Part shown: positions 1-64,000 of the stretch, piece after piece
Layout: the number at the start of each line of letters is the position of its first letter
Numbering within the stretch: the first letter of the stretch is position 1
DNA from: Verrucomicrobiia bacterium
GTDB taxonomy: Bacteria > Omnitrophota > Omnitrophia > Omnitrophales > Aquincolibacteriaceae
Assembly (NCBI GenBank): GCA_035495615.1
Contig: DATJFP010000083.1
Coordinates: forward strand, 23,803-87,802
Direction: 5' to 3'
DNA length: 64,000 nt
Notes under the pieces: generated by a model
Database searches by the model: none
What the model saw: the letters and a program-made list of their open reading frames with translations, nothing else
What the model was told of the DNA's origin: nothing
Made by a program: the position numbers and the translations under genes

Positions 1-810
1 ATCCATTACAACACGATCGCCAGCGACCCGCGCCTGAAGTCGCTGAGCGACGACATGTCCCAGCCCGGATCCATGCACCGCCATAGCGGCGACCATTGGA
101 GCGGCCGGAGCGACGAGGCCAGCCACACGAACGTGGCCGGACTTCTCCTGTATTACTATCTTTCCGGCGATGAGCGCGTGCTGGAAGTCTCCAAAGAGGT
201 CGGCGAGTTTTTCCTGAAAGAAAAATTCACATATACCGGCCATCCCGACATGGCCCCGCAGCGCGCCATGGCCAACGCGCTTTGGGGGAGCGTGATGCTT
301 TATGACGCGACAGGCGACGATCGTTACAAAAAACTGGCGGACAAACTGATCGGGATCTTTTTGAAAGGCCAGCAGCCGGACGGCAGTTTTCTCGAAAATT
401 ATAATCCAAAAGACGGAACGTGGAGCGGAGAGAAGCACGAAATGTACATGTCGTGGTATGATGTGTCCGCTTTTATCGCCTACCACCAGCTGACGCAGGA
501 CAAGCCGGTGGCGGATATGTTGATCAAGCTCATGAATTACCTGACCCCCAAGGAGTACTCCGGCTCGGCCATCCTGCATGGCATTGCCTACGTTTATTTT
601 CTGACCCACGACCCCAAGTGGGCTGAAGCGGCCGACCACTACGTGGAATTTCTGATGAAAAACCAGCGGCGTTCGACGGACCCGCATCTGGACGGGCTTG
701 TTTTTGAGAAGCCGATTTACCACCGGCCCAATATTTTTCTGTCCACGGTGCCGTACGTGTTCGAAGCGTTCGAAGAAGACATGCAGATGAGGCGGAGCCG
801 GAGGCCATGA
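1..810 (+). CDS. 5'-truncated CDS (continues upstream of window); hypothetical protein, possibly alpha/alpha-toroid glycoside hydrolase/lyase-like
   Basis: Reading frame is open from base 1 in the same frame as the ATG at 55 and stops at 810. The ATGA overlap with the next gene at 807 suggests an operon. Family assignment is only a weak impression from W/Y-rich motifs. Confidence 0.45.
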   Translation: MHYNTIASDPRLKSLSDDMSQPGSMHRHSGDHWSGRSDEASHTNVAGLLLYYYLSGDERVLEVSKEVGEFFLKEKFTYTGHPDMAPQRAMANALWGSVMLYDATGDDRYKKLADKLIGIFLKGQQPDGSFLENYNPKDGTWSGEKHEMYMSWYDVSAFIAYHQLTQDKPVADMLIKLMNYLTPKEYSGSAILHGIAYVYFLTHDPKWAEAADHYVEFLMKNQRRSTDPHLDGLVFEKPIYHRPNIFLSTVPYVFEAFEEDMQMRRSRRP

Positions 811-1718
811 CCGCGTATGGGCTTGTGAAGGCCGCCTTTATTATTTTTACGGCGGGCGGGCTGGGCTTTGCCGCGCTCACACGCGCGGTCACGGGAAAGA
901 TCACCGGACTGGCGAAGCTCGTCCTGGCCGCGGTGCTGGCCGGCATCGTCGTCTTCGTGGATTCCCACCTCATCGAGCCCAACTGGATCAAAGTTGAAAA
1001 AGTGGTGATCAAGGACCCCGGCCTTGCGGATGTTGCCGGCGATTTGACGATCGTGCAGATTACCGACATCCATTTGAACCAGGGCGGGCTCAAGTTTCTG
1101 CACCGGCAGCTGATTCGCAAAGTCAACCGTCTCAAACCCGACATTTTATTTTTCACGGGCGACGTTATCGATGACCTGACGGAAATCAAGCCCGCGATCG
1201 AACTGTTCCGCAGCTTTAAGGTTCGCCTGGGCATTTTTGCGATTCCCGGCGACACGGACCACATTGTCCTGGATTCCGCGGGGATGGTCAGGGAACTGGG
1301 GCCTGCGGGCATCCGCTGGCTGATCAATGAAACCCTCCGGCTCGATTTACCCGGCGGTAAATCGCTTTGGCTGACGGGCGTGGATGATGCTTTTTATTTC
1401 AAGGACCCTTTCGGTAATGCCGTGCGCGGGCTGCCGCCGGGCGTTCCGAGCATTATCCTTGCGCCCAGCCCGGACATGTTCGACCGCGTGGCGGCTGCGA
1501 AAATTCCGCTTTTTCTGACCGGTGACACGCACGGCGGCCAGGTGGGAATCGATTTTCTGATCCGCATGTCGGAATATGCGAATCGGACGCCGTACATGCG
1601 CGGCCTGTTTCAGAAAGGCAATACGCGGATGTATGTGAACCGGGGCATCGGGATCAAGGCGCTGCCGATCCGTTTTTTGTGCCGCCCGGAAATTGCTGTA
1701 ATCCAGCTCCGGAAGTGA
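807..1718 (+). CDS. membrane-anchored calcineurin-like metallophosphoesterase
   Basis: Two N-terminal hydrophobic helices. Metallophosphoesterase motifs are present: ITDIHLN (D-x-H), FFTGDVIDD (GD-x-x-D), TGDTHGG (GH). ATGA overlap with upstream ORF. Confidence 0.75.
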   Translation: MTAYGLVKAAFIIFTAGGLGFAALTRAVTGKITGLAKLVLAAVLAGIVVFVDSHLIEPNWIKVEKVVIKDPGLADVAGDLTIVQITDIHLNQGGLKFLHRQLIRKVNRLKPDILFFTGDVIDDLTEIKPAIELFRSFKVRLGIFAIPGDTDHIVLDSAGMVRELGPAGIRWLINETLRLDLPGGKSLWLTGVDDAFYFKDPFGNAVRGLPPGVPSIILAPSPDMFDRVAAAKIPLFLTGDTHGGQVGIDFLIRMSEYANRTPYMRGLFQKGNTRMYVNRGIGIKALPIRFLCRPEIAVIQLRK

Positions 1719-1720
1719 CG

Positions 1721-2512
1721 ATGAAACCTTTTTTGACCGTCCTCAATTACCATGGCCTGGAATCCCGCGAAGGGGAATACTCATTTCATCATGACGAACG
1801 CGCTTACGTCCTTCCGGCGGAAGTTTTTGAACGCCATCTCGACCTGATCCGTTCCGAAGGAGGCCGAGTCCTCTCAAGCCATGAAGCGTTTTCGCCGTCT
1901 TTGGCGGAAAAAGCCATACTCCTGACCTTTGATGATGGTCTTTCAAGCCACGCCGCGTACGCGGCCCCGGCGATGAAAGTGCGCGGCATGACCGGAATCT
2001 TTTTTGTCTCCGCGGGAAAAGTCGGCCTCTCCGGGTACATGGATTGGCATGAACTGCGGGCTTTGGCCGCGGATGGATTCGAGATCGGAGCGCACGGCTA
2101 CGATCACGTGCCGCTTCCGCCGCTGGCCGATGGCGCACTCCTTCGCGAAACCGCGGAAGCCAAAAAGAAATTGGAAGACGGGCTGGGCAGTCCGGTGCGG
2201 AGTTTTTCCGTGCCGCGCGGCTTTTACAGCGGCCGCGTGGGCCGCTTCGTCCGGCAAGCAGGATATCAAAACATGTTTACCTCGCATTTTGGAGTCAATC
2301 CAGTTCCGGTTCAGCCCTTCTACGTCAAGCGGCTGGCGCCGACACGCTTCGATGCGCCGGAAACGCTCGGGCAATGGCTGCGCGCGGATTTCGGATCGCG
2401 CCATTTCCGTGAAGAAATCAAAGAAAGGCTGCGCCGCCTGCTGGGCCCCGGCATTTATGATCACGCGGCGCGTCTGAAAGCCGCGGCCCGCGGTCCGGGG
2501 GGAGCGGCATGA
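1721..2512 (+). CDS. polysaccharide deacetylase (NodB/CE4 family)
   Basis: LTFDDG and HGYDH motifs typical of the NodB homology domain. ATG at 1721 is 2 nt after the upstream stop; the track's 1679 start is probably too long. Stop overlaps the next ATG (ATGA at 2509). Confidence 0.8.
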   Translation: MKPFLTVLNYHGLESREGEYSFHHDERAYVLPAEVFERHLDLIRSEGGRVLSSHEAFSPSLAEKAILLTFDDGLSSHAAYAAPAMKVRGMTGIFFVSAGKVGLSGYMDWHELRALAADGFEIGAHGYDHVPLPPLADGALLRETAEAKKKLEDGLGSPVRSFSVPRGFYSGRVGRFVRQAGYQNMFTSHFGVNPVPVQPFYVKRLAPTRFDAPETLGQWLRADFGSRHFREEIKERLRRLLGPGIYDHAARLKAAARGPGGAA

Positions 2513-3645
2513 AGATTTTCTTCTGGCTTTGCTGCGGGCTGGTGGTCTACGCCTATGCCGGTTATCCGCTTCTTTTATGGATCGTCAGCCGCCTCGCCGG
2601 CCGCGACGTAAAAAAGGGGAAGCACGACGCGTTCGTCAGCGTCATTCTTTCCGCCTTCAATGAAGAGCGCTGGATCGAGGACAAAATCCGCAATCTGCTG
2701 GAAATGGATTATCCGGCCGAAAAAATCGAGATCCTGATCGGCTCCGACGGCGGTTCGGACAAAACCGACGAAATCATTTCCAAATTCTCCGACGCGCGCG
2801 TGAAATTTTTCCGCTTTGTCTCCAATTTCGGCAAGCCGCATGTGCTGAACGGACTCATCAACGAAGCGCGCGGCTCCATCCTGGTCTTCACGGACGCGCG
2901 GCAGCGTTTCGACAAGCAGGCGATCCGCGAACTCGTGGATAATTTCAACGATCCGGAAGTCGGCGCGGTTTCGGGCGAGCTTTATTTCGAACAGGTCAAA
3001 GGCGCGGGCGTCAGCAAGGGCATGGACGCTTACTGGAAGTATGAAAAATTTTTGCGCAAGATGGAGAGCCGCATCGGTTCCACGCTCGGCGCGACCGGCG
3101 CCATTTATGCGGTAAGGCGACGGCTGTTTACGCCGCTTCCCATGGACATTCTCGTCGATGATATGTACACGCCGCTGTCGATCGTGGTCAAAGGCTATCG
3201 CGTGATTTTCGAATCCAGAGCCAAGGCCTTCGATCTGGTTTCGAGCAAAGGCAAGGAAGAGTTCAAGCGCAAGGTGAGGACGCTGGCCGGAAACTATCAG
3301 ATCTTTGGGCATTTCTCGGAGCTCTTCGATCCGCGCAAGAGCAGGGTGGCGTGGCAGCTTTTCTCGCACAAATTTTTGAGATTGATGGTGCCGTTCTTCA
3401 TGATCGGCGCCTTTGCCGGTAATCTGCCCCTGATGGGCGACCCGCTGTACCGCATGCTGTTCGCGGCGCAGGCCCTTTTTTACGGGCTTGCGCTGACGGA
3501 GTGGCTTTGGGAGCGTCTCACGTCCCGGAAAGGGATCGGCTACATTCCGTACACGTTCTGCCTGCTGAATTATTCGGCCCTGGCCGCGTCTTTCCGCTTT
3601 TTGAAGAAAGACACGAAGGGGATCTGGGAAAAGGCCTATCAATAA
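2509..3645 (+). CDS. integral-membrane family 2 glycosyltransferase (PgaC/IcaA/cellulose-synthase-like)
   Basis: N-terminal TM helix, then SVILSAFNEE...IGSDGGSDKT (GT2 DxD region), C-terminal TM helices. Translationally coupled to the deacetylase. Confidence 0.85.
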   Translation: MKIFFWLCCGLVVYAYAGYPLLLWIVSRLAGRDVKKGKHDAFVSVILSAFNEERWIEDKIRNLLEMDYPAEKIEILIGSDGGSDKTDEIISKFSDARVKFFRFVSNFGKPHVLNGLINEARGSILVFTDARQRFDKQAIRELVDNFNDPEVGAVSGELYFEQVKGAGVSKGMDAYWKYEKFLRKMESRIGSTLGATGAIYAVRRRLFTPLPMDILVDDMYTPLSIVVKGYRVIFESRAKAFDLVSSKGKEEFKRKVRTLAGNYQIFGHFSELFDPRKSRVAWQLFSHKFLRLMVPFFMIGAFAGNLPLMGDPLYRMLFAAQALFYGLALTEWLWERLTSRKGIGYIPYTFCLLNYSALAASFRFLKKDTKGIWEKAYQ

Positions 3646-3669
3646 GCCCTGTAAGGAGTTACCTTCTAG

Positions 3670-3773
3670 CACTGTCCAGTGTTTTGCGTCAACGGCGATC
3701 ATTTTTTTCAGGGCTTTGCAAAATGAGAGTCCCTTGAGTAAGATTTAAAAATTGTTTGCCGGCCTGGACAGTG
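3670..3773. repeat. long-range 10-bp inverted repeat CACTGTCCAGTG ... CTGGACAGTG bracketing the region upstream of the exosortase gene
   Basis: cactgtccagtg at 3670-3681 and ctggacagtg at 3764-3773. They flank a T-rich segment just 5' of the exosortase start. Confidence 0.5.
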
Positions 3774-3787
3774 CACGGCCTGAAACC

Positions 3788-4633
3788 ATGACAACCACGA
3801 GCAAAACCTCTTTCAATCTGAACTGGCTTTTCCTGGCGGCCGCGGCAGCGCTGCTTGTCTGGACCTTTACGCCTTCGTTTCTTTGGATGGTGGACCGCTG
3901 GAAAGCGCCCGATTCCTATTTCGCGCACGGCTTTCTCATCCCGCTGGTCACCGCGTACTGGATTTGGGAAAAACGCGCCACGCTTGCGGCCACGGAACTG
4001 AAGTCCAGCGCCTGGGGTCTTCCGTTTCTCATTGTTGCCGCGCTCATGCAGATTTTCGCCGCGATCATGCGCGTTTATTTTCTGTCGTGCTTTTCGTTCG
4101 TGATCTGCCTGTTCGGCATTTCGCTTGCCGCCGCGGGCACGAAATTCACGCGGCAAATCGCGTTTCCTCTTTTCTTTCTTTTCCTCATGGTGCCGCTGCC
4201 GCTGCTCGTCGTTTCGGAAACGACGCTCAGGATGAAATTCTTCGTGACAGAACTCGCGACCACGTGCCTGAACGCGATCGGATTCAAGGCGTACCGCAAC
4301 GGAAGTTATCTGGTCATGCCGAACTCTTTTCTTTTGGTAGGCGATCCGTGCAGCGGACTGCGTTCTTTCCTCGCGTTTCTTTGCCTCGGGTTTGTTTTTG
4401 CGTACGGCGGTAAAACGAAGTGGTGGGGGAAAGCGATCCTGATTTTCGCGGGACTGCCGCTGGCGATTTTCTCCAACTTATTGAGGGTTTTTGGGTTGGC
4501 GCTGATCGCAGAGATCTACGGCCAGGAAGCCGTGCACGGAAAAATTCACGACGCTTCAGGCTTTGTCGTGTTCGTCATCGCGTTCGCGCTGTTCATGCTG
4601 ATCCGCCGTCAACTGGAGGCCGCGCGTGCTTAA
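3788..4633 (+). CDS. exosortase (XrtA/EpsH-like transpeptidase)
   Basis: Polytopic membrane protein with the conserved exosortase Cys motif GDPCSGLRS and the N-x-x-R motif (SNLLRV). ATG at 3788 chosen over the upstream TTG at 3752. 8-nt overlap with the EpsI-like ORF. Confidence 0.85.
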   Translation: MTTTSKTSFNLNWLFLAAAAALLVWTFTPSFLWMVDRWKAPDSYFAHGFLIPLVTAYWIWEKRATLAATELKSSAWGLPFLIVAALMQIFAAIMRVYFLSCFSFVICLFGISLAAAGTKFTRQIAFPLFFLFLMVPLPLLVVSETTLRMKFFVTELATTCLNAIGFKAYRNGSYLVMPNSFLLVGDPCSGLRSFLAFLCLGFVFAYGGKTKWWGKAILIFAGLPLAIFSNLLRVFGLALIAEIYGQEAVHGKIHDASGFVVFVIAFALFMLIRRQLEAARA

Positions 4634-5255
4634 AAACGGAAAAGCCTTTCTCCTGGTTTTGATTTATCTCGGAGCCTTATCCGCGTTCCGCCTCACGCCG
4701 CCCGCGGCATTCAGCATTTCAGCCTCGATGAGCCCGTTCTTCCAGACTTTTCCGAAAGAGATCGGCGCGTGGAAAGGCGAGGACACGCCGCCGGATCAGA
4801 GGACGCTCGAAATTCTCGAAACGCGCAACGTGCTGTCGCGGAATTATCAGAACGCGGAAGGCAAGAAGCTTCATCTTTTGCTCGTCAGTTCCGAAAAAGA
4901 CCGCCGCGTCGCGCATCCTCCGGAAGTCTGCTACCTCGGAGCGAATTTCAACATCGTCGACGACGTGGAATCCAAATTTTCTACTCCTGAAACGGGGACG
5001 ATCGGCATCCGGCAGTTCCGGGCCGTGAACGAGCGTCATCCCGACGACCAGCAGCAAGTTCTTTATCTTTATAAAATCGGGAATCGTTTCACCACGAATT
5101 ATTACGCCCAGCAGCTCCAGTTTGCCCTGGACCGGATCTCCCGCAAGGAAACGGAAGTCATGCTTATCCGCCTCGCGGGGGCTGATGCCCAGGACCTCAA
5201 GGCCTTTCTCCAGGATCTCCTGCCCTATCTGACCGGGGCTCGCCAGCCCGCCTGA
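4626..5255 (+). CDS. epsI: exosortase-associated EpsI-family protein
   Basis: About 200 aa, N-terminal signal/TM. GTG start overlaps the exosortase stop (gcgcGTGcTTAA). Its position and size match the EpsI proteins that accompany XrtA-type exosortases. Confidence 0.65.
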   Translation: MLKNGKAFLLVLIYLGALSAFRLTPPAAFSISASMSPFFQTFPKEIGAWKGEDTPPDQRTLEILETRNVLSRNYQNAEGKKLHLLLVSSEKDRRVAHPPEVCYLGANFNIVDDVESKFSTPETGTIGIRQFRAVNERHPDDQQQVLYLYKIGNRFTTNYYAQQLQFALDRISRKETEVMLIRLAGADAQDLKAFLQDLLPYLTGARQPA

Positions 5256-5286
5256 CGTTCAAAATAACCGTCGGTTGAATTTTTTT

Positions 5287-5308
5287 ATTTCCCCTACGGA
5301 TTTCCCCT
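5287..5308 (+). repeat. direct repeat ATTTCCCCT x2 (13-bp phase)
   Basis: atttcccct at 5287-5295 and again at 5300-5308. Confidence 0.6.
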
Positions 5309-5333
5309 GACAATTGCTGTAAGATATTTCATT

Positions 5334-5362
5334 ACATTGGGTTATAAATAGTAACATTGGGT
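5334..5362 (+). repeat. direct repeat ACATTGGGT x2 spaced 20 bp (two helical turns)
   Basis: acattgggt at 5334-5342 and 5354-5362. Candidate paired binding sites for a regulator. Confidence 0.6.
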
Positions 5363-5525
5363 GAAAAAGAAGCACACGGAAATATTATCACAACTCTTTT
5401 AAATGATTAGAGTTACGATTGAAGGCGGGGAATGTGTTGTTTATTTTGAACAAACGATTCGCAAAAGTAACATAAGCATCTTTTAAAGGGCTTTCGGGCT
5501 TTTCTTAAACCCTTTTAAAATATAG

Positions 5526-5535
5526 GGTTATAACC
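5526..5535. repeat. perfect 10-bp palindrome GGTTATAACC
   Basis: ggttataacc at 5526-5535. GGGTTATAA also occurs at 5339-5347. Confidence 0.55.
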
Positions 5536-5564
5536 ACTACATCCGGGCCCTCTTTTTTCTTACT

Positions 5565-5580
5565 TGGCACAGATCGTGCT
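5565..5580 (+). promoter_or_regulatory. candidate sigma-54 (-24/-12) promoter TGGCAC-N5-gTGCT upstream of the sugar transferase
   Basis: TGGCACagatcgTGCT has correct GG...GC spacing and lies about 80 bp upstream of the ATG at 5659. A sigma-54-dependent regulator is encoded in the same locus. Confidence 0.45.
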
Positions 5581-5658
5581 TAAGACACCATGAAACGTGG
5601 ACTACGTCCTCATGGCATTCAAATTTATACCAATTCTTGCAAAGGCGGAATTTAAACA

Positions 5659-6390
5659 ATGAACGTCACTTTCCAGGAAATTAAAAACAACCTGATGCGC
5701 GACTATATGCTGCGCCGTTACCACAAAATCTCGAAAGGGGAGGTCCCCATCGAGGAAAAGGCCCTGGAAGTTCTGACCCGGTCGTACGTGGAGTTGACCA
5801 CGTCCTGGCGCATTTTTGTCAAGAGAGCCCTGGATTTGACGGTTTCGATCGTCGGTCTTGCGGTGTGCTCGCCGATCATGCTGTTGATCGCGATCTGGAT
5901 TAAGCTCGATTCCCGGGGCCCGATTTTTTACAGCCAGGAACGCGTCGGCCAGAAGGGCAAGACCTTCCGCATTTACAAGTTCCGCAGCATGCGTCAGGAC
6001 GCGGAAATCAAAAGTGGTCCGGTCTGGGCCGTCGAAAACGACCCGCGCGTTACCAAGCTCGGCCACTTTCTCCGCACCACGCACCTGGATGAAATCCCTC
6101 AGTTTTTCAACGTCCTCAAAGGCGAGATGAGCCTTGTCGGCCCGCGCCCCGAACGCCCGCATTTCGTCAAGGAACTGCGCGCGCAGATCCCGCATTATGA
6201 CAAGCGTCATTTTGCGAAGCCTGGCGTGACCGGCCTTGCGCAGATTCGCCAACGTTATGACAGCAGCATTGAGGACGTGAAGAAAAAAGTTCGATATGAC
6301 GTGTTGTATATCAAAAAGATGTGCCCGCTTCTCGACATCAAAGTGATCGCCCTTACGGCGCTCACCGTGATCTTGAGGACTGGCAGATAA
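5659..6390 (+). CDS. exopolysaccharide priming sugar transferase (polyprenyl glycosyl-phosphotransferase, bacterial sugar transferase family)
   Basis: Strong match to the WbaP/WcaJ/EpsE C-terminal domain: KRALDL...GPIFYSQERVG..GK.F.IYKFRSM...DE.PQFFNVLKGEMSLVGPRPERP. SD-like AAGGCGGA precedes the ATG. Confidence 0.85.
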   Translation: MNVTFQEIKNNLMRDYMLRRYHKISKGEVPIEEKALEVLTRSYVELTTSWRIFVKRALDLTVSIVGLAVCSPIMLLIAIWIKLDSRGPIFYSQERVGQKGKTFRIYKFRSMRQDAEIKSGPVWAVENDPRVTKLGHFLRTTHLDEIPQFFNVLKGEMSLVGPRPERPHFVKELRAQIPHYDKRHFAKPGVTGLAQIRQRYDSSIEDVKKKVRYDVLYIKKMCPLLDIKVIALTALTVILRTGR

Positions 6391-6452
6391 CAAACGAAAC
6401 AATCCTCGCGGGTTTTTCGTTAACTACTAAAGAAAGGAGCAAGAAATAGCAT

Positions 6453-7157
6453 ATGAAAAAGACTGCTGGATTACTAGCGATGATCGCCGGCGTGCTCATG
6501 ATGGGCATGTCGAGCGCTTACGCGGTTCCGGTCATCAATGGCGCCATCGCGCCGGCTACCGAATGGAATAACACGGGATATAACTACTATCTCAATGTTA
6601 GCGACGTTAACGAAGCGTTGATTCCCGATCAGTACGACATTAAGAATGTCACGCTGCTTCAGGAAATCGAAGGCTTTGGATTCGGTGATAGCAATGCGGC
6701 CAACGATGGTATCTATTTGCTGGTCGAAACTTATGCAGCCCCGTCTTTTGTTGACGAAACTCTGGGGGGACCGAAAGTCACGGTTTTCCTGGATGCCGAT
6801 TTCAACAATGACGGCATCATCGATTTCTCGATGGAACACACGGCGAATGCTAACGGTACTGGTCAAAAGGTCACCGTTACCTTCAACGTGTTTGGTCCTA
6901 CGGGAGATCTAGTGACGAATGGGGGTTCGTTTTCGACCGGGAGCGTGATTGAATATTACATTCCTCACGGCCCGTTCAATACCCCGAATGCCCCGTTCCC
7001 GATTTCGTTCGTGGGTTATATCACGTACGATAACGGCGGATTGTCTCCGGATGATAACGTCACCGGCGGCCCGCTGGTGTTCGTTCCTGAACCTAGCACG
7101 ATGCTGCTTTTTGGTGGTGCTCTGCTCGGAATGATCGGGCTGCGTTTTAAAAAGTAA
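6453..7157 (+). CDS. secreted PEP-CTERM sorting-domain protein
   Basis: Signal peptide MKKTAGLLAMIAGVLMMGMSSAYA. C-terminal VPEPSTMLLFGGALLGMIGLRFKK (PEP motif, TM, basic tail). Strong RBS AAGGAG. Five N-x-S/T sequons. Confidence 0.85.
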   Translation: MKKTAGLLAMIAGVLMMGMSSAYAVPVINGAIAPATEWNNTGYNYYLNVSDVNEALIPDQYDIKNVTLLQEIEGFGFGDSNAANDGIYLLVETYAAPSFVDETLGGPKVTVFLDADFNNDGIIDFSMEHTANANGTGQKVTVTFNVFGPTGDLVTNGGSFSTGSVIEYYIPHGPFNTPNAPFPISFVGYITYDNGGLSPDDNVTGGPLVFVPEPSTMLLFGGALLGMIGLRFKK

Positions 7158-7210
7158 TTCTTGAATAGTTTGCTGTAAGTCATATTATAGCTAGCTATTT
7201 CGAGGCTCCT

Positions 7211-7246
7211 AACCCTGGCCCCTTGCAAGAGGGGCCAGGGTTTATT
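7211..7246 (+). terminator. rho-independent terminator after the first PEP-CTERM gene
   Basis: aaCCCTGGCCCCttgcaagagGGGGCCAGGGttt. The 10-bp GC stem is followed by a T-run. Confidence 0.7.
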
Positions 7247-7300
7247 GCGCGAAATCTAGCGGAAAGAGAGTGTGGACTAAGTTTTATTCAAGCCAACGCT

Positions 7301-8104
7301 ATGCTGAAAAAAATCTCCCAACTGCACAGAGAAGCATTGTCCGTCATCGCGAAGAATCCGATGATCATGCTTCTTTTTTTGTTTTTGGCGGTTGCGGAAG
7401 CCTTGGCGTTGACGACTTTGTTCCTTGCTCACTCCGCGCCGTTCTCGAAGATTTTTGCGCCCATCATCCGGCGCTTCTGGGGAGACCGGTTTCTTCATTA
7501 CCCGGATAACTTTCTTCTTCTGCCTAAGCTTTACGGTTATGCCAATGCTGCCATTCTTACCGTCGTCGGCCTCTTAGTCAGCGGTATTACTATTAAATTA
7601 ATAGAAGCTGCGGTGCTTCATACCGGCGTTTCGACGCTTACCGCGGCGCAATCGTCCTTTCAGAAGTATTTCGGGCTTTTGGCGGTTTGGATCCCGGCTT
7701 TTCTCATCATGCGGTACGGCACGAGTTTCCTGATGCCGCATATCCCGCATTCGCTGCCCGCGGAATTTATGGTCATCTTACTCATGTTTGTGGTCATCCA
7801 GGCGATCACGGCTTTTTTGTTTACGGCAGTCATGACTTCGAAAAACGGATTTTTCAAGGCACTCGTGGAAGGCTTTGGGACTTTGAAGGAACAGGGAGGC
7901 GTTTTGATCGGGGCGATTTTTATCCCGTGCGTCATCGGCGTCGCGCTTTCTTTTCTTAAATCGACGGCGCCGTCTTTTGTAAGGTTTTATCCGGAAAGCG
8001 TTCTTTTGATTTTGTATTCCGGCATTTTTATCACGATGGTCATCGACCTCTATGTTACATCGGTCTCGACCATACTCTATCTAAAGGCGAGGAATAAAGT
8101 ATGA
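7301..8104 (+). CDS. hypothetical polytopic membrane protein (unknown family)
   Basis: At least 6 predicted TM helices. ATG 7301 chosen because the track's 7223 start would include the terminator hairpin; no clear SD, so start is uncertain. Stop overlaps the next ATG (ATGA at 8101). Confidence 0.55.
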   Translation: MLKKISQLHREALSVIAKNPMIMLLFLFLAVAEALALTTLFLAHSAPFSKIFAPIIRRFWGDRFLHYPDNFLLLPKLYGYANAAILTVVGLLVSGITIKLIEAAVLHTGVSTLTAAQSSFQKYFGLLAVWIPAFLIMRYGTSFLMPHIPHSLPAEFMVILLMFVVIQAITAFLFTAVMTSKNGFFKALVEGFGTLKEQGGVLIGAIFIPCVIGVALSFLKSTAPSFVRFYPESVLLILYSGIFITMVIDLYVTSVSTILYLKARNKV

Positions 8105-8817
8105 AAAGCATAAAAACCTTTTTGGTTTTATCGTTGTGCTTGACCCTTCCCGCGTGGGGCGTTCATGCCGCGGTGCCCGAGATCCAGGGCGTTATGGCCA
8201 ATTTCACTCCGGCCAATGTGGCTCCTGAAAATCCCAGCGTCGACTGGCACGATTTCCAGATGACCGTGGATCCGCCGGTTTTGGTGGATTCTAAGCTCAT
8301 GGAAGCGCTTTTTCCGTCCACGCAGGACTTGGACCTTGAGCACGCGTCCATCGAAGATCTTACGGAAGACGAGATGGAAACGTCGCTTCAGGACCAGCTC
8401 ATCCTTGGCGAGACCCATGGCTTCTGGTCTCGGACCAAGACGTGGCTTGTCGGTGGCTTGCTTCTGACGGCGCTCATCACGGGGCTTCTGGTCCTGTTTT
8501 CGTCCGGCTCCGGCAGCGGTTCCGGCAGTGGTTCCGGTTCCGGCGGCGGCGACAGCAATAACAGCGGCGGACCCGGCGGTGCTGGGGGCGGCGGTGGTGT
8601 TGGTGGAGCAGGTGCCGGGGGTGCTGGCGGTTCCGGCGGCACGGGCGGTACGGGGGGTACTGGCGGCGCCGGTGGCGGCGGTGGTGGTGGAAACGGCGGC
8701 GGTGTGGGTGCTACGGATTTCAACGGTAATTATCCGAGCAATCCCGAGCCTTCCACGATGTTGCTCCTCGGATTGGGACTGATGCTTTTTACCTTCAAGC
8801 GGAAAGCCCAGGCCTAA
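8101..8817 (+). CDS. PEP-CTERM protein with (SG)n / poly-Gly low-complexity linker
   Basis: Signal peptide, acidic domain, hydrophobic segment, then SGSGSGSGSGSGSG plus G-rich run. C-terminal NPEPSTMLLLGLGLMLFTFKRKAQA (PEP-CTERM). Confidence 0.8.
   Translation: MKSIKTFLVLSLCLTLPAWGVHAAVPEIQGVMANFTPANVAPENPSVDWHDFQMTVDPPVLVDSKLMEALFPSTQDLDLEHASIEDLTEDEMETSLQDQLILGETHGFWSRTKTWLVGGLLLTALITGLLVLFSSGSGSGSGSGSGSGGGDSNNSGGPGGAGGGGGVGGAGAGGAGGSGGTGGTGGTGGAGGGGGGGNGGGVGATDFNGNYPSNPEPSTMLLLGLGLMLFTFKRKAQA
8500..8712 (+). repeat. GGC/GGT/AGC-rich coding microsatellite-like tract (Ser-Gly / poly-Gly)
   Basis: tccggctccggcagcggttccggcagtggttccggttccggcggcggc... encodes residues about 134-204 of the PEP-CTERM protein. 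Confidence 0.7.
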
Positions 8818-8829
8818 AAGGATTTTACG

Positions 8830-10239
8830 ATGCGCGTGAGAAATGCCCTTTATTTTCTGGCGTTGAGCGTGGCGCTCAGCGGGTGCAGCAGGAGTTATCT
8901 GGCCGAGAAAGAATTTTTCAAGGCCAAGAAAACCCTGGAGAGCATCAAGCTGTCCGCGCCCGTAGAAGCCCTGGAAGAGCCGATTGCCGCGTTTCAACAC
9001 GTGGTTGATCGTTTTCCCGGCACGCCCAAAGCCATGGAGAGCCTGATTGCCATCTCCAACCTCCGGCTCAAGCAGAAGAAGTACTCGGAGGCGCGGGATG
9101 CCATGAAGACCATCGTGGAAGATTACAGCGCCGATAAGGACCGGGTCGCCGAAGCCCGCGACCGTATCGGGCAGATCTACCAGGCTGAAGGGAATTGGGA
9201 CGCCGCGCAGAAAGCCTACTGGGAAGCCGCGGAGTACAATCCGCTGCACGTGCGCGGGCTATACGCGCCCATCAAGATCCTGCTTCATTACAAGCAGGCG
9301 AAAGATGACAAAGGTTTCGAACAGCAGTTTGTCCGCGTGCTCGATCATTACCAGGGCCTGATCAAGCAGCTCGGCCCCATCGATACAGCCGCTCCCGTCA
9401 AAAATTATTTGGCCATGGCATACATGGTGAAAGGCGACACGCAGCCTGCCGTGGACACCTGGGAAGCCCTTTACCGCGAGCATCACGAAAACGGCTATGC
9501 GCCTATGGCCCTTTTGGCTGCCGCGGAATTGCGCTGGCGTGAAGACAATCTCGCCGAAGCGGAACGTTTGTGGGGGCTGTACTTCAAGGATTACCCGAAC
9601 CACGGGCTTGCCGGAAAAACCTCGGTGACGATCGGCATGCTCTACCAGGGCAAAAAAGATTTTACAAAAAGCCGCGGCTGGTACAACAAGGCCCTCGAGC
9701 AGTATTTCAAAGGCAAGTCGCTCGAGCGGAGCGAAGTTGAGCTGCTCATGGCTAAGTCCTATCAGGACGAGGGGAATTGGGAGCAGGCAGACACGCTCTA
9801 CAAGCAGCTTGAGCAGGACTATCCGAACACTTCGCCGTCCCTCCAGGTCCCGCTTTTGCGCGCAGAGCACTTCCGTGAAGCCGGGGATACGGAACAATCG
9901 AACAAGATCCTGGGTGAAGCGATTCTGGTTTACCAGGGCCTTGAAACCGAGAATCCGGACGAAAACGTCCGTAAAATTGCGACCCGCTTTAAGACGGCTG
10001 CATATGCCCAACTCGGAGCCTGGCAGGACATGATCAAAGAAATCGAAGGTCAGATGGCGCAGGAGACTCAGCCGGAAAAAAAGGGGCGCTGGCTTTTCCT
10101 CAAGGCGCTGCTTACCGAGAATCGCCTTAAAGACCATGGCGCCGCGATTCAGCTTTACGAAAATTTCCTCAAAGATTATCCCGAACATCCGCTTTCTTCC
10201 CGCGCTAAGGCCCAGCTCGACGCCTTGAAGCAAGCCTAA
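8830..10239 (+). CDS. TPR-repeat lipoprotein (possibly a short PrsT-like PEP-CTERM-system lipoprotein)
   Basis: Lipobox LSGC after a signal peptide. Multiple TPR-like helical repeats (AYMVKGDTQPAVDTWEALYRE, AKSYQDEGNWEQADTLYKQL, etc.). Confidence 0.7.
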   Translation: MRVRNALYFLALSVALSGCSRSYLAEKEFFKAKKTLESIKLSAPVEALEEPIAAFQHVVDRFPGTPKAMESLIAISNLRLKQKKYSEARDAMKTIVEDYSADKDRVAEARDRIGQIYQAEGNWDAAQKAYWEAAEYNPLHVRGLYAPIKILLHYKQAKDDKGFEQQFVRVLDHYQGLIKQLGPIDTAAPVKNYLAMAYMVKGDTQPAVDTWEALYREHHENGYAPMALLAAAELRWREDNLAEAERLWGLYFKDYPNHGLAGKTSVTIGMLYQGKKDFTKSRGWYNKALEQYFKGKSLERSEVELLMAKSYQDEGNWEQADTLYKQLEQDYPNTSPSLQVPLLRAEHFREAGDTEQSNKILGEAILVYQGLETENPDENVRKIATRFKTAAYAQLGAWQDMIKEIEGQMAQETQPEKKGRWLFLKALLTENRLKDHGAAIQLYENFLKDYPEHPLSSRAKAQLDALKQA

Positions 10240-10439
10240 AACCCACGATTCTTTCCTTTCGTTTTCCCGCAAGGCCATCAAATTGTAAAAACGCCTTGCG
10301 CGTCCTGCTTTTTCAACAATTTTCCTCTGGGAGGTATGGCTCACCCGTGATCAATTTGGAGCAACAAAGGGCAATAAGGATATTATTATATCGTGTTGAA
10401 TTAAAATGACTTAGAGAAAATTTTTTTAAACACTTTCTA

Positions 10440-10467
10440 TTGACCCGCCGGGACCTTGTGATATACT
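10440..10467 (+). promoter_or_regulatory. sigma-70-like promoter TTGACC-N16-TATACT upstream of the histidine kinase/response regulator pair
   Basis: ttgacc at 10440-10445 and tatact at 10462-10467, about 60 bp upstream of the ATG at 10528. Confidence 0.45.
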
Positions 10468-10493
10468 TCCGTCATCTTTGGGGCGGCATTTCG

Positions 10494-10503
10494 ACAGCTG
10501 TCC
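10494..10503. repeat. perfect palindrome GACAGCTGTC in the 5' leader of the kinase gene
   Basis: gacagctgtc at 10494-10503, roughly 27 bp downstream of the -10. Shares a TGTCCA half-site with the inverted repeat upstream of the exosortase. Confidence 0.5.
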
Positions 10504-10527
10504 AAATTTAAAGACATCCCGGATCTC

Positions 10528-11787
10528 ATGAAATCAAGCTTGTCCCAAAACCCCAGTGCCGGCGCTTCTTCCACCGGCGTTCTCCCGCTCAATCCTGAGC
10601 CTCACTTCTTTGCAAGCCCGGACAACTTCATCGAATTCGCGCTGGATTCGGTCCTGGCCCTCGTTCAGGCGCATGCAGGATCGCTCATGCTATGGGACGA
10701 AGAAAAGAAGGCCTTGGTTCTGAAGTCCGCCCGCGGGCCTTATTGCGACAGGGTCCGTGACGCGCATATCCGGCTCCGCGAAGGCGTGGCGGGGTGGGTG
10801 GGTGACAAGGGCCGCAGCGTCCTGGTTAAAGACATTCACGACGACAGCCAATTCAGCCATTACCGCCGGGCCGGCAATTATGAAACGCATTCCTTCATGT
10901 CCATTCCGCTGATCTCTTCGAACAAGCTCGTCGGCGTTATCAACATCACGGAGCGGGCCAATTTTGATGCCTTTACTGAAGATGACATGGTGCGCGCGCG
11001 GCTTTTCGCACAGCACATCGCGATTGCTTACGACAACATGCGGCTTGCCAGCCGGTTCCGCGTGGAAAATCAGCGTTTGAGCGAAAAAGTCGTCATCCTC
11101 GAGCAGACCCTCGAACGACAGGAGCCGCTGGTCTCGATCGGAAAACTTGCATCGAATCTCGCCCATGAGCTCAACAATCCCTTGGACTCCATACGCCGTT
11201 ACGTGAATCTGGCGCTCGAGCAGGTGATGGAAGATTCGCTGGCGCGGCAGTACATCATGAAATCCAAGGAAGGCATCCGCCGCGCCATCCAGGTCATCCG
11301 CGGGCTTCTTCAGTATTCCCGGCACGCCGCGAAAATGGAATTGCGCGAGTCCGAACTCCATCAGGTGCTGCGCAAAAGCCTCGAAGGCGTTTCCCACGAC
11401 GATAATTTCGAAGGCGTCCACGTGCGGCTGGAGCTGGCGCCGGAAGAGTGCGTCGTGCCGGACTGCGGCCTCGCTGTTGTTTTTCGGAATCTTTTCAAGA
11501 ACGCGTACCAGGCCATGAAAGGCCGCGGCACGCTGAAAATCTCGACTTCCATTTTTGATACCACGATTACCGTCAAGATCCAGGATTCGGGCTGCGGCGT
11601 TCCGGACGCGGTTAAAACGCGCCTGTTCGAGCCGTTCTTTTCCACCAAGCAGGGAGAAGGAACCGGTATCGGCCTGGCCATTTCCCGCGAGATCGTCGAA
11701 AAGTGCGGCGGCAGCATCCAATTCGAAAGCATGCCCGAAATCGGCACGACGTTTATCATTCACTTACCCCTCTTAAGGAGAGCCTAA
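10528..11787 (+). CDS. soluble GAF-domain sensor histidine kinase
   Basis: No TM segments. GAF-like N-terminal region, HisKA H-box (LAHELNNPL), HATPase_c G-boxes (DSGCGVP, GEGTGIGL). Confidence 0.8.
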   Translation: MKSSLSQNPSAGASSTGVLPLNPEPHFFASPDNFIEFALDSVLALVQAHAGSLMLWDEEKKALVLKSARGPYCDRVRDAHIRLREGVAGWVGDKGRSVLVKDIHDDSQFSHYRRAGNYETHSFMSIPLISSNKLVGVINITERANFDAFTEDDMVRARLFAQHIAIAYDNMRLASRFRVENQRLSEKVVILEQTLERQEPLVSIGKLASNLAHELNNPLDSIRRYVNLALEQVMEDSLARQYIMKSKEGIRRAIQVIRGLLQYSRHAAKMELRESELHQVLRKSLEGVSHDDNFEGVHVRLELAPEECVVPDCGLAVVFRNLFKNAYQAMKGRGTLKISTSIFDTTITVKIQDSGCGVPDAVKTRLFEPFFSTKQGEGTGIGLAISREIVEKCGGSIQFESMPEIGTTFIIHLPLLRRA

Positions 11788-11793
11788 AATCCC

Positions 11794-13158
<1,365 letters not shown>

Positions 13159-13195
13159 TCTTGAACGGATTCCGGGCCGCGGCTGAAAATACTCA

Positions 13196-13223
13196 TTGGA
13201 AAAAAAGCCGTATCCGCTATAAT
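13196..13223 (+). promoter_or_regulatory. sigma-70-like promoter TTGGAA-N16-TATAAT for pgk
   Basis: ttggaa at 13196-13201 and tataat at 13218-13223, about 60 bp upstream of the pgk ATG. Confidence 0.5.
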
Positions 13224-13282
13224 ATCCCGTCTTTACGCATCCTCATCCCTGATCACGACTCATAAGCACCAAAGGCCTATTT

Positions 13283-14485
13283 ATGGATAAAATCAAGAGC
13301 ATTCAAGAGATGGACATTAAGAACAAGCGCGTCCTCATACGCGTCGACTACAACGTCCCCATGGACGAGCAGGGCAAGATCACCGACGACATTCGCGTCT
13401 CCAAATCCCTGGATACGATCCATTATTGCACCAAGCAGAATGCCAGGGTCATCCTTATGTCGCATCTGGGCCGGCCCAAAGGCGCTCCGGATGCCAAGTT
13501 CAGCCTGAAGCCGGTGGCGCAGCACCTTTCCGGCCTCCTGGGCAAACAAGTCCTCATGCTTCCCGATTGCGTCGGCCCTGAAGTCGAAAGTAAAGTGGCC
13601 GCCATGAAGCCGGGCGACGTGGCGATGCTCGAAAACCTGCGCTTCCATAAAGAAGAAGAGAAAAACGATCCTGAATTTTCGCGCAAGCTGGCCGCGCTCG
13701 GCGACGTGTACGTGGACGATGCGTTCGGCGCCGCGCACCGGGCCCATGCCTCGGTCGTGGGTGTGACGGAGTTCCTGCCGTCGGCCGCCGGATTCCTGCT
13801 GGCGAAGGAAGTGGAATACCTGGGCAAGGCGATCTCCAATCCCGACCGTCCGTTCGTCACGATCCTGGGCGGAGCGAAGGTCTCGGACAAAGTGAAACTC
13901 ATCTCCAACCTCATCGACAAGGCCGACACGCTGCTGATCGGCGGCGCCATGGCGTACACGTTTTACAAGCTCATGGGCATCAAAATCGGCAATTCGAAGT
14001 TCGAGCCGGACGGCGTGCCGTTCGCCGAAGAAGCGCTGAAGAAGGCCAAGCAGAAAAATTTTCCCATGCACTTTCCGAGCGATCGCGTGATTGCTCCTGG
14101 CATCGACCGGGCTTCCGAAGCCAAGGTCACCGAGTCTGACATTCCCGACGGCTGGTCGGGTTTTGACATCGGCCCCAAAACGGTCGAGAGCTACAAGCAG
14201 ATTCTTTCCAAGGCCAAGACCATCGTGTGGAACGGTCCCGTGGGCCTGTTCGAAGTAAAGCCTTTTGACAAGGGCACGCTTGAGCTTGCCAAATTTATCG
14301 CGGGCCTGAAAGCCACGAAGATCATCGGCGGCGGAGATACGGCCGCGGCTGTGCGCCAATTCGGCCTGGACGACAAAATGTCCCACGTGTCCACCGGCGG
14401 CGGGGCTTCCCTGGAATTTCTCGAAGGCACCGTGCTTCCCGGCATTGCCGTCCTTCAGGAAAAGAAACTGGCCGGAAAACGCTAA
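13283..14485 (+). CDS. pgk: phosphoglycerate kinase
   Basis: Full-length match to PGK (VLIRVDYNVP, MSHLGRPKG, GGGASLE). Confidence 0.95.
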   Translation: MDKIKSIQEMDIKNKRVLIRVDYNVPMDEQGKITDDIRVSKSLDTIHYCTKQNARVILMSHLGRPKGAPDAKFSLKPVAQHLSGLLGKQVLMLPDCVGPEVESKVAAMKPGDVAMLENLRFHKEEEKNDPEFSRKLAALGDVYVDDAFGAAHRAHASVVGVTEFLPSAAGFLLAKEVEYLGKAISNPDRPFVTILGGAKVSDKVKLISNLIDKADTLLIGGAMAYTFYKLMGIKIGNSKFEPDGVPFAEEALKKAKQKNFPMHFPSDRVIAPGIDRASEAKVTESDIPDGWSGFDIGPKTVESYKQILSKAKTIVWNGPVGLFEVKPFDKGTLELAKFIAGLKATKIIGGGDTAAAVRQFGLDDKMSHVSTGGGASLEFLEGTVLPGIAVLQEKKLAGKR

Positions 14486-14495
14486 AGGAGACGGA

Positions 14496-15278
14496 ATGAA
14501 GACGCCTTTCATCGCGGGAAATTGGAAAATGTTCAAGACGGCCAGCGAGGCCTCGACGCTCGTGCAAACCATCAAGGCGGGCGTCTCCAAAGTGGCGGAT
14601 TGCGATGTCGTGATCTGCCCTCCGTTTACCGCGCTCGGCGCGGTGTCGCCGCTCCTGCGCGACAGCAACATCGAGCTCGGCGGACAGAACATGCACAACG
14701 AAGCCGAAGGCGCCTTCACCGGAGAGATTTCTCCGATGATGCTCAAAGACCTCAATTGCCGCTACGTGATTCTCGGCCATTCGGAACGCCGGCAGTTCTT
14801 CAAGGAAACCGACGAGCTGATCCGGGAGAAGGTCAAGACGGCGATCAAATACAGCCTGATTCCCATTTTGTGCATCGGCGAAACGCTGGAAGAGCGGGAA
14901 GCCCGGCAGTATTTCGAAGTGGTCAAGCGCCAGTTCGAAGAAGCGCTGAAGGGCCTGACCGGCGACGAAGTGTCGCGCATCGTCCTTGCCTACGAGCCTG
15001 TATGGGCCATCGGCACCGGCCACACGGCCACGCCCGAACAGGCGGAACAGATGCATTCCTACATCCGCCGCCTTCTCAACGAAAAAGTGGGGCAGGAGAT
15101 CGGCGCGAAAGTGCCGATACTCTACGGCGGCAGCGTGAAGCCCGACAACATTGGCAAGCTGATGTCCAAGCCCAACGTGGACGGCGCCCTTGTCGGAGGC
15201 GCTTCGCTCAAGGCGGAAAGCTTTACTCAAATCATCCAAAATGCGGTGGAAGCCTGCAAGGCAGAGGTAAACCAATGA
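14496..15278 (+). CDS. tpiA: triosephosphate isomerase
   Basis: MKTPFIAGNWKM...AYEPVWAIGTG...GGASLK. RBS AAAGGAG precedes ATG 14496; the track's 14445 start is too long. Confidence 0.95.
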   Translation: MKTPFIAGNWKMFKTASEASTLVQTIKAGVSKVADCDVVICPPFTALGAVSPLLRDSNIELGGQNMHNEAEGAFTGEISPMMLKDLNCRYVILGHSERRQFFKETDELIREKVKTAIKYSLIPILCIGETLEEREARQYFEVVKRQFEEALKGLTGDEVSRIVLAYEPVWAIGTGHTATPEQAEQMHSYIRRLLNEKVGQEIGAKVPILYGGSVKPDNIGKLMSKPNVDGALVGGASLKAESFTQIIQNAVEACKAEVNQ

Positions 15279-15745
15279 TCGCTGTTCTCGTTACGATTCT
15301 TCACGTCATTGTTTGCGCGGTTCTCGTTTTCGTGATCTTGATCCAGGGCGGGCGCGGCCAGGGCCTTGCGAGCGCTTCGTTCGGAAGCGGCAACGTCCAG
15401 ACGCTTTTCGGCACCAAGGCCGCGGATTTCATGACCAAGGCCACGAGCGTTTCCGCCATCTGCTTCATGATCACCTGCATTTCGCTCGACGTTATCGAAG
15501 CGAACAAAAGCCGCAGCCTTCTTGAGACCCGCACGTCGGCGCCGATCGATGTCGACCAGATCAAGCGCGCGCTCGAAAAAGTGAAGGCCGAGGCCAAAAA
15601 GAGCGAGGCGAATGCTTTGCCCGCGGTTCCTTCCAGCGCCGCTGTTCCTGCAGCTCCTGCCGTACCGGCAGCTCCCGCAGCGCAGACGGCGCCTGCCGCC
15701 AATGCCGCTCCCGCGGAAGCCGCAGCGCCGGCGAGCGCGCAGTAG
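15275..15745 (+). CDS. secG: preprotein translocase subunit SecG with long Ala/Pro-rich C-terminal extension
   Basis: MIAVLVTILHVIVCAVLVFVILIQGGRGQGLASASFGSGNVQTLFG matches the SecG core. ATG overlaps the tpiA stop. Conserved pgk-tpiA-secG order. Confidence 0.85.
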   Translation: MIAVLVTILHVIVCAVLVFVILIQGGRGQGLASASFGSGNVQTLFGTKAADFMTKATSVSAICFMITCISLDVIEANKSRSLLETRTSAPIDVDQIKRALEKVKAEAKKSEANALPAVPSSAAVPAAPAVPAAPAAQTAPAANAAPAEAAAPASAQ

Positions 15746-15784
15746 TTTTGTTGTCCCGCGGGCATCCGCCCGCGAAAAGGCACC

Positions 15785-17842
15785 ATGCAAGAGGCCCCGA
15801 CGCAAGCCCCGAATCTCCGTTACCTCAAAGGGATCGGTCCCAAAAGGGCCCTGATCCTGGAAAAGCTCGGCGTCTGCACGCTCCGCGACCTCTTCTATTA
15901 TTTCCCGCGCCGCTACGAAGACCGCAGCCATCTCAGGCCCATCGAAGAAGTCCGGGCGGGCGAGCCCGTGACGCTGAAAGGCACGGTACTTTCCACGCGC
16001 CTGAAGCGTTTCCGCGGCATCTCGATCCTGGAAGTCCACCTGGGCGACAAGACAGGCATGATCCCGGCGGTCTGGTTTAATCAGCCGTATCTCCAGGCGC
16101 AGTTCGAGGAAGGCCGCGAAGTGATTTTTTTCGGCAAGCCCGACCTGCGTAACGACCGCCTTCAGATGAATTCCCCGGAATTCGAGATCCTGGATCCGGA
16201 GGAAGAGGCCGTGCATACCGGCCGCATCACGCCGATCTACCCCTTGACCGAGGGTCTGTACCAGAAAACCCTGCGCGGCGTTTTTCACGAGGCCGTGCAG
16301 CAGCACTTGGACGGCCTGATCGCCGAGTACCTGCCGGAAGATTTTCGCGAAACCCGCGGCCTTCTTCCGCTTCCGCAGGCCGTGCGTGAAATGCATTTCC
16401 CGTCGTCGCAGGAACTCCTCGACAAGGCGCGGCACAGGATTGTGTTCGACGAATTTTTTGTTTTCCAAGTCCTGCTGTTCCAGAAGCTGGAGCTCATGAA
16501 AGCGCGCCATAAAGCGCAGCCGCTTCGTGCCGAACCCGCGCATCTGGAGGAATTCCGTTCCGCGCTTCCTTTCCAGCTGACCTCCGGGCAGGAAGAAGCT
16601 CTGAGCGAAATCGCGGCGGAACTCGCTCTCGAAATTCCGATGAACCGCCTGCTGATGGGCGATGTGGGCAGCGGCAAGACCGTGCTCGGCGCCTTTGTAA
16701 TGTTCCTTGCCGCAAAGCTGGGACGCCAGGCCGTGATGCTGGTGCCGACCGAAATCCTCGCCAATCAGCACCTGCAAACGCTGAAGAAGCTGCTGCAGCC
16801 CGCGGGCATCACGGTGAAGATGCTTTCGTCGGCGACCGCGCCCGCGGTGCGCGAAAAGATGCTGGCGGAGTTGAAGCAGGGGAAGCTCTCCTGCGCCATA
16901 GGCACGCATGCGCTCCTGCAGGAAGACGTGCGCTTCGCCTCGCTTGCCGCGGTCGTCATCGACGAGCAGCACAAGTTCGGCGTGTACCAGCGCTGCCAGC
17001 TCCTCAACCGGGAGCTGCGCCCGCACCAGCTCGTCATGACCGCGACGCCGATCCCGCGCACGCTCGCGCTGACCGTTTACGGCGACCTGTCGGTTTCGGC
17101 CGTGAAGACGCTTCCCGCGGGCCGCCAGCCGATCAAGACTTACTGGATCACGCGGCAAAAACAGCCGGAAGTTTTGCGGCACATGCTCGAAAAAATAAAA
17201 AAAGGCGAGCAGGCCTACTTCATTTATCCGCTCATCGACGAAACCGAAAAGTCAGACATGCGGGCCGCGACCGCGGGCTACGACGCGCTTCGCAAAGGCC
17301 CGTTCAAGGACGCGAAAGTCGGGCTGGTCCATGGCCGCATGCCGGGCGAAGAGCGCGATGCGATCATGCGCGATTTCAAAGACGGCAAAATCCAGGCGCT
17401 GGTGGCCACGTCCGTCGTGGAAGTGGGCGTCGATAACCCCAACGCTACGATGATGGTGATCGAAAACGCCGAACGTTTCGGCCTGTCCCAGCTGCATCAG
17501 ATGAGAGGGCGTGTCGGACGGGGGCAGAAGCCGTCCGAATGTTTTCTATTCGGAGAACCCACGACCGATGAAGGCAAGAAGCGGCTGAGGATCATGACCA
17601 AGACGCAGGACGGCTTTGTGATCGCCGAAGAAGACCTGAAGCTGCGCGGTCCCGGGGATTTTCTGGGGACACGCCAAAGCGGGGAGCCGCTTTTCCGCGT
17701 CGCGCATCCGGTGCTGGACCAGGAAATCCTGCTGGAAGCGCGCGCGGCCGCCACGGAAGTCGTCAAGGGGCCGGATTGGGAGCAAAACCCGCGCTGGGCC
17801 GCGCTTAAAAAATTTCTCGATCATTTTCCCATTCGCTATTAA
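15785..17842 (+). CDS. recG: ATP-dependent DNA helicase RecG
   Basis: Helicase motifs GDVGSGKT, DEQHKFG, ATPIPRTL, QLHQMRGRVGRG. Length 685 aa. Confidence 0.9.
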   Translation: MQEAPTQAPNLRYLKGIGPKRALILEKLGVCTLRDLFYYFPRRYEDRSHLRPIEEVRAGEPVTLKGTVLSTRLKRFRGISILEVHLGDKTGMIPAVWFNQPYLQAQFEEGREVIFFGKPDLRNDRLQMNSPEFEILDPEEEAVHTGRITPIYPLTEGLYQKTLRGVFHEAVQQHLDGLIAEYLPEDFRETRGLLPLPQAVREMHFPSSQELLDKARHRIVFDEFFVFQVLLFQKLELMKARHKAQPLRAEPAHLEEFRSALPFQLTSGQEEALSEIAAELALEIPMNRLLMGDVGSGKTVLGAFVMFLAAKLGRQAVMLVPTEILANQHLQTLKKLLQPAGITVKMLSSATAPAVREKMLAELKQGKLSCAIGTHALLQEDVRFASLAAVVIDEQHKFGVYQRCQLLNRELRPHQLVMTATPIPRTLALTVYGDLSVSAVKTLPAGRQPIKTYWITRQKQPEVLRHMLEKIKKGEQAYFIYPLIDETEKSDMRAATAGYDALRKGPFKDAKVGLVHGRMPGEERDAIMRDFKDGKIQALVATSVVEVGVDNPNATMMVIENAERFGLSQLHQMRGRVGRGQKPSECFLFGEPTTDEGKKRLRIMTKTQDGFVIAEEDLKLRGPGDFLGTRQSGEPLFRVAHPVLDQEILLEARAAATEVVKGPDWEQNPRWAALKKFLDHFPIRY

Positions 17843-17910
17843 ACTAGTGCGTTCTAACTGCCCATAGTACCGTAAAGCGGCAATGACCGCAGACTGCCGG
17901 GGAGGCAAGT

Positions 17911-18507
17911 ATGAGAATTATTGGTGGTGAGCTCAAATCGCGGAAGATCCAGTTTCCGAAATCGCGCCTGACGCGTCCCATGACCGATCGCAGCAAGGAA
18001 ACGGTCTTCAACATCATGGGCAGTCTGGTCGACGGCAAGCATATCCTGGATCTTTATTCTGGGAGCGGGTCGCTCGGACTCGAGGCCTTGAGCCGCGGCG
18101 CGCTGGACGTCGTCTTCGTGGACCGCGCGGATTGGGCCACCCGGGTCATCGAAAAGAACCTGGAAGACCTGGGGCTGGAAGCCAAGGCACGGGTGCTGCA
18201 AATCGACGTTTTGAGGGCCATCCAGAAGCTCGAAAAAGAGAAGCGGTTTTTTTCACTGGTTTTTGTCGATCCTCCGTTCAATCAAGGACTTGTGAAAAAG
18301 ACGTTGAACCGCCTGGATCAATCTGCTATATTGACGCCCTTCGCTCAGGTCGTCGTGGGCCACTCGAGGCAGGAACAGTTGCCTGAGTCTCTTCAATCAT
18401 TGAAGCTCGCGCGAACCAAGAAGATAGGTCAAAACTGCCTGTCTTTTTATTTCCGGTTGGAGTCACAGGATGGAGAAACGAAGAGCTATTTATCCGGGGA
18501 GTTTTGA
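17911..18507 (+). CDS. rsmD: 16S rRNA (guanine966-N2)-methyltransferase RsmD
   Basis: ILDLYSGSGSLGLEALSRGA and VDPPF motifs. Upstream of coaD, as is usual. Confidence 0.85.
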   Translation: MRIIGGELKSRKIQFPKSRLTRPMTDRSKETVFNIMGSLVDGKHILDLYSGSGSLGLEALSRGALDVVFVDRADWATRVIEKNLEDLGLEAKARVLQIDVLRAIQKLEKEKRFFSLVFVDPPFNQGLVKKTLNRLDQSAILTPFAQVVVGHSRQEQLPESLQSLKLARTKKIGQNCLSFYFRLESQDGETKSYLSGEF

Positions 18508-18958
18508 CCCTGTGACCTATGGTCACATCGACCTGGTTAAAAGGGCGTTAAAGCTGTTCGATGAATTGATTGTGGTCGTGGCCGTAAACGCGGGGAAAAA
18601 TGCCCTGTTTACGATCGAAGAGCGCGTGGACTTCGTGAAGCGCGCGCTCAAGGGGATGCGCGGCGTCAAGATCGACAGCCTCGAAGGTTTGACTGTCGAA
18701 TACGCGAAACGGAAAAAGGCGAGAACGATCATCCGCGGGCTTCGCGCCACGTCGGATTTCGATTATGAATTCCAGATGGCGCTGACCAACCGGCGCTTGT
18801 CCAAAGAAGTGGACACGGTGTTCTTGATGCCTTCGGAGAACCATTTTTATCTGTCCTCGCGTTTGACGAAAGAAATCGCCCTCCTTAAGGGAGATGTCTC
18901 CAAATTTGTTCCGGATTTTATTGCCGCGAAAGTACGCGAGCGCCTTCTGAATTATTAA
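18470..18958 (+). CDS. coaD: phosphopantetheine adenylyltransferase
   Basis: AIYPGSFDPVTYGHIDLV (nucleotidyltransferase H-x-G-H). Overlaps the rsmD 3' end. Confidence 0.9.
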   Translation: MEKRRAIYPGSFDPVTYGHIDLVKRALKLFDELIVVVAVNAGKNALFTIEERVDFVKRALKGMRGVKIDSLEGLTVEYAKRKKARTIIRGLRATSDFDYEFQMALTNRRLSKEVDTVFLMPSENHFYLSSRLTKEIALLKGDVSKFVPDFIAAKVRERLLNY

Positions 18959-18985
18959 GGGCGCGCCTTTCGCAGGGGGTCGCCT

Positions 18986-19459
18986 ATGAAAGTTGTGCTG
19001 AGTGTTTTGCAGGAAGGGGTTCCCAAGGAAGTCACCGCGGCGTATGACCCCAAGAAATTGGAAGTGGAACTGGTCGACTTGAAGTTTCTCGAACCGCTGG
19101 TGCTTGAGGGCGTGCTTGTCAAACAGAACGAGACGCTGAGTTTCAAAGGCAACTTGCGCAGCAACGTGCGGCGCATCTGTGGCAAGACCCTGAAGGAAGT
19201 CGACGAGCCCCTGGACGTTGCGTTCGACCTGTATTACATGATCCAGGATAAGGAAGAGATCGATACGACCGACGATTTGCGTGAAGCGGTCCTGTTGGAG
19301 CAGCCCATGGTTTATTACGCGCCGGGCTGTGAAAACATCGATGTGAATTATCAGGACAAAGATCCTGAAAAAGAAAAGCCGGTCAAAGACGGCGAAGCGC
19401 TCAAAAACAGCCCTTTTGAGAAGCTGAAAAAAATTCGTGATCGATTGAAGGAGGAATAA
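18986..19459 (+). CDS. yceD: YceD/DUF177 family protein (23S rRNA accumulation protein)
   Basis: Immediately upstream of rpmF, the canonical position. Acidic, with a C-x-x-C...C pattern (RRICGKT...APGCENID). Confidence 0.7.
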   Translation: MKVVLSVLQEGVPKEVTAAYDPKKLEVELVDLKFLEPLVLEGVLVKQNETLSFKGNLRSNVRRICGKTLKEVDEPLDVAFDLYYMIQDKEEIDTTDDLREAVLLEQPMVYYAPGCENIDVNYQDKDPEKEKPVKDGEALKNSPFEKLKKIRDRLKEE

Positions 19460-19463
19460 GACA

Positions 19464-19667
19464 ATGGCAAATCCGAAAAGACGGCATTCCAACACGCGCA
19501 CCCGCACCCGCAGGGCGCATGATGCCCTTGACGTGATCAGCGCGACGCGCTGCCCGCAATGCGGCGCCGGCATCCGGCCGCACCGTGTTTGCGAGTCCTG
19601 CGGCTATTACCGCGGCCGTCAGGTCATGACCATCAAAGTCAGAGAAAAGACCCCCAAGGAAAAGTAA
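19464..19667 (+). CDS. rpmF: 50S ribosomal protein L32
   Basis: MANPKRRHSNTRTRTRRAH...C-x-x-CG zinc ribbon. Strong RBS GAAGGAGG. Confidence 0.9.
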   Translation: MANPKRRHSNTRTRTRRAHDALDVISATRCPQCGAGIRPHRVCESCGYYRGRQVMTIKVREKTPKEK

Positions 19668-19700
19668 CCTCAGGACCCTCGCGTCACTCAGGAGATCGTC

Positions 19701-20759
19701 ATGTCGATGATTCGCGTTGCAGTGGACGGAATGGGCGGTGACTACGCGCCGGGCGTCGTGGTCGAAGGCGCTGTCTACGCCGCCAATGATTTTTCCAACT
19801 TGGAAATCGTGCTGGTGGGGCAGACGACCGCCCTCAAGCGCGAGCTGAACAAGCACAAGGTGCTCGGCGGCAAACTGGTTCTCCAGGAAGCCTCGGAAGT
19901 GGTCGGGATGGGCGAGGCGCCGGTCCAGGCCATCCGCAAGAAAAAAGATTCGTCGCTCGCCGTCTGCGTCGATCTCCTGAAGAAAAAAGAAGTCGACGCG
20001 GTCATGAGCGCCGGCAACACGGGCGCCGCGGTCGCGGCTTCGACCTTGAACCTGGGCCTGCTTCCGGGCATCAAGCGCCCGGGCATCGCCATCAGCACGC
20101 CGACGCTTCACGGCATCTCGCTGTGCATGGACGTGGGCGCCAATCTCAATCCTTCCGCCGAAGAACTTTACCAGTACGCTCAGATGTCCGACGTCTATGC
20201 CCGCTACATCCACGGCAAAAAGCGTCCGGCCATCGGCCTCCTCAACATCGGCGAAGAAGAATCCAAGGGCACCGATACATTAAAGGAAGCTTACAAGCTC
20301 CTCCGCGATTCCGGCCTTAATTTCGTCGGCAACATCGAAGGCCGCGATTTCTTCACCGGCCGCGTGGACTGCATCATCTGCGACGGGTTCGTCGGCAACG
20401 TGGTGCTCAAGATGTGCGAAAGCATTCTCGAGACTTCCGTCGCCATGATTGCGCGCGAGCTCAAGAAAAATCCCGTGTCGCTTCTCGGCGCCTGGCTGTG
20501 CAAGCCGGCTCTCAGCGCCATCCGCCGCGAAACCAACTATGAAGAAGCCGGCGGCGCGCCTCTTCTCGGCGTCAACGGACCCGTCATCATCAGCCACGGC
20601 ATTTCTTCGGCGAAAGCCATCCGCAACGCCATCCGAGTGGCGGGCGAGATGGTTTCAAACCAGCTCAATGACAGGATCGTCGAGCAGGTGTCAGGCCAGG
20701 GGCCGAGCGGCGCTTCCGCCAACCGCAGCGCCCATCCCGCGAGCGAAGGACTGCATTGA
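19701..20759 (+). CDS. plsX: phosphate acyltransferase PlsX
   Basis: IRVAVDGMGGDYAP...GNVVLK. Conserved rpmF-plsX-fabH order. Confidence 0.95.
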   Translation: MSMIRVAVDGMGGDYAPGVVVEGAVYAANDFSNLEIVLVGQTTALKRELNKHKVLGGKLVLQEASEVVGMGEAPVQAIRKKKDSSLAVCVDLLKKKEVDAVMSAGNTGAAVAASTLNLGLLPGIKRPGIAISTPTLHGISLCMDVGANLNPSAEELYQYAQMSDVYARYIHGKKRPAIGLLNIGEEESKGTDTLKEAYKLLRDSGLNFVGNIEGRDFFTGRVDCIICDGFVGNVVLKMCESILETSVAMIARELKKNPVSLLGAWLCKPALSAIRRETNYEEAGGAPLLGVNGPVIISHGISSAKAIRNAIRVAGEMVSNQLNDRIVEQVSGQGPSGASANRSAHPASEGLH

Positions 20760-21748
20760 TGTCTTCATCCTATCGGGCATGCATCCGCGGCCTGGGATTT
20801 TACGTTCCGGAAAAAGTTCTGACGAATTACGACCTCGAAAAAATGGTCGATACCACCGACGAGTGGATCCAGACTCGCACGGGGATTAAAGAGCGGCGCA
20901 TTGCCGCCAAGAACACGCCCGCGAGCGAGCTCGGCGCCCACGCGGCGCAGGCCGCGCTGAAAGACGCGGGGATGTCCGCCGCGGACATCGATCTTATCCT
21001 CGTCGCCACGATCACGCCCGACATGTTTTTCCCTTCCACGGCCTGCTCCGTCCAGAACCGCATCGGCGCCAAATGCGGCGCGTTTGACCTTGCGGCCGCG
21101 TGCTCCGGATTTCCTTACGCGCTTTCCGTGGCCGAGGCCTACATCAAGGCCGGCCTTTACAAAAATGTGCTCGTGATCGGTTCCGAAGTGCTTTCCGGCT
21201 TCATCGACTGGAAAGACCGCTCGACGTGCGTCCTTTTCGGCGATGGCGCCGGCGCCGCGGTCGTGTGCCGCTCGGAACAGGAGGGGCACGGCATTCTCGC
21301 TTCGTATCTCGGCGCGGACGGTTCCCAGGGCGGCATCCTCCAGATTCCCGGCGGAGGTTCCGTGCATCCGCCTTGTCCGGAATCCCTCGAAGCCGGCCTT
21401 CATTTTCTGAAGATGGAAGGCTCGGAAGTTTTCAAAGTCGCGGTGCGCACCATGGAAGTCGCGGTGCGCGAGGTGCTCAAGCCGGAAGGGCTGAGCCTGG
21501 ATGACGTGGATTGGCTCGTGCCGCATCAGGCCAACAGCCGCATTCTCCAGGCGGTTGCGGAACGGCTGAAATTTCCCGAAGAAAAAGTGGTGACGAATGT
21601 GGCGCGTTACGGCAATATGTCCAGCGCTTCCACGGTCGTGGCTTTGACGGAAGCCGTGCACGACGGAAAAATCAAAAAAGGCGATTACGTTGTGCTGGTC
21701 GCTTTCGGGGGCGGGCTCACGTGGGCTTCGACCCTGATTAAATGGTAG
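20756..21748 (+). CDS. fabH: 3-oxoacyl-ACP synthase III
   Basis: GLGFYVPEKVLTNYDLEKMVDTTDEWIQTRTGIKERR, active-site AACSGF, H and N motifs. Confidence 0.95.
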   Translation: MMSSSYRACIRGLGFYVPEKVLTNYDLEKMVDTTDEWIQTRTGIKERRIAAKNTPASELGAHAAQAALKDAGMSAADIDLILVATITPDMFFPSTACSVQNRIGAKCGAFDLAAACSGFPYALSVAEAYIKAGLYKNVLVIGSEVLSGFIDWKDRSTCVLFGDGAGAAVVCRSEQEGHGILASYLGADGSQGGILQIPGGGSVHPPCPESLEAGLHFLKMEGSEVFKVAVRTMEVAVREVLKPEGLSLDDVDWLVPHQANSRILQAVAERLKFPEEKVVTNVARYGNMSSASTVVALTEAVHDGKIKKGDYVVLVAFGGGLTWASTLIKW

Positions 21749-21756
21749 GCGAGGAC

Positions 21757-22713
21757 ATGACGTTCAGCGAAAAGATCGGATTTTTATTTCCCGGCCAGGG
21801 CGCCCAGTCCGTCGGCATGGGCAAAGACCTCCACGATGGTTTTCCCCAGGCTCGAAAAGTTTTCGAGCAGGCCGATGCGGTTCTCGGCTATTCGCTCCGC
21901 AAAATCTGTTTTGAAGGGCCGGAAGAGGAACTCACGCGCACCTTGTACGCACAGCCCGCGATTTACACGCACAGTTATGCCGCGCTGCTCGTGCTGCGCG
22001 AGAAGTATCCGGACCTCACGCCTTCTTTTGCCGCGGGGCTGAGCCTGGGTGAATTCAGCGCCCTGACCGCCGCGGGATCAATCGCCTTCGAAGACGGCTT
22101 GAAGCTGGTCCAGATCCGCGCCGAAGCCATGGAAGAAGCCGCGAAAAATCATCCTGGAACCATGGCCTCGATCCTGGGGCTTTCGCCCGCGGACTGCGAA
22201 GGCGTGGCGCGCGATGCCGGATGCGAAGTGGCCAACCTCAATTCGCCGGAACAGATCGTGCTGTCGGGCACCGCTGAAACCATTGAAAAGGCCTGCGCAC
22301 TCGCGGAACAGCGGGGCGCCAAGCGCGCGCTTCGGCTGAAAGTCGGCGGCGCGTTTCATTCGTCGCTCATGGCCGACGCGCGGGAACGCCTCACGGTCGC
22401 TCTCAGAAGCACACCGATCCGTCCGCCGCACTGCGCCTTTATTCCGAATGCCAAGGCCGCCAAGGTTTCCGATCCCGAAGAAATCCGCGAGCTGCTTTCC
22501 CGCCAGCTGACCAGCCCGGTCCGCTGGGTGGAAACCATGCTTCGCGCCAAGGAAAGCGGGCTTACTCATTTTCTGGAAATCGGCCCCGGAAAAGTCCTCA
22601 AAGGCCTGGTTAAAAAATCTCATCCTGAATTTCAAATCTTTCCCTGCGGCACGGCCGCCGACCTCGAAAAACTGGAATCCGCGGGCAGCGCCGTGGAAAC
22701 CAAGGATTCCTGA
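21757..22713 (+). CDS. fabD: malonyl CoA-ACP transacylase
   Basis: FLFPGQGAQSVGMG and GLSLGEFSAL active-site motifs. ATG 21757 preceded by AGGCGAGGA. Confidence 0.9.
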   Translation: MTFSEKIGFLFPGQGAQSVGMGKDLHDGFPQARKVFEQADAVLGYSLRKICFEGPEEELTRTLYAQPAIYTHSYAALLVLREKYPDLTPSFAAGLSLGEFSALTAAGSIAFEDGLKLVQIRAEAMEEAAKNHPGTMASILGLSPADCEGVARDAGCEVANLNSPEQIVLSGTAETIEKACALAEQRGAKRALRLKVGGAFHSSLMADARERLTVALRSTPIRPPHCAFIPNAKAAKVSDPEEIRELLSRQLTSPVRWVETMLRAKESGLTHFLEIGPGKVLKGLVKKSHPEFQIFPCGTAADLEKLESAGSAVETKDS

Positions 22714-22730
22714 CCCTGACGGAGAACCTC

Positions 22731-23480
22731 ATGACCGAAGTTTTGAAAGACAAAGTCGCGATTGTCACCGGAGCCAGCCGCGGAATCGGCCAGGCCATTG
22801 CCGTGGCCATGGCCCAGCAAGGGGCGAAAGTGGTTTTGTCCGCATCTTCCGTGGACAATTTGACGGAGACGGAACAGCTGATCAAAGCGGCCGGACATGG
22901 CGCATGCATTTTGACGCAAGCTAATGTCAGCATTGGAGATGAAGTCAATGAGGTCGTAAAAATAGCGCTTGACACCTATGGAAAGATAGATATACTCGTC
23001 AACAACGCGGGGGCCACCAAGGATAATTTGCTCGCGTTAATGCCCGAGACTGATTGGGATTACGTTCTTTCTACGAATCTAAAAAGCGTTTTTTTATTTT
23101 GTAAAGCCTGCAGCCGTCCTATGGTCAAGCAGCGCTCCGGTTCGATCATCAACATTTCCTCGGTGGTTGGGATTACCGGAAACGCGGGACAGGCCAATTA
23201 TGCAGCGTCTAAGGCAGCCATCATCGGTTTCACGAAGTCCGTCGCCAAAGAATTGGCGAAAAGAAACATTCGGGCGAATGCGATCGCTCCGGGGTTTATC
23301 AGGACTCGAATGACGGACCAGTTGCCAGCGAATGTGCAAGACAAAGTCAAAGAACAGATCGCGCTGGGACGTTTCGGAGAAGTTCAAGATATCGCCCAAG
23401 TAGCCGTATTTTTAGCGTCGGACGCCGCCAGTTACATGACAGGGCAAACCCTGGTTGTGGATGGCGGATTAGTGATCTAA
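22731..23480 (+). CDS. fabG: 3-oxoacyl-ACP reductase
   Basis: TGASRGIGQAIA Rossmann motif, NNAG, YAASKAA catalytic motif. GC content is lower than the flanks and TTA codons are used. Confidence 0.9.
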   Translation: MTEVLKDKVAIVTGASRGIGQAIAVAMAQQGAKVVLSASSVDNLTETEQLIKAAGHGACILTQANVSIGDEVNEVVKIALDTYGKIDILVNNAGATKDNLLALMPETDWDYVLSTNLKSVFLFCKACSRPMVKQRSGSIINISSVVGITGNAGQANYAASKAAIIGFTKSVAKELAKRNIRANAIAPGFIRTRMTDQLPANVQDKVKEQIALGRFGEVQDIAQVAVFLASDAASYMTGQTLVVDGGLVI

Positions 23481-23515
23481 CACAGCAGCTTACCATCATC
23501 ACCAAGGAGGAATAA

Positions 23516-23755
23516 ATGGCTGTTCAGGACAAAATCACCGAAATCATCGTCGAGCAATTAGGCGTAAAGCCCGAAGAAGTTATCCCCGAAGCTTCCTTTG
23601 TTGATGATTTAGGCGCCGATTCCCTTGATACGGTGGAGCTGGTTATGGCTCTCGAAGAGGAATTTGGTATCGAGATCCCCGACGAAGATGCCGAGAAGAT
23701 CCAGACTGTCGGCGATGCCATTCGTTACATCGAAGAGAAGTCTGCTCAGAAGTAA
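23516..23755 (+). CDS. acpP: acyl carrier protein
   Basis: [21 protein letters not shown] phosphopantetheine-attachment motif. Confidence 0.95.
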
Positions 23756-23802
23756 GATCATCCAATCTTAAGCCTGATCAACAACATTCCCACACTTTTC
23801 CC

Positions 23803-25050
23803 GTGAGCAAACGACGCGTGGTCGTTACCGGCTTAGGGATGATTACTCCCTTAGCCGTCAACGCCGAAAAAACCTGGCAGTCTTTTCTTAAAGGTGAGAG
23901 CGGCACAGGGCTGCTGACGCAGATCGACGCGTCAAAGTTCAACTCCAAAGTCGGAGCCGAGGTCAAAGGCTTCGATCCCGCGCTTTACTTCAAGCCGAAA
24001 GACATCCGCAAAACCGACCGGTTCGTCCAGTTTGCCGTGGCCAGCGCCAAGATGGCCATGGAAGACGCGGCGATTAAGGTGGAAGCGCTTGATCCGTACC
24101 GCATCGGCGTGCTCGTCGGTTCCGGCATCGGCGGACTTCGCGTCATCGAAGAACAGCACAAGGTGCTCCTCGAAAAAGGCGCGGACCGTGTTTCGCCCTT
24201 CCTTATTCCCATGCTCATCGTGAACATGGCTCCCGGGCAGATCTCGATTTCCCTCGGCCTCAAAGGCCCCAACAACTGCGTGGCCACCGCCTGCGCCACG
24301 GGTTCCAATGCCATCGGTGATGCGTTCAAGATCGTCCAGCGCGAGGAAGCGGACATCATGTTCGCCGGGGGCAGCGAATCCTGCATCACGCTGCTGGGTT
24401 TCGGCGGCTTTGATGCCATGAAGGCGCTCAGCACCCACAACGATGAACCGTCCATGGCTTCGCGGCCTTTCGACGCGACGCGAGATGGGTTCGTGATGGG
24501 TGAGGGGTGCGGCGTTCTGGTCCTGGAAGCGCTCGATCATGCCAAGAAGCGCGGAGCCAAAATCTATGCGGAAATCGTCGGTTACGGCATGACCTCCGAC
24601 GCCAGCCACATTACGGCTCCCGATCCGACGGGCGAGGGCGCGGCGCGCTGCATGATCAACGCCATGAAAGACGCGGGGCTGAAACCTGCGGATGTCAGCT
24701 ACATCAATGCGCACGGTACGTCCACACCGCTGAACGATAAAGTCGAAACGCTCGCAATCAAGAAAGCATTCGGCGAAGACGTGGCGCGCAAGGTCAAGAT
24801 CAGCTCCACGAAGTCCATGACCGGGCATCTGCTCGGCGCGGCCGGCGGTGTCGAGGCCGCGGTTTGCTGTCTCGCGATCCGCGACCAGATCATTCCGCCG
24901 ACGATTAACTACAGAAATCCGGACCCTGACTGCGATCTTGATTACGTTCCCAACCAAGCGCAGAAACACCCGGTGAAAGTTGCGATTTCAAACTCGCTTG
25001 GCTTCGGCGGACACAACGCTTGTGTTGCATTCAAAGCATTTGAAGAGTAG
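23803..25050 (+). CDS. fabF: 3-oxoacyl-ACP synthase II
   Basis: GTG start. [14 protein letters not shown]...[12 protein letters not shown]...HGTSTPLND...GHLLGAAG. Confidence 0.95.
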
Positions 25051-25111
25051 AATACCCGCGTTTCAAGTTCCATCCTCATCATTCCCAGTTTCTTTTTTTT
25101 CGGAGGCCTGA

Positions 25112-28100
25112 GTGCGTCTTAAGAAGCTCGAGCTTTTCGGTTTCAAGTCGTTCGCAGACCGCACCGAAGTCCACTTCCACAAAGGCGTCACCTGTGTCGT
25201 CGGCCCTAACGGCTGCGGCAAGAGCAACATCTCCGACTCCATCCGCTGGGTGCTCGGCGAACGCAGCGCGAAAATGCTGCGCGGCGCCAAAATGGAAGAC
25301 GTCATTTTCGCAGGCACGGAATTCCGCAAGCCCGTCGCCTACGCCGAAGTCTCCCTGACAATCGACAACCAGGACCGCGGCCTTCCCATCGATTACAACG
25401 AAGTCACCATCACGCGCCGCCTCCACCGCTCCGGGGAGAGCGAGTACCTTATTAATAAGACCAACTGCCGCCTGAAAGACGTCCAGGACCTCATCCTCGA
25501 TACGGGCATCGGCTCCAATTCCTACTCGATGATCGAGCAGGGCAGGATCGACTACATCCTCAACGCCGACGCCGACGAGCGCCGCTTCCTCATCGAAGAA
25601 GCCGCGGGCATTTCCAAATACAAGCTCAAAAAAGAAGAAGCCATCCGCAAGCTGGAGCGCACGGAACAGAACCTGCTGCGCATCCGCGACATCGTGGCCG
25701 AAGTGCAGCGCAACATTCAGTACGCCGAGCGCCAGGCCAAGCGCGCGCAGCGCTACCAGGAACAATTCGAAAAACTAAGGAACCTCGAAATCCGCCGCGC
25801 TTTTTTCGAGTTGGATCAGATCCGCGCGGAGCTCGCCGGACTCGGGGAGATGCGCCGCCAGCAGGAAGAGGAAATCCGCCTCATGGATGAAAAAATCACG
25901 GCTTGCCGGCGCGTGCAGGAAGAAATCACGTCGGCGCTGCGCGGCATCCTCGATCGCTTTTCCGCGGAGGAAGCGCGCCGTTACGGGCTCAAGGCCAAGA
26001 TGGAGCAGAACGAGCAGCAGCTGCGCTTCCACCAGGAAAAGCGCGTGGAACTGGCGCTTCGCCGCGGAGAAATCCAGCAGGAGAAGTCCCAGATCCAGGA
26101 GCGGCTCCACAAAACCGCCGCGGAAATCACTGTGAAGCAGGGCGAAGCCGACGGCCTCGAAGCCGAACATCGCAGCGCGGAAGAAGGATTTTCCGTAGCG
26201 CGCCAGACCTTAAACGAAATCGAAGACCATCTCGAAGCGGCCAAGTCGCTTTTCGACGACATCAAAGCCCAGGCGCTCGAAGCGGCTTCCTCCGCCGTGA
26301 AGGTCCGCAACGAATACCACAAAGTTACGGCCTTCCTCGAGACCAGCGTCGAACAGAAAAAACGCCAGGAAGCGGGCGCGAACCGCTACCGCCTGGAAAT
26401 GAACCAGTGGCAGGCGCGCAAGGACGACTGCGAACAATCTCTCCGCCACTTCGAGGGTTTGCTGGAACAGCTCTCGGAGCAAAAAGGGCGTTCGGAGCAG
26501 GAAGCGCAGTCGCTCCGGGACAAAATCCGGCAGACTTCGGAAGTGATCGAATCCATGGAGCGCTCGCTGCACGAGAAAGAAACGCGGCGTAATCTCTTGA
26601 AGGAAATCGACGCGGCCTCAGGGCTCAGCCGGGAAGCGATCCTGCAGGAGCTGAACGAAGAGGAGCGCGGTTATGTCCGGCATCTCCGCGATGTGCTTCA
26701 CGTCGAATCCGGCTATGAGGTGGCGGTCGAAGCCGTTCTCGGCGAATTCGCTCACGCGCTCGTCACCGGCCGCCAGGATACGGCGGCACGTCTTCTCGGC
26801 CTGATGGCCGGCAAGAAAAGCGCTCCGGCGGGCCTGCTCGTGGCCGAAGAAAATACGGAACCTCCTTCCGCGCGGCTGGATTTTTTCACGGATCTTCCCG
26901 AAGCCGGAGGCGCGCTGCTTGACGTCGTGCGCATCGAAGAGGCCTGGAAGCCCCTGATCGAACCCTTTTTCTCCCGCGTCTACATCCTGAACTCTTTTGA
27001 CCCGGCCCGTTTCCCGGAATTATTCGCACGCGCGCGCCAGGTTCAATTCGTGACCCGCGAAGGCCTGATCATCGGCCCGAACGGCCGCGTCTTTTTCCGG
27101 CAGGAACAGGCGACCGCGGAGCACAGCTTTTTCAAGCGCGGCAATGAGATCGAAGTGCTGGAAAGCGAAGTCAAATCCACGCAGGCTTCGCTCGAACAGT
27201 CGCAGGCCATCCTGGCGGAAGCCGCGGCCCAGTTTGCGAATGCCGAGGCCGAGCTCGAGAAGATCGAGAAGGAATTCGTCGACGCCAAGATCCAGAAGGA
27301 ATCTTTCGAATCGCTCCGCAAGGGCATGCAGGAAAGGCTCGGCTCCTTTCAGCGCGAGCTGGACCTTTTCTCCTATGAGCAAAACGAGATTTTGACCCGC
27401 GAGGAAGAGGCTATTTCCCAGCGCACCCTGCTGGAAATCGAGATCATGCGCTGCGAAGAGCGGCAAAGGCAGGTCCGGTCCGAACAGGAAACCGTGCTGC
27501 GCGACATGGAGCGGATGGAAAAGTCCAAAAGCGCGGCGTTTGCTTCATTTTCCGACCACAAGGCCAAGCTCGACCATCTCGTGGAACGCCGCCGCTTCCT
27601 CGAAGAGGCCCTGGCCCTGCACCGCGAGCAGGAAAAGCGCGACCGCCAACGCGCGGAGTTTCTCGACGCGGAATCCGCGAGGATCCAGGAGCGGGAAGGC
27701 AAGCTGGACGAGGAAGACACGAAACTTCGCGAATCCCAGGCCGTGCTGCAGGACGAGTCCCGCGACTGCGATGTGAAGCTCGAGCTGATCCGCCAGGAAA
27801 AGGTTGCGGCCGAGGAAAAGATGAAGGCCGAGGAAGAGACGCTGCTGACGTTCCAGGACCGCAAACACGAGGCGGAGACCCGACTGCACAACGAAGAAAT
27901 GAAAGTCATGGACCTGGGCTACCAGGAAAAGAATCTCCATGAAAAGATGCAGCAGAGCTACAAGATCGACTTGGCGACGCTCCAGGCCGCCGAGTATCCC
28001 ATGACCGAGGCCGAGCGCCCGGAAATCGAAGGCACGATCGCGCAGCTGCGGGAAAAGATCGAGTCGATCGGCACGGTGAACCTTTTGGCGATCGAGGAAT

Positions 28101-28750
28101 ACGATGAGCTGAAGCAGCGCTTCGACTTCCTCATGGGCCAGCAAAAGGACTTGGAAGACGCGCGCGACGCGCTCATGGAAGCGATCCGCAAGATCAACCG
28201 CACGACCAAGGGGCTTTTTGAGACGACATTCCAGGAAGTCCAGAAAATGTTCGGCGAATACTACAAGACGCTTTTCCGCGGGGGCGAAGCCCAGCTCATT
28301 CTGGTCGACGAGGCCAATCCGCTGGAGTCCGGCGTGGACATCGTGGTCCGTCCTCCGGGCAAAAAGCTCCAGCACATCAGCCTTCTTTCCGGCGGTGAAA
28401 AGGCCATGACCGCGCTCGCGCTCATGTACGCGCTGTTCAAGATCAAGCCTTCGCCGTTTTGCGTGATGGACGAAGTCGACGCGCCTCTCGACGAAGCCAA
28501 CATCGACCGCTTCCTTGCGGTCTTGAAGACCTTCATCACGACGTCCCAGTTCATCATCGTGACGCATAACCGCAAAACCATCGCGATGGGGGACACGCTT
28601 TACGGCGTGACCATGCAGGAAGCCGGCGTCTCCAGGATCGTCTCGGTGAAGGTCAATACGGACGCGGCGGACGAAGCTTTCGAAGAACCGGCTCAGGCTG
28701 CGGACGACAGGGGCGCGGCCCCCGTTGCCGAAGAGCCTCTCCCGTCTTGA
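25112..28750 (+). CDS. smc: chromosome segregation protein SMC
   Basis: GTG start after GGAGG. Walker A GPNGCGKSN, long coiled coils, signature LSGGEKA, Walker B CVMDEVDAPLD. Confidence 0.95.
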   Translation: MRLKKLELFGFKSFADRTEVHFHKGVTCVVGPNGCGKSNISDSIRWVLGERSAKMLRGAKMEDVIFAGTEFRKPVAYAEVSLTIDNQDRGLPIDYNEVTITRRLHRSGESEYLINKTNCRLKDVQDLILDTGIGSNSYSMIEQGRIDYILNADADERRFLIEEAAGISKYKLKKEEAIRKLERTEQNLLRIRDIVAEVQRNIQYAERQAKRAQRYQEQFEKLRNLEIRRAFFELDQIRAELAGLGEMRRQQEEEIRLMDEKITACRRVQEEITSALRGILDRFSAEEARRYGLKAKMEQNEQQLRFHQEKRVELALRRGEIQQEKSQIQERLHKTAAEITVKQGEADGLEAEHRSAEEGFSVARQTLNEIEDHLEAAKSLFDDIKAQALEAASSAVKVRNEYHKVTAFLETSVEQKKRQEAGANRYRLEMNQWQARKDDCEQSLRHFEGLLEQLSEQKGRSEQEAQSLRDKIRQTSEVIESMERSLHEKETRRNLLKEIDAASGLSREAILQELNEEERGYVRHLRDVLHVESGYEVAVEAVLGEFAHALVTGRQDTAARLLGLMAGKKSAPAGLLVAEENTEPPSARLDFFTDLPEAGGALLDVVRIEEAWKPLIEPFFSRVYILNSFDPARFPELFARARQVQFVTREGLIIGPNGRVFFRQEQATAEHSFFKRGNEIEVLESEVKSTQASLEQSQAILAEAAAQFANAEAELEKIEKEFVDAKIQKESFESLRKGMQERLGSFQRELDLFSYEQNEILTREEEAISQRTLLEIEIMRCEERQRQVRSEQETVLRDMERMEKSKSAAFASFSDHKAKLDHLVERRRFLEEALALHREQEKRDRQRAEFLDAESARIQEREGKLDEEDTKLRESQAVLQDESRDCDVKLELIRQEKVAAEEKMKAEEETLLTFQDRKHEAETRLHNEEMKVMDLGYQEKNLHEKMQQSYKIDLATLQAAEYPMTEAERPEIEGTIAQLREKIESIGTVNLLAIEEYDELKQRFDFLMGQQKDLEDARDALMEAIRKINRTTKGLFETTFQEVQKMFGEYYKTLFRGGEAQLILVDEANPLESGVDIVVRPPGKKLQHISLLSGGEKAMTALALMYALFKIKPSPFCVMDEVDAPLDEANIDRFLAVLKTFITTSQFIIVTHNRKTIAMGDTLYGVTMQEAGVSRIVSVKVNTDAADEAFEEPAQAADDRGAAPVAEEPLPS

Positions 28751-29295
28751 ACCTTCCCAACTACCTGACGCTTTTAAGAATCCTGCTTTGCCCCTTCTTT
28801 TTCACGTTCCTGGTTTCTTACGAGACGGGCAAAGAGCATTACCGCTGGCTCGCTCTGGGAGTTTTTGTTTTCGCAGCTTTTACGGACGCGCTGGACGGCT
28901 TCCTGGCGCGGTTTCGCCACGAGCAGACCGAGCTCGGACGCTTTTTGGATCCGCTCGCGGACAAGCTGCTGCTGCTCAGCGGATTTCTCGGGCTGCTGTT
29001 CGTGGGCGCGCTCCGGTATCAGCCGCCGCTTTGGGTGACGGTCGCGATCGTGTTCCGCGATATCGTCCTGATCGGCGGCTTTGTCGTGGTTTTTTTCGTG
29101 ACCGGCACGTTCCGCGTGCAGCCCAACGTGCTGGGCAAAGTCACGACCGGTTGTCAGACGGCCACGCTCGTCGGCCTGCTTTTAGAATGGAAAGGGGCAC
29201 TGCTCATCTGTTACGCAACGGCGGTGCTCAGTATTTTGTCGTGCCTGGCCTATCTTGGCCGGGACGTGAATCTCCTGCAGATCAAGAAGGATTGA
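28747..29295 (+). CDS. pgsA: CDP-diacylglycerol--glycerol-3-phosphate 3-phosphatidyltransferase
   Basis: TTG start overlaps the smc stop. N-terminus MNLPNYLTLLRI and the CDP-alcohol phosphatidyltransferase motif DALDGFLAR...GRFLDPLADK. Confidence 0.8.
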   Translation: MNLPNYLTLLRILLCPFFFTFLVSYETGKEHYRWLALGVFVFAAFTDALDGFLARFRHEQTELGRFLDPLADKLLLLSGFLGLLFVGALRYQPPLWVTVAIVFRDIVLIGGFVVVFFVTGTFRVQPNVLGKVTTGCQTATLVGLLLEWKGALLICYATAVLSILSCLAYLGRDVNLLQIKKD

Positions 29296-29296
29296 C

Positions 29297-29908
29297 ATGA
29301 CCTCTTTACAGACCGTTCTTTTCTTAGCCGCCGCGTATTTTCTCGGAAGCCTGCCCTTCGGGCTTTGGGTGGCGCGCCAGGTCCAGGGCATTGACATCCG
29401 CGAGCACGGCAGCAAAAACACAGGCGCGACGAACGTCTTCCGCGTCGTCGGCAAAAAGTGGGGATTCTTCGTGCTCTTTCTCGATGCGGCCAAAGGATTT
29501 GTCGCGGTGAACCTGCCGCGCTGGACCCTGGGCGCGGAGCTGTCCTACTCCTGGCTGGTGATGCTCGGCGTGGCCGCGATCCTCGGCCACAGCTTTTCCC
29601 TGTGGCTCGGTTTCAAAGGCGGAAAGGGCGTCGCCACTTCCCTCGGCGTTTTTATCGGCGTTTGTCCGGTGCCCGCGCTTCTGGCGTTCAGCCTTTGGAT
29701 CCTGATTTTTTCGATCAGCCGCATCATCTCGGTCGCATCGCTTGCCGCCGCCGTCGTTTTTCCCATTGCCGTCGCACTCACGTGCCGGGGCAAACCGGGA
29801 TTTCCGGCCTTGCAGAGCGTGAGCCTGCTGCTCACGGTCTTCATCTTTTACACGCACCGGGCCAACATCGGACGCCTCAAGCGCGGCGAGGAAAAGCGCC
29901 TGATCTGA
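29297..29908 (+). CDS. plsY: glycerol-3-phosphate acyltransferase PlsY
   Basis: LGSLPFGLWV...HGSKNTGATNVFR...GGKGVAT. Confidence 0.9.
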   Translation: MTSLQTVLFLAAAYFLGSLPFGLWVARQVQGIDIREHGSKNTGATNVFRVVGKKWGFFVLFLDAAKGFVAVNLPRWTLGAELSYSWLVMLGVAAILGHSFSLWLGFKGGKGVATSLGVFIGVCPVPALLAFSLWILIFSISRIISVASLAAAVVFPIAVALTCRGKPGFPALQSVSLLLTVFIFYTHRANIGRLKRGEEKRLI

Positions 29909-30039
29909 TCGAGCTCGTCCGGCCCGGAAGCCGGGCAAGAACGCAATGAACCCTCCAAAAAATCGAAGATTTTCCGCAATCTCGGGTAGAATCACGCGCC
30001 TGTCTTTCAAAAGCCGACTCTGACCCAAGGAGAAGGCCA

Positions 30040-30324
30040 ATGTCATCCGTCAATCCTCCCGTTTTTACGCTCGTCAAAAACCACTGGGAAAAAATCGGCT
30101 TTGCCGTTCACGACTATGGCGGCCACCGCATCGTCGACATGCGCGTCTGGACCCGCCGGAAAGGCGGAAGCGGTTTTCTTCCCACCCGAAAGGGGATTTG
30201 CATTCCCCTAAACCAACTGAAGGCTTTCCGTGAAGGATTGGAACTGCTTGCCAAGACAGTAGAAACGGCTTTGCCCGGGGAGAGTAATACATACCGGCGC
30301 GACGCCGGAAATGCCGTCCATTAA
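30040..30324 (+). CDS. PC4/p15-like ssDNA-binding transcriptional coactivator family protein
   Basis: IVDMRVWTRR...PTRKGICIPLNQLKAF resembles the PC4 core (IDIREYW...PGRKGISL..EQW..L). Strong RBS AAGGAGAAGG. Confidence 0.55.
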   Translation: MSSVNPPVFTLVKNHWEKIGFAVHDYGGHRIVDMRVWTRRKGGSGFLPTRKGICIPLNQLKAFREGLELLAKTVETALPGESNTYRRDAGNAVH

Positions 30325-30427
30325 GTGCTTTACAGGTTATATCTAACCCGCTAAAATACCACGAGTTGCGTCGGTTTTTATTCCTATCTGCCTCGCACCT
30401 CCAAATCTGAGTCAAGGAGAACTGAAA

Positions 30428-31525
30428 ATGGCCAAAAAATCCGAAGCTGAAACCAAGGGCAAGTCGGAGCTCGATCGGACCCAAGAAAATCTGAAGAAGA
30501 TCACGCAGGAAAAGCAGAAAGCGCTCGACCTCACGCTTTTGCAGATCGAAAAGCAGTTCGGCAAGGGTTCCATCATGAAGATGGGCGTGAACACAAAGGC
30601 CAATGTGGAAAGCCTCCCGACGGGCGCCTTGACGCTCGATCTTGCCACCGGCATCGGCGGCGTTCCGCGCGGCCGCGTGGTGGAGATTTACGGCCCGGAA
30701 TCCAGCGGTAAGACGACGCTCACGCTCAGCATCATCTCGCGCGTGCAGGCGACAGGCGGCGTCGCGGCTTTTATCGACGCCGAACATGCGCTTGACCCGA
30801 CGTATGCCCAGAAGATCGGCGTGAAACTGGACGACCTCCTTATTTCGCAGCCGGATTCCGGCGAACAGGCGCTGCAGATCGCCGAGATGCTCGTGCGTTC
30901 GAACGCGGTGGACCTCATCGTCATCGACTCCGTGGCCGCCCTTGTTCCGCGGGCGGAAATCGAAGGCGAGATGGGCGATTCTCACATGGGATTGCAAGCG
31001 CGCCTCATGTCGCAGGCGCTTCGCAAACTTACCGGCATTATCAGCCGCTCGAAAACCTCGATGATTTTCATCAACCAGGTCCGCGATAAAATCGGCGTGA
31101 TGTTCGGCAATCCGGAAACCACGCCTGGCGGCAAGGCGCTGAAGTTCTATGCCTCCATGCGCCTGGACATCCGCAGGATCGCGACCCTGAAAAAAGGAGA
31201 AGACGCGATCGGTAACCGGGTGAAGGTGAAGGTCGTGAAGAACAAAGTCGCGGCGCCGTTCAAGACCGCGGAATTCGACATCCTGTTTGATGAAGGCATT
31301 TCGCGGTCGTCGAGCATCCTGGATCTCGCGGTGAACCAGCAAGTCATCGAGAAGTCCGGGGCCTGGATGCTGTACAACCAGGAAAAACTCGGCAACGGAC
31401 GCGACGCGGCGCGCCTTTTCTTGAAAGAAAATCCGACCCTGCTCGAGGAAATCGAAAACAAGGTCCGGGAAAAAATGCTGAGCGGAAACGCGGTCCTGGC
31501 CGCGGCGCCCGCCTCGGACGAATAG
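30428..31525 (+). CDS. recA: recombinase RecA
   Basis: [12 protein letters not shown], Walker [11 protein letters not shown]2 loop, full length; about 25-aa N-terminal extension. Confidence 0.97.
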
Positions 31526-31576
31526 CAGTAGGACGACGGTCCCGGGTCATTTCCGGTCCTTCACCATTCCTGCAGC

Positions 31577-32071
31577 ATGCAGACAAATTCACGAGAAAAC
31601 GAGGCGTTCGTTTATTCCCTGAAGCTGCTGGGAATCAGCGCCCGGAGCCGCAAGGTCCTGGGTGAAAAGCTCGAGGCGAAGGGATTTCCGTCCGCAGTGG
31701 TGGAGTCGACGCTCGCGAGGCTGGAAAAAACCGGCTTCCTGGACGACAAGACTCTGGCGGCGGGCCTCGTAAACCGGTACAGCGTTTCGACGCCTTCCGG
31801 ACGCCGGCGCATTGATTTCGAGATGAAGCGCCGCGGCGTGCCGGCGGAAATCCGGCGGGAAGCCCTGGAAAGCCTCACGGCGGAACAGGAGCGGGAATCT
31901 GCTCTTGAGCTGGCGAGGCTCAAATGGCAGCGCCTCGGGCGCGTGGAGCCGCAGGCGCGCAGGAAAAGAGTTTACGATTTTTTGCTCCGCCGCGGTTTCG
32001 ATCATGGGACCGCGCGCCACGCGTTGGCGGAATTGAAGGCGGGCGATCAAGAGGAATTCAATGAAGACTGA
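31577..32071 (+). CDS. recX: recombination regulator RecX
   Basis: Three-helix-repeat protein of RecX size, directly downstream of recA. Confidence 0.8.
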   Translation: MQTNSRENEAFVYSLKLLGISARSRKVLGEKLEAKGFPSAVVESTLARLEKTGFLDDKTLAAGLVNRYSVSTPSGRRRIDFEMKRRGVPAEIRREALESLTAEQERESALELARLKWQRLGRVEPQARRKRVYDFLLRRGFDHGTARHALAELKAGDQEEFNED

Positions 32072-34673
32072 CGAGATCCGGACATCTTATCTGGAGTTTT
32101 TCCAAAAGAAGGCGCACCGCTACGTCTCGAGCGATTCTCTCGTGCCGCAGAACGATCCTACGCTGCTGTTCACGGGCGCGGGCATGAATCAGTTCAAGGA
32201 CTACTTCCTGGGCCTGAAGAAAGACATGACCCGCGCCACAAGCTCTCAGAAATGCCTGCGCACCGGCGACCTCGAAGAAGTCGGCAAGACCGCGTACCAT
32301 CATTCTTTTTTCGAGATGCTTGGGAATTTCTCGTTCGGGGATTACTTCAAGGCCGAGGCCATTGCCTGGGCCTGGGAATATCTCACGCAGGTGCTCAAAA
32401 TTCCGGTATCACGGCTCCGCATTACCGTGCATGAGACGGACGACGAAGCCTACAACATCTGGAAGAACACGATCAAAATCCGTCCCGACTGGCTTTATAA
32501 GATGGGGGACAAATCCAATTTTTGGCCTGCGAACGCGCCAAAGGATGGGCCGAACGGCCCCTGCGGCCCGTGCTCAGAAATTTATTTCGATCAGGACCCT
32601 TCGCAGGGCGAAGGCGGCCACATCGAAGACAAGCGCTTCGCCGAAATCTGGAACCTGGTTTTCACCCAGTACGACCGCCAGGACGGCGGCAAGCTCGTGC
32701 CGCTCGCGCAAAAGAACATCGACACGGGCATGGGCCTCGAGCGCCTGGCCTGCGTGCTGCAGGGCAAGAGCACGAACTACGAGACGGACAATTTTCAGAA
32801 AATCAACGCGGCTGTCGCCCGCGAATTGAAAATCAAGCAGACCCCGGAAAATGCCACGCGTATCTACGCGGTCAGCGATCATGCGCGCGCGGTGGTTTTT
32901 TCCATCGGCGACGGCGTCATTCCCTCGAACGACGGCCGCGGCTACGTGATCCGCAAGCTCATCCGGCGAGCGCTGTGGCACGGTTATGAAGCCACGCAGG
33001 GCGGCCTCGAGAAACCTTTCCTGTATGCGGTCGTGGACGACATTTGCGCGGTGATGGGCAAGGTCTACCCGGAAATCGTGGAAAACAAACAAAGCATCGT
33101 GACTTCGCTGAAGGGCGAAGAAGAGCGTTTCCTCGTCACGCTGGAGCGCGGTTTGGACAAGCTGCACGACTATATCAGCAATCCTCCGAAAGGCGTCCAC
33201 GGAAAACTGGACGCTGCTTTTGCATTCGAGCTTTACGACACTTACGGCTTTCCCTATGAGTTGACGCGCAAAATCGCCTCGGAAAAAGGCTGGGACGTGG
33301 ACGAGAAGGGATTCGAGCGCTTGATGGAGGAGCAGCGCAAGCGCGCCAAAGATGCGACGAAAATCTCCGGCGCGATTTTTACGGTCTCGGATCTCGAAAA
33401 AAAAATCTCCGGCCTTGCGGCCACGCGTTTTCTCGGTTACGAGTCGCTCGAAAGCAAGGCCCGTGTGCTGTTCGCTGAAGTCCGCGGCGGCGAAGGCGTG
33501 GCCGTCTTGGACCAGACGCCTTTTTATGCGGAGAGCGGCGGCCAGGTCGGGGACTGGGGCGTGCTCGAAGGCCGTGGATTCCGCGGCGAAGTGACGGACA
33601 CCGTCAAAAAAGACCAGCTGTTCATCCACCACTTCAAGGTCCTGTCCGGGACGCTCAAAATCGGCGACGAGGTCACGGCCAAGATCGATGCCAAGCGCCG
33701 TGATTCCATCATGCGCAATCACACGGCCACGCACCTGCTGCATGCGGCCCTGCGGAAGCTTCTCGGCACGCAGGTTCGCCAGCTCGGCTCCCTGGTGGCG
33801 CCGGACAGGCTGCGTTTCGATTATTCGTATTCCCAGGCGCTCAGCGACGAGCAAGTCCGCGCCATCGAAGATGCCGTCAACGAGCAGATCCTGCTCGACG
33901 CGGACGTGACCAAAGAAGAAAAATCCATTGAGCTGGCCAAGGCCGACGGCGCCATTGCGTTCTTCGGCGAGAAGTACGGCGACCGCGTCCGCGTGGTGAC
34001 CGTGCCGGACTTCAGCAAGGAATTCTGCGGGGGCACGCATTGCCACAGCACCGGCCAGATCGGCAGCTTTTACATCGTGAGCGACAGTTCGATCGCAAGC
34101 GGCACGCGGCGCATCGAAGCCGTGACCGGCAGCGGCGCGGTCCTGTACGCGCGAAATCTTCGCGGCGAAATCGGTAAGCTCGCGGAACTTTTCAAGACTT
34201 CGCCTTCCGGCGTGGCCGATCGTGTCGTGAAGCTGCAGGAATCGGTCAAGAAGCTGGAAAAGGAGAAACGGCAGGGCGTGACCGCAACGGCCGACCCGAA
34301 GAACATCCTTTCGTCGGCGCTTGCGGCCGGCAAGATCCGCTTTGCTTCATACCGTCTGGGACAGGGCGCGGAAGTCGAGGATTTGCGCCGCTTGTCCGAT
34401 GCCATTCGTTCCATGAGCGAGAAAACGGTTTATTTCCTCGGCACGGAAAACGAGGAGAAAATTCATTACGTGATCGGGCTCAGCCCGGATTTGGGCAAGA
34501 GCAGCCTGGACGCGCGGGAAGCCATGAAAGCGCTTTCGAACCTTCTGAACGGCAGCGGCGGCGGGCGCAAGGAGCTTGTTCAGGGCGGCGCAAAAAACGA
34601 AGGTCAATTTCAAAACCGCTGGAACGACATCGTGGAAAATGCGGTGCGTTATCTGAAAGAAGCTGAGGTCTGA
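32061..34673 (+). CDS. alaS: alanine--tRNA ligase
   Basis: N-terminus FFQKKAHRYVSSDSLVPQNDPTLLFTGAGMNQFKDYFLG. Editing-domain HTATHLLH and C-x-x-x-H motifs. 870 aa. Confidence 0.97.
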   Translation: MKTDEIRTSYLEFFQKKAHRYVSSDSLVPQNDPTLLFTGAGMNQFKDYFLGLKKDMTRATSSQKCLRTGDLEEVGKTAYHHSFFEMLGNFSFGDYFKAEAIAWAWEYLTQVLKIPVSRLRITVHETDDEAYNIWKNTIKIRPDWLYKMGDKSNFWPANAPKDGPNGPCGPCSEIYFDQDPSQGEGGHIEDKRFAEIWNLVFTQYDRQDGGKLVPLAQKNIDTGMGLERLACVLQGKSTNYETDNFQKINAAVARELKIKQTPENATRIYAVSDHARAVVFSIGDGVIPSNDGRGYVIRKLIRRALWHGYEATQGGLEKPFLYAVVDDICAVMGKVYPEIVENKQSIVTSLKGEEERFLVTLERGLDKLHDYISNPPKGVHGKLDAAFAFELYDTYGFPYELTRKIASEKGWDVDEKGFERLMEEQRKRAKDATKISGAIFTVSDLEKKISGLAATRFLGYESLESKARVLFAEVRGGEGVAVLDQTPFYAESGGQVGDWGVLEGRGFRGEVTDTVKKDQLFIHHFKVLSGTLKIGDEVTAKIDAKRRDSIMRNHTATHLLHAALRKLLGTQVRQLGSLVAPDRLRFDYSYSQALSDEQVRAIEDAVNEQILLDADVTKEEKSIELAKADGAIAFFGEKYGDRVRVVTVPDFSKEFCGGTHCHSTGQIGSFYIVSDSSIASGTRRIEAVTGSGAVLYARNLRGEIGKLAELFKTSPSGVADRVVKLQESVKKLEKEKRQGVTATADPKNILSSALAAGKIRFASYRLGQGAEVEDLRRLSDAIRSMSEKTVYFLGTENEEKIHYVIGLSPDLGKSSLDAREAMKALSNLLNGSGGGRKELVQGGAKNEGQFQNRWNDIVENAVRYLKEAEV

Positions 34674-34674
34674 C

Positions 34675-35949
34675 ATGCAGGTCCTTCCCTGGGACAAACA
34701 AACGCAAAAGAAAATCTGCCGCGATTTCGGCTCGGCTTTTGATTCGAAGATCTTCAAGAAGGTAAGCCGCATCCTTTCCGAGGTCCGCGCGCGCGGTGAC
34801 GTCGCGATCCGGCGCTACACGCGGGAGTTCGACGGGCTTGATCTGCCCTTGAAAAGAATCGCCGTGAGCCAGGGCGACATCAACGCGGCCTTCGAAAAAA
34901 TCCAGGTCAAATTCGTGCCGCTGCTCCAGCAGATCACGGCGAACGTGGAAGAGTATTACAAAAAGGAATTAAGGCAGTCGTTCGAAATCCACGGCAAGGA
35001 CGGCATCCACCTCGCCAAGCGCTACCAGCCTCTGGAGCGCGTGGGTATTTATATTCCCGGAGGCACGGCGCCGCTGGTCTCGACGGTTTACATGACCGTG
35101 ATCCCGGCCAAAGTCGCAGGGGTCAAAGAGATCGTCATCGCCACGCCGCCCAACCGCGACACCGGCGAGATCAATCCGAACATCCTGGCCGTCGCTAACC
35201 TTCTCGGTGTCAACGAAATCTACCGCGTCGGAGGCGCGCAGGCCATCGGCGCGCTTGCTTTCGGCACGCGCACCATCAAGAAGGTGGACAAGATCGCGGG
35301 CCCAGGCAACATGTTCGTGACCGAGGCTAAGCGCCAGGTTTACGGTTTCGTCGATATCGACATGGTGGCGGGTCCGAGCGAAGTGGCCATCATCGCGGAC
35401 AACTCCGCGGACGCGGATTACGTGACCTGCGATTTGCTGGCCCAGGCTGAGCATCACGGCGGCATGCCCTATCTTGTGACGCCGTCCAAGAAATTGATCG
35501 AGGCGATCCGCAAGCGCGTTGATACCGGCTATATCATTCAGGTCAAATCGCTGCAGGAAGCCTGCGAAGTGGCCAACGAGATTGCCCCGGAGCACCTCCA
35601 GCTCATGACGGAAGAACCGGAAAAGCTCATGAAGCTGATCAAGAGCGCCGGCGCTATTTTTGTGGGGCCGTATTCTCCCGCGGTCGTGGGGGATTACATC
35701 GCGGGTCCGAGCCACGTGCTTCCCACGGGCGGCACGGCGCGCTATTTTTCCCCGCTCAGCGCCTCGACTTTCATCAAGAGTTCCCACGTGATTTCGTATA
35801 CCAAGGAAGCGCTGGCCAAGGCGCGCGAACATGTCCAGCTTTTGACGGACATGGAAGGGCTCGTGCTGCACCGGATTTCCCTCGAAGCGCGCTTCATCAA
35901 AAAAGACGCGGCCGAAGCGGCGGCGCCTTCAGCCACGGCTTCTTCATGA
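34675..35949 (+). CDS. hisD: histidinol dehydrogenase
   Basis: GGTAPLVST, AGPGNMFV, DMVAGPSEV, AEHHGG motifs. Starts 1 nt after the alaS stop. Confidence 0.95.
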   Translation: MQVLPWDKQTQKKICRDFGSAFDSKIFKKVSRILSEVRARGDVAIRRYTREFDGLDLPLKRIAVSQGDINAAFEKIQVKFVPLLQQITANVEEYYKKELRQSFEIHGKDGIHLAKRYQPLERVGIYIPGGTAPLVSTVYMTVIPAKVAGVKEIVIATPPNRDTGEINPNILAVANLLGVNEIYRVGGAQAIGALAFGTRTIKKVDKIAGPGNMFVTEAKRQVYGFVDIDMVAGPSEVAIIADNSADADYVTCDLLAQAEHHGGMPYLVTPSKKLIEAIRKRVDTGYIIQVKSLQEACEVANEIAPEHLQLMTEEPEKLMKLIKSAGAIFVGPYSPAVVGDYIAGPSHVLPTGGTARYFSPLSASTFIKSSHVISYTKEALAKAREHVQLLTDMEGLVLHRISLEARFIKKDAAEAAAPSATASS

Positions 35950-35968
35950 AAACGAACAGGAGCGAAAG

Positions 35969-36568
35969 ATGAAATCCAAACGCGCGGCGAGTGTCCACAG
36001 AAAGACTTCGGAAACCGACATCCAGATGAAACTGGGGGTGGACGGCACCGGGGTCTCCAAGATCACGACGGGAATTCCATTCGTGGACCACATGCTCACG
36101 CTTTTTTCCAAGCACGGCCTCTTTGACCTCGAGGTCAAGGCCAAGGGCGACCTCGAAGTGGACATTCACCACACGAATGAAGACACAGGCATTACGCTGG
36201 GGCAGGCCTTGACTAAGGCGCTCGGCGACAAAAAGGGGATCAAGCGGTACGGGTTCTTCACGGTTCCCATGGACGAGGCCCTGGTCCAGGTGACACTCGA
36301 CATTTCAGGGCGTCCGTCGCTGCATGTCCGCAAGAACCGGGACGTCCAGTTTTCCCGCCTCGAAAATTATTCCTTCCATGATTCCATGGAATTCATGAAG
36401 GCCTTTTGCCAGCACGCGGGCATCAACATGCACGTCGAGGTGATCGCCGGCAAAGACTCGCATCACATCATCGAAGGCACGTTCAAGGCCATGGCGCGCG
36501 CGCTGGATGCCGCCACGCAGATCGATCCGCGCGTCAAAGGCATTCCGTCAACCAAGGGTTCCCTGTAG
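35969..36568 (+). CDS. hisB: imidazoleglycerol-phosphate dehydratase
   Basis: RKTSETDI...GIPFVDHMLTLF...HHTNEDTGI...HHIIEGTFKA. Confidence 0.95.
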   Translation: MKSKRAASVHRKTSETDIQMKLGVDGTGVSKITTGIPFVDHMLTLFSKHGLFDLEVKAKGDLEVDIHHTNEDTGITLGQALTKALGDKKGIKRYGFFTVPMDEALVQVTLDISGRPSLHVRKNRDVQFSRLENYSFHDSMEFMKAFCQHAGINMHVEVIAGKDSHHIIEGTFKAMARALDAATQIDPRVKGIPSTKGSL

Positions 36569-36578
36569 CCGGAGTCTT

Positions 36579-37184
36579 ATGATTGCCATTGTCGATTACG
36601 GTATGGGCAATTTACGGAGCGTTTCCAAGGCCCTGGAGCACCTGGGCGCCAAGGTTTCCGTGACATCTTCGCCCCGCGACATCTTGAAGGCTGACAAGGT
36701 CGTGCTGCCCGGCGTCGGCGCGTTCGGCGACGCGGTCGAAGGATTGAAGACAAACGCGCTTCTTGATCCGCTGCGCGAATACATCAAGCTCGGCAAGCCC
36801 TTCCTCGGCATCTGCCTCGGGCTCCAGCTCCTATTCCACGAAAGCGAAGAAAGCCCTTCCATCACCGGGCTCGACGTCTACTCGGGCAAAGTGCAGGGAT
36901 TCCGTTCCCGCGGGGTGAAAGTCCCACACATGGGCTGGAACCAAATCCACAAAAATACGGACCATCCGCTGCTGCGCAACATTCCCGATGAGAGTTATTT
37001 CTACTTCGTGCACTCGTTTTACGCCGCGCCGCAAGACGCTTCCGTGACCGCGGCCACGTGCGAGTACGGCCAGGAAAAGTTCGCGGTGGCCGTGGGGAAA
37101 GATCACGTCTTCGCCACGCAATTCCATCCCGAAAAAAGCCAGAAGGCAGGGCTTAACCTGCTCCAGAATTTCGTGAAGTGGTAG
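36579..37184 (+). CDS. hisH: imidazole glycerol phosphate synthase, glutamine amidotransferase subunit
   Basis: MIAIVDYGMGNLRSV...GICLGLQLL...FHPEKS. Confidence 0.9.
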   Translation: MIAIVDYGMGNLRSVSKALEHLGAKVSVTSSPRDILKADKVVLPGVGAFGDAVEGLKTNALLDPLREYIKLGKPFLGICLGLQLLFHESEESPSITGLDVYSGKVQGFRSRGVKVPHMGWNQIHKNTDHPLLRNIPDESYFYFVHSFYAAPQDASVTAATCEYGQEKFAVAVGKDHVFATQFHPEKSQKAGLNLLQNFVKW

Positions 37185-37185
37185 C

Positions 37186-37926
37186 ATGAACATTTATCCC
37201 GCCATCGATCTCTACCAGGGCAAGGTCGTGCGCCTTTCTCGCGGCGATTTCCAGGCCGAGACCGTCTACTCCAACGATCCCGCGGCGCAGGCCCGTGACT
37301 GGGAGAACCAGGGCAGCCAATGGATCCACGTCGTGGACCTGGAAGGCGCCAAGACGGGTGAACTGCGCAACTTCGCGTCGCTTGTCGCCATCCGCAAAAA
37401 CGTGCGCTGCAAGATTCAATTTGGCGGCGGCCTTCGCGACATCAAGCACGTGGAATGCGTCCTGAATGAGGGGATCGACCGTATCGTCGTCGGCACGAAG
37501 GCGCTGGATGACGCTTTCTTCACGAACCTTCTCGACCGTTTCGGCTCCCGGGTCGCGGTGAGCCTTGATACGAGGGAAGGACGGGTCCAAACCGAAGGCT
37601 GGCTGAAGGAAAGCGGGCAGACGATCCAGCGGGTTCTCGAAAAATTAAATAAATCTGCTTTGGAAACCGTGATCTATACCGATATAAGTAAGGACGGAAT
37701 GCTTCAAGGTCCGAATCTCGAAGGATTGCGGAAGGTTTTGAGCTGGTCGCGTGCGAAGGTGATTTTATCCGGAGGCGTATCCACTCTTGAAGACATTGAG
37801 AAGTGTTCTCAAATTTCCGAAAAAAACTTCGAAGGCGTCATCGTCGGTAAGGCGCTTTATGAAAAACGTTTTGAACTGCGGACGGCCCTTTCCCATTATG
37901 CACCACCGGAAAACCCTGTGTCATGA
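37186..37926 (+). CDS. hisA: 1-(5-phosphoribosyl)-5-[(5-phosphoribosylamino)methylideneamino]imidazole-4-carboxamide isomerase
   Basis: MNIYPAIDLYQGKVVRL...GGGLR...GTKAL...SGGVS. Confidence 0.9.
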   Translation: MNIYPAIDLYQGKVVRLSRGDFQAETVYSNDPAAQARDWENQGSQWIHVVDLEGAKTGELRNFASLVAIRKNVRCKIQFGGGLRDIKHVECVLNEGIDRIVVGTKALDDAFFTNLLDRFGSRVAVSLDTREGRVQTEGWLKESGQTIQRVLEKLNKSALETVIYTDISKDGMLQGPNLEGLRKVLSWSRAKVILSGGVSTLEDIEKCSQISEKNFEGVIVGKALYEKRFELRTALSHYAPPENPVS

Positions 37927-38348
37927 GTGAGTTGGTCAGTGCCTATCTGAGGGTAATATGGGAAGAACGTTTCTGGTCCTGGTCCGTGGTGGGAATTCTT
38001 TACATTATCGCCGCCTTTACCGTCCGCGGGTGGTTTTTGAACGGCCTGATCAGCAGCGCGCGTGCCCTCAAGTCGAAGCATTATCATGAAATCAAGCAGG
38101 CCTACCTGCGCCGCTCGCTGCCGGGCTGGCTTTTCTTTTTTCTCCCCTTGATCATCTTCACGTTTGTGTGGAATCAGACCACCGGAACCGCAATCCCGGG
38201 AAAGTACCTGGCCGCGGTGATCCTGGGCATTGTCAGCTTCATTGCCGCGATCCTGTCCCACGTGCGGGCGTTTGCCGAAGCGAGCCTTTCCGTTCTCGCG
38301 GACTTGCTTCAGGAAAGCGAAAAGCATTCCTCTTTGAAAGACTACTGA
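37923..38348 (+). CDS. hypothetical small membrane protein inserted between hisA and hisF
   Basis: 141 aa with 3 predicted TM helices. ATGA overlap with the hisA stop, and 18 nt before hisF. No recognisable family. Confidence 0.5.
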   Translation: MSELVSAYLRVIWEERFWSWSVVGILYIIAAFTVRGWFLNGLISSARALKSKHYHEIKQAYLRRSLPGWLFFFLPLIIFTFVWNQTTGTAIPGKYLAAVILGIVSFIAAILSHVRAFAEASLSVLADLLQESEKHSSLKDY

Positions 38349-38366
38349 TTCCGCTCCCGGAACCTT

Positions 38367-39128
38367 ATGCTGGCAAAACGGATTATCCCATGTCTTGATG
38401 TCAAAGAAGGACGCGTCGTCAAAGGCGTCAATTTCGTCAACCTTACCGATGCCGGCGATCCCGTTTCTATTGCCAAAGCCTATGACGATGCGGGCGCGGA
38501 CGAGCTGGTCTTCCTGGACATCACAGCGTCCCATGAAAAACGCCCCATCATGCTCCGTGTGGTGGAGTCCGTCGCTGAAACAATCATGATTCCCTTCACG
38601 GTGGGAGGCGGCATCAAAGAGCTTTCGGATATCCGTGAGCTTTTGAAAGCCGGCTGCGATAAAGTTTCCCTCAATACGAGCGCCATCGAAAATCCCGATT
38701 TGATCCGCGCGGCGAGCCGCCGTTTTGGAAGCCAATGCATTGTGCTGGCCATCGATGCGAAAAAGCAACCCGACGGGACCTGGCGCGTCTATACCCACGG
38801 CGGGCGCAAGCCTACGGATTTGAACGCGGTCGACTGGGCGCGCGAGGGGGAAAGGCGCGGCGCGGGAGAGATTCTCCTGACCAGCATGGACCGCGACGGC
38901 ACCAAACAGGGCTATGATCTGGAATTGACACGTCAGGTTTCGGAAGCCGTGCGTGTTCCCGTGATTGCGTCGGGTGGCGTGGGATCCTTAGAGCATTTCG
39001 TCGATGGATTCCAAAAGGGTAAGGCCGACGCCTGTCTTGCCGCTTCGGTCTTCCATTTCGGCGAACTCCGCATCGCAGACGTGAAAGCTTATCTCCAGAA
39101 ACGCGGTGTCCCCGTAAGACCTGCCTAG
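38367..39128 (+). CDS. hisF: imidazole glycerol phosphate synthase, cyclase subunit
   Basis: [16 protein letters not shown]...[15 protein letters not shown]...GGGI...SGGVGSLEH. Confidence 0.95.
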
Positions 39129-39149
39129 TGCTCTTCGAGATGTAACTTC

Positions 39150-39178
39150 TTGACACAGTCTAAGCTTGTGGCATACTG
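39150..39178 (+). promoter_or_regulatory. possible internal sigma-70-like promoter (TTGACA-N16-cATACT) ahead of hisI-trp genes
   Basis: ttgaca at 39150-39155 and catact at 39172-39177, about 40 bp upstream of the hisI ATG. Confidence 0.3.
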
Positions 39179-39213
39179 GTGGGTCAACAACCTATTATAT
39201 AAAGGAGTTTGTC

Positions 39214-39591
39214 ATGCTGAATTTCAAGTATAACGCCGACGGCTTGATGCCGGTCATTATCCAGGACCAAGATAACGGAGAAGTGCTCATGCTCGCCTAC
39301 ATGGACAAGGTGGCGGTGGAGCGCACCCTGAAAGAAAAGAAAACGGTCTTTTATTCCCGTTCCCGCAATAAATATTGGGTGAAAGGCGAAAGCTCGGGCC
39401 ATACCCAGGACGTCAAACAAGTTTTGACCGATTGCGATCAGGACACGCTCCTTGTGAAAGTGAAACAGCACGGCGGCGCCTGCCACCTGGGTTACCGGAC
39501 TTGCTTTGTGCATGAGATCGACTCGAACGGCGACGTGACGCGCGTGACGCAGGACAAGATGTTCGACCCGGACAATGTCTACAAATCATGA
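39214..39591 (+). CDS. hisI: phosphoribosyl-AMP cyclohydrolase (HisI domain only)
   Basis: GLMPVIIQD...VLMLAYMD...TVFYSRSRNKYWVKGESSGHTQ...ACH. RBS AAAGGAG. Stop overlaps the trpE ATG. Confidence 0.9.
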   Translation: MLNFKYNADGLMPVIIQDQDNGEVLMLAYMDKVAVERTLKEKKTVFYSRSRNKYWVKGESSGHTQDVKQVLTDCDQDTLLVKVKQHGGACHLGYRTCFVHEIDSNGDVTRVTQDKMFDPDNVYKS

Positions 39592-41060
39592 TCTCACCTG
39601 ATTTGAAAACATTTTCGCGCCTCGCGCGAAAAGGAGGCTGGGTCGCTGTCACGGGGACCATCCTCGCGGATCTCGAGACGCCGGTTTCGAGTTTTTTGAA
39701 AGTCGCGCACGGCCTTCCCAATGCCTTTCTCCTGGAGTCCGCGGAACAGGCCGAGCACATCGGCCGTTATTCCATCCTCGGCGTTTCACCTCCGGTGGTT
39801 CTGACACAGGACAGCCGCGGCAAGGCCTTCCGCTTCGAAGGCAGCAAAAAAAAACCGCTGCCCGCAGGGGTGGAGCTCACCGAAGTGATGGCCCGCGAAA
39901 TCCGCGAATTTCGTCTCGCCAATCCCGAAGAGCTCAGCGGATTCAGCGGCGGGTGGGTCGGTTTCCTCGCGTATGAAAACGTGGAGCGCTTCGAAGACAT
40001 TCGGCTGAATCGCTTGCCGGGGCCGGACATGCCGCAGGGCGTTTTTTTTCTCTGCCGCGATTTCCTGGTGTTCGATCATTTCCGGAAGCAGCTGAAGATC
40101 GTGGTCATGGCGCCCACGCGGGGCAAAGGCGCCGCTGGCCAATACCGTAAGGCCGTGGCCAAAATCCGTGCGATCGCCGCGCAGCTGCAAAAGCCGCTCA
40201 AAATCAAGCCTTCACGGGGCGCCAAAAAATGGTCCGTCAAAACGAACATGACCCAGGCCCAGTTTGAGGCCAAGGTCAAGCGCGCCAAGGAATACATCCG
40301 CGCCGGAGACTGCATCCAGATCGTCCTTTCCCAACGTTTCACGCTGCCTGGTGTGCCGGATGATTTTCAGGTTTACCGGGCCTTGCGCTCGATCAATCCG
40401 TCTCCGTACATGTTTTATTTCCGCTGCGGCGATCTGCGCCTTGTCGGGACTTCGCCGGAACTGCTCGTCAAAAAAACGGGCACGGTTGCGGAAGTGCGTC
40501 CTATTGCGGGGACACGGCCGCGCGGCGCCACGCCGGAAGAGGATTTGCGGCATGAAGACAATCTCAAACGCTCTTCGAAAGAATTGGCCGAGCACCTGAT
40601 GCTCGTGGATTTGGGCCGCAACGATCTGGGCCGCGTCTGCCAGTATGATTCGATCCGTGTACAGAATTTCGCGCGCATCGAGCGCTATTCGCACGTGATG
40701 CACCTCGTAAGCGACGTGACCGGCAAGCTCAAGAAGGGGAAGACGGCCTTCGATCTTTTGAAAGCGACGTTTCCCGCGGGCACGGTCTCCGGCGCGCCGA
40801 AAATCCGGGCCATGCAGATCATCAATGAGCTGGAGCCCGAAAAGCGCGGGCCGTACGCGGGATGCCTTGGCTATTTCGGATTCAACCAGGACATGGACAT
40901 GTGTATCACGATCCGGACGCTGATGGTTTACAAAAACAAGATCTACCTTCAGGCGGGCGCGGGCATCGTCAAAGACTCGATCCCGTCGCGGGAATATCAG
41001 GAAACCGTCAACAAGGCGCGGGCCCTGATGAAGGCGCTGCAAGAACATGGGGACATCTGA
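39588..41060 (+). CDS. trpE: anthranilate synthase component I
   Basis: [18 protein letters not shown], chorismate-binding domain ([27 protein letters not shown]). Confidence 0.95.
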
Positions 41061-41647
41061 TGCTTCTGGTCATCGATAATTACGATTCGTTTACCTACAA
41101 CCTGGTCCAGTATTTCGGGGAGCTGAAAGCTGCGCCGGAGGTCTGGAGGAACGACAAAATCACGTTGGCGCAGATCCGGAAGATGAAGCCCGACCAGATC
41201 GTGATCTCGCCGGGGCCGTGCACGCCGCTCGAAGCGGGCATTTCCAACGACGTGATCCGCGAATTTTCGGGCAAGGTGCCTTTGCTAGGCGTGTGTCTCG
41301 GGCACCAATGCATCGGCCATGTGTTCGGCGGCAAGGTGATCCGGGCCAAGCAAATCATGCACGGCAAAATCTCGAAGATCCGTCACAAGCAGGCCGGCAT
41401 TTTTAAGGGCATTCCGGACGGCTTTGCCGCGACGCGCTATCATTCGCTTCTGGTCGAGAAGCAATCTTTTCCCAAAGTCCTGGAAATTACGGCCTGGACC
41501 GACCAGGGGGAAGTGATGGGCCTGCGCCACAGGACGTATCCCGTTTGGGGCGTCCAGTTTCATCCGGAATCTATTCTGACTACTTCAGGAAAGGACATCC
41601 TGCGCAATTTCTTGAAGCTGTCCAGCGAGTTCCGGCGAAAGCGCTGA
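41060..41647 (+). CDS. trpG: anthranilate synthase component II (glutamine amidotransferase)
   Basis: [18 protein letters not shown], catalytic GVCLGHQ, HSL, QFHPES. ATG overlaps the trpE stop (TGATG). Confidence 0.9.
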
Positions 41648-41650
41648 GTC

Positions 41651-42679
41651 ATGGATTTTGAGCCTGTTCTCGAAAAACTTTTACGGCAGGAAGCGCTGAC
41701 CGAAGGCGAGTCCTTCGGCGCGTTTGTCGGACTCTTTAAAGGAAGCCTTTCGCCCGCACAGTCGAAAGCCCTGCTTTTGCTTTTGGCCCGCAAAGGGGAG
41801 ACGCGGGACGAGCTGCAGGGATGCGTGCGCGCTTTGAGAAAGCTGGAGCCGCCGCGCCGCGTTCGCATTGCCGGACTCCTCGATACGTGCGGCACGGGCG
41901 GCGACGGCAGCCGTTCGATCAACGTATCCACGCTCGCGGCTTTTGTGATCGCGGGCGCGGGCGGGAAAGTTGCGAAACACGGCAACCGGGCCATTACGTC
42001 GGCTTGCGGCAGTTCCGACCTGATGGAATGGCTGGGCGTCAAGCTGGAGGCGCCGCCGGAAGTCATGATCCGGGCGCTGCGGCGGTCCGGCCTGGGCTAT
42101 TTTCACGCGCCTTATTATCATCCGGTATTTTCGCGGGCGCAGGCGCTGCGCAAGAAGCTCAAAGTGCGGACGTTATTCAATCTGCTGGGACCGCTCATGA
42201 ATCCGCTGGAAGTCGAGGGACAGGTCATCGGCGTCTCGCGTCCGGAATTCATCGCGCCTTTTGCCCACGTGCTGCGAAAGCGCGGGGTGCGCTGCGCGAT
42301 GGTTTGCCACAGCGCGGACGGCCTCGACGAGATCTCGACGGGGGCTCCGACGGATTACGTCTTGATCCGCGGGGAAAAAACCGCGGCGGGCCGGATCAAT
42401 CCCCGGAAGCTGGGGCTGCGCCGTTATCCGCGCCAAGCTTTCATCACCCGGAGCGCGGCAGCGAGCCGCAAAGCGGCTTTGGGAATTTTGACCGGCAAAG
42501 TAAAGGGCGCTATGAAGGACATCGTCGTGCTGAATGCCGCGGCCGGGATTTGGATCGCGGGGCTGGCGCCGGACCTGAACGCCGGGATGGAAGCCGCGCG
42601 TGAGTCCCTGGAGGCCGGCCGGGCCTATGAGGTTCTGATAAAATTAAAGAAGATGACCCGATCAAGGAGTTTCGCGTGA
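41651..42679 (+). CDS. trpD: anthranilate phosphoribosyltransferase
   Basis: DTCGTGGDGSRSINVST...KHGNRAITSACGSSD. Confidence 0.95.
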   Translation: MDFEPVLEKLLRQEALTEGESFGAFVGLFKGSLSPAQSKALLLLLARKGETRDELQGCVRALRKLEPPRRVRIAGLLDTCGTGGDGSRSINVSTLAAFVIAGAGGKVAKHGNRAITSACGSSDLMEWLGVKLEAPPEVMIRALRRSGLGYFHAPYYHPVFSRAQALRKKLKVRTLFNLLGPLMNPLEVEGQVIGVSRPEFIAPFAHVLRKRGVRCAMVCHSADGLDEISTGAPTDYVLIRGEKTAAGRINPRKLGLRRYPRQAFITRSAAASRKAALGILTGKVKGAMKDIVVLNAAAGIWIAGLAPDLNAGMEAARESLEAGRAYEVLIKLKKMTRSRSFA

Positions 42680-43491
42680 TTTTGAACGAAATCATCACGA
42701 GAAAAAAGAAAGATCTGGAAGAATTGAAACGGCGCTTTCCCATGCACCGGCTGCGCAGCGCGGTCGAACATGCCAAGCGTCCGGGCAGCCGTCCGTTTCT
42801 CAAATCCCTTTCCGGCAGCAAGAAAATCAATTTGATCTGCGAAATCAAGAAGGCCTCGCCGTCGGAAGGCGTGCTGCGGGAAGATTTCCAGCCGCTCAGG
42901 ATCGCGGCGCTTTACGAGCATGCGGGCGCGGCCGCTATTTCCGTCCTGACCGAGCCTTATTTCTTCAAGGGCCGGCCGAGCTATCTCAAGACGATACGGC
43001 AGGTGACTTCCATTCCGCTGCTGCGCAAAGATTTCCTTTTCGAAAGCTACCAGATTTACGAAACGGCCCTTCTCGAAGCCGACTCGTTTCTTTTGATCTC
43101 GTCGCTTCTCACGGAAGAAGAATTGAAAGACCTGATCGAGCTGGGCCGGGAATTGGACATGGAAGCGCTCGTGGAAACGCACAGCGACGAGGATTTGACC
43201 AAGGCCTTGAATGCGGGCGCCAAAATCGTGGGCATCAACAACCGCAACCTGAAGACGCTGCAGGTCGACGTGAACCGGGCCAAGCAGCTCCTGCCGCACA
43301 TCCCCAAAGGCGTGGTCAAGGTCGTGGAAAGCGGGCTTTCCTCGCATGAAGAAATCCTGACGTACCGGAGCCTCGGGGCCGATGCCTTTCTCGTCGGCAC
43401 TTCGATCATGAAATCGCCCGACATGGTGGGCACGATCGAGTCGTTTCTCGGCACGGACAAAAAATTCCGTAAATTGGAAGGGGCGTCATGA
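42676..43491 (+). CDS. trpC: indole-3-glycerol phosphate synthase
   Basis: GTG start overlapping the trpD stop. ICEIKKASPS...IGINNRNL...ESGL. Confidence 0.9.
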   Translation: MILNEIITRKKKDLEELKRRFPMHRLRSAVEHAKRPGSRPFLKSLSGSKKINLICEIKKASPSEGVLREDFQPLRIAALYEHAGAAAISVLTEPYFFKGRPSYLKTIRQVTSIPLLRKDFLFESYQIYETALLEADSFLLISSLLTEEELKDLIELGRELDMEALVETHSDEDLTKALNAGAKIVGINNRNLKTLQVDVNRAKQLLPHIPKGVVKVVESGLSSHEEILTYRSLGADAFLVGTSIMKSPDMVGTIESFLGTDKKFRKLEGAS

Positions 43492-44144
43492 CCAAAGTCA
43501 AAATCTGCGGCAATACCAACGCGGAAGACGTGAAACGCGCGATCGATCTGGGCGCGGATTACCTCGGCTTTATCTTCACGGAGAGCAAACGGAAAATCGA
43601 CGAGGCCGCGGCCCAGGACATCATGCGCGCCTTTCCCGAGTATCCGAGTTTCGTCGGGGTTTTCTCCAATCAGCCCAAAGAATTCGTGGAGACGCTTGCG
43701 CGCCGTCTGGGCCTCCGATTCCTGCAGTTTCACGGGGATGAAACCGCGCTTTACTGCCAGCATTTCATGGACGAGGGGTTTGAAGTCATCAAGACGTTCC
43801 GGGTCAAGGACGCCATGAGCCTCAAACGGATCGACGAGTACAACGTCAGCGCATTTTTGTTCGATACGTTTTCGAACACGGAAAAAGGCGGCACGGGCAA
43901 AACCTTTGATTGGAATCTGATCGGGGACCGCGCTTACCTGCTCGACAAGCTGTTTCTCGCGGGCGGCCTGAATGTGGACAATCTCCGCGAGGCCATTCAA
44001 AAAGTAAAGCCTTTCGCCGTTGACGTGGCCAGCGGCGTCGAATCCGCTCCGGGCAAAAAAGACCCGCAGCTGCTCGAACGCTTCATCAAGATCGCCAAGG
44101 AAGGGCAGAAAAAAGATGTCCGAAAGAGCCCACTTCCTACGTAA
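43488..44144 (+). CDS. trpF: phosphoribosylanthranilate isomerase
   Basis: KVKICGNTNAEDV...GADYLGFIF...LAGGL. Confidence 0.9.
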   Translation: MTKVKICGNTNAEDVKRAIDLGADYLGFIFTESKRKIDEAAAQDIMRAFPEYPSFVGVFSNQPKEFVETLARRLGLRFLQFHGDETALYCQHFMDEGFEVIKTFRVKDAMSLKRIDEYNVSAFLFDTFSNTEKGGTGKTFDWNLIGDRAYLLDKLFLAGGLNVDNLREAIQKVKPFAVDVASGVESAPGKKDPQLLERFIKIAKEGQKKDVRKSPLPT

Positions 44145-45300
44145 AATCCTCAGCCGGCTGGATCGCGTAGACAAAAAAGCGATCGAGGCCTTCGTCAGCA
44201 GCCTGTTCGAAGAAAATCAGGCTTACCTGGAAATGCTGGACCGCATTCCGGCGGGCGTGATGCGCGCGGCGCCGGACGGGACGCTTCTCTATGTCAACGA
44301 GGCCGCTGCAATTTGGACGGGGCTTCCCGGCCCTCTTTACCCGCCGCGGCAGGCCTCCCTCAAAGAAGTTCAAGACGACAAGCTGCGCCAGGTCCTGGAA
44401 AACGCCGCGGCATCGCCCAAACGCAAGAGCGTGGAAGAAGTCCGCGTCCTCGAGCCCAAGGAAATCGAATTGCGGGTCTTTTCCTGGCCGTTCGAAAAAA
44501 TTCCTGCGGGGCAAAGCCTGATCGTCCTGGTGAACATCACGCCGGAAAAAATCCACGAATCGGCAAAACAGCATTTGCTGCGGAACGATGCGCTTCTGCG
44601 TCTTGGGGCGGGGATTGCCCACGAGATCGGTAATCCACTCAACGCCATTGACATTCATCTGACCTTAATGCTCAAAGAAGCGGAGAAACTGCCGGGAGCG
44701 GTGCAGAAGAATTTTTTGCGGACCCTCCAGGTGCTCCAATCGGAAACCCGGCGCCTGGATGGCATCGTCCGCAACTTTCTCAAGGCCGTCCGCCGTCCGG
44801 TGTCGCGTTTCCGTCCGGAAGATCTCAACCAGATCATCCAGGAGGCCGTCGACTTTTTTACCCCGGAGCTTCATGAAAAAAAAATGACGATCTCTTTCCA
44901 GCCCGACCGCGCTCTCGGGGCTTTTTTCCTCGACCGCAGCAGGATGAGAGAAGTCTTCGACAACCTGATCAAGAACGCCATGGAAGCCATGCCCAAAGGC
45001 GGGAATGTTTCCATCTCGGTCACGCATAAAGGCAAGCTCGCCATGGTCCGCATCCGCGATCAGGGTATGGGGATCAGCGACCGGGATTTGCCGCATATAT
45101 TCGAGGCGTACTACACGACCAAAAAAGAAGGCTCCGGACTCGGTCTCATGGTGGTCTATAACATCATCGCGGAACACGGCGGCCGCATCGAAGTCGAAAC
45201 CAAGCCTGGGAAGGGCACGACGTTCGCGATCCTGCTGCCGATTCGCAACCCCCGTCTGCAATTGCCCGGCATTCCGGCGGCAGAACATCCCAAACGTTGA
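44116..45300 (+). CDS. soluble PAS-domain sensor histidine kinase (NtrB/AtoS-like)
   Basis: PAS-like region, H-box IAHEIGNPLNAI, N/G boxes (DNLIKNAMEA, DQGMGI, GSGLGL). No TM. Start chosen at the ATG after AAAAG; it overlaps the trpF 3' end. Confidence 0.8.
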   Translation: MSERAHFLRKILSRLDRVDKKAIEAFVSSLFEENQAYLEMLDRIPAGVMRAAPDGTLLYVNEAAAIWTGLPGPLYPPRQASLKEVQDDKLRQVLENAAASPKRKSVEEVRVLEPKEIELRVFSWPFEKIPAGQSLIVLVNITPEKIHESAKQHLLRNDALLRLGAGIAHEIGNPLNAIDIHLTLMLKEAEKLPGAVQKNFLRTLQVLQSETRRLDGIVRNFLKAVRRPVSRFRPEDLNQIIQEAVDFFTPELHEKKMTISFQPDRALGAFFLDRSRMREVFDNLIKNAMEAMPKGGNVSISVTHKGKLAMVRIRDQGMGISDRDLPHIFEAYYTTKKEGSGLGLMVVYNIIAEHGGRIEVETKPGKGTTFAILLPIRNPRLQLPGIPAAEHPKR

Positions 45301-45309
45301 AGGTGACGC

Positions 45310-46680
45310 ATGTCGCTCTATGCCAAAATCCTGATTGTTGACGATGAGAAAAACGTGCGGGACGGGCTCCGGCAATTCCTGGAAGGCCTGGACTACGAAG
45401 TTTTTTGTGCCGGGGACGGGGAAGAGGGCTTTGAGCTTTACCGCCGCGAAAAACCGGATCTCGTGCTGACCGACATCCGCATGCCGAAGATGGACGGCGT
45501 TTCCCTGCTCGAAAAAATCAAAAACGAGAACCCCGGCGCTTCCGTTATCCTTCTCACCGCCTATGGAACCGTGGAAGACGCGGTCAGGGCCATGAAAAAG
45601 GGCGCCTACTATTATCTTACCAAACCCACGAACCTCGAAGAGCTGGAACTCCTGGTTAAAAAGGCGCTGCTCAGCCAGAATCTCGAGGAAGAAAACCGGG
45701 AATTGAAAGAGGCGCTCTTCAAGCAGAAATTCGAGACCGGAGAAATCCTGGCCCGCTCTCAGGTCATGAAGGACGTCCTGAAAACTGCGGATCAGATCGC
45801 GCAATCGTCCGCCACGGTCCTGATCGAAGGCGAAAGCGGCACGGGCAAGGAACTCATCGCGCACCGCATCCATCAGGAGAGCAACCGCAGCCAGCAGCCC
45901 TTCGTGGCCGTGCATTGCGCGGCCTTGACGCAGTCGCTTCTGACAAGCGAGCTCTTCGGCCATGAAAAAGGGGCATTTACCGGCGCCGTCGACCGCAAGG
46001 TCGGACGTTTCGAGAAGGCCCACATGGGAACATTGTTCCTGGATGAAATCGGCGAGCTTTCCCAGGAAACGCAGGTGAAGCTCCTGCGCGTGCTCCAGGA
46101 AAGAGAATTCGAGCGGGTAGGCAGCACCAAGACCATCAAGGTGGATGTGCGCCTCATCTGCGCGACCAATAAAAATCTTCTCGAAGAAGTCCGGGCCGGA
46201 CGTTTCCGCGAAGACCTCTATTACCGCATCAACGTTATCTATCTGAAAATGCCGCCGCTGCGGGACAGACCGGAGGACATTCCCGCCCTGGTGGAAGACT
46301 TCATCAAACATTTTGCGCGGCTCAACGGCAAAAAGGTGTCGGGAATCGACGCCGAGGCGCTCAATTATCTGAAGCAATACAACTGGCCCGGCAACGTCCG
46401 TGAATTAAAAAATATCGTGGAGCGCATGGTGGTGTTGACCCAGGAAGAACAGCTTCGCGCTTCGCTGGTGCCCGAAGACATCCGCCAGAAACGCGCGGTC
46501 ACGGCGGCGGCATCCATGCCTTCTTTCGCGCCCGGCGGCAATCAGCAGCTTCAAGACATGGAGCGGGAATTCATCAAGGCCAAGCTCGAAGAAAGCGCAG
46601 GCAACAAGTCTCTGGCAGCCAAGAAATTGGGGATTTCCCGCCGGACGCTCTACCGTAAGATCGAAGAATACAAGCTCTGA
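45310..46680 (+). CDS. sigma-54-dependent response regulator (NtrC/AtoC family)
   Basis: REC (ILIVDDE...D55), AAA+ sigma-54 activator (GESGTGKE, GAFTGA), C-terminal HTH (SRRTLYRKIEEY). Confidence 0.9.
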   Translation: MSLYAKILIVDDEKNVRDGLRQFLEGLDYEVFCAGDGEEGFELYRREKPDLVLTDIRMPKMDGVSLLEKIKNENPGASVILLTAYGTVEDAVRAMKKGAYYYLTKPTNLEELELLVKKALLSQNLEEENRELKEALFKQKFETGEILARSQVMKDVLKTADQIAQSSATVLIEGESGTGKELIAHRIHQESNRSQQPFVAVHCAALTQSLLTSELFGHEKGAFTGAVDRKVGRFEKAHMGTLFLDEIGELSQETQVKLLRVLQEREFERVGSTKTIKVDVRLICATNKNLLEEVRAGRFREDLYYRINVIYLKMPPLRDRPEDIPALVEDFIKHFARLNGKKVSGIDAEALNYLKQYNWPGNVRELKNIVERMVVLTQEEQLRASLVPEDIRQKRAVTAAASMPSFAPGGNQQLQDMEREFIKAKLEESAGNKSLAAKKLGISRRTLYRKIEEYKL

Positions 46681-46810
46681 CCCTTTCCAAAATGCAACAG
46701 TCCTTGTCTCGTTTTGGCGCACTTTCTCGATTTCCCCAAATCACCTGAAATTTCATATCCCTAAGTCTATCAGCTAAAGTGGGTTACGATTGGGGATTTC
46801 ACCCTTCGGA

Positions 46811-46826
46811 TGGCACGGGAATTGAA
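46811..46826 (+). promoter_or_regulatory. candidate sigma-54-type promoter TGGCACG-N4-TTGAA upstream of dnaK
   Basis: tggcacgggaattgaa lies 54-69 bp upstream of the dnaK ATG. The -24 element is perfect; the -12 element has A in place of the conserved C. No CIRCE element seen. Confidence 0.3.
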
Positions 46827-46879
46827 GAAAGGGTAACGTACGATTACGAAATCATGTTCATCTAAAAAGGAGACTGACA

Positions 46880-48811
46880 ATGCCTAAAATCTTAGGAATC
46901 GACCTTGGAACCACCAATTCGTGCATGGCCATCATGGAAGGCGGAGAGCCCAAAGTGATTGCCAACGTCGAAGGAAACCGCACCACGCCTTCCGTCGTAG
47001 GCTTTACGAAGACGGGAGAACGGCTCGTCGGCCAGGCGGCCAAGCGGCAAGCCGTGACGAATCCGGAAAACACGGTCTTCAGCGCCAAGCGTTTCATCGG
47101 ACGCCGGCAGGAAGAAACCGGGCAGGAAGCCGCGCACGTTCCTTTTAAAATCAAAGCCGGCAAACACGGGGAAGCCGTCATCGGCATTCCCGCGCAGAAC
47201 CGCGATTTTACGCCGCCGGAAATTTCTGCCATGGTGCTTCAGAAATTGAAAGCCGATGCGGAAGCTTATCTCGGCGAGCCGATTAAGCAGGCCGTGATCA
47301 CGGTCCCTGCCTATTTCAACGACTCCCAGCGCCAAGCCACTAAAGACGCGGGGCAGATCGCGGGCCTTGAAGTTCTTCGCATCATCAATGAGCCCACGGC
47401 CGCGGCCTTGGCTTACGGCCTGGACAAAAAGAAAGACGAAACCATCGCCGTGTACGACTTGGGCGGAGGTACGTTCGATATTTCCATTCTGGAAATCGGC
47501 GACGGCGTCTTCGAAGTCAAAGCCACCAACGGCGACACGCATCTGGGCGGCGACGACTTCGACCAGAAGATCATGGAATGGATGATCGCCGAGTTCAAGA
47601 AGAACGAAGGCATTGACCTTTCGAAGGACCGGATGGCCGTGCAGCGCTTGAAAGAAGCGGCGGAAAAGGCCAAGTGCGAATTGTCCACCGCGCAGTCTTC
47701 TGAAATCAACCTGCCATTTGTCACCGCGGACGCCAATGGGCCGAAGCACCTGCTGCTGACGCTCACGCGGGCCAAGCTGGAACAGCTTGTCGGCGAGCTG
47801 ATCGAGCGCACGGCCTCGCCCTGCCTGGCCGCTATGAAAGACGCCGGGGTTAGCGCCAGTGATATTGATGAAGTCATCCTGGTTGGCGGACAGACGAGAA
47901 TGCCGGCCGTCGTCGAAAAAGTACGTAAGCTTTTCAGCAAGGAGCCGCATCAGGGCGTGAACCCTGACGAAGTCGTGGCTGTTGGCGCTGCGATTCAGGG
48001 CGGCGTGCTGCAGGGGGACGTGAAAGACGTGCTCCTGCTCGACGTGACCCCGCTTTCGCTCGGCATCGAAACGCTGGGCGGCGTCATGACCAAACTGATC
48101 GAGCGTAACACGACGATTCCCGCCAAGAAGTCGGAAATCTTTTCCACCGCGGGGGACAATCAAACGGCGGTTACCGTGAAAGTCCTCCAGGGGGAACGCG
48201 AGATGGCGGGGGATAACCGTCTCCTGGGCCTTTTCAATCTCGAAGGTCTTCCTCCGGCTCCCCGGGGCGTGCCGCAGATCGAGGTCACGTTCGACATCGA
48301 TGCCAACGGCATCGTGAATGTGTCGGCCAAGGACCTTGGAACGGGCAAAGAGCAGAAGATCCGGATCGAATCCTCGTCCGGTCTTTCGAAGGATGAAGTC
48401 GAAAAGCTGGTGAAGGAAGCGTCAACGCACGCGGACGAAGACAAGAAAAAGCACGAAGTCATCACCGCGCGCAACCAGCTCGACAGCCTGGTCTATGCCA
48501 GCGAAAAGAGCCTGAAGGAACACGGCGACAAGGTGAGCGCCGAAGAGCGGCAGAAAGTGGAAGACGCCCTCAAGCAGGCGAAAGAAGCGCTGGCCGGCGA
48601 CCAGGTCGATAAGATCCAGGAAGCCACGCAGAAGTTGACCAGTGCCTCCCACACGATCGCCCAGAAGATGTATGAGGCTTCGTCCCAAAAGGCGCAGGGC
48701 CAGCCCAGCGCTTCCGCCGGCGCGCAGCAAGGCGCGGGCGGCAAAGGCGAGGACGTCGTGGATGCCGATTACGAAGTCGTCGACGAAGAGGCTAAGGAAA
48801 AAAAGAAGTAA
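46880..48811 (+). CDS. dnaK: molecular chaperone DnaK (Hsp70)
   Basis: [32 protein letters not shown]-terminal acidic EEVD-like tail. RBS AAAAGGAG. Confidence 0.97.
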
Positions 48812-48825
48812 AATCGCGCAGAACT

Positions 48826-48862
48826 GCGGGCAGGTTCCGTAATAGTCGTTGAACCTGCCCGC
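48826..48862 (+). terminator. perfect 12-bp inverted repeat downstream of dnaK (terminator-like, weak T-tract)
   Basis: GCGGGCAGGTTCcgtaatagtcgttGAACCTGCCCGC. Confidence 0.4.
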
Positions 48863-48886
48863 AAGTACTTGTAAAATAAACACTTT

Positions 48887-49759
48887 ATGAGTACAAGACG
48901 GGTTCTGTTAACGATAGTTTGCGCACTGCTCCTCGGGCCCCATGGCTCAGCTGCAGCTTCGCCTCAACTCGAGGCGGGAGTCAACCCCCAGGAACTCAAA
49001 GCCGGAGAAAAGGCCGCTTTTTCCGTTGCCGTCCAATGGCCGGCGGAAGAGGCGAATTATTCTTTCGTCTTTCCGAGCGTGCCGCTTCAAAACCTCATGT
49101 TGACCCGGCAAGGGGAGTCTCAGGAAACCCTGAGCGAAAACGGCAAGCTCTTGTCCAAGAAAACATTTTTGCTTGAGCTCGAACCCGCGGGAACCGGCAC
49201 GGGCACGATCGGTCCTTTTTCGATTCAGTATCTAGATCCCGCGACGCAAGCTTCCGGCTCGCTGGATGTCCAGGCCTACAACGTCTCTCTCCTCAGCCCC
49301 CCTAAAAACAAAACTTGGATCTTTGCCGCTGCCGGCCTTTTGGCCGCGGCCTTGATTGGAATTCTTTCGACATTTTTGAAAAAACGCCGGAAGGCAGTCC
49401 CAGAAACCGCGGCTGTTGTTTCTCCCGCGGATCAGGCCATCGCGCGCATCCGTGAGATCGCGGCGGTCGGCGGCACTTGGAAGCAGGAAGATAAACTGTC
49501 CGGCATCAGCAGCGAGTTCCGCTCGTTTCTGATGTCTCATTATGGAATCCAAAAAGCCCGGGCCGCGGATCCCGAAATCCTCAGCGAATTGGAACTCCGC
49601 AAACTTGACTCTCTTGAAATTAAAACCGTCCGGGACCTCTGCGGCCGCATCCATGAGGCCAAATATTCCGGGGCGCCGCTTTCCGACAGGGACTTGAAAG
49701 ATTTTTCAGAGGACATCGTTCATTTTATTTCGGGTAAACGAATCGTGGGAAATCCCTAA
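48887..49759 (+). CDS. hypothetical single-pass membrane protein (signal peptide, extracytoplasmic domain, TM, cytoplasmic helical tail); paralog of the ORF at 51671
   Basis: Same architecture as 51671..52648, with parallel motif patterns (G..F...V.V...P...IxY; EILSEL / EILQLL; AKYSGAPLS / AKFAKWRPEP). Confidence 0.55.
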   Translation: MSTRRVLLTIVCALLLGPHGSAAASPQLEAGVNPQELKAGEKAAFSVAVQWPAEEANYSFVFPSVPLQNLMLTRQGESQETLSENGKLLSKKTFLLELEPAGTGTGTIGPFSIQYLDPATQASGSLDVQAYNVSLLSPPKNKTWIFAAAGLLAAALIGILSTFLKKRRKAVPETAAVVSPADQAIARIREIAAVGGTWKQEDKLSGISSEFRSFLMSHYGIQKARAADPEILSELELRKLDSLEIKTVRDLCGRIHEAKYSGAPLSDRDLKDFSEDIVHFISGKRIVGNP

Positions 49760-49812
49760 TTTTGCGTTCATGAACCAATCACGGCCCGGATCCGGGCCAA
49801 CAGGAGGATGGA

Positions 49813-50798
<986 letters not shown>

Positions 50799-50802
<4 letters not shown>

Positions 50803-51674
50803 TCCCGAAGGAAATCCTCAAAAAAATCCGCCACATCGAGATCCGGACGACCCGGCTCGTGAACGACTTGTTCGGCGGGGAATACGTGTCGGTGTTCAAA
50901 GGGCAAGGCATCGAATTCGCGGACGTCCGCGAATACGTGCCGGGCGATGACATCCGCACGATCGACTGGAACGTGACCGCGCGCAGCGACCGCCCGTTCG
51001 TGAAAAAATTCGTGGAGGAGCGTGAATTAACCGTCATCTTCCTCGTCGACATGTCCGGATCGCAATACTTCGGCACCGGGCAGCGGCTGAAATCCGAAGT
51101 GGCGGCCGAAATTACGGCCCTGCTGGCGTTTTCCGCCGTCCAGAATCACGACAAAACGGGTTTGCTGATCAGCACGGATCAAGTCGAAAAATTTGTGCCC
51201 GTCAAAAAAGGGAAAACCCACGTGCTGCGCGTGGTGCGCGAAATCCTTTATTACCAGCCCAAAGGCAAGAAAACGCACCTGGCTTCGGCTTTCCAGTACC
51301 TGCACAACTTTTTGACGCGCATGTCCGTCATCTTCGTCATCTCCGACTTCCAGGACCAGGGGTTCGAGAAGCCTTTGAAGATTTTGAGCCAGCGGCACGA
51401 CGTCATCGCCATCCACCTCAAAGACCGCCGCGAAGAAGAAATGCCCAACGTGGGGCTGCTGGAGCTGGAAGACCGGGAAACGGGCGAAGTGGCGCTTGTC
51501 GATACTTCCGACAAGAATCTGCGCAAGAAATACCAGGAAGCGGCCCGGGTGCGAAACGAAAACCTGGCGCGCATGTTCAAGATGTTCCGCATCGACAAAA
51601 TCGAGATCGGCGCTGAAGGCTCCTATGTGGAACCCTTGATGAAATTTTTTAAACTACGGGAAAAGAGGACATGA
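50799..51674 (+). CDS. DUF58 domain protein (MoxR partner)
   Basis: EFADVREYVPGDDIRTIDWNVTAR...FVKKFVEERE is the DUF58 signature. ATGA overlap with moxR. Confidence 0.8.
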
Positions 51675-52648
51675 GCCGGAAGTTTTTTCTTTTGCTTGTT
51701 TTGGGTTTTGCACTGATGCGGGCCGCGGCAGCGGCTGAGCCCGCGAAAGCGCCTTCTTCCGCGCCGTCCCAGGCGGCTCCAGACGGGTCCATTTCCGTCA
51801 AGGCGGAGCTCGACAAGGCCTTCATCACGATCGGGGATCCGGTGCAGTACACGGTGACGATACGCCATGCGCCGGACGTCCTGGTCCTTTCGAACATTCC
51901 GTATCCGCCGGCGGACGTCTTCAAGATCAAAAAGATCGAGGAGTTTTCCAACGACGACGGCGGTTACAAAGTCGAAGGCAAAAAATTCAATCTCACCACC
52001 TTCCAGCTGGGCGAATTTATCCTGGATCCGATCGTCATTGAATACAGGGCTAAGGGGGCCGAGGTCCAGAAAATCCAGACCGCGCGCATTTTTCTGACCG
52101 TGAAGAGCGTGGCGGGCGACAAAGTGAAGACCGACATTCGGGGGATCAAGTCGATTGTTTCCATCCCGAAGCAAGTTCTGGGGCTGATTCTAGTTGGGCT
52201 TTTGGTCCTGGCGCTGCTTTTGATTCCCGTGATCCGGCGCTGGCTGCGGAAGCGGGCGCTTCAGCCCAAGGCGCCGGAGCGCATCCTGAGCGCGGAAGAG
52301 GCGGCTTTGGTGGAGCTCAACAAACTTTTTGATTCCGATTTGCTGCGGCTGGGCAAGATCAAAGATTATTATTTCCGCCTTTCGGAAATCCTGAGGATTT
52401 ATCTGGAAAAGCGCCACAACATCACGGCAATCGAGTCGACCACGTTCGAAATCCTGCAGCTGCTGAAGCAGAAGGACATTTCCGGCCAGCTGAGGAATAA
52501 GATCAAGGAAGTTCTGGAATTCGCGGACCTGGCCAAATTCGCCAAATGGCGCCCCGAGCCCGCGGAAGTGATTACATTCAATAAACGATCCAAGGAAATC
52601 ATCGAAGAATCTACCCCTGTGGAGCCCAAGCCATCTCATGGAGTTTAG
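51671..52648 (+). CDS. hypothetical single-pass membrane protein of the bat operon (DUF4381-like)
   Basis: Signal peptide, beta-rich extracytoplasmic domain, TM (VLGLILVGLLVLALLLIPVI), cytoplasmic helical domain ending ADLAKFAKWRPEP. Overlaps both neighbours. Confidence 0.6.
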   Translation: MSRKFFLLLVLGFALMRAAAAAEPAKAPSSAPSQAAPDGSISVKAELDKAFITIGDPVQYTVTIRHAPDVLVLSNIPYPPADVFKIKKIEEFSNDDGGYKVEGKKFNLTTFQLGEFILDPIVIEYRAKGAEVQKIQTARIFLTVKSVAGDKVKTDIRGIKSIVSIPKQVLGLILVGLLVLALLLIPVIRRWLRKRALQPKAPERILSAEEAALVELNKLFDSDLLRLGKIKDYYFRLSEILRIYLEKRHNITAIESTTFEILQLLKQKDISGQLRNKIKEVLEFADLAKFAKWRPEPAEVITFNKRSKEIIEESTPVEPKPSHGV

Positions 52649-53614
52649 GCATCCTTTTGTTTTTATCCTCGCGCTTCTGATTCCTCTCGTTTTCTTCTTC
52701 GCGAAGGGGAAGAGGCGGTCGCGCCTGCCGTTTTCGAATGTCCACTTTTTTCCTGGCCGTCCGCTCACGACGGGGATCGTTTTGTACCGCCTGATGCCTT
52801 GGGTCCGCGCCCTGGTCCTGCTGCTTTTCATCGCGGCCCTGGCAAGGCCCCAGCGGGTCAGCGCCGAGCGGGAGTATCAGACGAGCGGCGTGGACATCAT
52901 GATCTCCATGGACATTTCCGGTTCCATGCTTGCCGAGGATTTTAAACCCGAAAACCGCATGGGCGTCGGGAAGGAAGAGGCTATTAAATTCATCAAAGGC
53001 CGGGAGAATGACCGCATCGGCTTCGTTGTTTTTGCGCGCAAGGCTTTCACCCAGTGCCCGCTGACCCTGGACTACGACGTCCTGATCAACCTGATCGAGC
53101 AGGTGCATGTCGGCATGATTCCGGACGGCACGGCGGTCGGCATGGGGCTCGCCACGGCAGTCAACCGGCTGCGCGGCAGCGAAGCCAAAAGCAAGGTCAT
53201 CATTCTCATCACCGACGGCGAGAACAATGCCGGAAACATCGATCCCATTACCGCGGCGGAATTAGCCAAGACGTTCGGGATCCGCGTTTACACGATCTGC
53301 ATCGGCAGGGGGGGGCTGGTTCCCTTTCCCGTCAACGATCCGTTGTTTGGAAAAAGGTATGTCCAGGCCAACGTCGAGGTGGACGAAATGAGCCTGAAGC
53401 GCATCGCCGACATTACCGGAGGGCAATTTTTCCGCGCCCGCGATCCTGAGTCTCTCCACAGCATCTATCAGAAGATCGACTCGCTGGAAAAAACCGAGGT
53501 CAAAGTCAAAGAGTACCGGAGCTACGACGAATTCTTTCATTATTTTCTTTTCCCCGCGCTGACGCTGCTGCTGGCAGAGCTGTTCTTTTCGAACACCATC
53601 CTTTTGAAGGTGCC

Positions 53615-53618
<4 letters not shown>
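52638..53618 (+). CDS. BatA-like von Willebrand factor A membrane protein
   Basis: Two N-terminal TM helices, VWA MIDAS (DISGSM...TDGENN), C-terminal TM. Confidence 0.85.
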
Positions 53619-55705
<2,087 letters not shown>

Positions 55706-55729
55706 AAAACCGATTGCAAAGGAGATGCT

Positions 55730-56176
55730 ATGGGCCTGGAAACAACGATTGAGCAGGATTTGATCAGCGCCATGAAAGCCAAAGACGCGGACAAGCTCAT
55801 GGTTTTGCGCATGCTCAAGACCGCGATCATGAACAGCAAAATCCAGAAGAAAAAAGAAGATCTCGACGAAAACGAAATCCTGGAGGTCATCCAGAAACAG
55901 GCCAAGCAGCGCCAGGAAAGCATGGATAGCTATAAAAGCGCCGGCCGCCAGGACCTTTTCGCCAAAGAAGAAAAAGAATACGCCATCCTCAAGACTTATC
56001 TGCCGGCTCAGCTGTCAGACGAGGAAATCAAGGCTTTGGTCCAGAAGGCCATGGCTTCGACCGGCGCCAAGACCAAAGCCGACACAGGTCGTTTGATGAA
56101 AGAATTGATGCCCGCTGTAAAAGGTAAGGCCGACGGCAAGCGCGTGAACGAGATCGTTTCCAGCCTTCTTAGCTGA
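55730..56176 (+). CDS. yqeY: GatB/YqeY domain protein
   Basis: LISAMKAKDADKL..LRMLKTAI...QRQESMDSYKSAGRQDL...EYAIL. Confidence 0.8.
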   Translation: MGLETTIEQDLISAMKAKDADKLMVLRMLKTAIMNSKIQKKKEDLDENEILEVIQKQAKQRQESMDSYKSAGRQDLFAKEEKEYAILKTYLPAQLSDEEIKALVQKAMASTGAKTKADTGRLMKELMPAVKGKADGKRVNEIVSSLLS

Positions 56177-56315
56177 TCTTTTTGCTCCTCATTTCCGAGC
56201 CTATTCTTCCCAAGATAAACTTTACATAACATACATTATAGGACGTTAAAAGTGCGCGCGAAGAAAGGATTCTGGGGCGCGATTTGACGGATTGCAAAGC
56301 TGGCTGAGTTGGGTT

Positions 56316-57338
56316 TTAACGCGGCTGAAGTGTGCCGGTGCTGCGCTGCAAGGCTTCTTCGGCCAGGCCCACTACCGCTTCCGCATGAATGCAGGGATTG
56401 CAATCAAACGGATGATAAAGCGCGGGATGCAGGCGCGCATTGAGCGGCGCCCAGCGGTTGGCATCGGACCCAAGCATGACGACAATGCTGGGCACTTGCA
56501 GGGCCGAAGCCAGATGTGACACCCCGGTGTCGTTGCAGACCAGGAGCTGGGCGTTTTTCAGCAGCATGGCCAGGATCCCCAGGGATGTCTTTCCCGCGAG
56601 ATTCCGTGAGGGGCTGCGCATCTTGGTCTGAATGGCCTCAATAAGCGGTTTTTCTTCGGCGATTCCCGTGAACACGACTTTGCAGCCCAAATCCCCTATT
56701 TTATCCGCCACAAACGCGAATTTATCCCCAGGCCAGCGCCGCGAGGGCAACCGGGCTCCCGGATGGATGCAGACGTATTCTTCCGCTAAATCCGCCTCAG
56801 ATTCGACAAGCCTGGCGAAGGCTTCGCCGTCTTCGAGCGTAATCGGGAATTCGAGGCCGTCACCGTATAAGGGCAGTTCGAGGAGCTCGACAAGCCTCAA
56901 AAGTTTCCAGATCTCCGGATCTTTTTCGGGAAACGGGATGAAGAGTTTTCCAGGGCTGGAATCTCCTGAGCGGAAAAAGCCTGCCGTAAGAGCCGCGCCA
57001 AACTCCGACACGAGCGCGTTCGCGGAAGAAACGCTGCCGTGCATCTGGATTGCCAGATCAAAACGCCGGCCTTGGACCGCGTTCAAAAAAGAAACGAGCG
57101 CCGCGGCACTCAGCTTGGAATTGCGCCCCGGAAACCCTGGAAATTCGACGAAGTCGTCGATGTAGTCGCTGAACCGTTCCGCGAATTCCCTTGCGCCGGG
57201 AAGCCCTGCCAGCGTGATCGAAGCATGGGGAAAGCCGTGCCGTAAGGCCCTCATGGCCGGGACCGCACAAAGCAGGTCCCCAAGCGGCAAAGCGCGGAAC
57301 AGGATGATCGACTGGATGGATTCGCGGTCTAATTTCAT
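56316..57338 (-). CDS. family 9 glycosyltransferase (heptosyltransferase-like)
   Basis: MKLDRESIQSIILFRALPLGDLLCAVPAMRAL N-terminus, C-terminal GNDTGVSHLASAL motif. Start set at the internal Met; the track ORF extends to 57470. Confidence 0.75.
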   Translation of the reverse strand: MKLDRESIQSIILFRALPLGDLLCAVPAMRALRHGFPHASITLAGLPGAREFAERFSDYIDDFVEFPGFPGRNSKLSAAALVSFLNAVQGRRFDLAIQMHGSVSSANALVSEFGAALTAGFFRSGDSSPGKLFIPFPEKDPEIWKLLRLVELLELPLYGDGLEFPITLEDGEAFARLVESEADLAEEYVCIHPGARLPSRRWPGDKFAFVADKIGDLGCKVVFTGIAEEKPLIEAIQTKMRSPSRNLAGKTSLGILAMLLKNAQLLVCNDTGVSHLASALQVPSIVVMLGSDANRWAPLNARLHPALYHPFDCNPCIHAEAVVGLAEEALQRSTGTLQPR

Positions 57339-57448
57339 GAGGCCCCCCTGCGGTGATGATGCATTAAAACAAGGGGCTAAATTAGCGGATTCGTGCCGGA
57401 GAGATAATCGGGAAAACCCAGGTTTTTTTATCGTGGTTTCCCCGAGGC

Positions 57449-57483
57449 AAAAAAAAAGAGCAGGGCGCATGCACGCCCTGCTC
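57449..57483 (-). terminator. rho-independent terminator for gap (minus strand)
   Basis: On the minus strand: GAGCAGGGCGtgcatgCGCCCTGCTC followed by TTTTTTTTT (forward A-run 57449-57457). Confidence 0.6.
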
Positions 57484-57506
57484 TATCGGAAAAGCCTGAA
57501 AATTTC

Positions 57507-58616
<1,110 letters not shown>

Positions 58617-58632
58617 TTAAATAGAGTCTAAA

Positions 58633-58660
58633 ATTATAGAGACTTTCGCCTCTCTGTCAA
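58633..58660 (-). promoter_or_regulatory. consensus sigma-70 promoter TTGACA-N16-TATAAT (minus strand) driving gap, overlapping the GT4 stop codon
   Basis: Minus-strand reading gives ttgaca gagaggcgaaagtctc tataat (forward 58655-58660 and 58633-58638). It lies about 115 bp upstream of the gap start. Confidence 0.55.
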
Positions 58661-59758
58661 GACCTCGTTATAGACGTCCGAGATCTCCCGGGCCATGCGC
58701 GGGATGTTGAAATTTTCGATGACGATCCGCCGGGCGGCCTCGCCGATCGCTTTTCTCAAGTCATTGTCATGAAAGAGCATCTCGATGGCTCCAGCGAGGA
58801 CGTCCACACGCTTGGGCTCGACCAGGATGCCGGTTTTGCGGTCTTCGATCAGCGAATTCAGCGCCCAGATGTTGGTCACGATGACGGGCTTGGCGCAGGC
58901 CATGGCTTCGACGATGCTCAGCCCGAAGCCTTCCCGCCACGTGGCCGGAAACGCGAAAATATCCATGGCGGCAAGCGCCCGCGGCACGTCCGTCAAATTG
59001 CCCGTGAAATGCACGTTTTTTTGGAGATCGAGGCTCACGGCAAGGCGCTCCAGGGGCATCCGCTCGCGCCCGTCCCCGACGATCAAGAGCCGCACGTCGG
59101 GAATGCGTCCGAGCAGCGACTGCGCCGCGCGAATCAGGTATTCGTGTCCTTTGTCGTTTACCAGGCGCGCCACGATGCCCACGACCTTATCGCGGGGATC
59201 CAGGCCGAAACTCTTTTTGGCTTCGGCAGCATTTAATTTTTGGTACTGCTCGTCGAGCAGTTCGACGTCGACCCCGTTGTTGACGATGCGGATTTTTTCG
59301 CGCGGTACCCCAAATCCCTGAGCAAGGCTTTTCCCCACGGGTTCGCTGATGGCAATGGCGCGAGATCCCCATGCGGGAAACAGGATGCGGCCGAGGCGTC
59401 TTTTGTAAAATCCATGGCAGGTCGTGACTACCGGAACTCCGCTGAGGACCGAGGCGCAGGCCGCGAGCACCTGAGCGACACGCGTGTGAGCGTGAATGAG
59501 ATCGTATTTTTCCTCGCGTAAAATTTTGACGAGGCGCGGCAGCGCGAAGACGAGCTTGGGACTGAGCTCGCTCTTGGTCTTGATGTTCAGTTCATGAAAG
59601 ACGCATTTTTTTTCGAGAAACAGCGGGACATATTCTCCGCCGCTGGACGCGAGCGCGGTGTCCCATCCGTTTTTGCGCAGGGCCTCGACCAGCCTGAGGA
59701 TGTAAATCGTGATGCCGCCGGAATTCAGATGGGTCGTGAGGTGCAGGGCCTTTTTCAT
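58634..59758 (-). CDS. family 4 glycosyltransferase (GT-B, glycosyl transferases group 1)
   Basis: GGITIYILRLVEAL...HAHTR...EGFGLSIVEAMACAKPVIVT (E-x7-E region). Confidence 0.85.
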   Translation of the reverse strand: MKKALHLTTHLNSGGITIYILRLVEALRKNGWDTALASSGGEYVPLFLEKKCVFHELNIKTKSELSPKLVFALPRLVKILREEKYDLIHAHTRVAQVLAACASVLSGVPVVTTCHGFYKRRLGRILFPAWGSRAIAISEPVGKSLAQGFGVPREKIRIVNNGVDVELLDEQYQKLNAAEAKKSFGLDPRDKVVGIVARLVNDKGHEYLIRAAQSLLGRIPDVRLLIVGDGRERMPLERLAVSLDLQKNVHFTGNLTDVPRALAAMDIFAFPATWREGFGLSIVEAMACAKPVIVTNIWALNSLIEDRKTGILVEPKRVDVLAGAIEMLFHDNDLRKAIGEAARRIVIENFNIPRMAREISDVYNEVLTERRKSL

Positions 59759-59760
59759 GG

Positions 59761-60696
59761 TCAGGAGTGAAAAACGTGGCCCGGCTTCAGGCGCCTGCCG
59801 TTGGCGTAATCTGCGCCGCTCATGGGCTTTTTTCCTTCCGGCTGGACCTGGCGGAGTTTCAGGCGGCCGCTTTCGGTGGCCACGCAGAGCGAACGGTCGG
59901 ATTCGATTTTAACCAGCGTTCCGGGAGCCGCGGCTTCCCCTGCCGGCTCAACGTCGGTTTCGAGGATTCCCAGCCGGCCGCCTTCGATCATGACGTAAGT
60001 TCCCGGCCAGGGCTTCAGCGCGCGCACTTTGCGGTCCAGGACTTCCGCGCTCTCATCAAAGCGCAGCAGGCCGTCTTCCCGCGTCAGTTTTCGCGCGTAG
60101 ACCGCTTCGCTTTCCTTCTGAACGCAGCGCTGCAGCGGTTCCTTGTCGATGTTTTTCAGCATCGAACGCAGCATCTGCCGTGAGAGGTCCGAGAGTTTTT
60201 TTTCGAGTGACAGATGGTCCTCGCGCGGGTCGATCGGGATCCTGACCTGCGCAAAGATGTCGCCGCCGTCGAGCTTCTTGGCCACTTCGATGATCGAAAC
60301 GCCTGTTTCCGTGTCGCCGTTGAGAAGCGCCCACTGAATCGGGCCGCTGCCGCGATAGCGCGGCACAAGCGACGGATGAATGTTGAGCGGCGCGATTTTC
60401 GGAACTGATAAATAAGCCGAGGGAATGTATTTGCCGTAGGATGAGACTACGAAGAGTTCCGGATCGAGCTGCTTGATCTGCTCCAGCACCGCGGAATCTT
60501 TCAGATCGGGAGGCGCGATGACCGGGATGTTTTTTGAGCGCGCAAAAATTTCGACCGGAGAAGGCGAAAGCACGAGCCCCCTGCCTTTTTTCTGCGGCGG
60601 GGTCGTGACCACCAGCGCGACCGGATGCGGGCTTTCAAGGCATGCGTTCAAGGCCGCCAGGGAAAATTCGTCGGAACCGAAGAAGACAAGACTCAT
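59761..60696 (-). CDS. fmt: methionyl-tRNA formyltransferase
   Basis: LVFFGSDEFSLAAL...NIHPSLVPRYRGSGPIQWALLNGD. Confidence 0.95.
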   Translation of the reverse strand: MSLVFFGSDEFSLAALNACLESPHPVALVVTTPPQKKGRGLVLSPSPVEIFARSKNIPVIAPPDLKDSAVLEQIKQLDPELFVVSSYGKYIPSAYLSVPKIAPLNIHPSLVPRYRGSGPIQWALLNGDTETGVSIIEVAKKLDGGDIFAQVRIPIDPREDHLSLEKKLSDLSRQMLRSMLKNIDKEPLQRCVQKESEAVYARKLTREDGLLRFDESAEVLDRKVRALKPWPGTYVMIEGGRLGILETDVEPAGEAAAPGTLVKIESDRSLCVATESGRLKLRQVQPEGKKPMSGADYANGRRLKPGHVFHS

Positions 60697-61193
60697 TAAT
60701 CTTGCGCTTGCTGCTGGTATTGGGAAAGAAGTTTCATGCGCTGGTTGAAATCAACGCGGTCGATAAGCGTGATACCGTCCAGATGGTCCATCTCGTGCTG
60801 GATGACACGGGCAAAGAAGTCTTTGAGCTCGCGGTCCACGGGCTTGCCCTCGCGGTCCTGGTAACGGACGCGGATGCGCGTCGCGCGCATCACTTCCGCG
60901 GTAAGGCCCGGAAAGCTCAGGCATCCCTCGGGGCCGATTTCCTGGCCGCGGGATTCATAAATGACCGGATTGACCACCACTTCCTCCTCTCCCCTCTTGG
61001 CGCGCGGGGAGACGATGAGAATCCGCTGGGAGATCCCGACTTGAGGAGCCGCAAGCCCAACGCCATCTTCATGATACATCGTATCGACCAGGTCATCGAA
61101 GAGCTTCTGCTCCCGGGGGCCAAAACTTTCCAGAGGAAGGGCCTGTTGGGTGAGAACGGGATTTGGGTAGATCAGCACTTTGAGCAGGGCCAT
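60696..61193 (-). CDS. def: peptide deformylase
   Basis: GVGLAAPQVG, EGCLSFPG, HEMDHLDG motifs. Confidence 0.95.
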   Translation of the reverse strand: MALLKVLIYPNPVLTQQALPLESFGPREQKLFDDLVDTMYHEDGVGLAAPQVGISQRILIVSPRAKRGEEEVVVNPVIYESRGQEIGPEGCLSFPGLTAEVMRATRIRVRYQDREGKPVDRELKDFFARVIQHEMDHLDGITLIDRVDFNQRMKLLSQYQQQAQD

Positions 61194-61245
61194 GAGAACC
61201 TCAAAGATATTGTAACATGAGGCAGGGTGTGAAGTTAGTCATTTT

Positions 61246-61989
61246 TTACCGCGGTGAGGCCATGGTCCGCGCCTTCCAGAGCTTCACGTGAAGGTAATAT
61301 GCGGAAAGCGCCTCGAACTTGAGGCCGGCCCAGCCGTCGAGAAATCCCCTTTTGAGAAAGGTGAAGAAAATAAACCGGAGTCCGGGCCAAAGCGCGATTT
61401 TCCAAAGCGGCGGGCGGCCTTTTTTTTTCCGGTATTCCGCGGCGTCCAAATCCGTGTAGAGATCAAACTTTGCAAAATAAGCCTGCGTGTCGCGGGTGGA
61501 GTGGTGCAGGAGCGGCGCCTGGATTCTGCCGCAGGGGCCGTCCGGCAGGATCCGCTCATGGACGCTTCCTTGAAATTGGCCGTGCCCCCGGCGGATCAGG
61601 CGGACCTGATAATCGTCCGCGTTGGAGCCATGGCGCAGCAGTTTGCCGAAAATCACGTTCTCCCGCTTGATCGCGAAAGCCACGTCGCTGCCCGGCGCCT
61701 TGATTTTTTGCTGCACGGCCGCGGCGAGCTCGGGACTTACCCGTTCGTCTGCGTCCATCTGCAATATCCAATCCCCCTGAGCGAAGCTCATGGCGTAATT
61801 TTTCTGGTCCGCGAAATTCGTCAAAGGACGCGTGACAAACCGCGCCTTGAACGAAGCCGCGATCTGCGGGGTCTTGTCCGTGCTTCCGGAATCCACAATG
61901 ATGATCTCGTCGGCAAAAGGCGCGGACTTCAGGCACTCCGGCAGCCGCGCTTCTTCGTTTCTCGCGATGAGCACCAGGCTGAGTTTCAT
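61246..61989 (-). CDS. family 2 glycosyltransferase (WaaE/KdtX-like)
   Basis: MKLSLVLIARNEEARLPECLKS...IIIVDSGSTDKT...DADE. Start set at the internal Met (forward cat at 61987-61989); the longer track ORF is an artefactual extension. Confidence 0.85.
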   Translation of the reverse strand: MKLSLVLIARNEEARLPECLKSAPFADEIIIVDSGSTDKTPQIAASFKARFVTRPLTNFADQKNYAMSFAQGDWILQMDADERVSPELAAAVQQKIKAPGSDVAFAIKRENVIFGKLLRHGSNADDYQVRLIRRGHGQFQGSVHERILPDGPCGRIQAPLLHHSTRDTQAYFAKFDLYTDLDAAEYRKKKGRPPLWKIALWPGLRFIFFTFLKRGFLDGWAGLKFEALSAYYLHVKLWKARTMASPR

Positions 61990-62933
61990 GAAGGCGCTCC
62001 GGTTAATTTCAAGATCTCGCGGTCGCTGAGCACCGCGCCCTCCTGCGCGCCGCGGCGCCTTTCCATCGCTTCGCTCAAACGGCCCAGCGCCTCCATGAGG
62101 CCGGCCCCGAAAGCCAGGTCGCCGCGCACAAGCGACCATGCGAGGCGCGGAAGAAGCAGAAGCGCGTGTTCGGCCAGGAGCGTGAAGTCCGAAAGGTTCT
62201 TCCACATGAAAAGAAACGTATGACAGCAGGCCATTTTCCGGACGCGGTACGCGCCGAACGCCGGCTGGAAACTGGCCTGACCTTTGTGATACGCCATGCT
62301 TTCGCGCACCAGATAGCCTCTCCATCCCCGCTTCCATCCGCGGTAACAAAGGTCCAGGTCTTCGAGAATACCGGGGAGAAAAAGGCGGTCGAAACCTCCG
62401 AGCGCGAGAAACCGATCGCGGCGTACGGCGATGGCGGCCCCGATGCTTGCAGTAAGGAGCGGTGTCCCGTCCGCGGGCAAGGGCGGCATCACGGACCGCG
62501 TGCCCATGATCCCCGCGCGGTTCATAAGCCGCGAAAGCCCGCCTTCGTAATGTTGGCCCGAGAAATCCCAGCAAAGCGGGCTGGCGAAAAAGGCGTCCTC
62601 GTTTTTTTCGAAGAGCGTGATGAGCGGCGCGAGGAAATCGGGATCCACCTTGATGTCGTTGTTCAGGAGGAGCGCAACGTCACCCGTGTCGGCCGCAACG
62701 TAGGCATTGAACGAGCACAGGAAATCGTTGGCCTCGGCCACGGAAATTTCAAACGTGGGAAAGTTTTCGCGGACAAAGGAAACGCTTGCGTCCGTGCTGC
62801 GGTTGTCGATCACCACGAGCCGCACCGGCACCGGCGAGCGGCGGCCGGCTTCGACGAGCGATGGAAGGCATTCCCGCATAAGCGCGATACCGTTGTAATT
62901 CAATACGAATATGGAAACGCGGTTTATTTTCAT
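61986..62933 (-). CDS. family 2 glycosyltransferase
   Basis: SIFVLNYNGIALMRECLPSL...VVIDNRSTDAS...NNDIKV. ATGA overlap with the downstream GT2 gene; starts 1 nt after the priA stop. Confidence 0.8.
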   Translation of the reverse strand: MKINRVSIFVLNYNGIALMRECLPSLVEAGRRSPVPVRLVVIDNRSTDASVSFVRENFPTFEISVAEANDFLCSFNAYVAADTGDVALLLNNDIKVDPDFLAPLITLFEKNEDAFFASPLCWDFSGQHYEGGLSRLMNRAGIMGTRSVMPPLPADGTPLLTASIGAAIAVRRDRFLALGGFDRLFLPGILEDLDLCYRGWKRGWRGYLVRESMAYHKGQASFQPAFGAYRVRKMACCHTFLFMWKNLSDFTLLAEHALLLLPRLAWSLVRGDLAFGAGLMEALGRLSEAMERRRGAQEGAVLSDREILKLTGAPS

Positions 62934-62934
62934 C

Positions 62935-64000
62935 TCAGAGGATGTTCAAAGGATCAACGTCGACGGCCACGGCCACCGCGGACGGTTTTTTGATTTTAGA
63001 CAGCGCCTGCAGCACCGTAGGCACGAGGTCCTCGCCCAGGCCGCATTTCATCATGACATGCCACCGAAAATGGCCGCGCAGTTTGTAAAACGGAAGCGGC
63101 GCCGGACCCAGGATCGCACGGCTCAAGCCGGGATGGGCGGCGCAGAGCGTCTCTTTCAGGTCACGGGCGAACTGCGCCGTCTTCTTTTCATCTTTCCCGC
63201 GCACGATGACATTGACCAGTTTGCAGAAAGGCGGATAGCTGAGCGACTGGCGTTCCTTGGCCTCATGCTGGAAGAACGACAGATAATCATGGGTACGCGA
63301 AAAATCGACGCTGGGATGCTTCGGAGAAAAAGTCTGAATGATAACGCGGCCGGGCTTGCGGCCGCGGCCCGCGCGTCCGGCCACCTGCGTCAGGAGCTGG
63401 AACGTTTTTTCCGCGGAACGAAAATCCGGCAGCATGAGTCCCACGTCGGCCAGGATCACGCCCACAAGCGTGACATGCGGGAAATCAAAGCCTTTGGCGA
63501 TCATCTGGGTGCCGATGAGGATGTCCGCTTTTTGATCGCGGAAATCTTTGAGAATCACTTCGTGTGATCCTTTTTTCTGCACCGTGTCGGCATCCAGGCG
63601 CAAAAGCCGTGCCGTGGGAAACCGGCGCGCCACTTCGCTTTCGACTTTTTCCGTGCCGAAACCCCGGAACTGAAGAACGGGCTGGCCGCATTGCGAGCAG
63701 GGCCGGTCCGCGGCGCGCTGATAATTACAGTAATGGCAGAGAAGGACGTCTTTTTCCTGGTGGTGCGTGAGCGCCACCTGGCAGGAGGGACAGGTTTCCG
63801 CGTTGCCGCAGCCCGGGCATTGCACGTGCGTGGAAAAGCCCCGGCGGTTGAGGAGCAGCAGCGTGCCCTCCCCTGCCTTCAGATTTTTTTCGATTTCCCG
63901 TTCGAGATGATGCGACAGGATGACGTTGCGCTTCATCGTGGCCATTTCTTCTTTCAGGTCCACGACAAGGACATCGGGCAGCTTTTTGTCGTCCACGCGC
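62935..64000 (-). CDS. priA: primosomal protein N' (PriA), 3' portion; gene continues beyond the window
   Basis: C-terminal half with helicase C motifs (QTFSPKHP, QVAGRAGRG) and the Cys4-Cys4 zinc-binding region (CPGCGNAETCPSC...CHYCNY...CSQCG). Open to the window edge. Confidence 0.9.
   Translation of the reverse strand, partial: RVDDKKLPDVLVVDLKEEMATMKRNVILSHHLEREIEKNLKAGEGTLLLLNRRGFSTHVQCPGCGNAETCPSCQVALTHHQEKDVLLCHYCNYQRAADRPCSQCGQPVLQFRGFGTEKVESEVARRFPTARLLRLDADTVQKKGSHEVILKDFRDQKADILIGTQMIAKGFDFPHVTLVGVILADVGLMLPDFRSAEKTFQLLTQVAGRAGRGRKPGRVIIQTFSPKHPSVDFSRTHDYLSFFQHEAKERQSLSYPPFCKLVNVIVRGKDEKKTAQFARDLKETLCAAHPGLSRAILGPAPLPFYKLRGHFRWHVMMKCGLGEDLVPTVLQALSKIKKPSAVAVAVDVDPLNIL

Follow-up and report, generated by a model that had tools for sequence, protein, structure and literature searches.

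A conserved putative sigma-54 promoter and a candidate enhancer in the intergenic region ahead of an exosortase-linked priming sugar transferase gene

The window analysed here is a single stretch of 64,000 nucleotides, to which all coordinates refer unless a contig is named. Positions 5256-5658 (+ strand) constitute an AT-rich intergenic control region, which is situated between epsI (4626-5255) and a gene for a priming sugar transferase (5659-6390, +) belonging to the short-form polyprenyl-phosphate sugar transferases. The GC fraction of this region is 0.36, as against 0.53-0.56 in its flanks, and no ORF of at least 60 amino acids lies wholly inside it, the largest contained ORFs being of 40 amino acids or less. 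Both aspects agree with an original prediction, made from the DNA alone, that had described the region as AT-rich and non-coding, and direct reading of positions 4900-6000 also recovered each of the motifs that it had listed there. Its statement that this is the only long non-coding stretch of the locus has to be modified: 5256-5658 is the longest such stretch, but there is also an AT-rich gap of 288 bp at 10240-10527.

The genes that follow on the + strand are likely to form an operon extending over 5659-10239, as suggested by their NCBIfam and Pfam matches, intergene gaps of at most 65 bp and conserved gene order. With the transferase as its first gene, this operon would comprise a PEP-CTERM protein (6453-7157), a membrane protein (7223-8104), a Gly-rich PEP-CTERM protein (8101-8817) and, as the last gene, a TPR protein (8830-10239), all encoded on the + strand, and a PEP-CTERM tail could be read in both of the proteins so named. 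A long Gly/Ser low-complexity tract in the second of these gives rise to a GC spike of 0.71 at 8400-8700. Exosortase and EpsI are encoded immediately upstream of the region, so that a promoter within it would serve PEP-CTERM genes adjoining an EPS locus with exosortase and EpsI. No terminator was detected after epsI, and hence read-through from the upstream operon may contribute to transcription too. Beyond the operon lie, again on the + strand, a gene for a histidine kinase with GAF, HisKA and HATPase_c domains (10528-11787) and a gene for a response regulator of the sigma-54 activator type (11794-13158), which combines Response_reg, Sigma54_activat (PF00158, 230 bits), AAA lid and HTH_8 domains. 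Inside the 288-bp gap ahead of the kinase gene we noted a sigma-70-like TTGACC-N17-TATACT at 10440-10468, which suggests that transcription of the regulator pair does not depend on that of the presumed target operon.

Syntenic loci were collected through a protein search and contig look-ups (L082, L085, L088, L090, L093, L095, L097 and L098), and an additional lineage (L102) was obtained from a metagenome scan with N-terminal alignment. The transferases of these orthologous loci are 60–79% identical, and the loci share a common order of exosortase, EpsI, gap, transferase, PEP-CTERM protein, two unannotated proteins, TPR protein, GAF histidine kinase, sigma-54 response regulator and phosphoglycerate kinase. 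The gap ahead of the transferase is retained in all of them, with a length of 348-495 bp. In one lineage (L093 and L094) epsI is separated from the gap by an insert of two genes (236-1346 in L093, 1745-2855 in L094), which encode a GT2 glycosyltransferase and a cupin of the mannose-6-phosphate isomerase-like type; here too the gap is found next to the transferase. The intergenic DNA as a whole is barely alignable among the orthologous loci, and sequence conservation is limited to short boxes of the DNA type. The region itself has an identical copy in a JGI metagenome contig (L081). Given that copies of the same lineage from different samples are identical, no population-level footprint could be derived from them. 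A scan of representative genomes with the transferase returned only relatives of at most 59% identity, all of them non-syntenic, and these were used as negative controls.

The best sigma-54 match of the entire 64-kb window falls within the region, as the -24/-12 element TGGCACagatcGTGCT at 5565-5580 (+). As the criterion for such promoters we used a GG and a GC exactly 10 bp apart in a TGGCAC-N5-TTGCW context. The sequence TGGCACAGATCGTGCT at this position places the GG at 5566-67 and the GC at 5578-79, corresponds to the consensus at 10 of 11 positions (1 mismatch), and has its GC 79 nt ahead of the transferase ATG at 5659. When the gap was shuffled, an equally good match was seen in 8 of 5000 cases (0.16%). 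Loose matches in the window, on the other hand, number 18 against 28.8 in shuffles, which is below the shuffle mean. This total, together with the ease with which short repeats and palindromes arise in AT-rich DNA, would fit a region that is merely a non-functional spacer or a gene-transfer seam in which the sigma-54 match is coincidental. We consider such an explanation exceedingly improbable in the light of the orthologous loci: a TGGCAY-N5-nTGCW box agreeing with the consensus at 9-10 of 11 positions is present in all ten orthologous lineages, with its GC 56-83 nt before the ATG, while the chance of finding such a box is 0.1–2% per lineage. In each locus it is the highest-scoring sigma-54 match. 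Ten independent lineages have retained the position of the box while the remaining spacer diverged, and a change of the upstream genes leaves the region attached to the transferase. We also compared 70 transferase loci of greater divergence, and found a nearby box with 10-11 of 11 consensus positions in 5 of 5 loci from Omnitrophota as compared to 3 of the 65 others. A coincidental match is contradicted by this distribution, by the shuffles and by the conservation across lineages alike.

The box at 5565-5580 is intergenic, lies on the sense strand at a short leader distance and is conserved in the orthologues. This comparative evidence argues strongly that it would function as a sigma-54 promoter. 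The original prediction had placed a -24/-12 match about 80 bp upstream of the transferase, and the distance has turned out to be conserved in every orthologous locus. As per the standard geometry of sigma-54 promoters, transcription is predicted to start at 5590-5592 (+), about 12 nt past the GC element. Ahead of the transferase we observed a Shine-Dalgarno sequence, AGGCGGA, at 5643-5649 (+), 9 nt before the ATG, and a motif of the AAGGnGG type is seen in most orthologues. A scan for sigma-70 promoters yielded nothing convincing, the single weak candidate being at chance level. The 64-kb window contains no other copies of the control module. It encodes no RpoN-box peptide, and a genomic rpoN is an assumption of the model presented below.

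At the start of the predicted 5' leader lies the palindrome CCATGA..GGACTACGTCC..TCATGG (5588-5615, +), which had been pointed out in the original prediction. The sequence is indeed there and can form a small hairpin, but this is a weak feature, neither significant in comparison with shuffled sequences nor conserved: the leader of the window folds at -13.9 kcal/mol (z = -0.63), and the z-scores of the orthologous leaders range from -0.6 to +1.2 (nine leaders). A small RNA had also been suggested, with a covariance-model scan as the means of checking it. Control of the operon by an RNA element encoded here, be it a small RNA, a riboswitch or some other structured leader, could be argued from the length of the gap, from this hairpin and from the small hairpins that occur early in several orthologous leaders. 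We nevertheless hold this to be very improbable, given that a search of the whole window with Rfam 15 gave zero matches at the gathering threshold and that, with E-values up to 10 admitted for the region, only the narK RNA was drawn in, at E = 2.2 and aligned to the sigma-54 box itself. Folding of the region shows no excess of structure over shuffled sequences on either of the two strands (z = -0.68 and -1.22), nor does that of any of the nine leaders, and the conservation is restricted to short boxes typical of DNA elements.

Upstream of the promoter we found an inverted repeat, TGTTGTTTATTTTGAACA, of the form TGT-N12-ACA, which occupies 5435-5452, at a distance of 130 bp from the -24 box, and was absent from the motif list of the original prediction. 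When the orthologous regions were anchored on the promoter, 7 lineages proved to have a TGT-N12-ACA with its start between -130 and -138, namely 6 of the 9 first analysed and L102, in which it starts at -130; L098 has it at -167. Near variants are a version with an 11-bp spacer (N11) in L085 and CGT-N12-ACA at -133 in L093, and the nine regions first analysed contain no further N12 occurrences. Against a background density of 1-2 per 10 kb, the chance of such a pattern in 7 of 9 regions within a 46-nt span would be about 5e-12, a figure that has to be discounted as the pattern was picked after inspection. Most of the information of the site resides in its six defining bases. The same pattern is found upstream of the promoter in 4 loci from Omnitrophota. 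The core of the site (5441-5451) recurs in inverted form, as a perfect copy of 11 nt (GTTCAAAATAA), at the distal end of the region (5257-5267), though the significance of this copy is modest. The recognition helix of the response regulator is invariant across six aligned orthologues, and this favours an invariant site such as TGT-N12-ACA over repeats that vary between lineages. We regard the element at 5435-5452 as the best candidate for an enhancer (UAS) in the region, and as a better one than the repeats that had been listed for it.

Those repeats are two pairs of 9-mers on the + strand, both exact: ATTTCCCCT at 5287-5295 and 5300-5308 (spanning 5287-5308), 13 bp from start to start, and ACATTGGGT at 5334-5342 and 5354-5362 (spanning 5334-5362), 20 bp apart. 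Under a first-order Markov model the probability of at least two exact 9-mer repeats within 25 bp is about 0.002, and the original prediction had proposed the repeats as activator or IHF sites. In the specific form of this proposal one or both pairs would be the primary activator sites, with the palindrome GGTTATAACC or other AT-rich DNA as a bending site for IHF. Beyond the unusual presence of two local repeats, several features fit such a role. The 20-bp spacing puts the two ACATTGGGT copies on the same face of the helix; each copy includes ACAT, a half-site core that is enriched across the orthologous regions; the first copy also forms the right arm of a TGTAA-N9-TTACA at 5318-5336; and the ATTTCCCCT pair, though specific to the window, aligns where five orthologues have phased ATGTCC arrays (the ATGTCC / ATTGTTCC region). 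Still, we deem it unlikely that these are the primary sites. Neither 9-mer occurs in any orthologue, despite the invariant recognition helix of the regulator, or in the rest of the 64-kb window, and both pairs lie 210-280 bp from the promoter, farther than the conserved TGT-N12-ACA. No relative between 79% and 100% transferase identity was available for testing the two repeats, and L081 is identical. The palindrome GGTTATAACC (5526-5535) is a perfect one of 10 bp, but 0.67 such palindromes are expected by chance and, like the two 9-mers, it is not conserved in the orthologous loci; it is probably incidental and carries no weight. Likewise, no IHF consensus with one mismatch or less was found in the region, where 0.9 would be expected by chance. 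The window-specific ACATTGGGT and ATTTCCCCT repeats may at most be diverged, lineage-specific auxiliary sites.

An unbiased k-mer enrichment test across the orthologous regions drew out ATGTCC (z = 8.5), TAAGTC (z = 7.3) and ACAT/ATGT (53 against 27 expected). ATGTCC occurs as arrays of 2-4 copies, exclusively on the forward strand and with an exact 10-bp spacing, in five lineages (L082, L090, L095, L097 and L098), 236-310 bp upstream of the -24 box, and amounts to 16 copies where 2.7 are expected. Closer to the promoter, a box at -59 is distinguished by its positional conservation: it reads TAAACC in the window (5506-5511, +) and TAAGTY in the orthologues, and is found at the exact position in the window, L082, L085, L088 and L102 and nearby in L095 and L097. 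A spacing of direct repeats by one helical turn is typical of winged-helix regulators and not of Fis-type dimers. The geometry of the arrays, as well as a conserved -59 box to which no factor is assigned, would be consistent with a second factor, such as a repressor, an anti-activator or an architectural protein, that acts on the distal part and modulates the promoter. Such a factor is compatible with an enhancer-plus-promoter function of the region, but we consider it a tentative and somewhat doubtful possibility. In three array-bearing lineages ATGTCC doubles as the left arm of the TGT-N12-ACA site, so that the arrays could be extra half-sites for the same activator, and the locus has no conserved candidate gene for a second regulator. 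Neither ATGTCC nor TAAGTC is present in the region of the window, and its enhancer may hence work somewhat differently. In two loci from Omnitrophota we observed arrays of TTGTC at -122 to -88, with 10- and 21-bp steps in L007 and irregular steps in L002.

The pair of kinase and response regulator genes is syntenic in every orthologous contig of sufficient length. An activator gene of this type was found only in loci bearing the promoter, all control loci being devoid of it; in 3 promoter-bearing loci from Omnitrophota no activator gene was found inside the retrieved flanks. The link that had been drawn from the region to the regulator encoded 6 kb downstream is supported both by this conserved synteny and by the co-occurrence of promoter and activator gene, and the pair at 10528-13158 is a candidate for the cognate regulators of the promoter. 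The description of the regulator as PrsR-like stands in so far as it is a response regulator of the NtrC family. Its score with the PrsR model (TIGR02915), 421.7 bits, does not reach the equivalog cut-off of 502.6, and the partners do not correspond to PrsK and PrsT: the kinase scores 88.2 bits with PrsK (TIGR02916; cut-off 300) and the TPR protein 25.5 bits with PrsT (TIGR02917; cut-off 312.2). With the AtoC model the regulator obtains 487 bits, above its PrsR score yet under the AtoC cut-off, and its homologues are named in the sources only as generic sigma-54 regulators.

The syntenic position of the regulator and its Sigma54_activat domain identify it as a sigma-54 activator, though its contact loop departs from the usual form. 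GAFTGA is the canonical and near-invariant loop contacting sigma-54. The regulator of the window has GAFTSA instead (12430-12470), as do those of L085, L088 and L090-L092, whereas that of L093 has GSFTSA. A serine is found at the loop position concerned in about 85 of the 120 closest homologues of the regulator, and T, N or H also occur there. None of the papers searched mentions 'GAFTSA'.

In several respects the arrangement recalls classical enhancer-dependent sigma-54 promoters of the NtrC/NifA type, in which the UAS of NifA has the form TGT-N10-ACA. Like these, it combines a GG/GC promoter with an inverted repeat with TGT and ACA arms about 100–150 bp upstream, and with an activator made up of receiver, AAA+ and Fis-type HTH domains. 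It differs from them in the spacer of the repeat, which is of 12 bp (N11 in one lineage) rather than the 10 bp of a NifA site, in the lack of an IHF consensus between the enhancer candidate and the promoter, and in the GAFTSA loop of the activator in place of GAFTGA.

A second point of comparison is provided by the PEP-CTERM genes of Proteobacteria, for which a survey described large intergenic regions with two motifs (Haft et al. 2006, PMC1569441). The first is a 17-mer with TTTACA as its end; a spacer of ~63 nt (32-92 nt) separates it from a downstream sigma-54 box, which in turn precedes the start codon by ~71 nt. The same survey tied this system to PrsK, PrsR and PrsT and stated that the DNA motifs had been seen in Proteobacteria only, and RpoN dependence has been shown experimentally for the PEP-CTERM gene pepA in Aquincola (PMC9850573). 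Common to the proteobacterial and the present arrangement are a long intergenic region before genes for exosortase cargo, the succession of an activator motif and a sigma-54 box, a similar distance of this box from the start codon (about 71 nt there and 79 nt here), and loci that encode an exosortase, EpsI, a TPR protein, a histidine kinase and an NtrC-type response regulator. The differences are equally clear. The host here belongs to Verrucomicrobiae, whereas the motif of the 2006 survey was seen in Proteobacteria only; the regulator, the kinase and the TPR protein are all under the cut-offs for PrsR, PrsK and PrsT, and the kinase has a GAF domain instead of the PrsK architecture. The upstream motif is a TGT-N12-ACA that ends ~112 nt from the box, and not the TTTACA 17-mer, neither TTTACA nor TGTAAA being present in 5256-5658. 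Furthermore, the first gene after the promoter is here that of the priming transferase, followed by the PEP-CTERM genes, in contrast to the single PEP-CTERM gene there. Given that the regulator scores, the first motif, the spacer length and the taxon all fail to correspond, the region is, as judged by these likenesses and differences, an analogue of the proteobacterial PEP-CTERM box/Prs system and not a member of it.

Taking the comparative evidence as a whole, we believe that 5256-5658 is probably the enhancer-plus-promoter region of a sigma-54-dependent operon. Sigma-54 RNA polymerase would bind TGGCAC-N5-GTGCT at 5565-5580 as a closed complex. An ATP-driven activator would be required to open the promoter, the best candidate being the NtrC-family response regulator at 11794-13158, which the neighbouring GAF histidine kinase would phosphorylate. 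As its putative target the activator would have the upstream element TGT-N12-ACA (5435-5452), an inverted repeat from which it would reach the promoter, ~130 bp away, by DNA looping. The transcript would start near 5591, giving a leader of ~68 nt, and is predicted to run through the genes for the priming sugar transferase, the two PEP-CTERM proteins, which are exosortase cargo, the membrane protein and the TPR protein.

Beyond the single locus, the orthologues raise the prospect of an enhancer module new to description and spread over Verrucomicrobiota and Omnitrophota as a counterpart to the PEP-CTERM box of Proteobacteria, for which we would put the chances at about even. Its four elements would be the promoter, a TGT-N12-ACA ~130 bp upstream, the -59 box and ATGTCC arrays, and a GAF kinase would operate it together with an activator of the GAFTSA clade; the ATGTCC half-sites would lie far upstream, one helical turn apart, and in the window the ATTTCCCCT repeats would replace them. 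If such a module exists, sigma-54 control of exosortase cargo and of EPS priming would be much older or more widespread than the view of 2006, limited to Proteobacteria, implied. Sigma-54 control of exosortase/PEP-CTERM systems had previously been described and tested in Proteobacteria only, and we found no paper joining Verrucomicrobia, sigma-54 and exosortase. The same logic now appears to operate in uncultured Verrucomicrobiae and Omnitrophota, with other regulator families and another enhancer motif. The advance is an incremental one, since the mechanism envisaged is that of textbook enhancer-dependent transcription. At the same time, 5435-5452 and 5565-5580 offer a testable set of cis-elements for the switching of matrix production in little-known bacteria of soil and water.

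Two further observations concern sigma-54-like elements in other gene contexts. In the loci L002, L007, L009 and L027 from Omnitrophota (at about 5655-5900) the promoter stands directly before a gene for a small signal-peptide protein and not before the transferase; the gene behind the promoter adjoins that of the transferase. In the window itself the second-best sigma-54-like match is TGGCACGGGAATTGAA at 46811-46826, which has a defective -12 element, with GA for GC. It is located 53 nt ahead of a dnaK-like ORF (46880-48811) and just downstream of the gene for the second activator of the window (45310-46680), which has the canonical GAFTGA loop.
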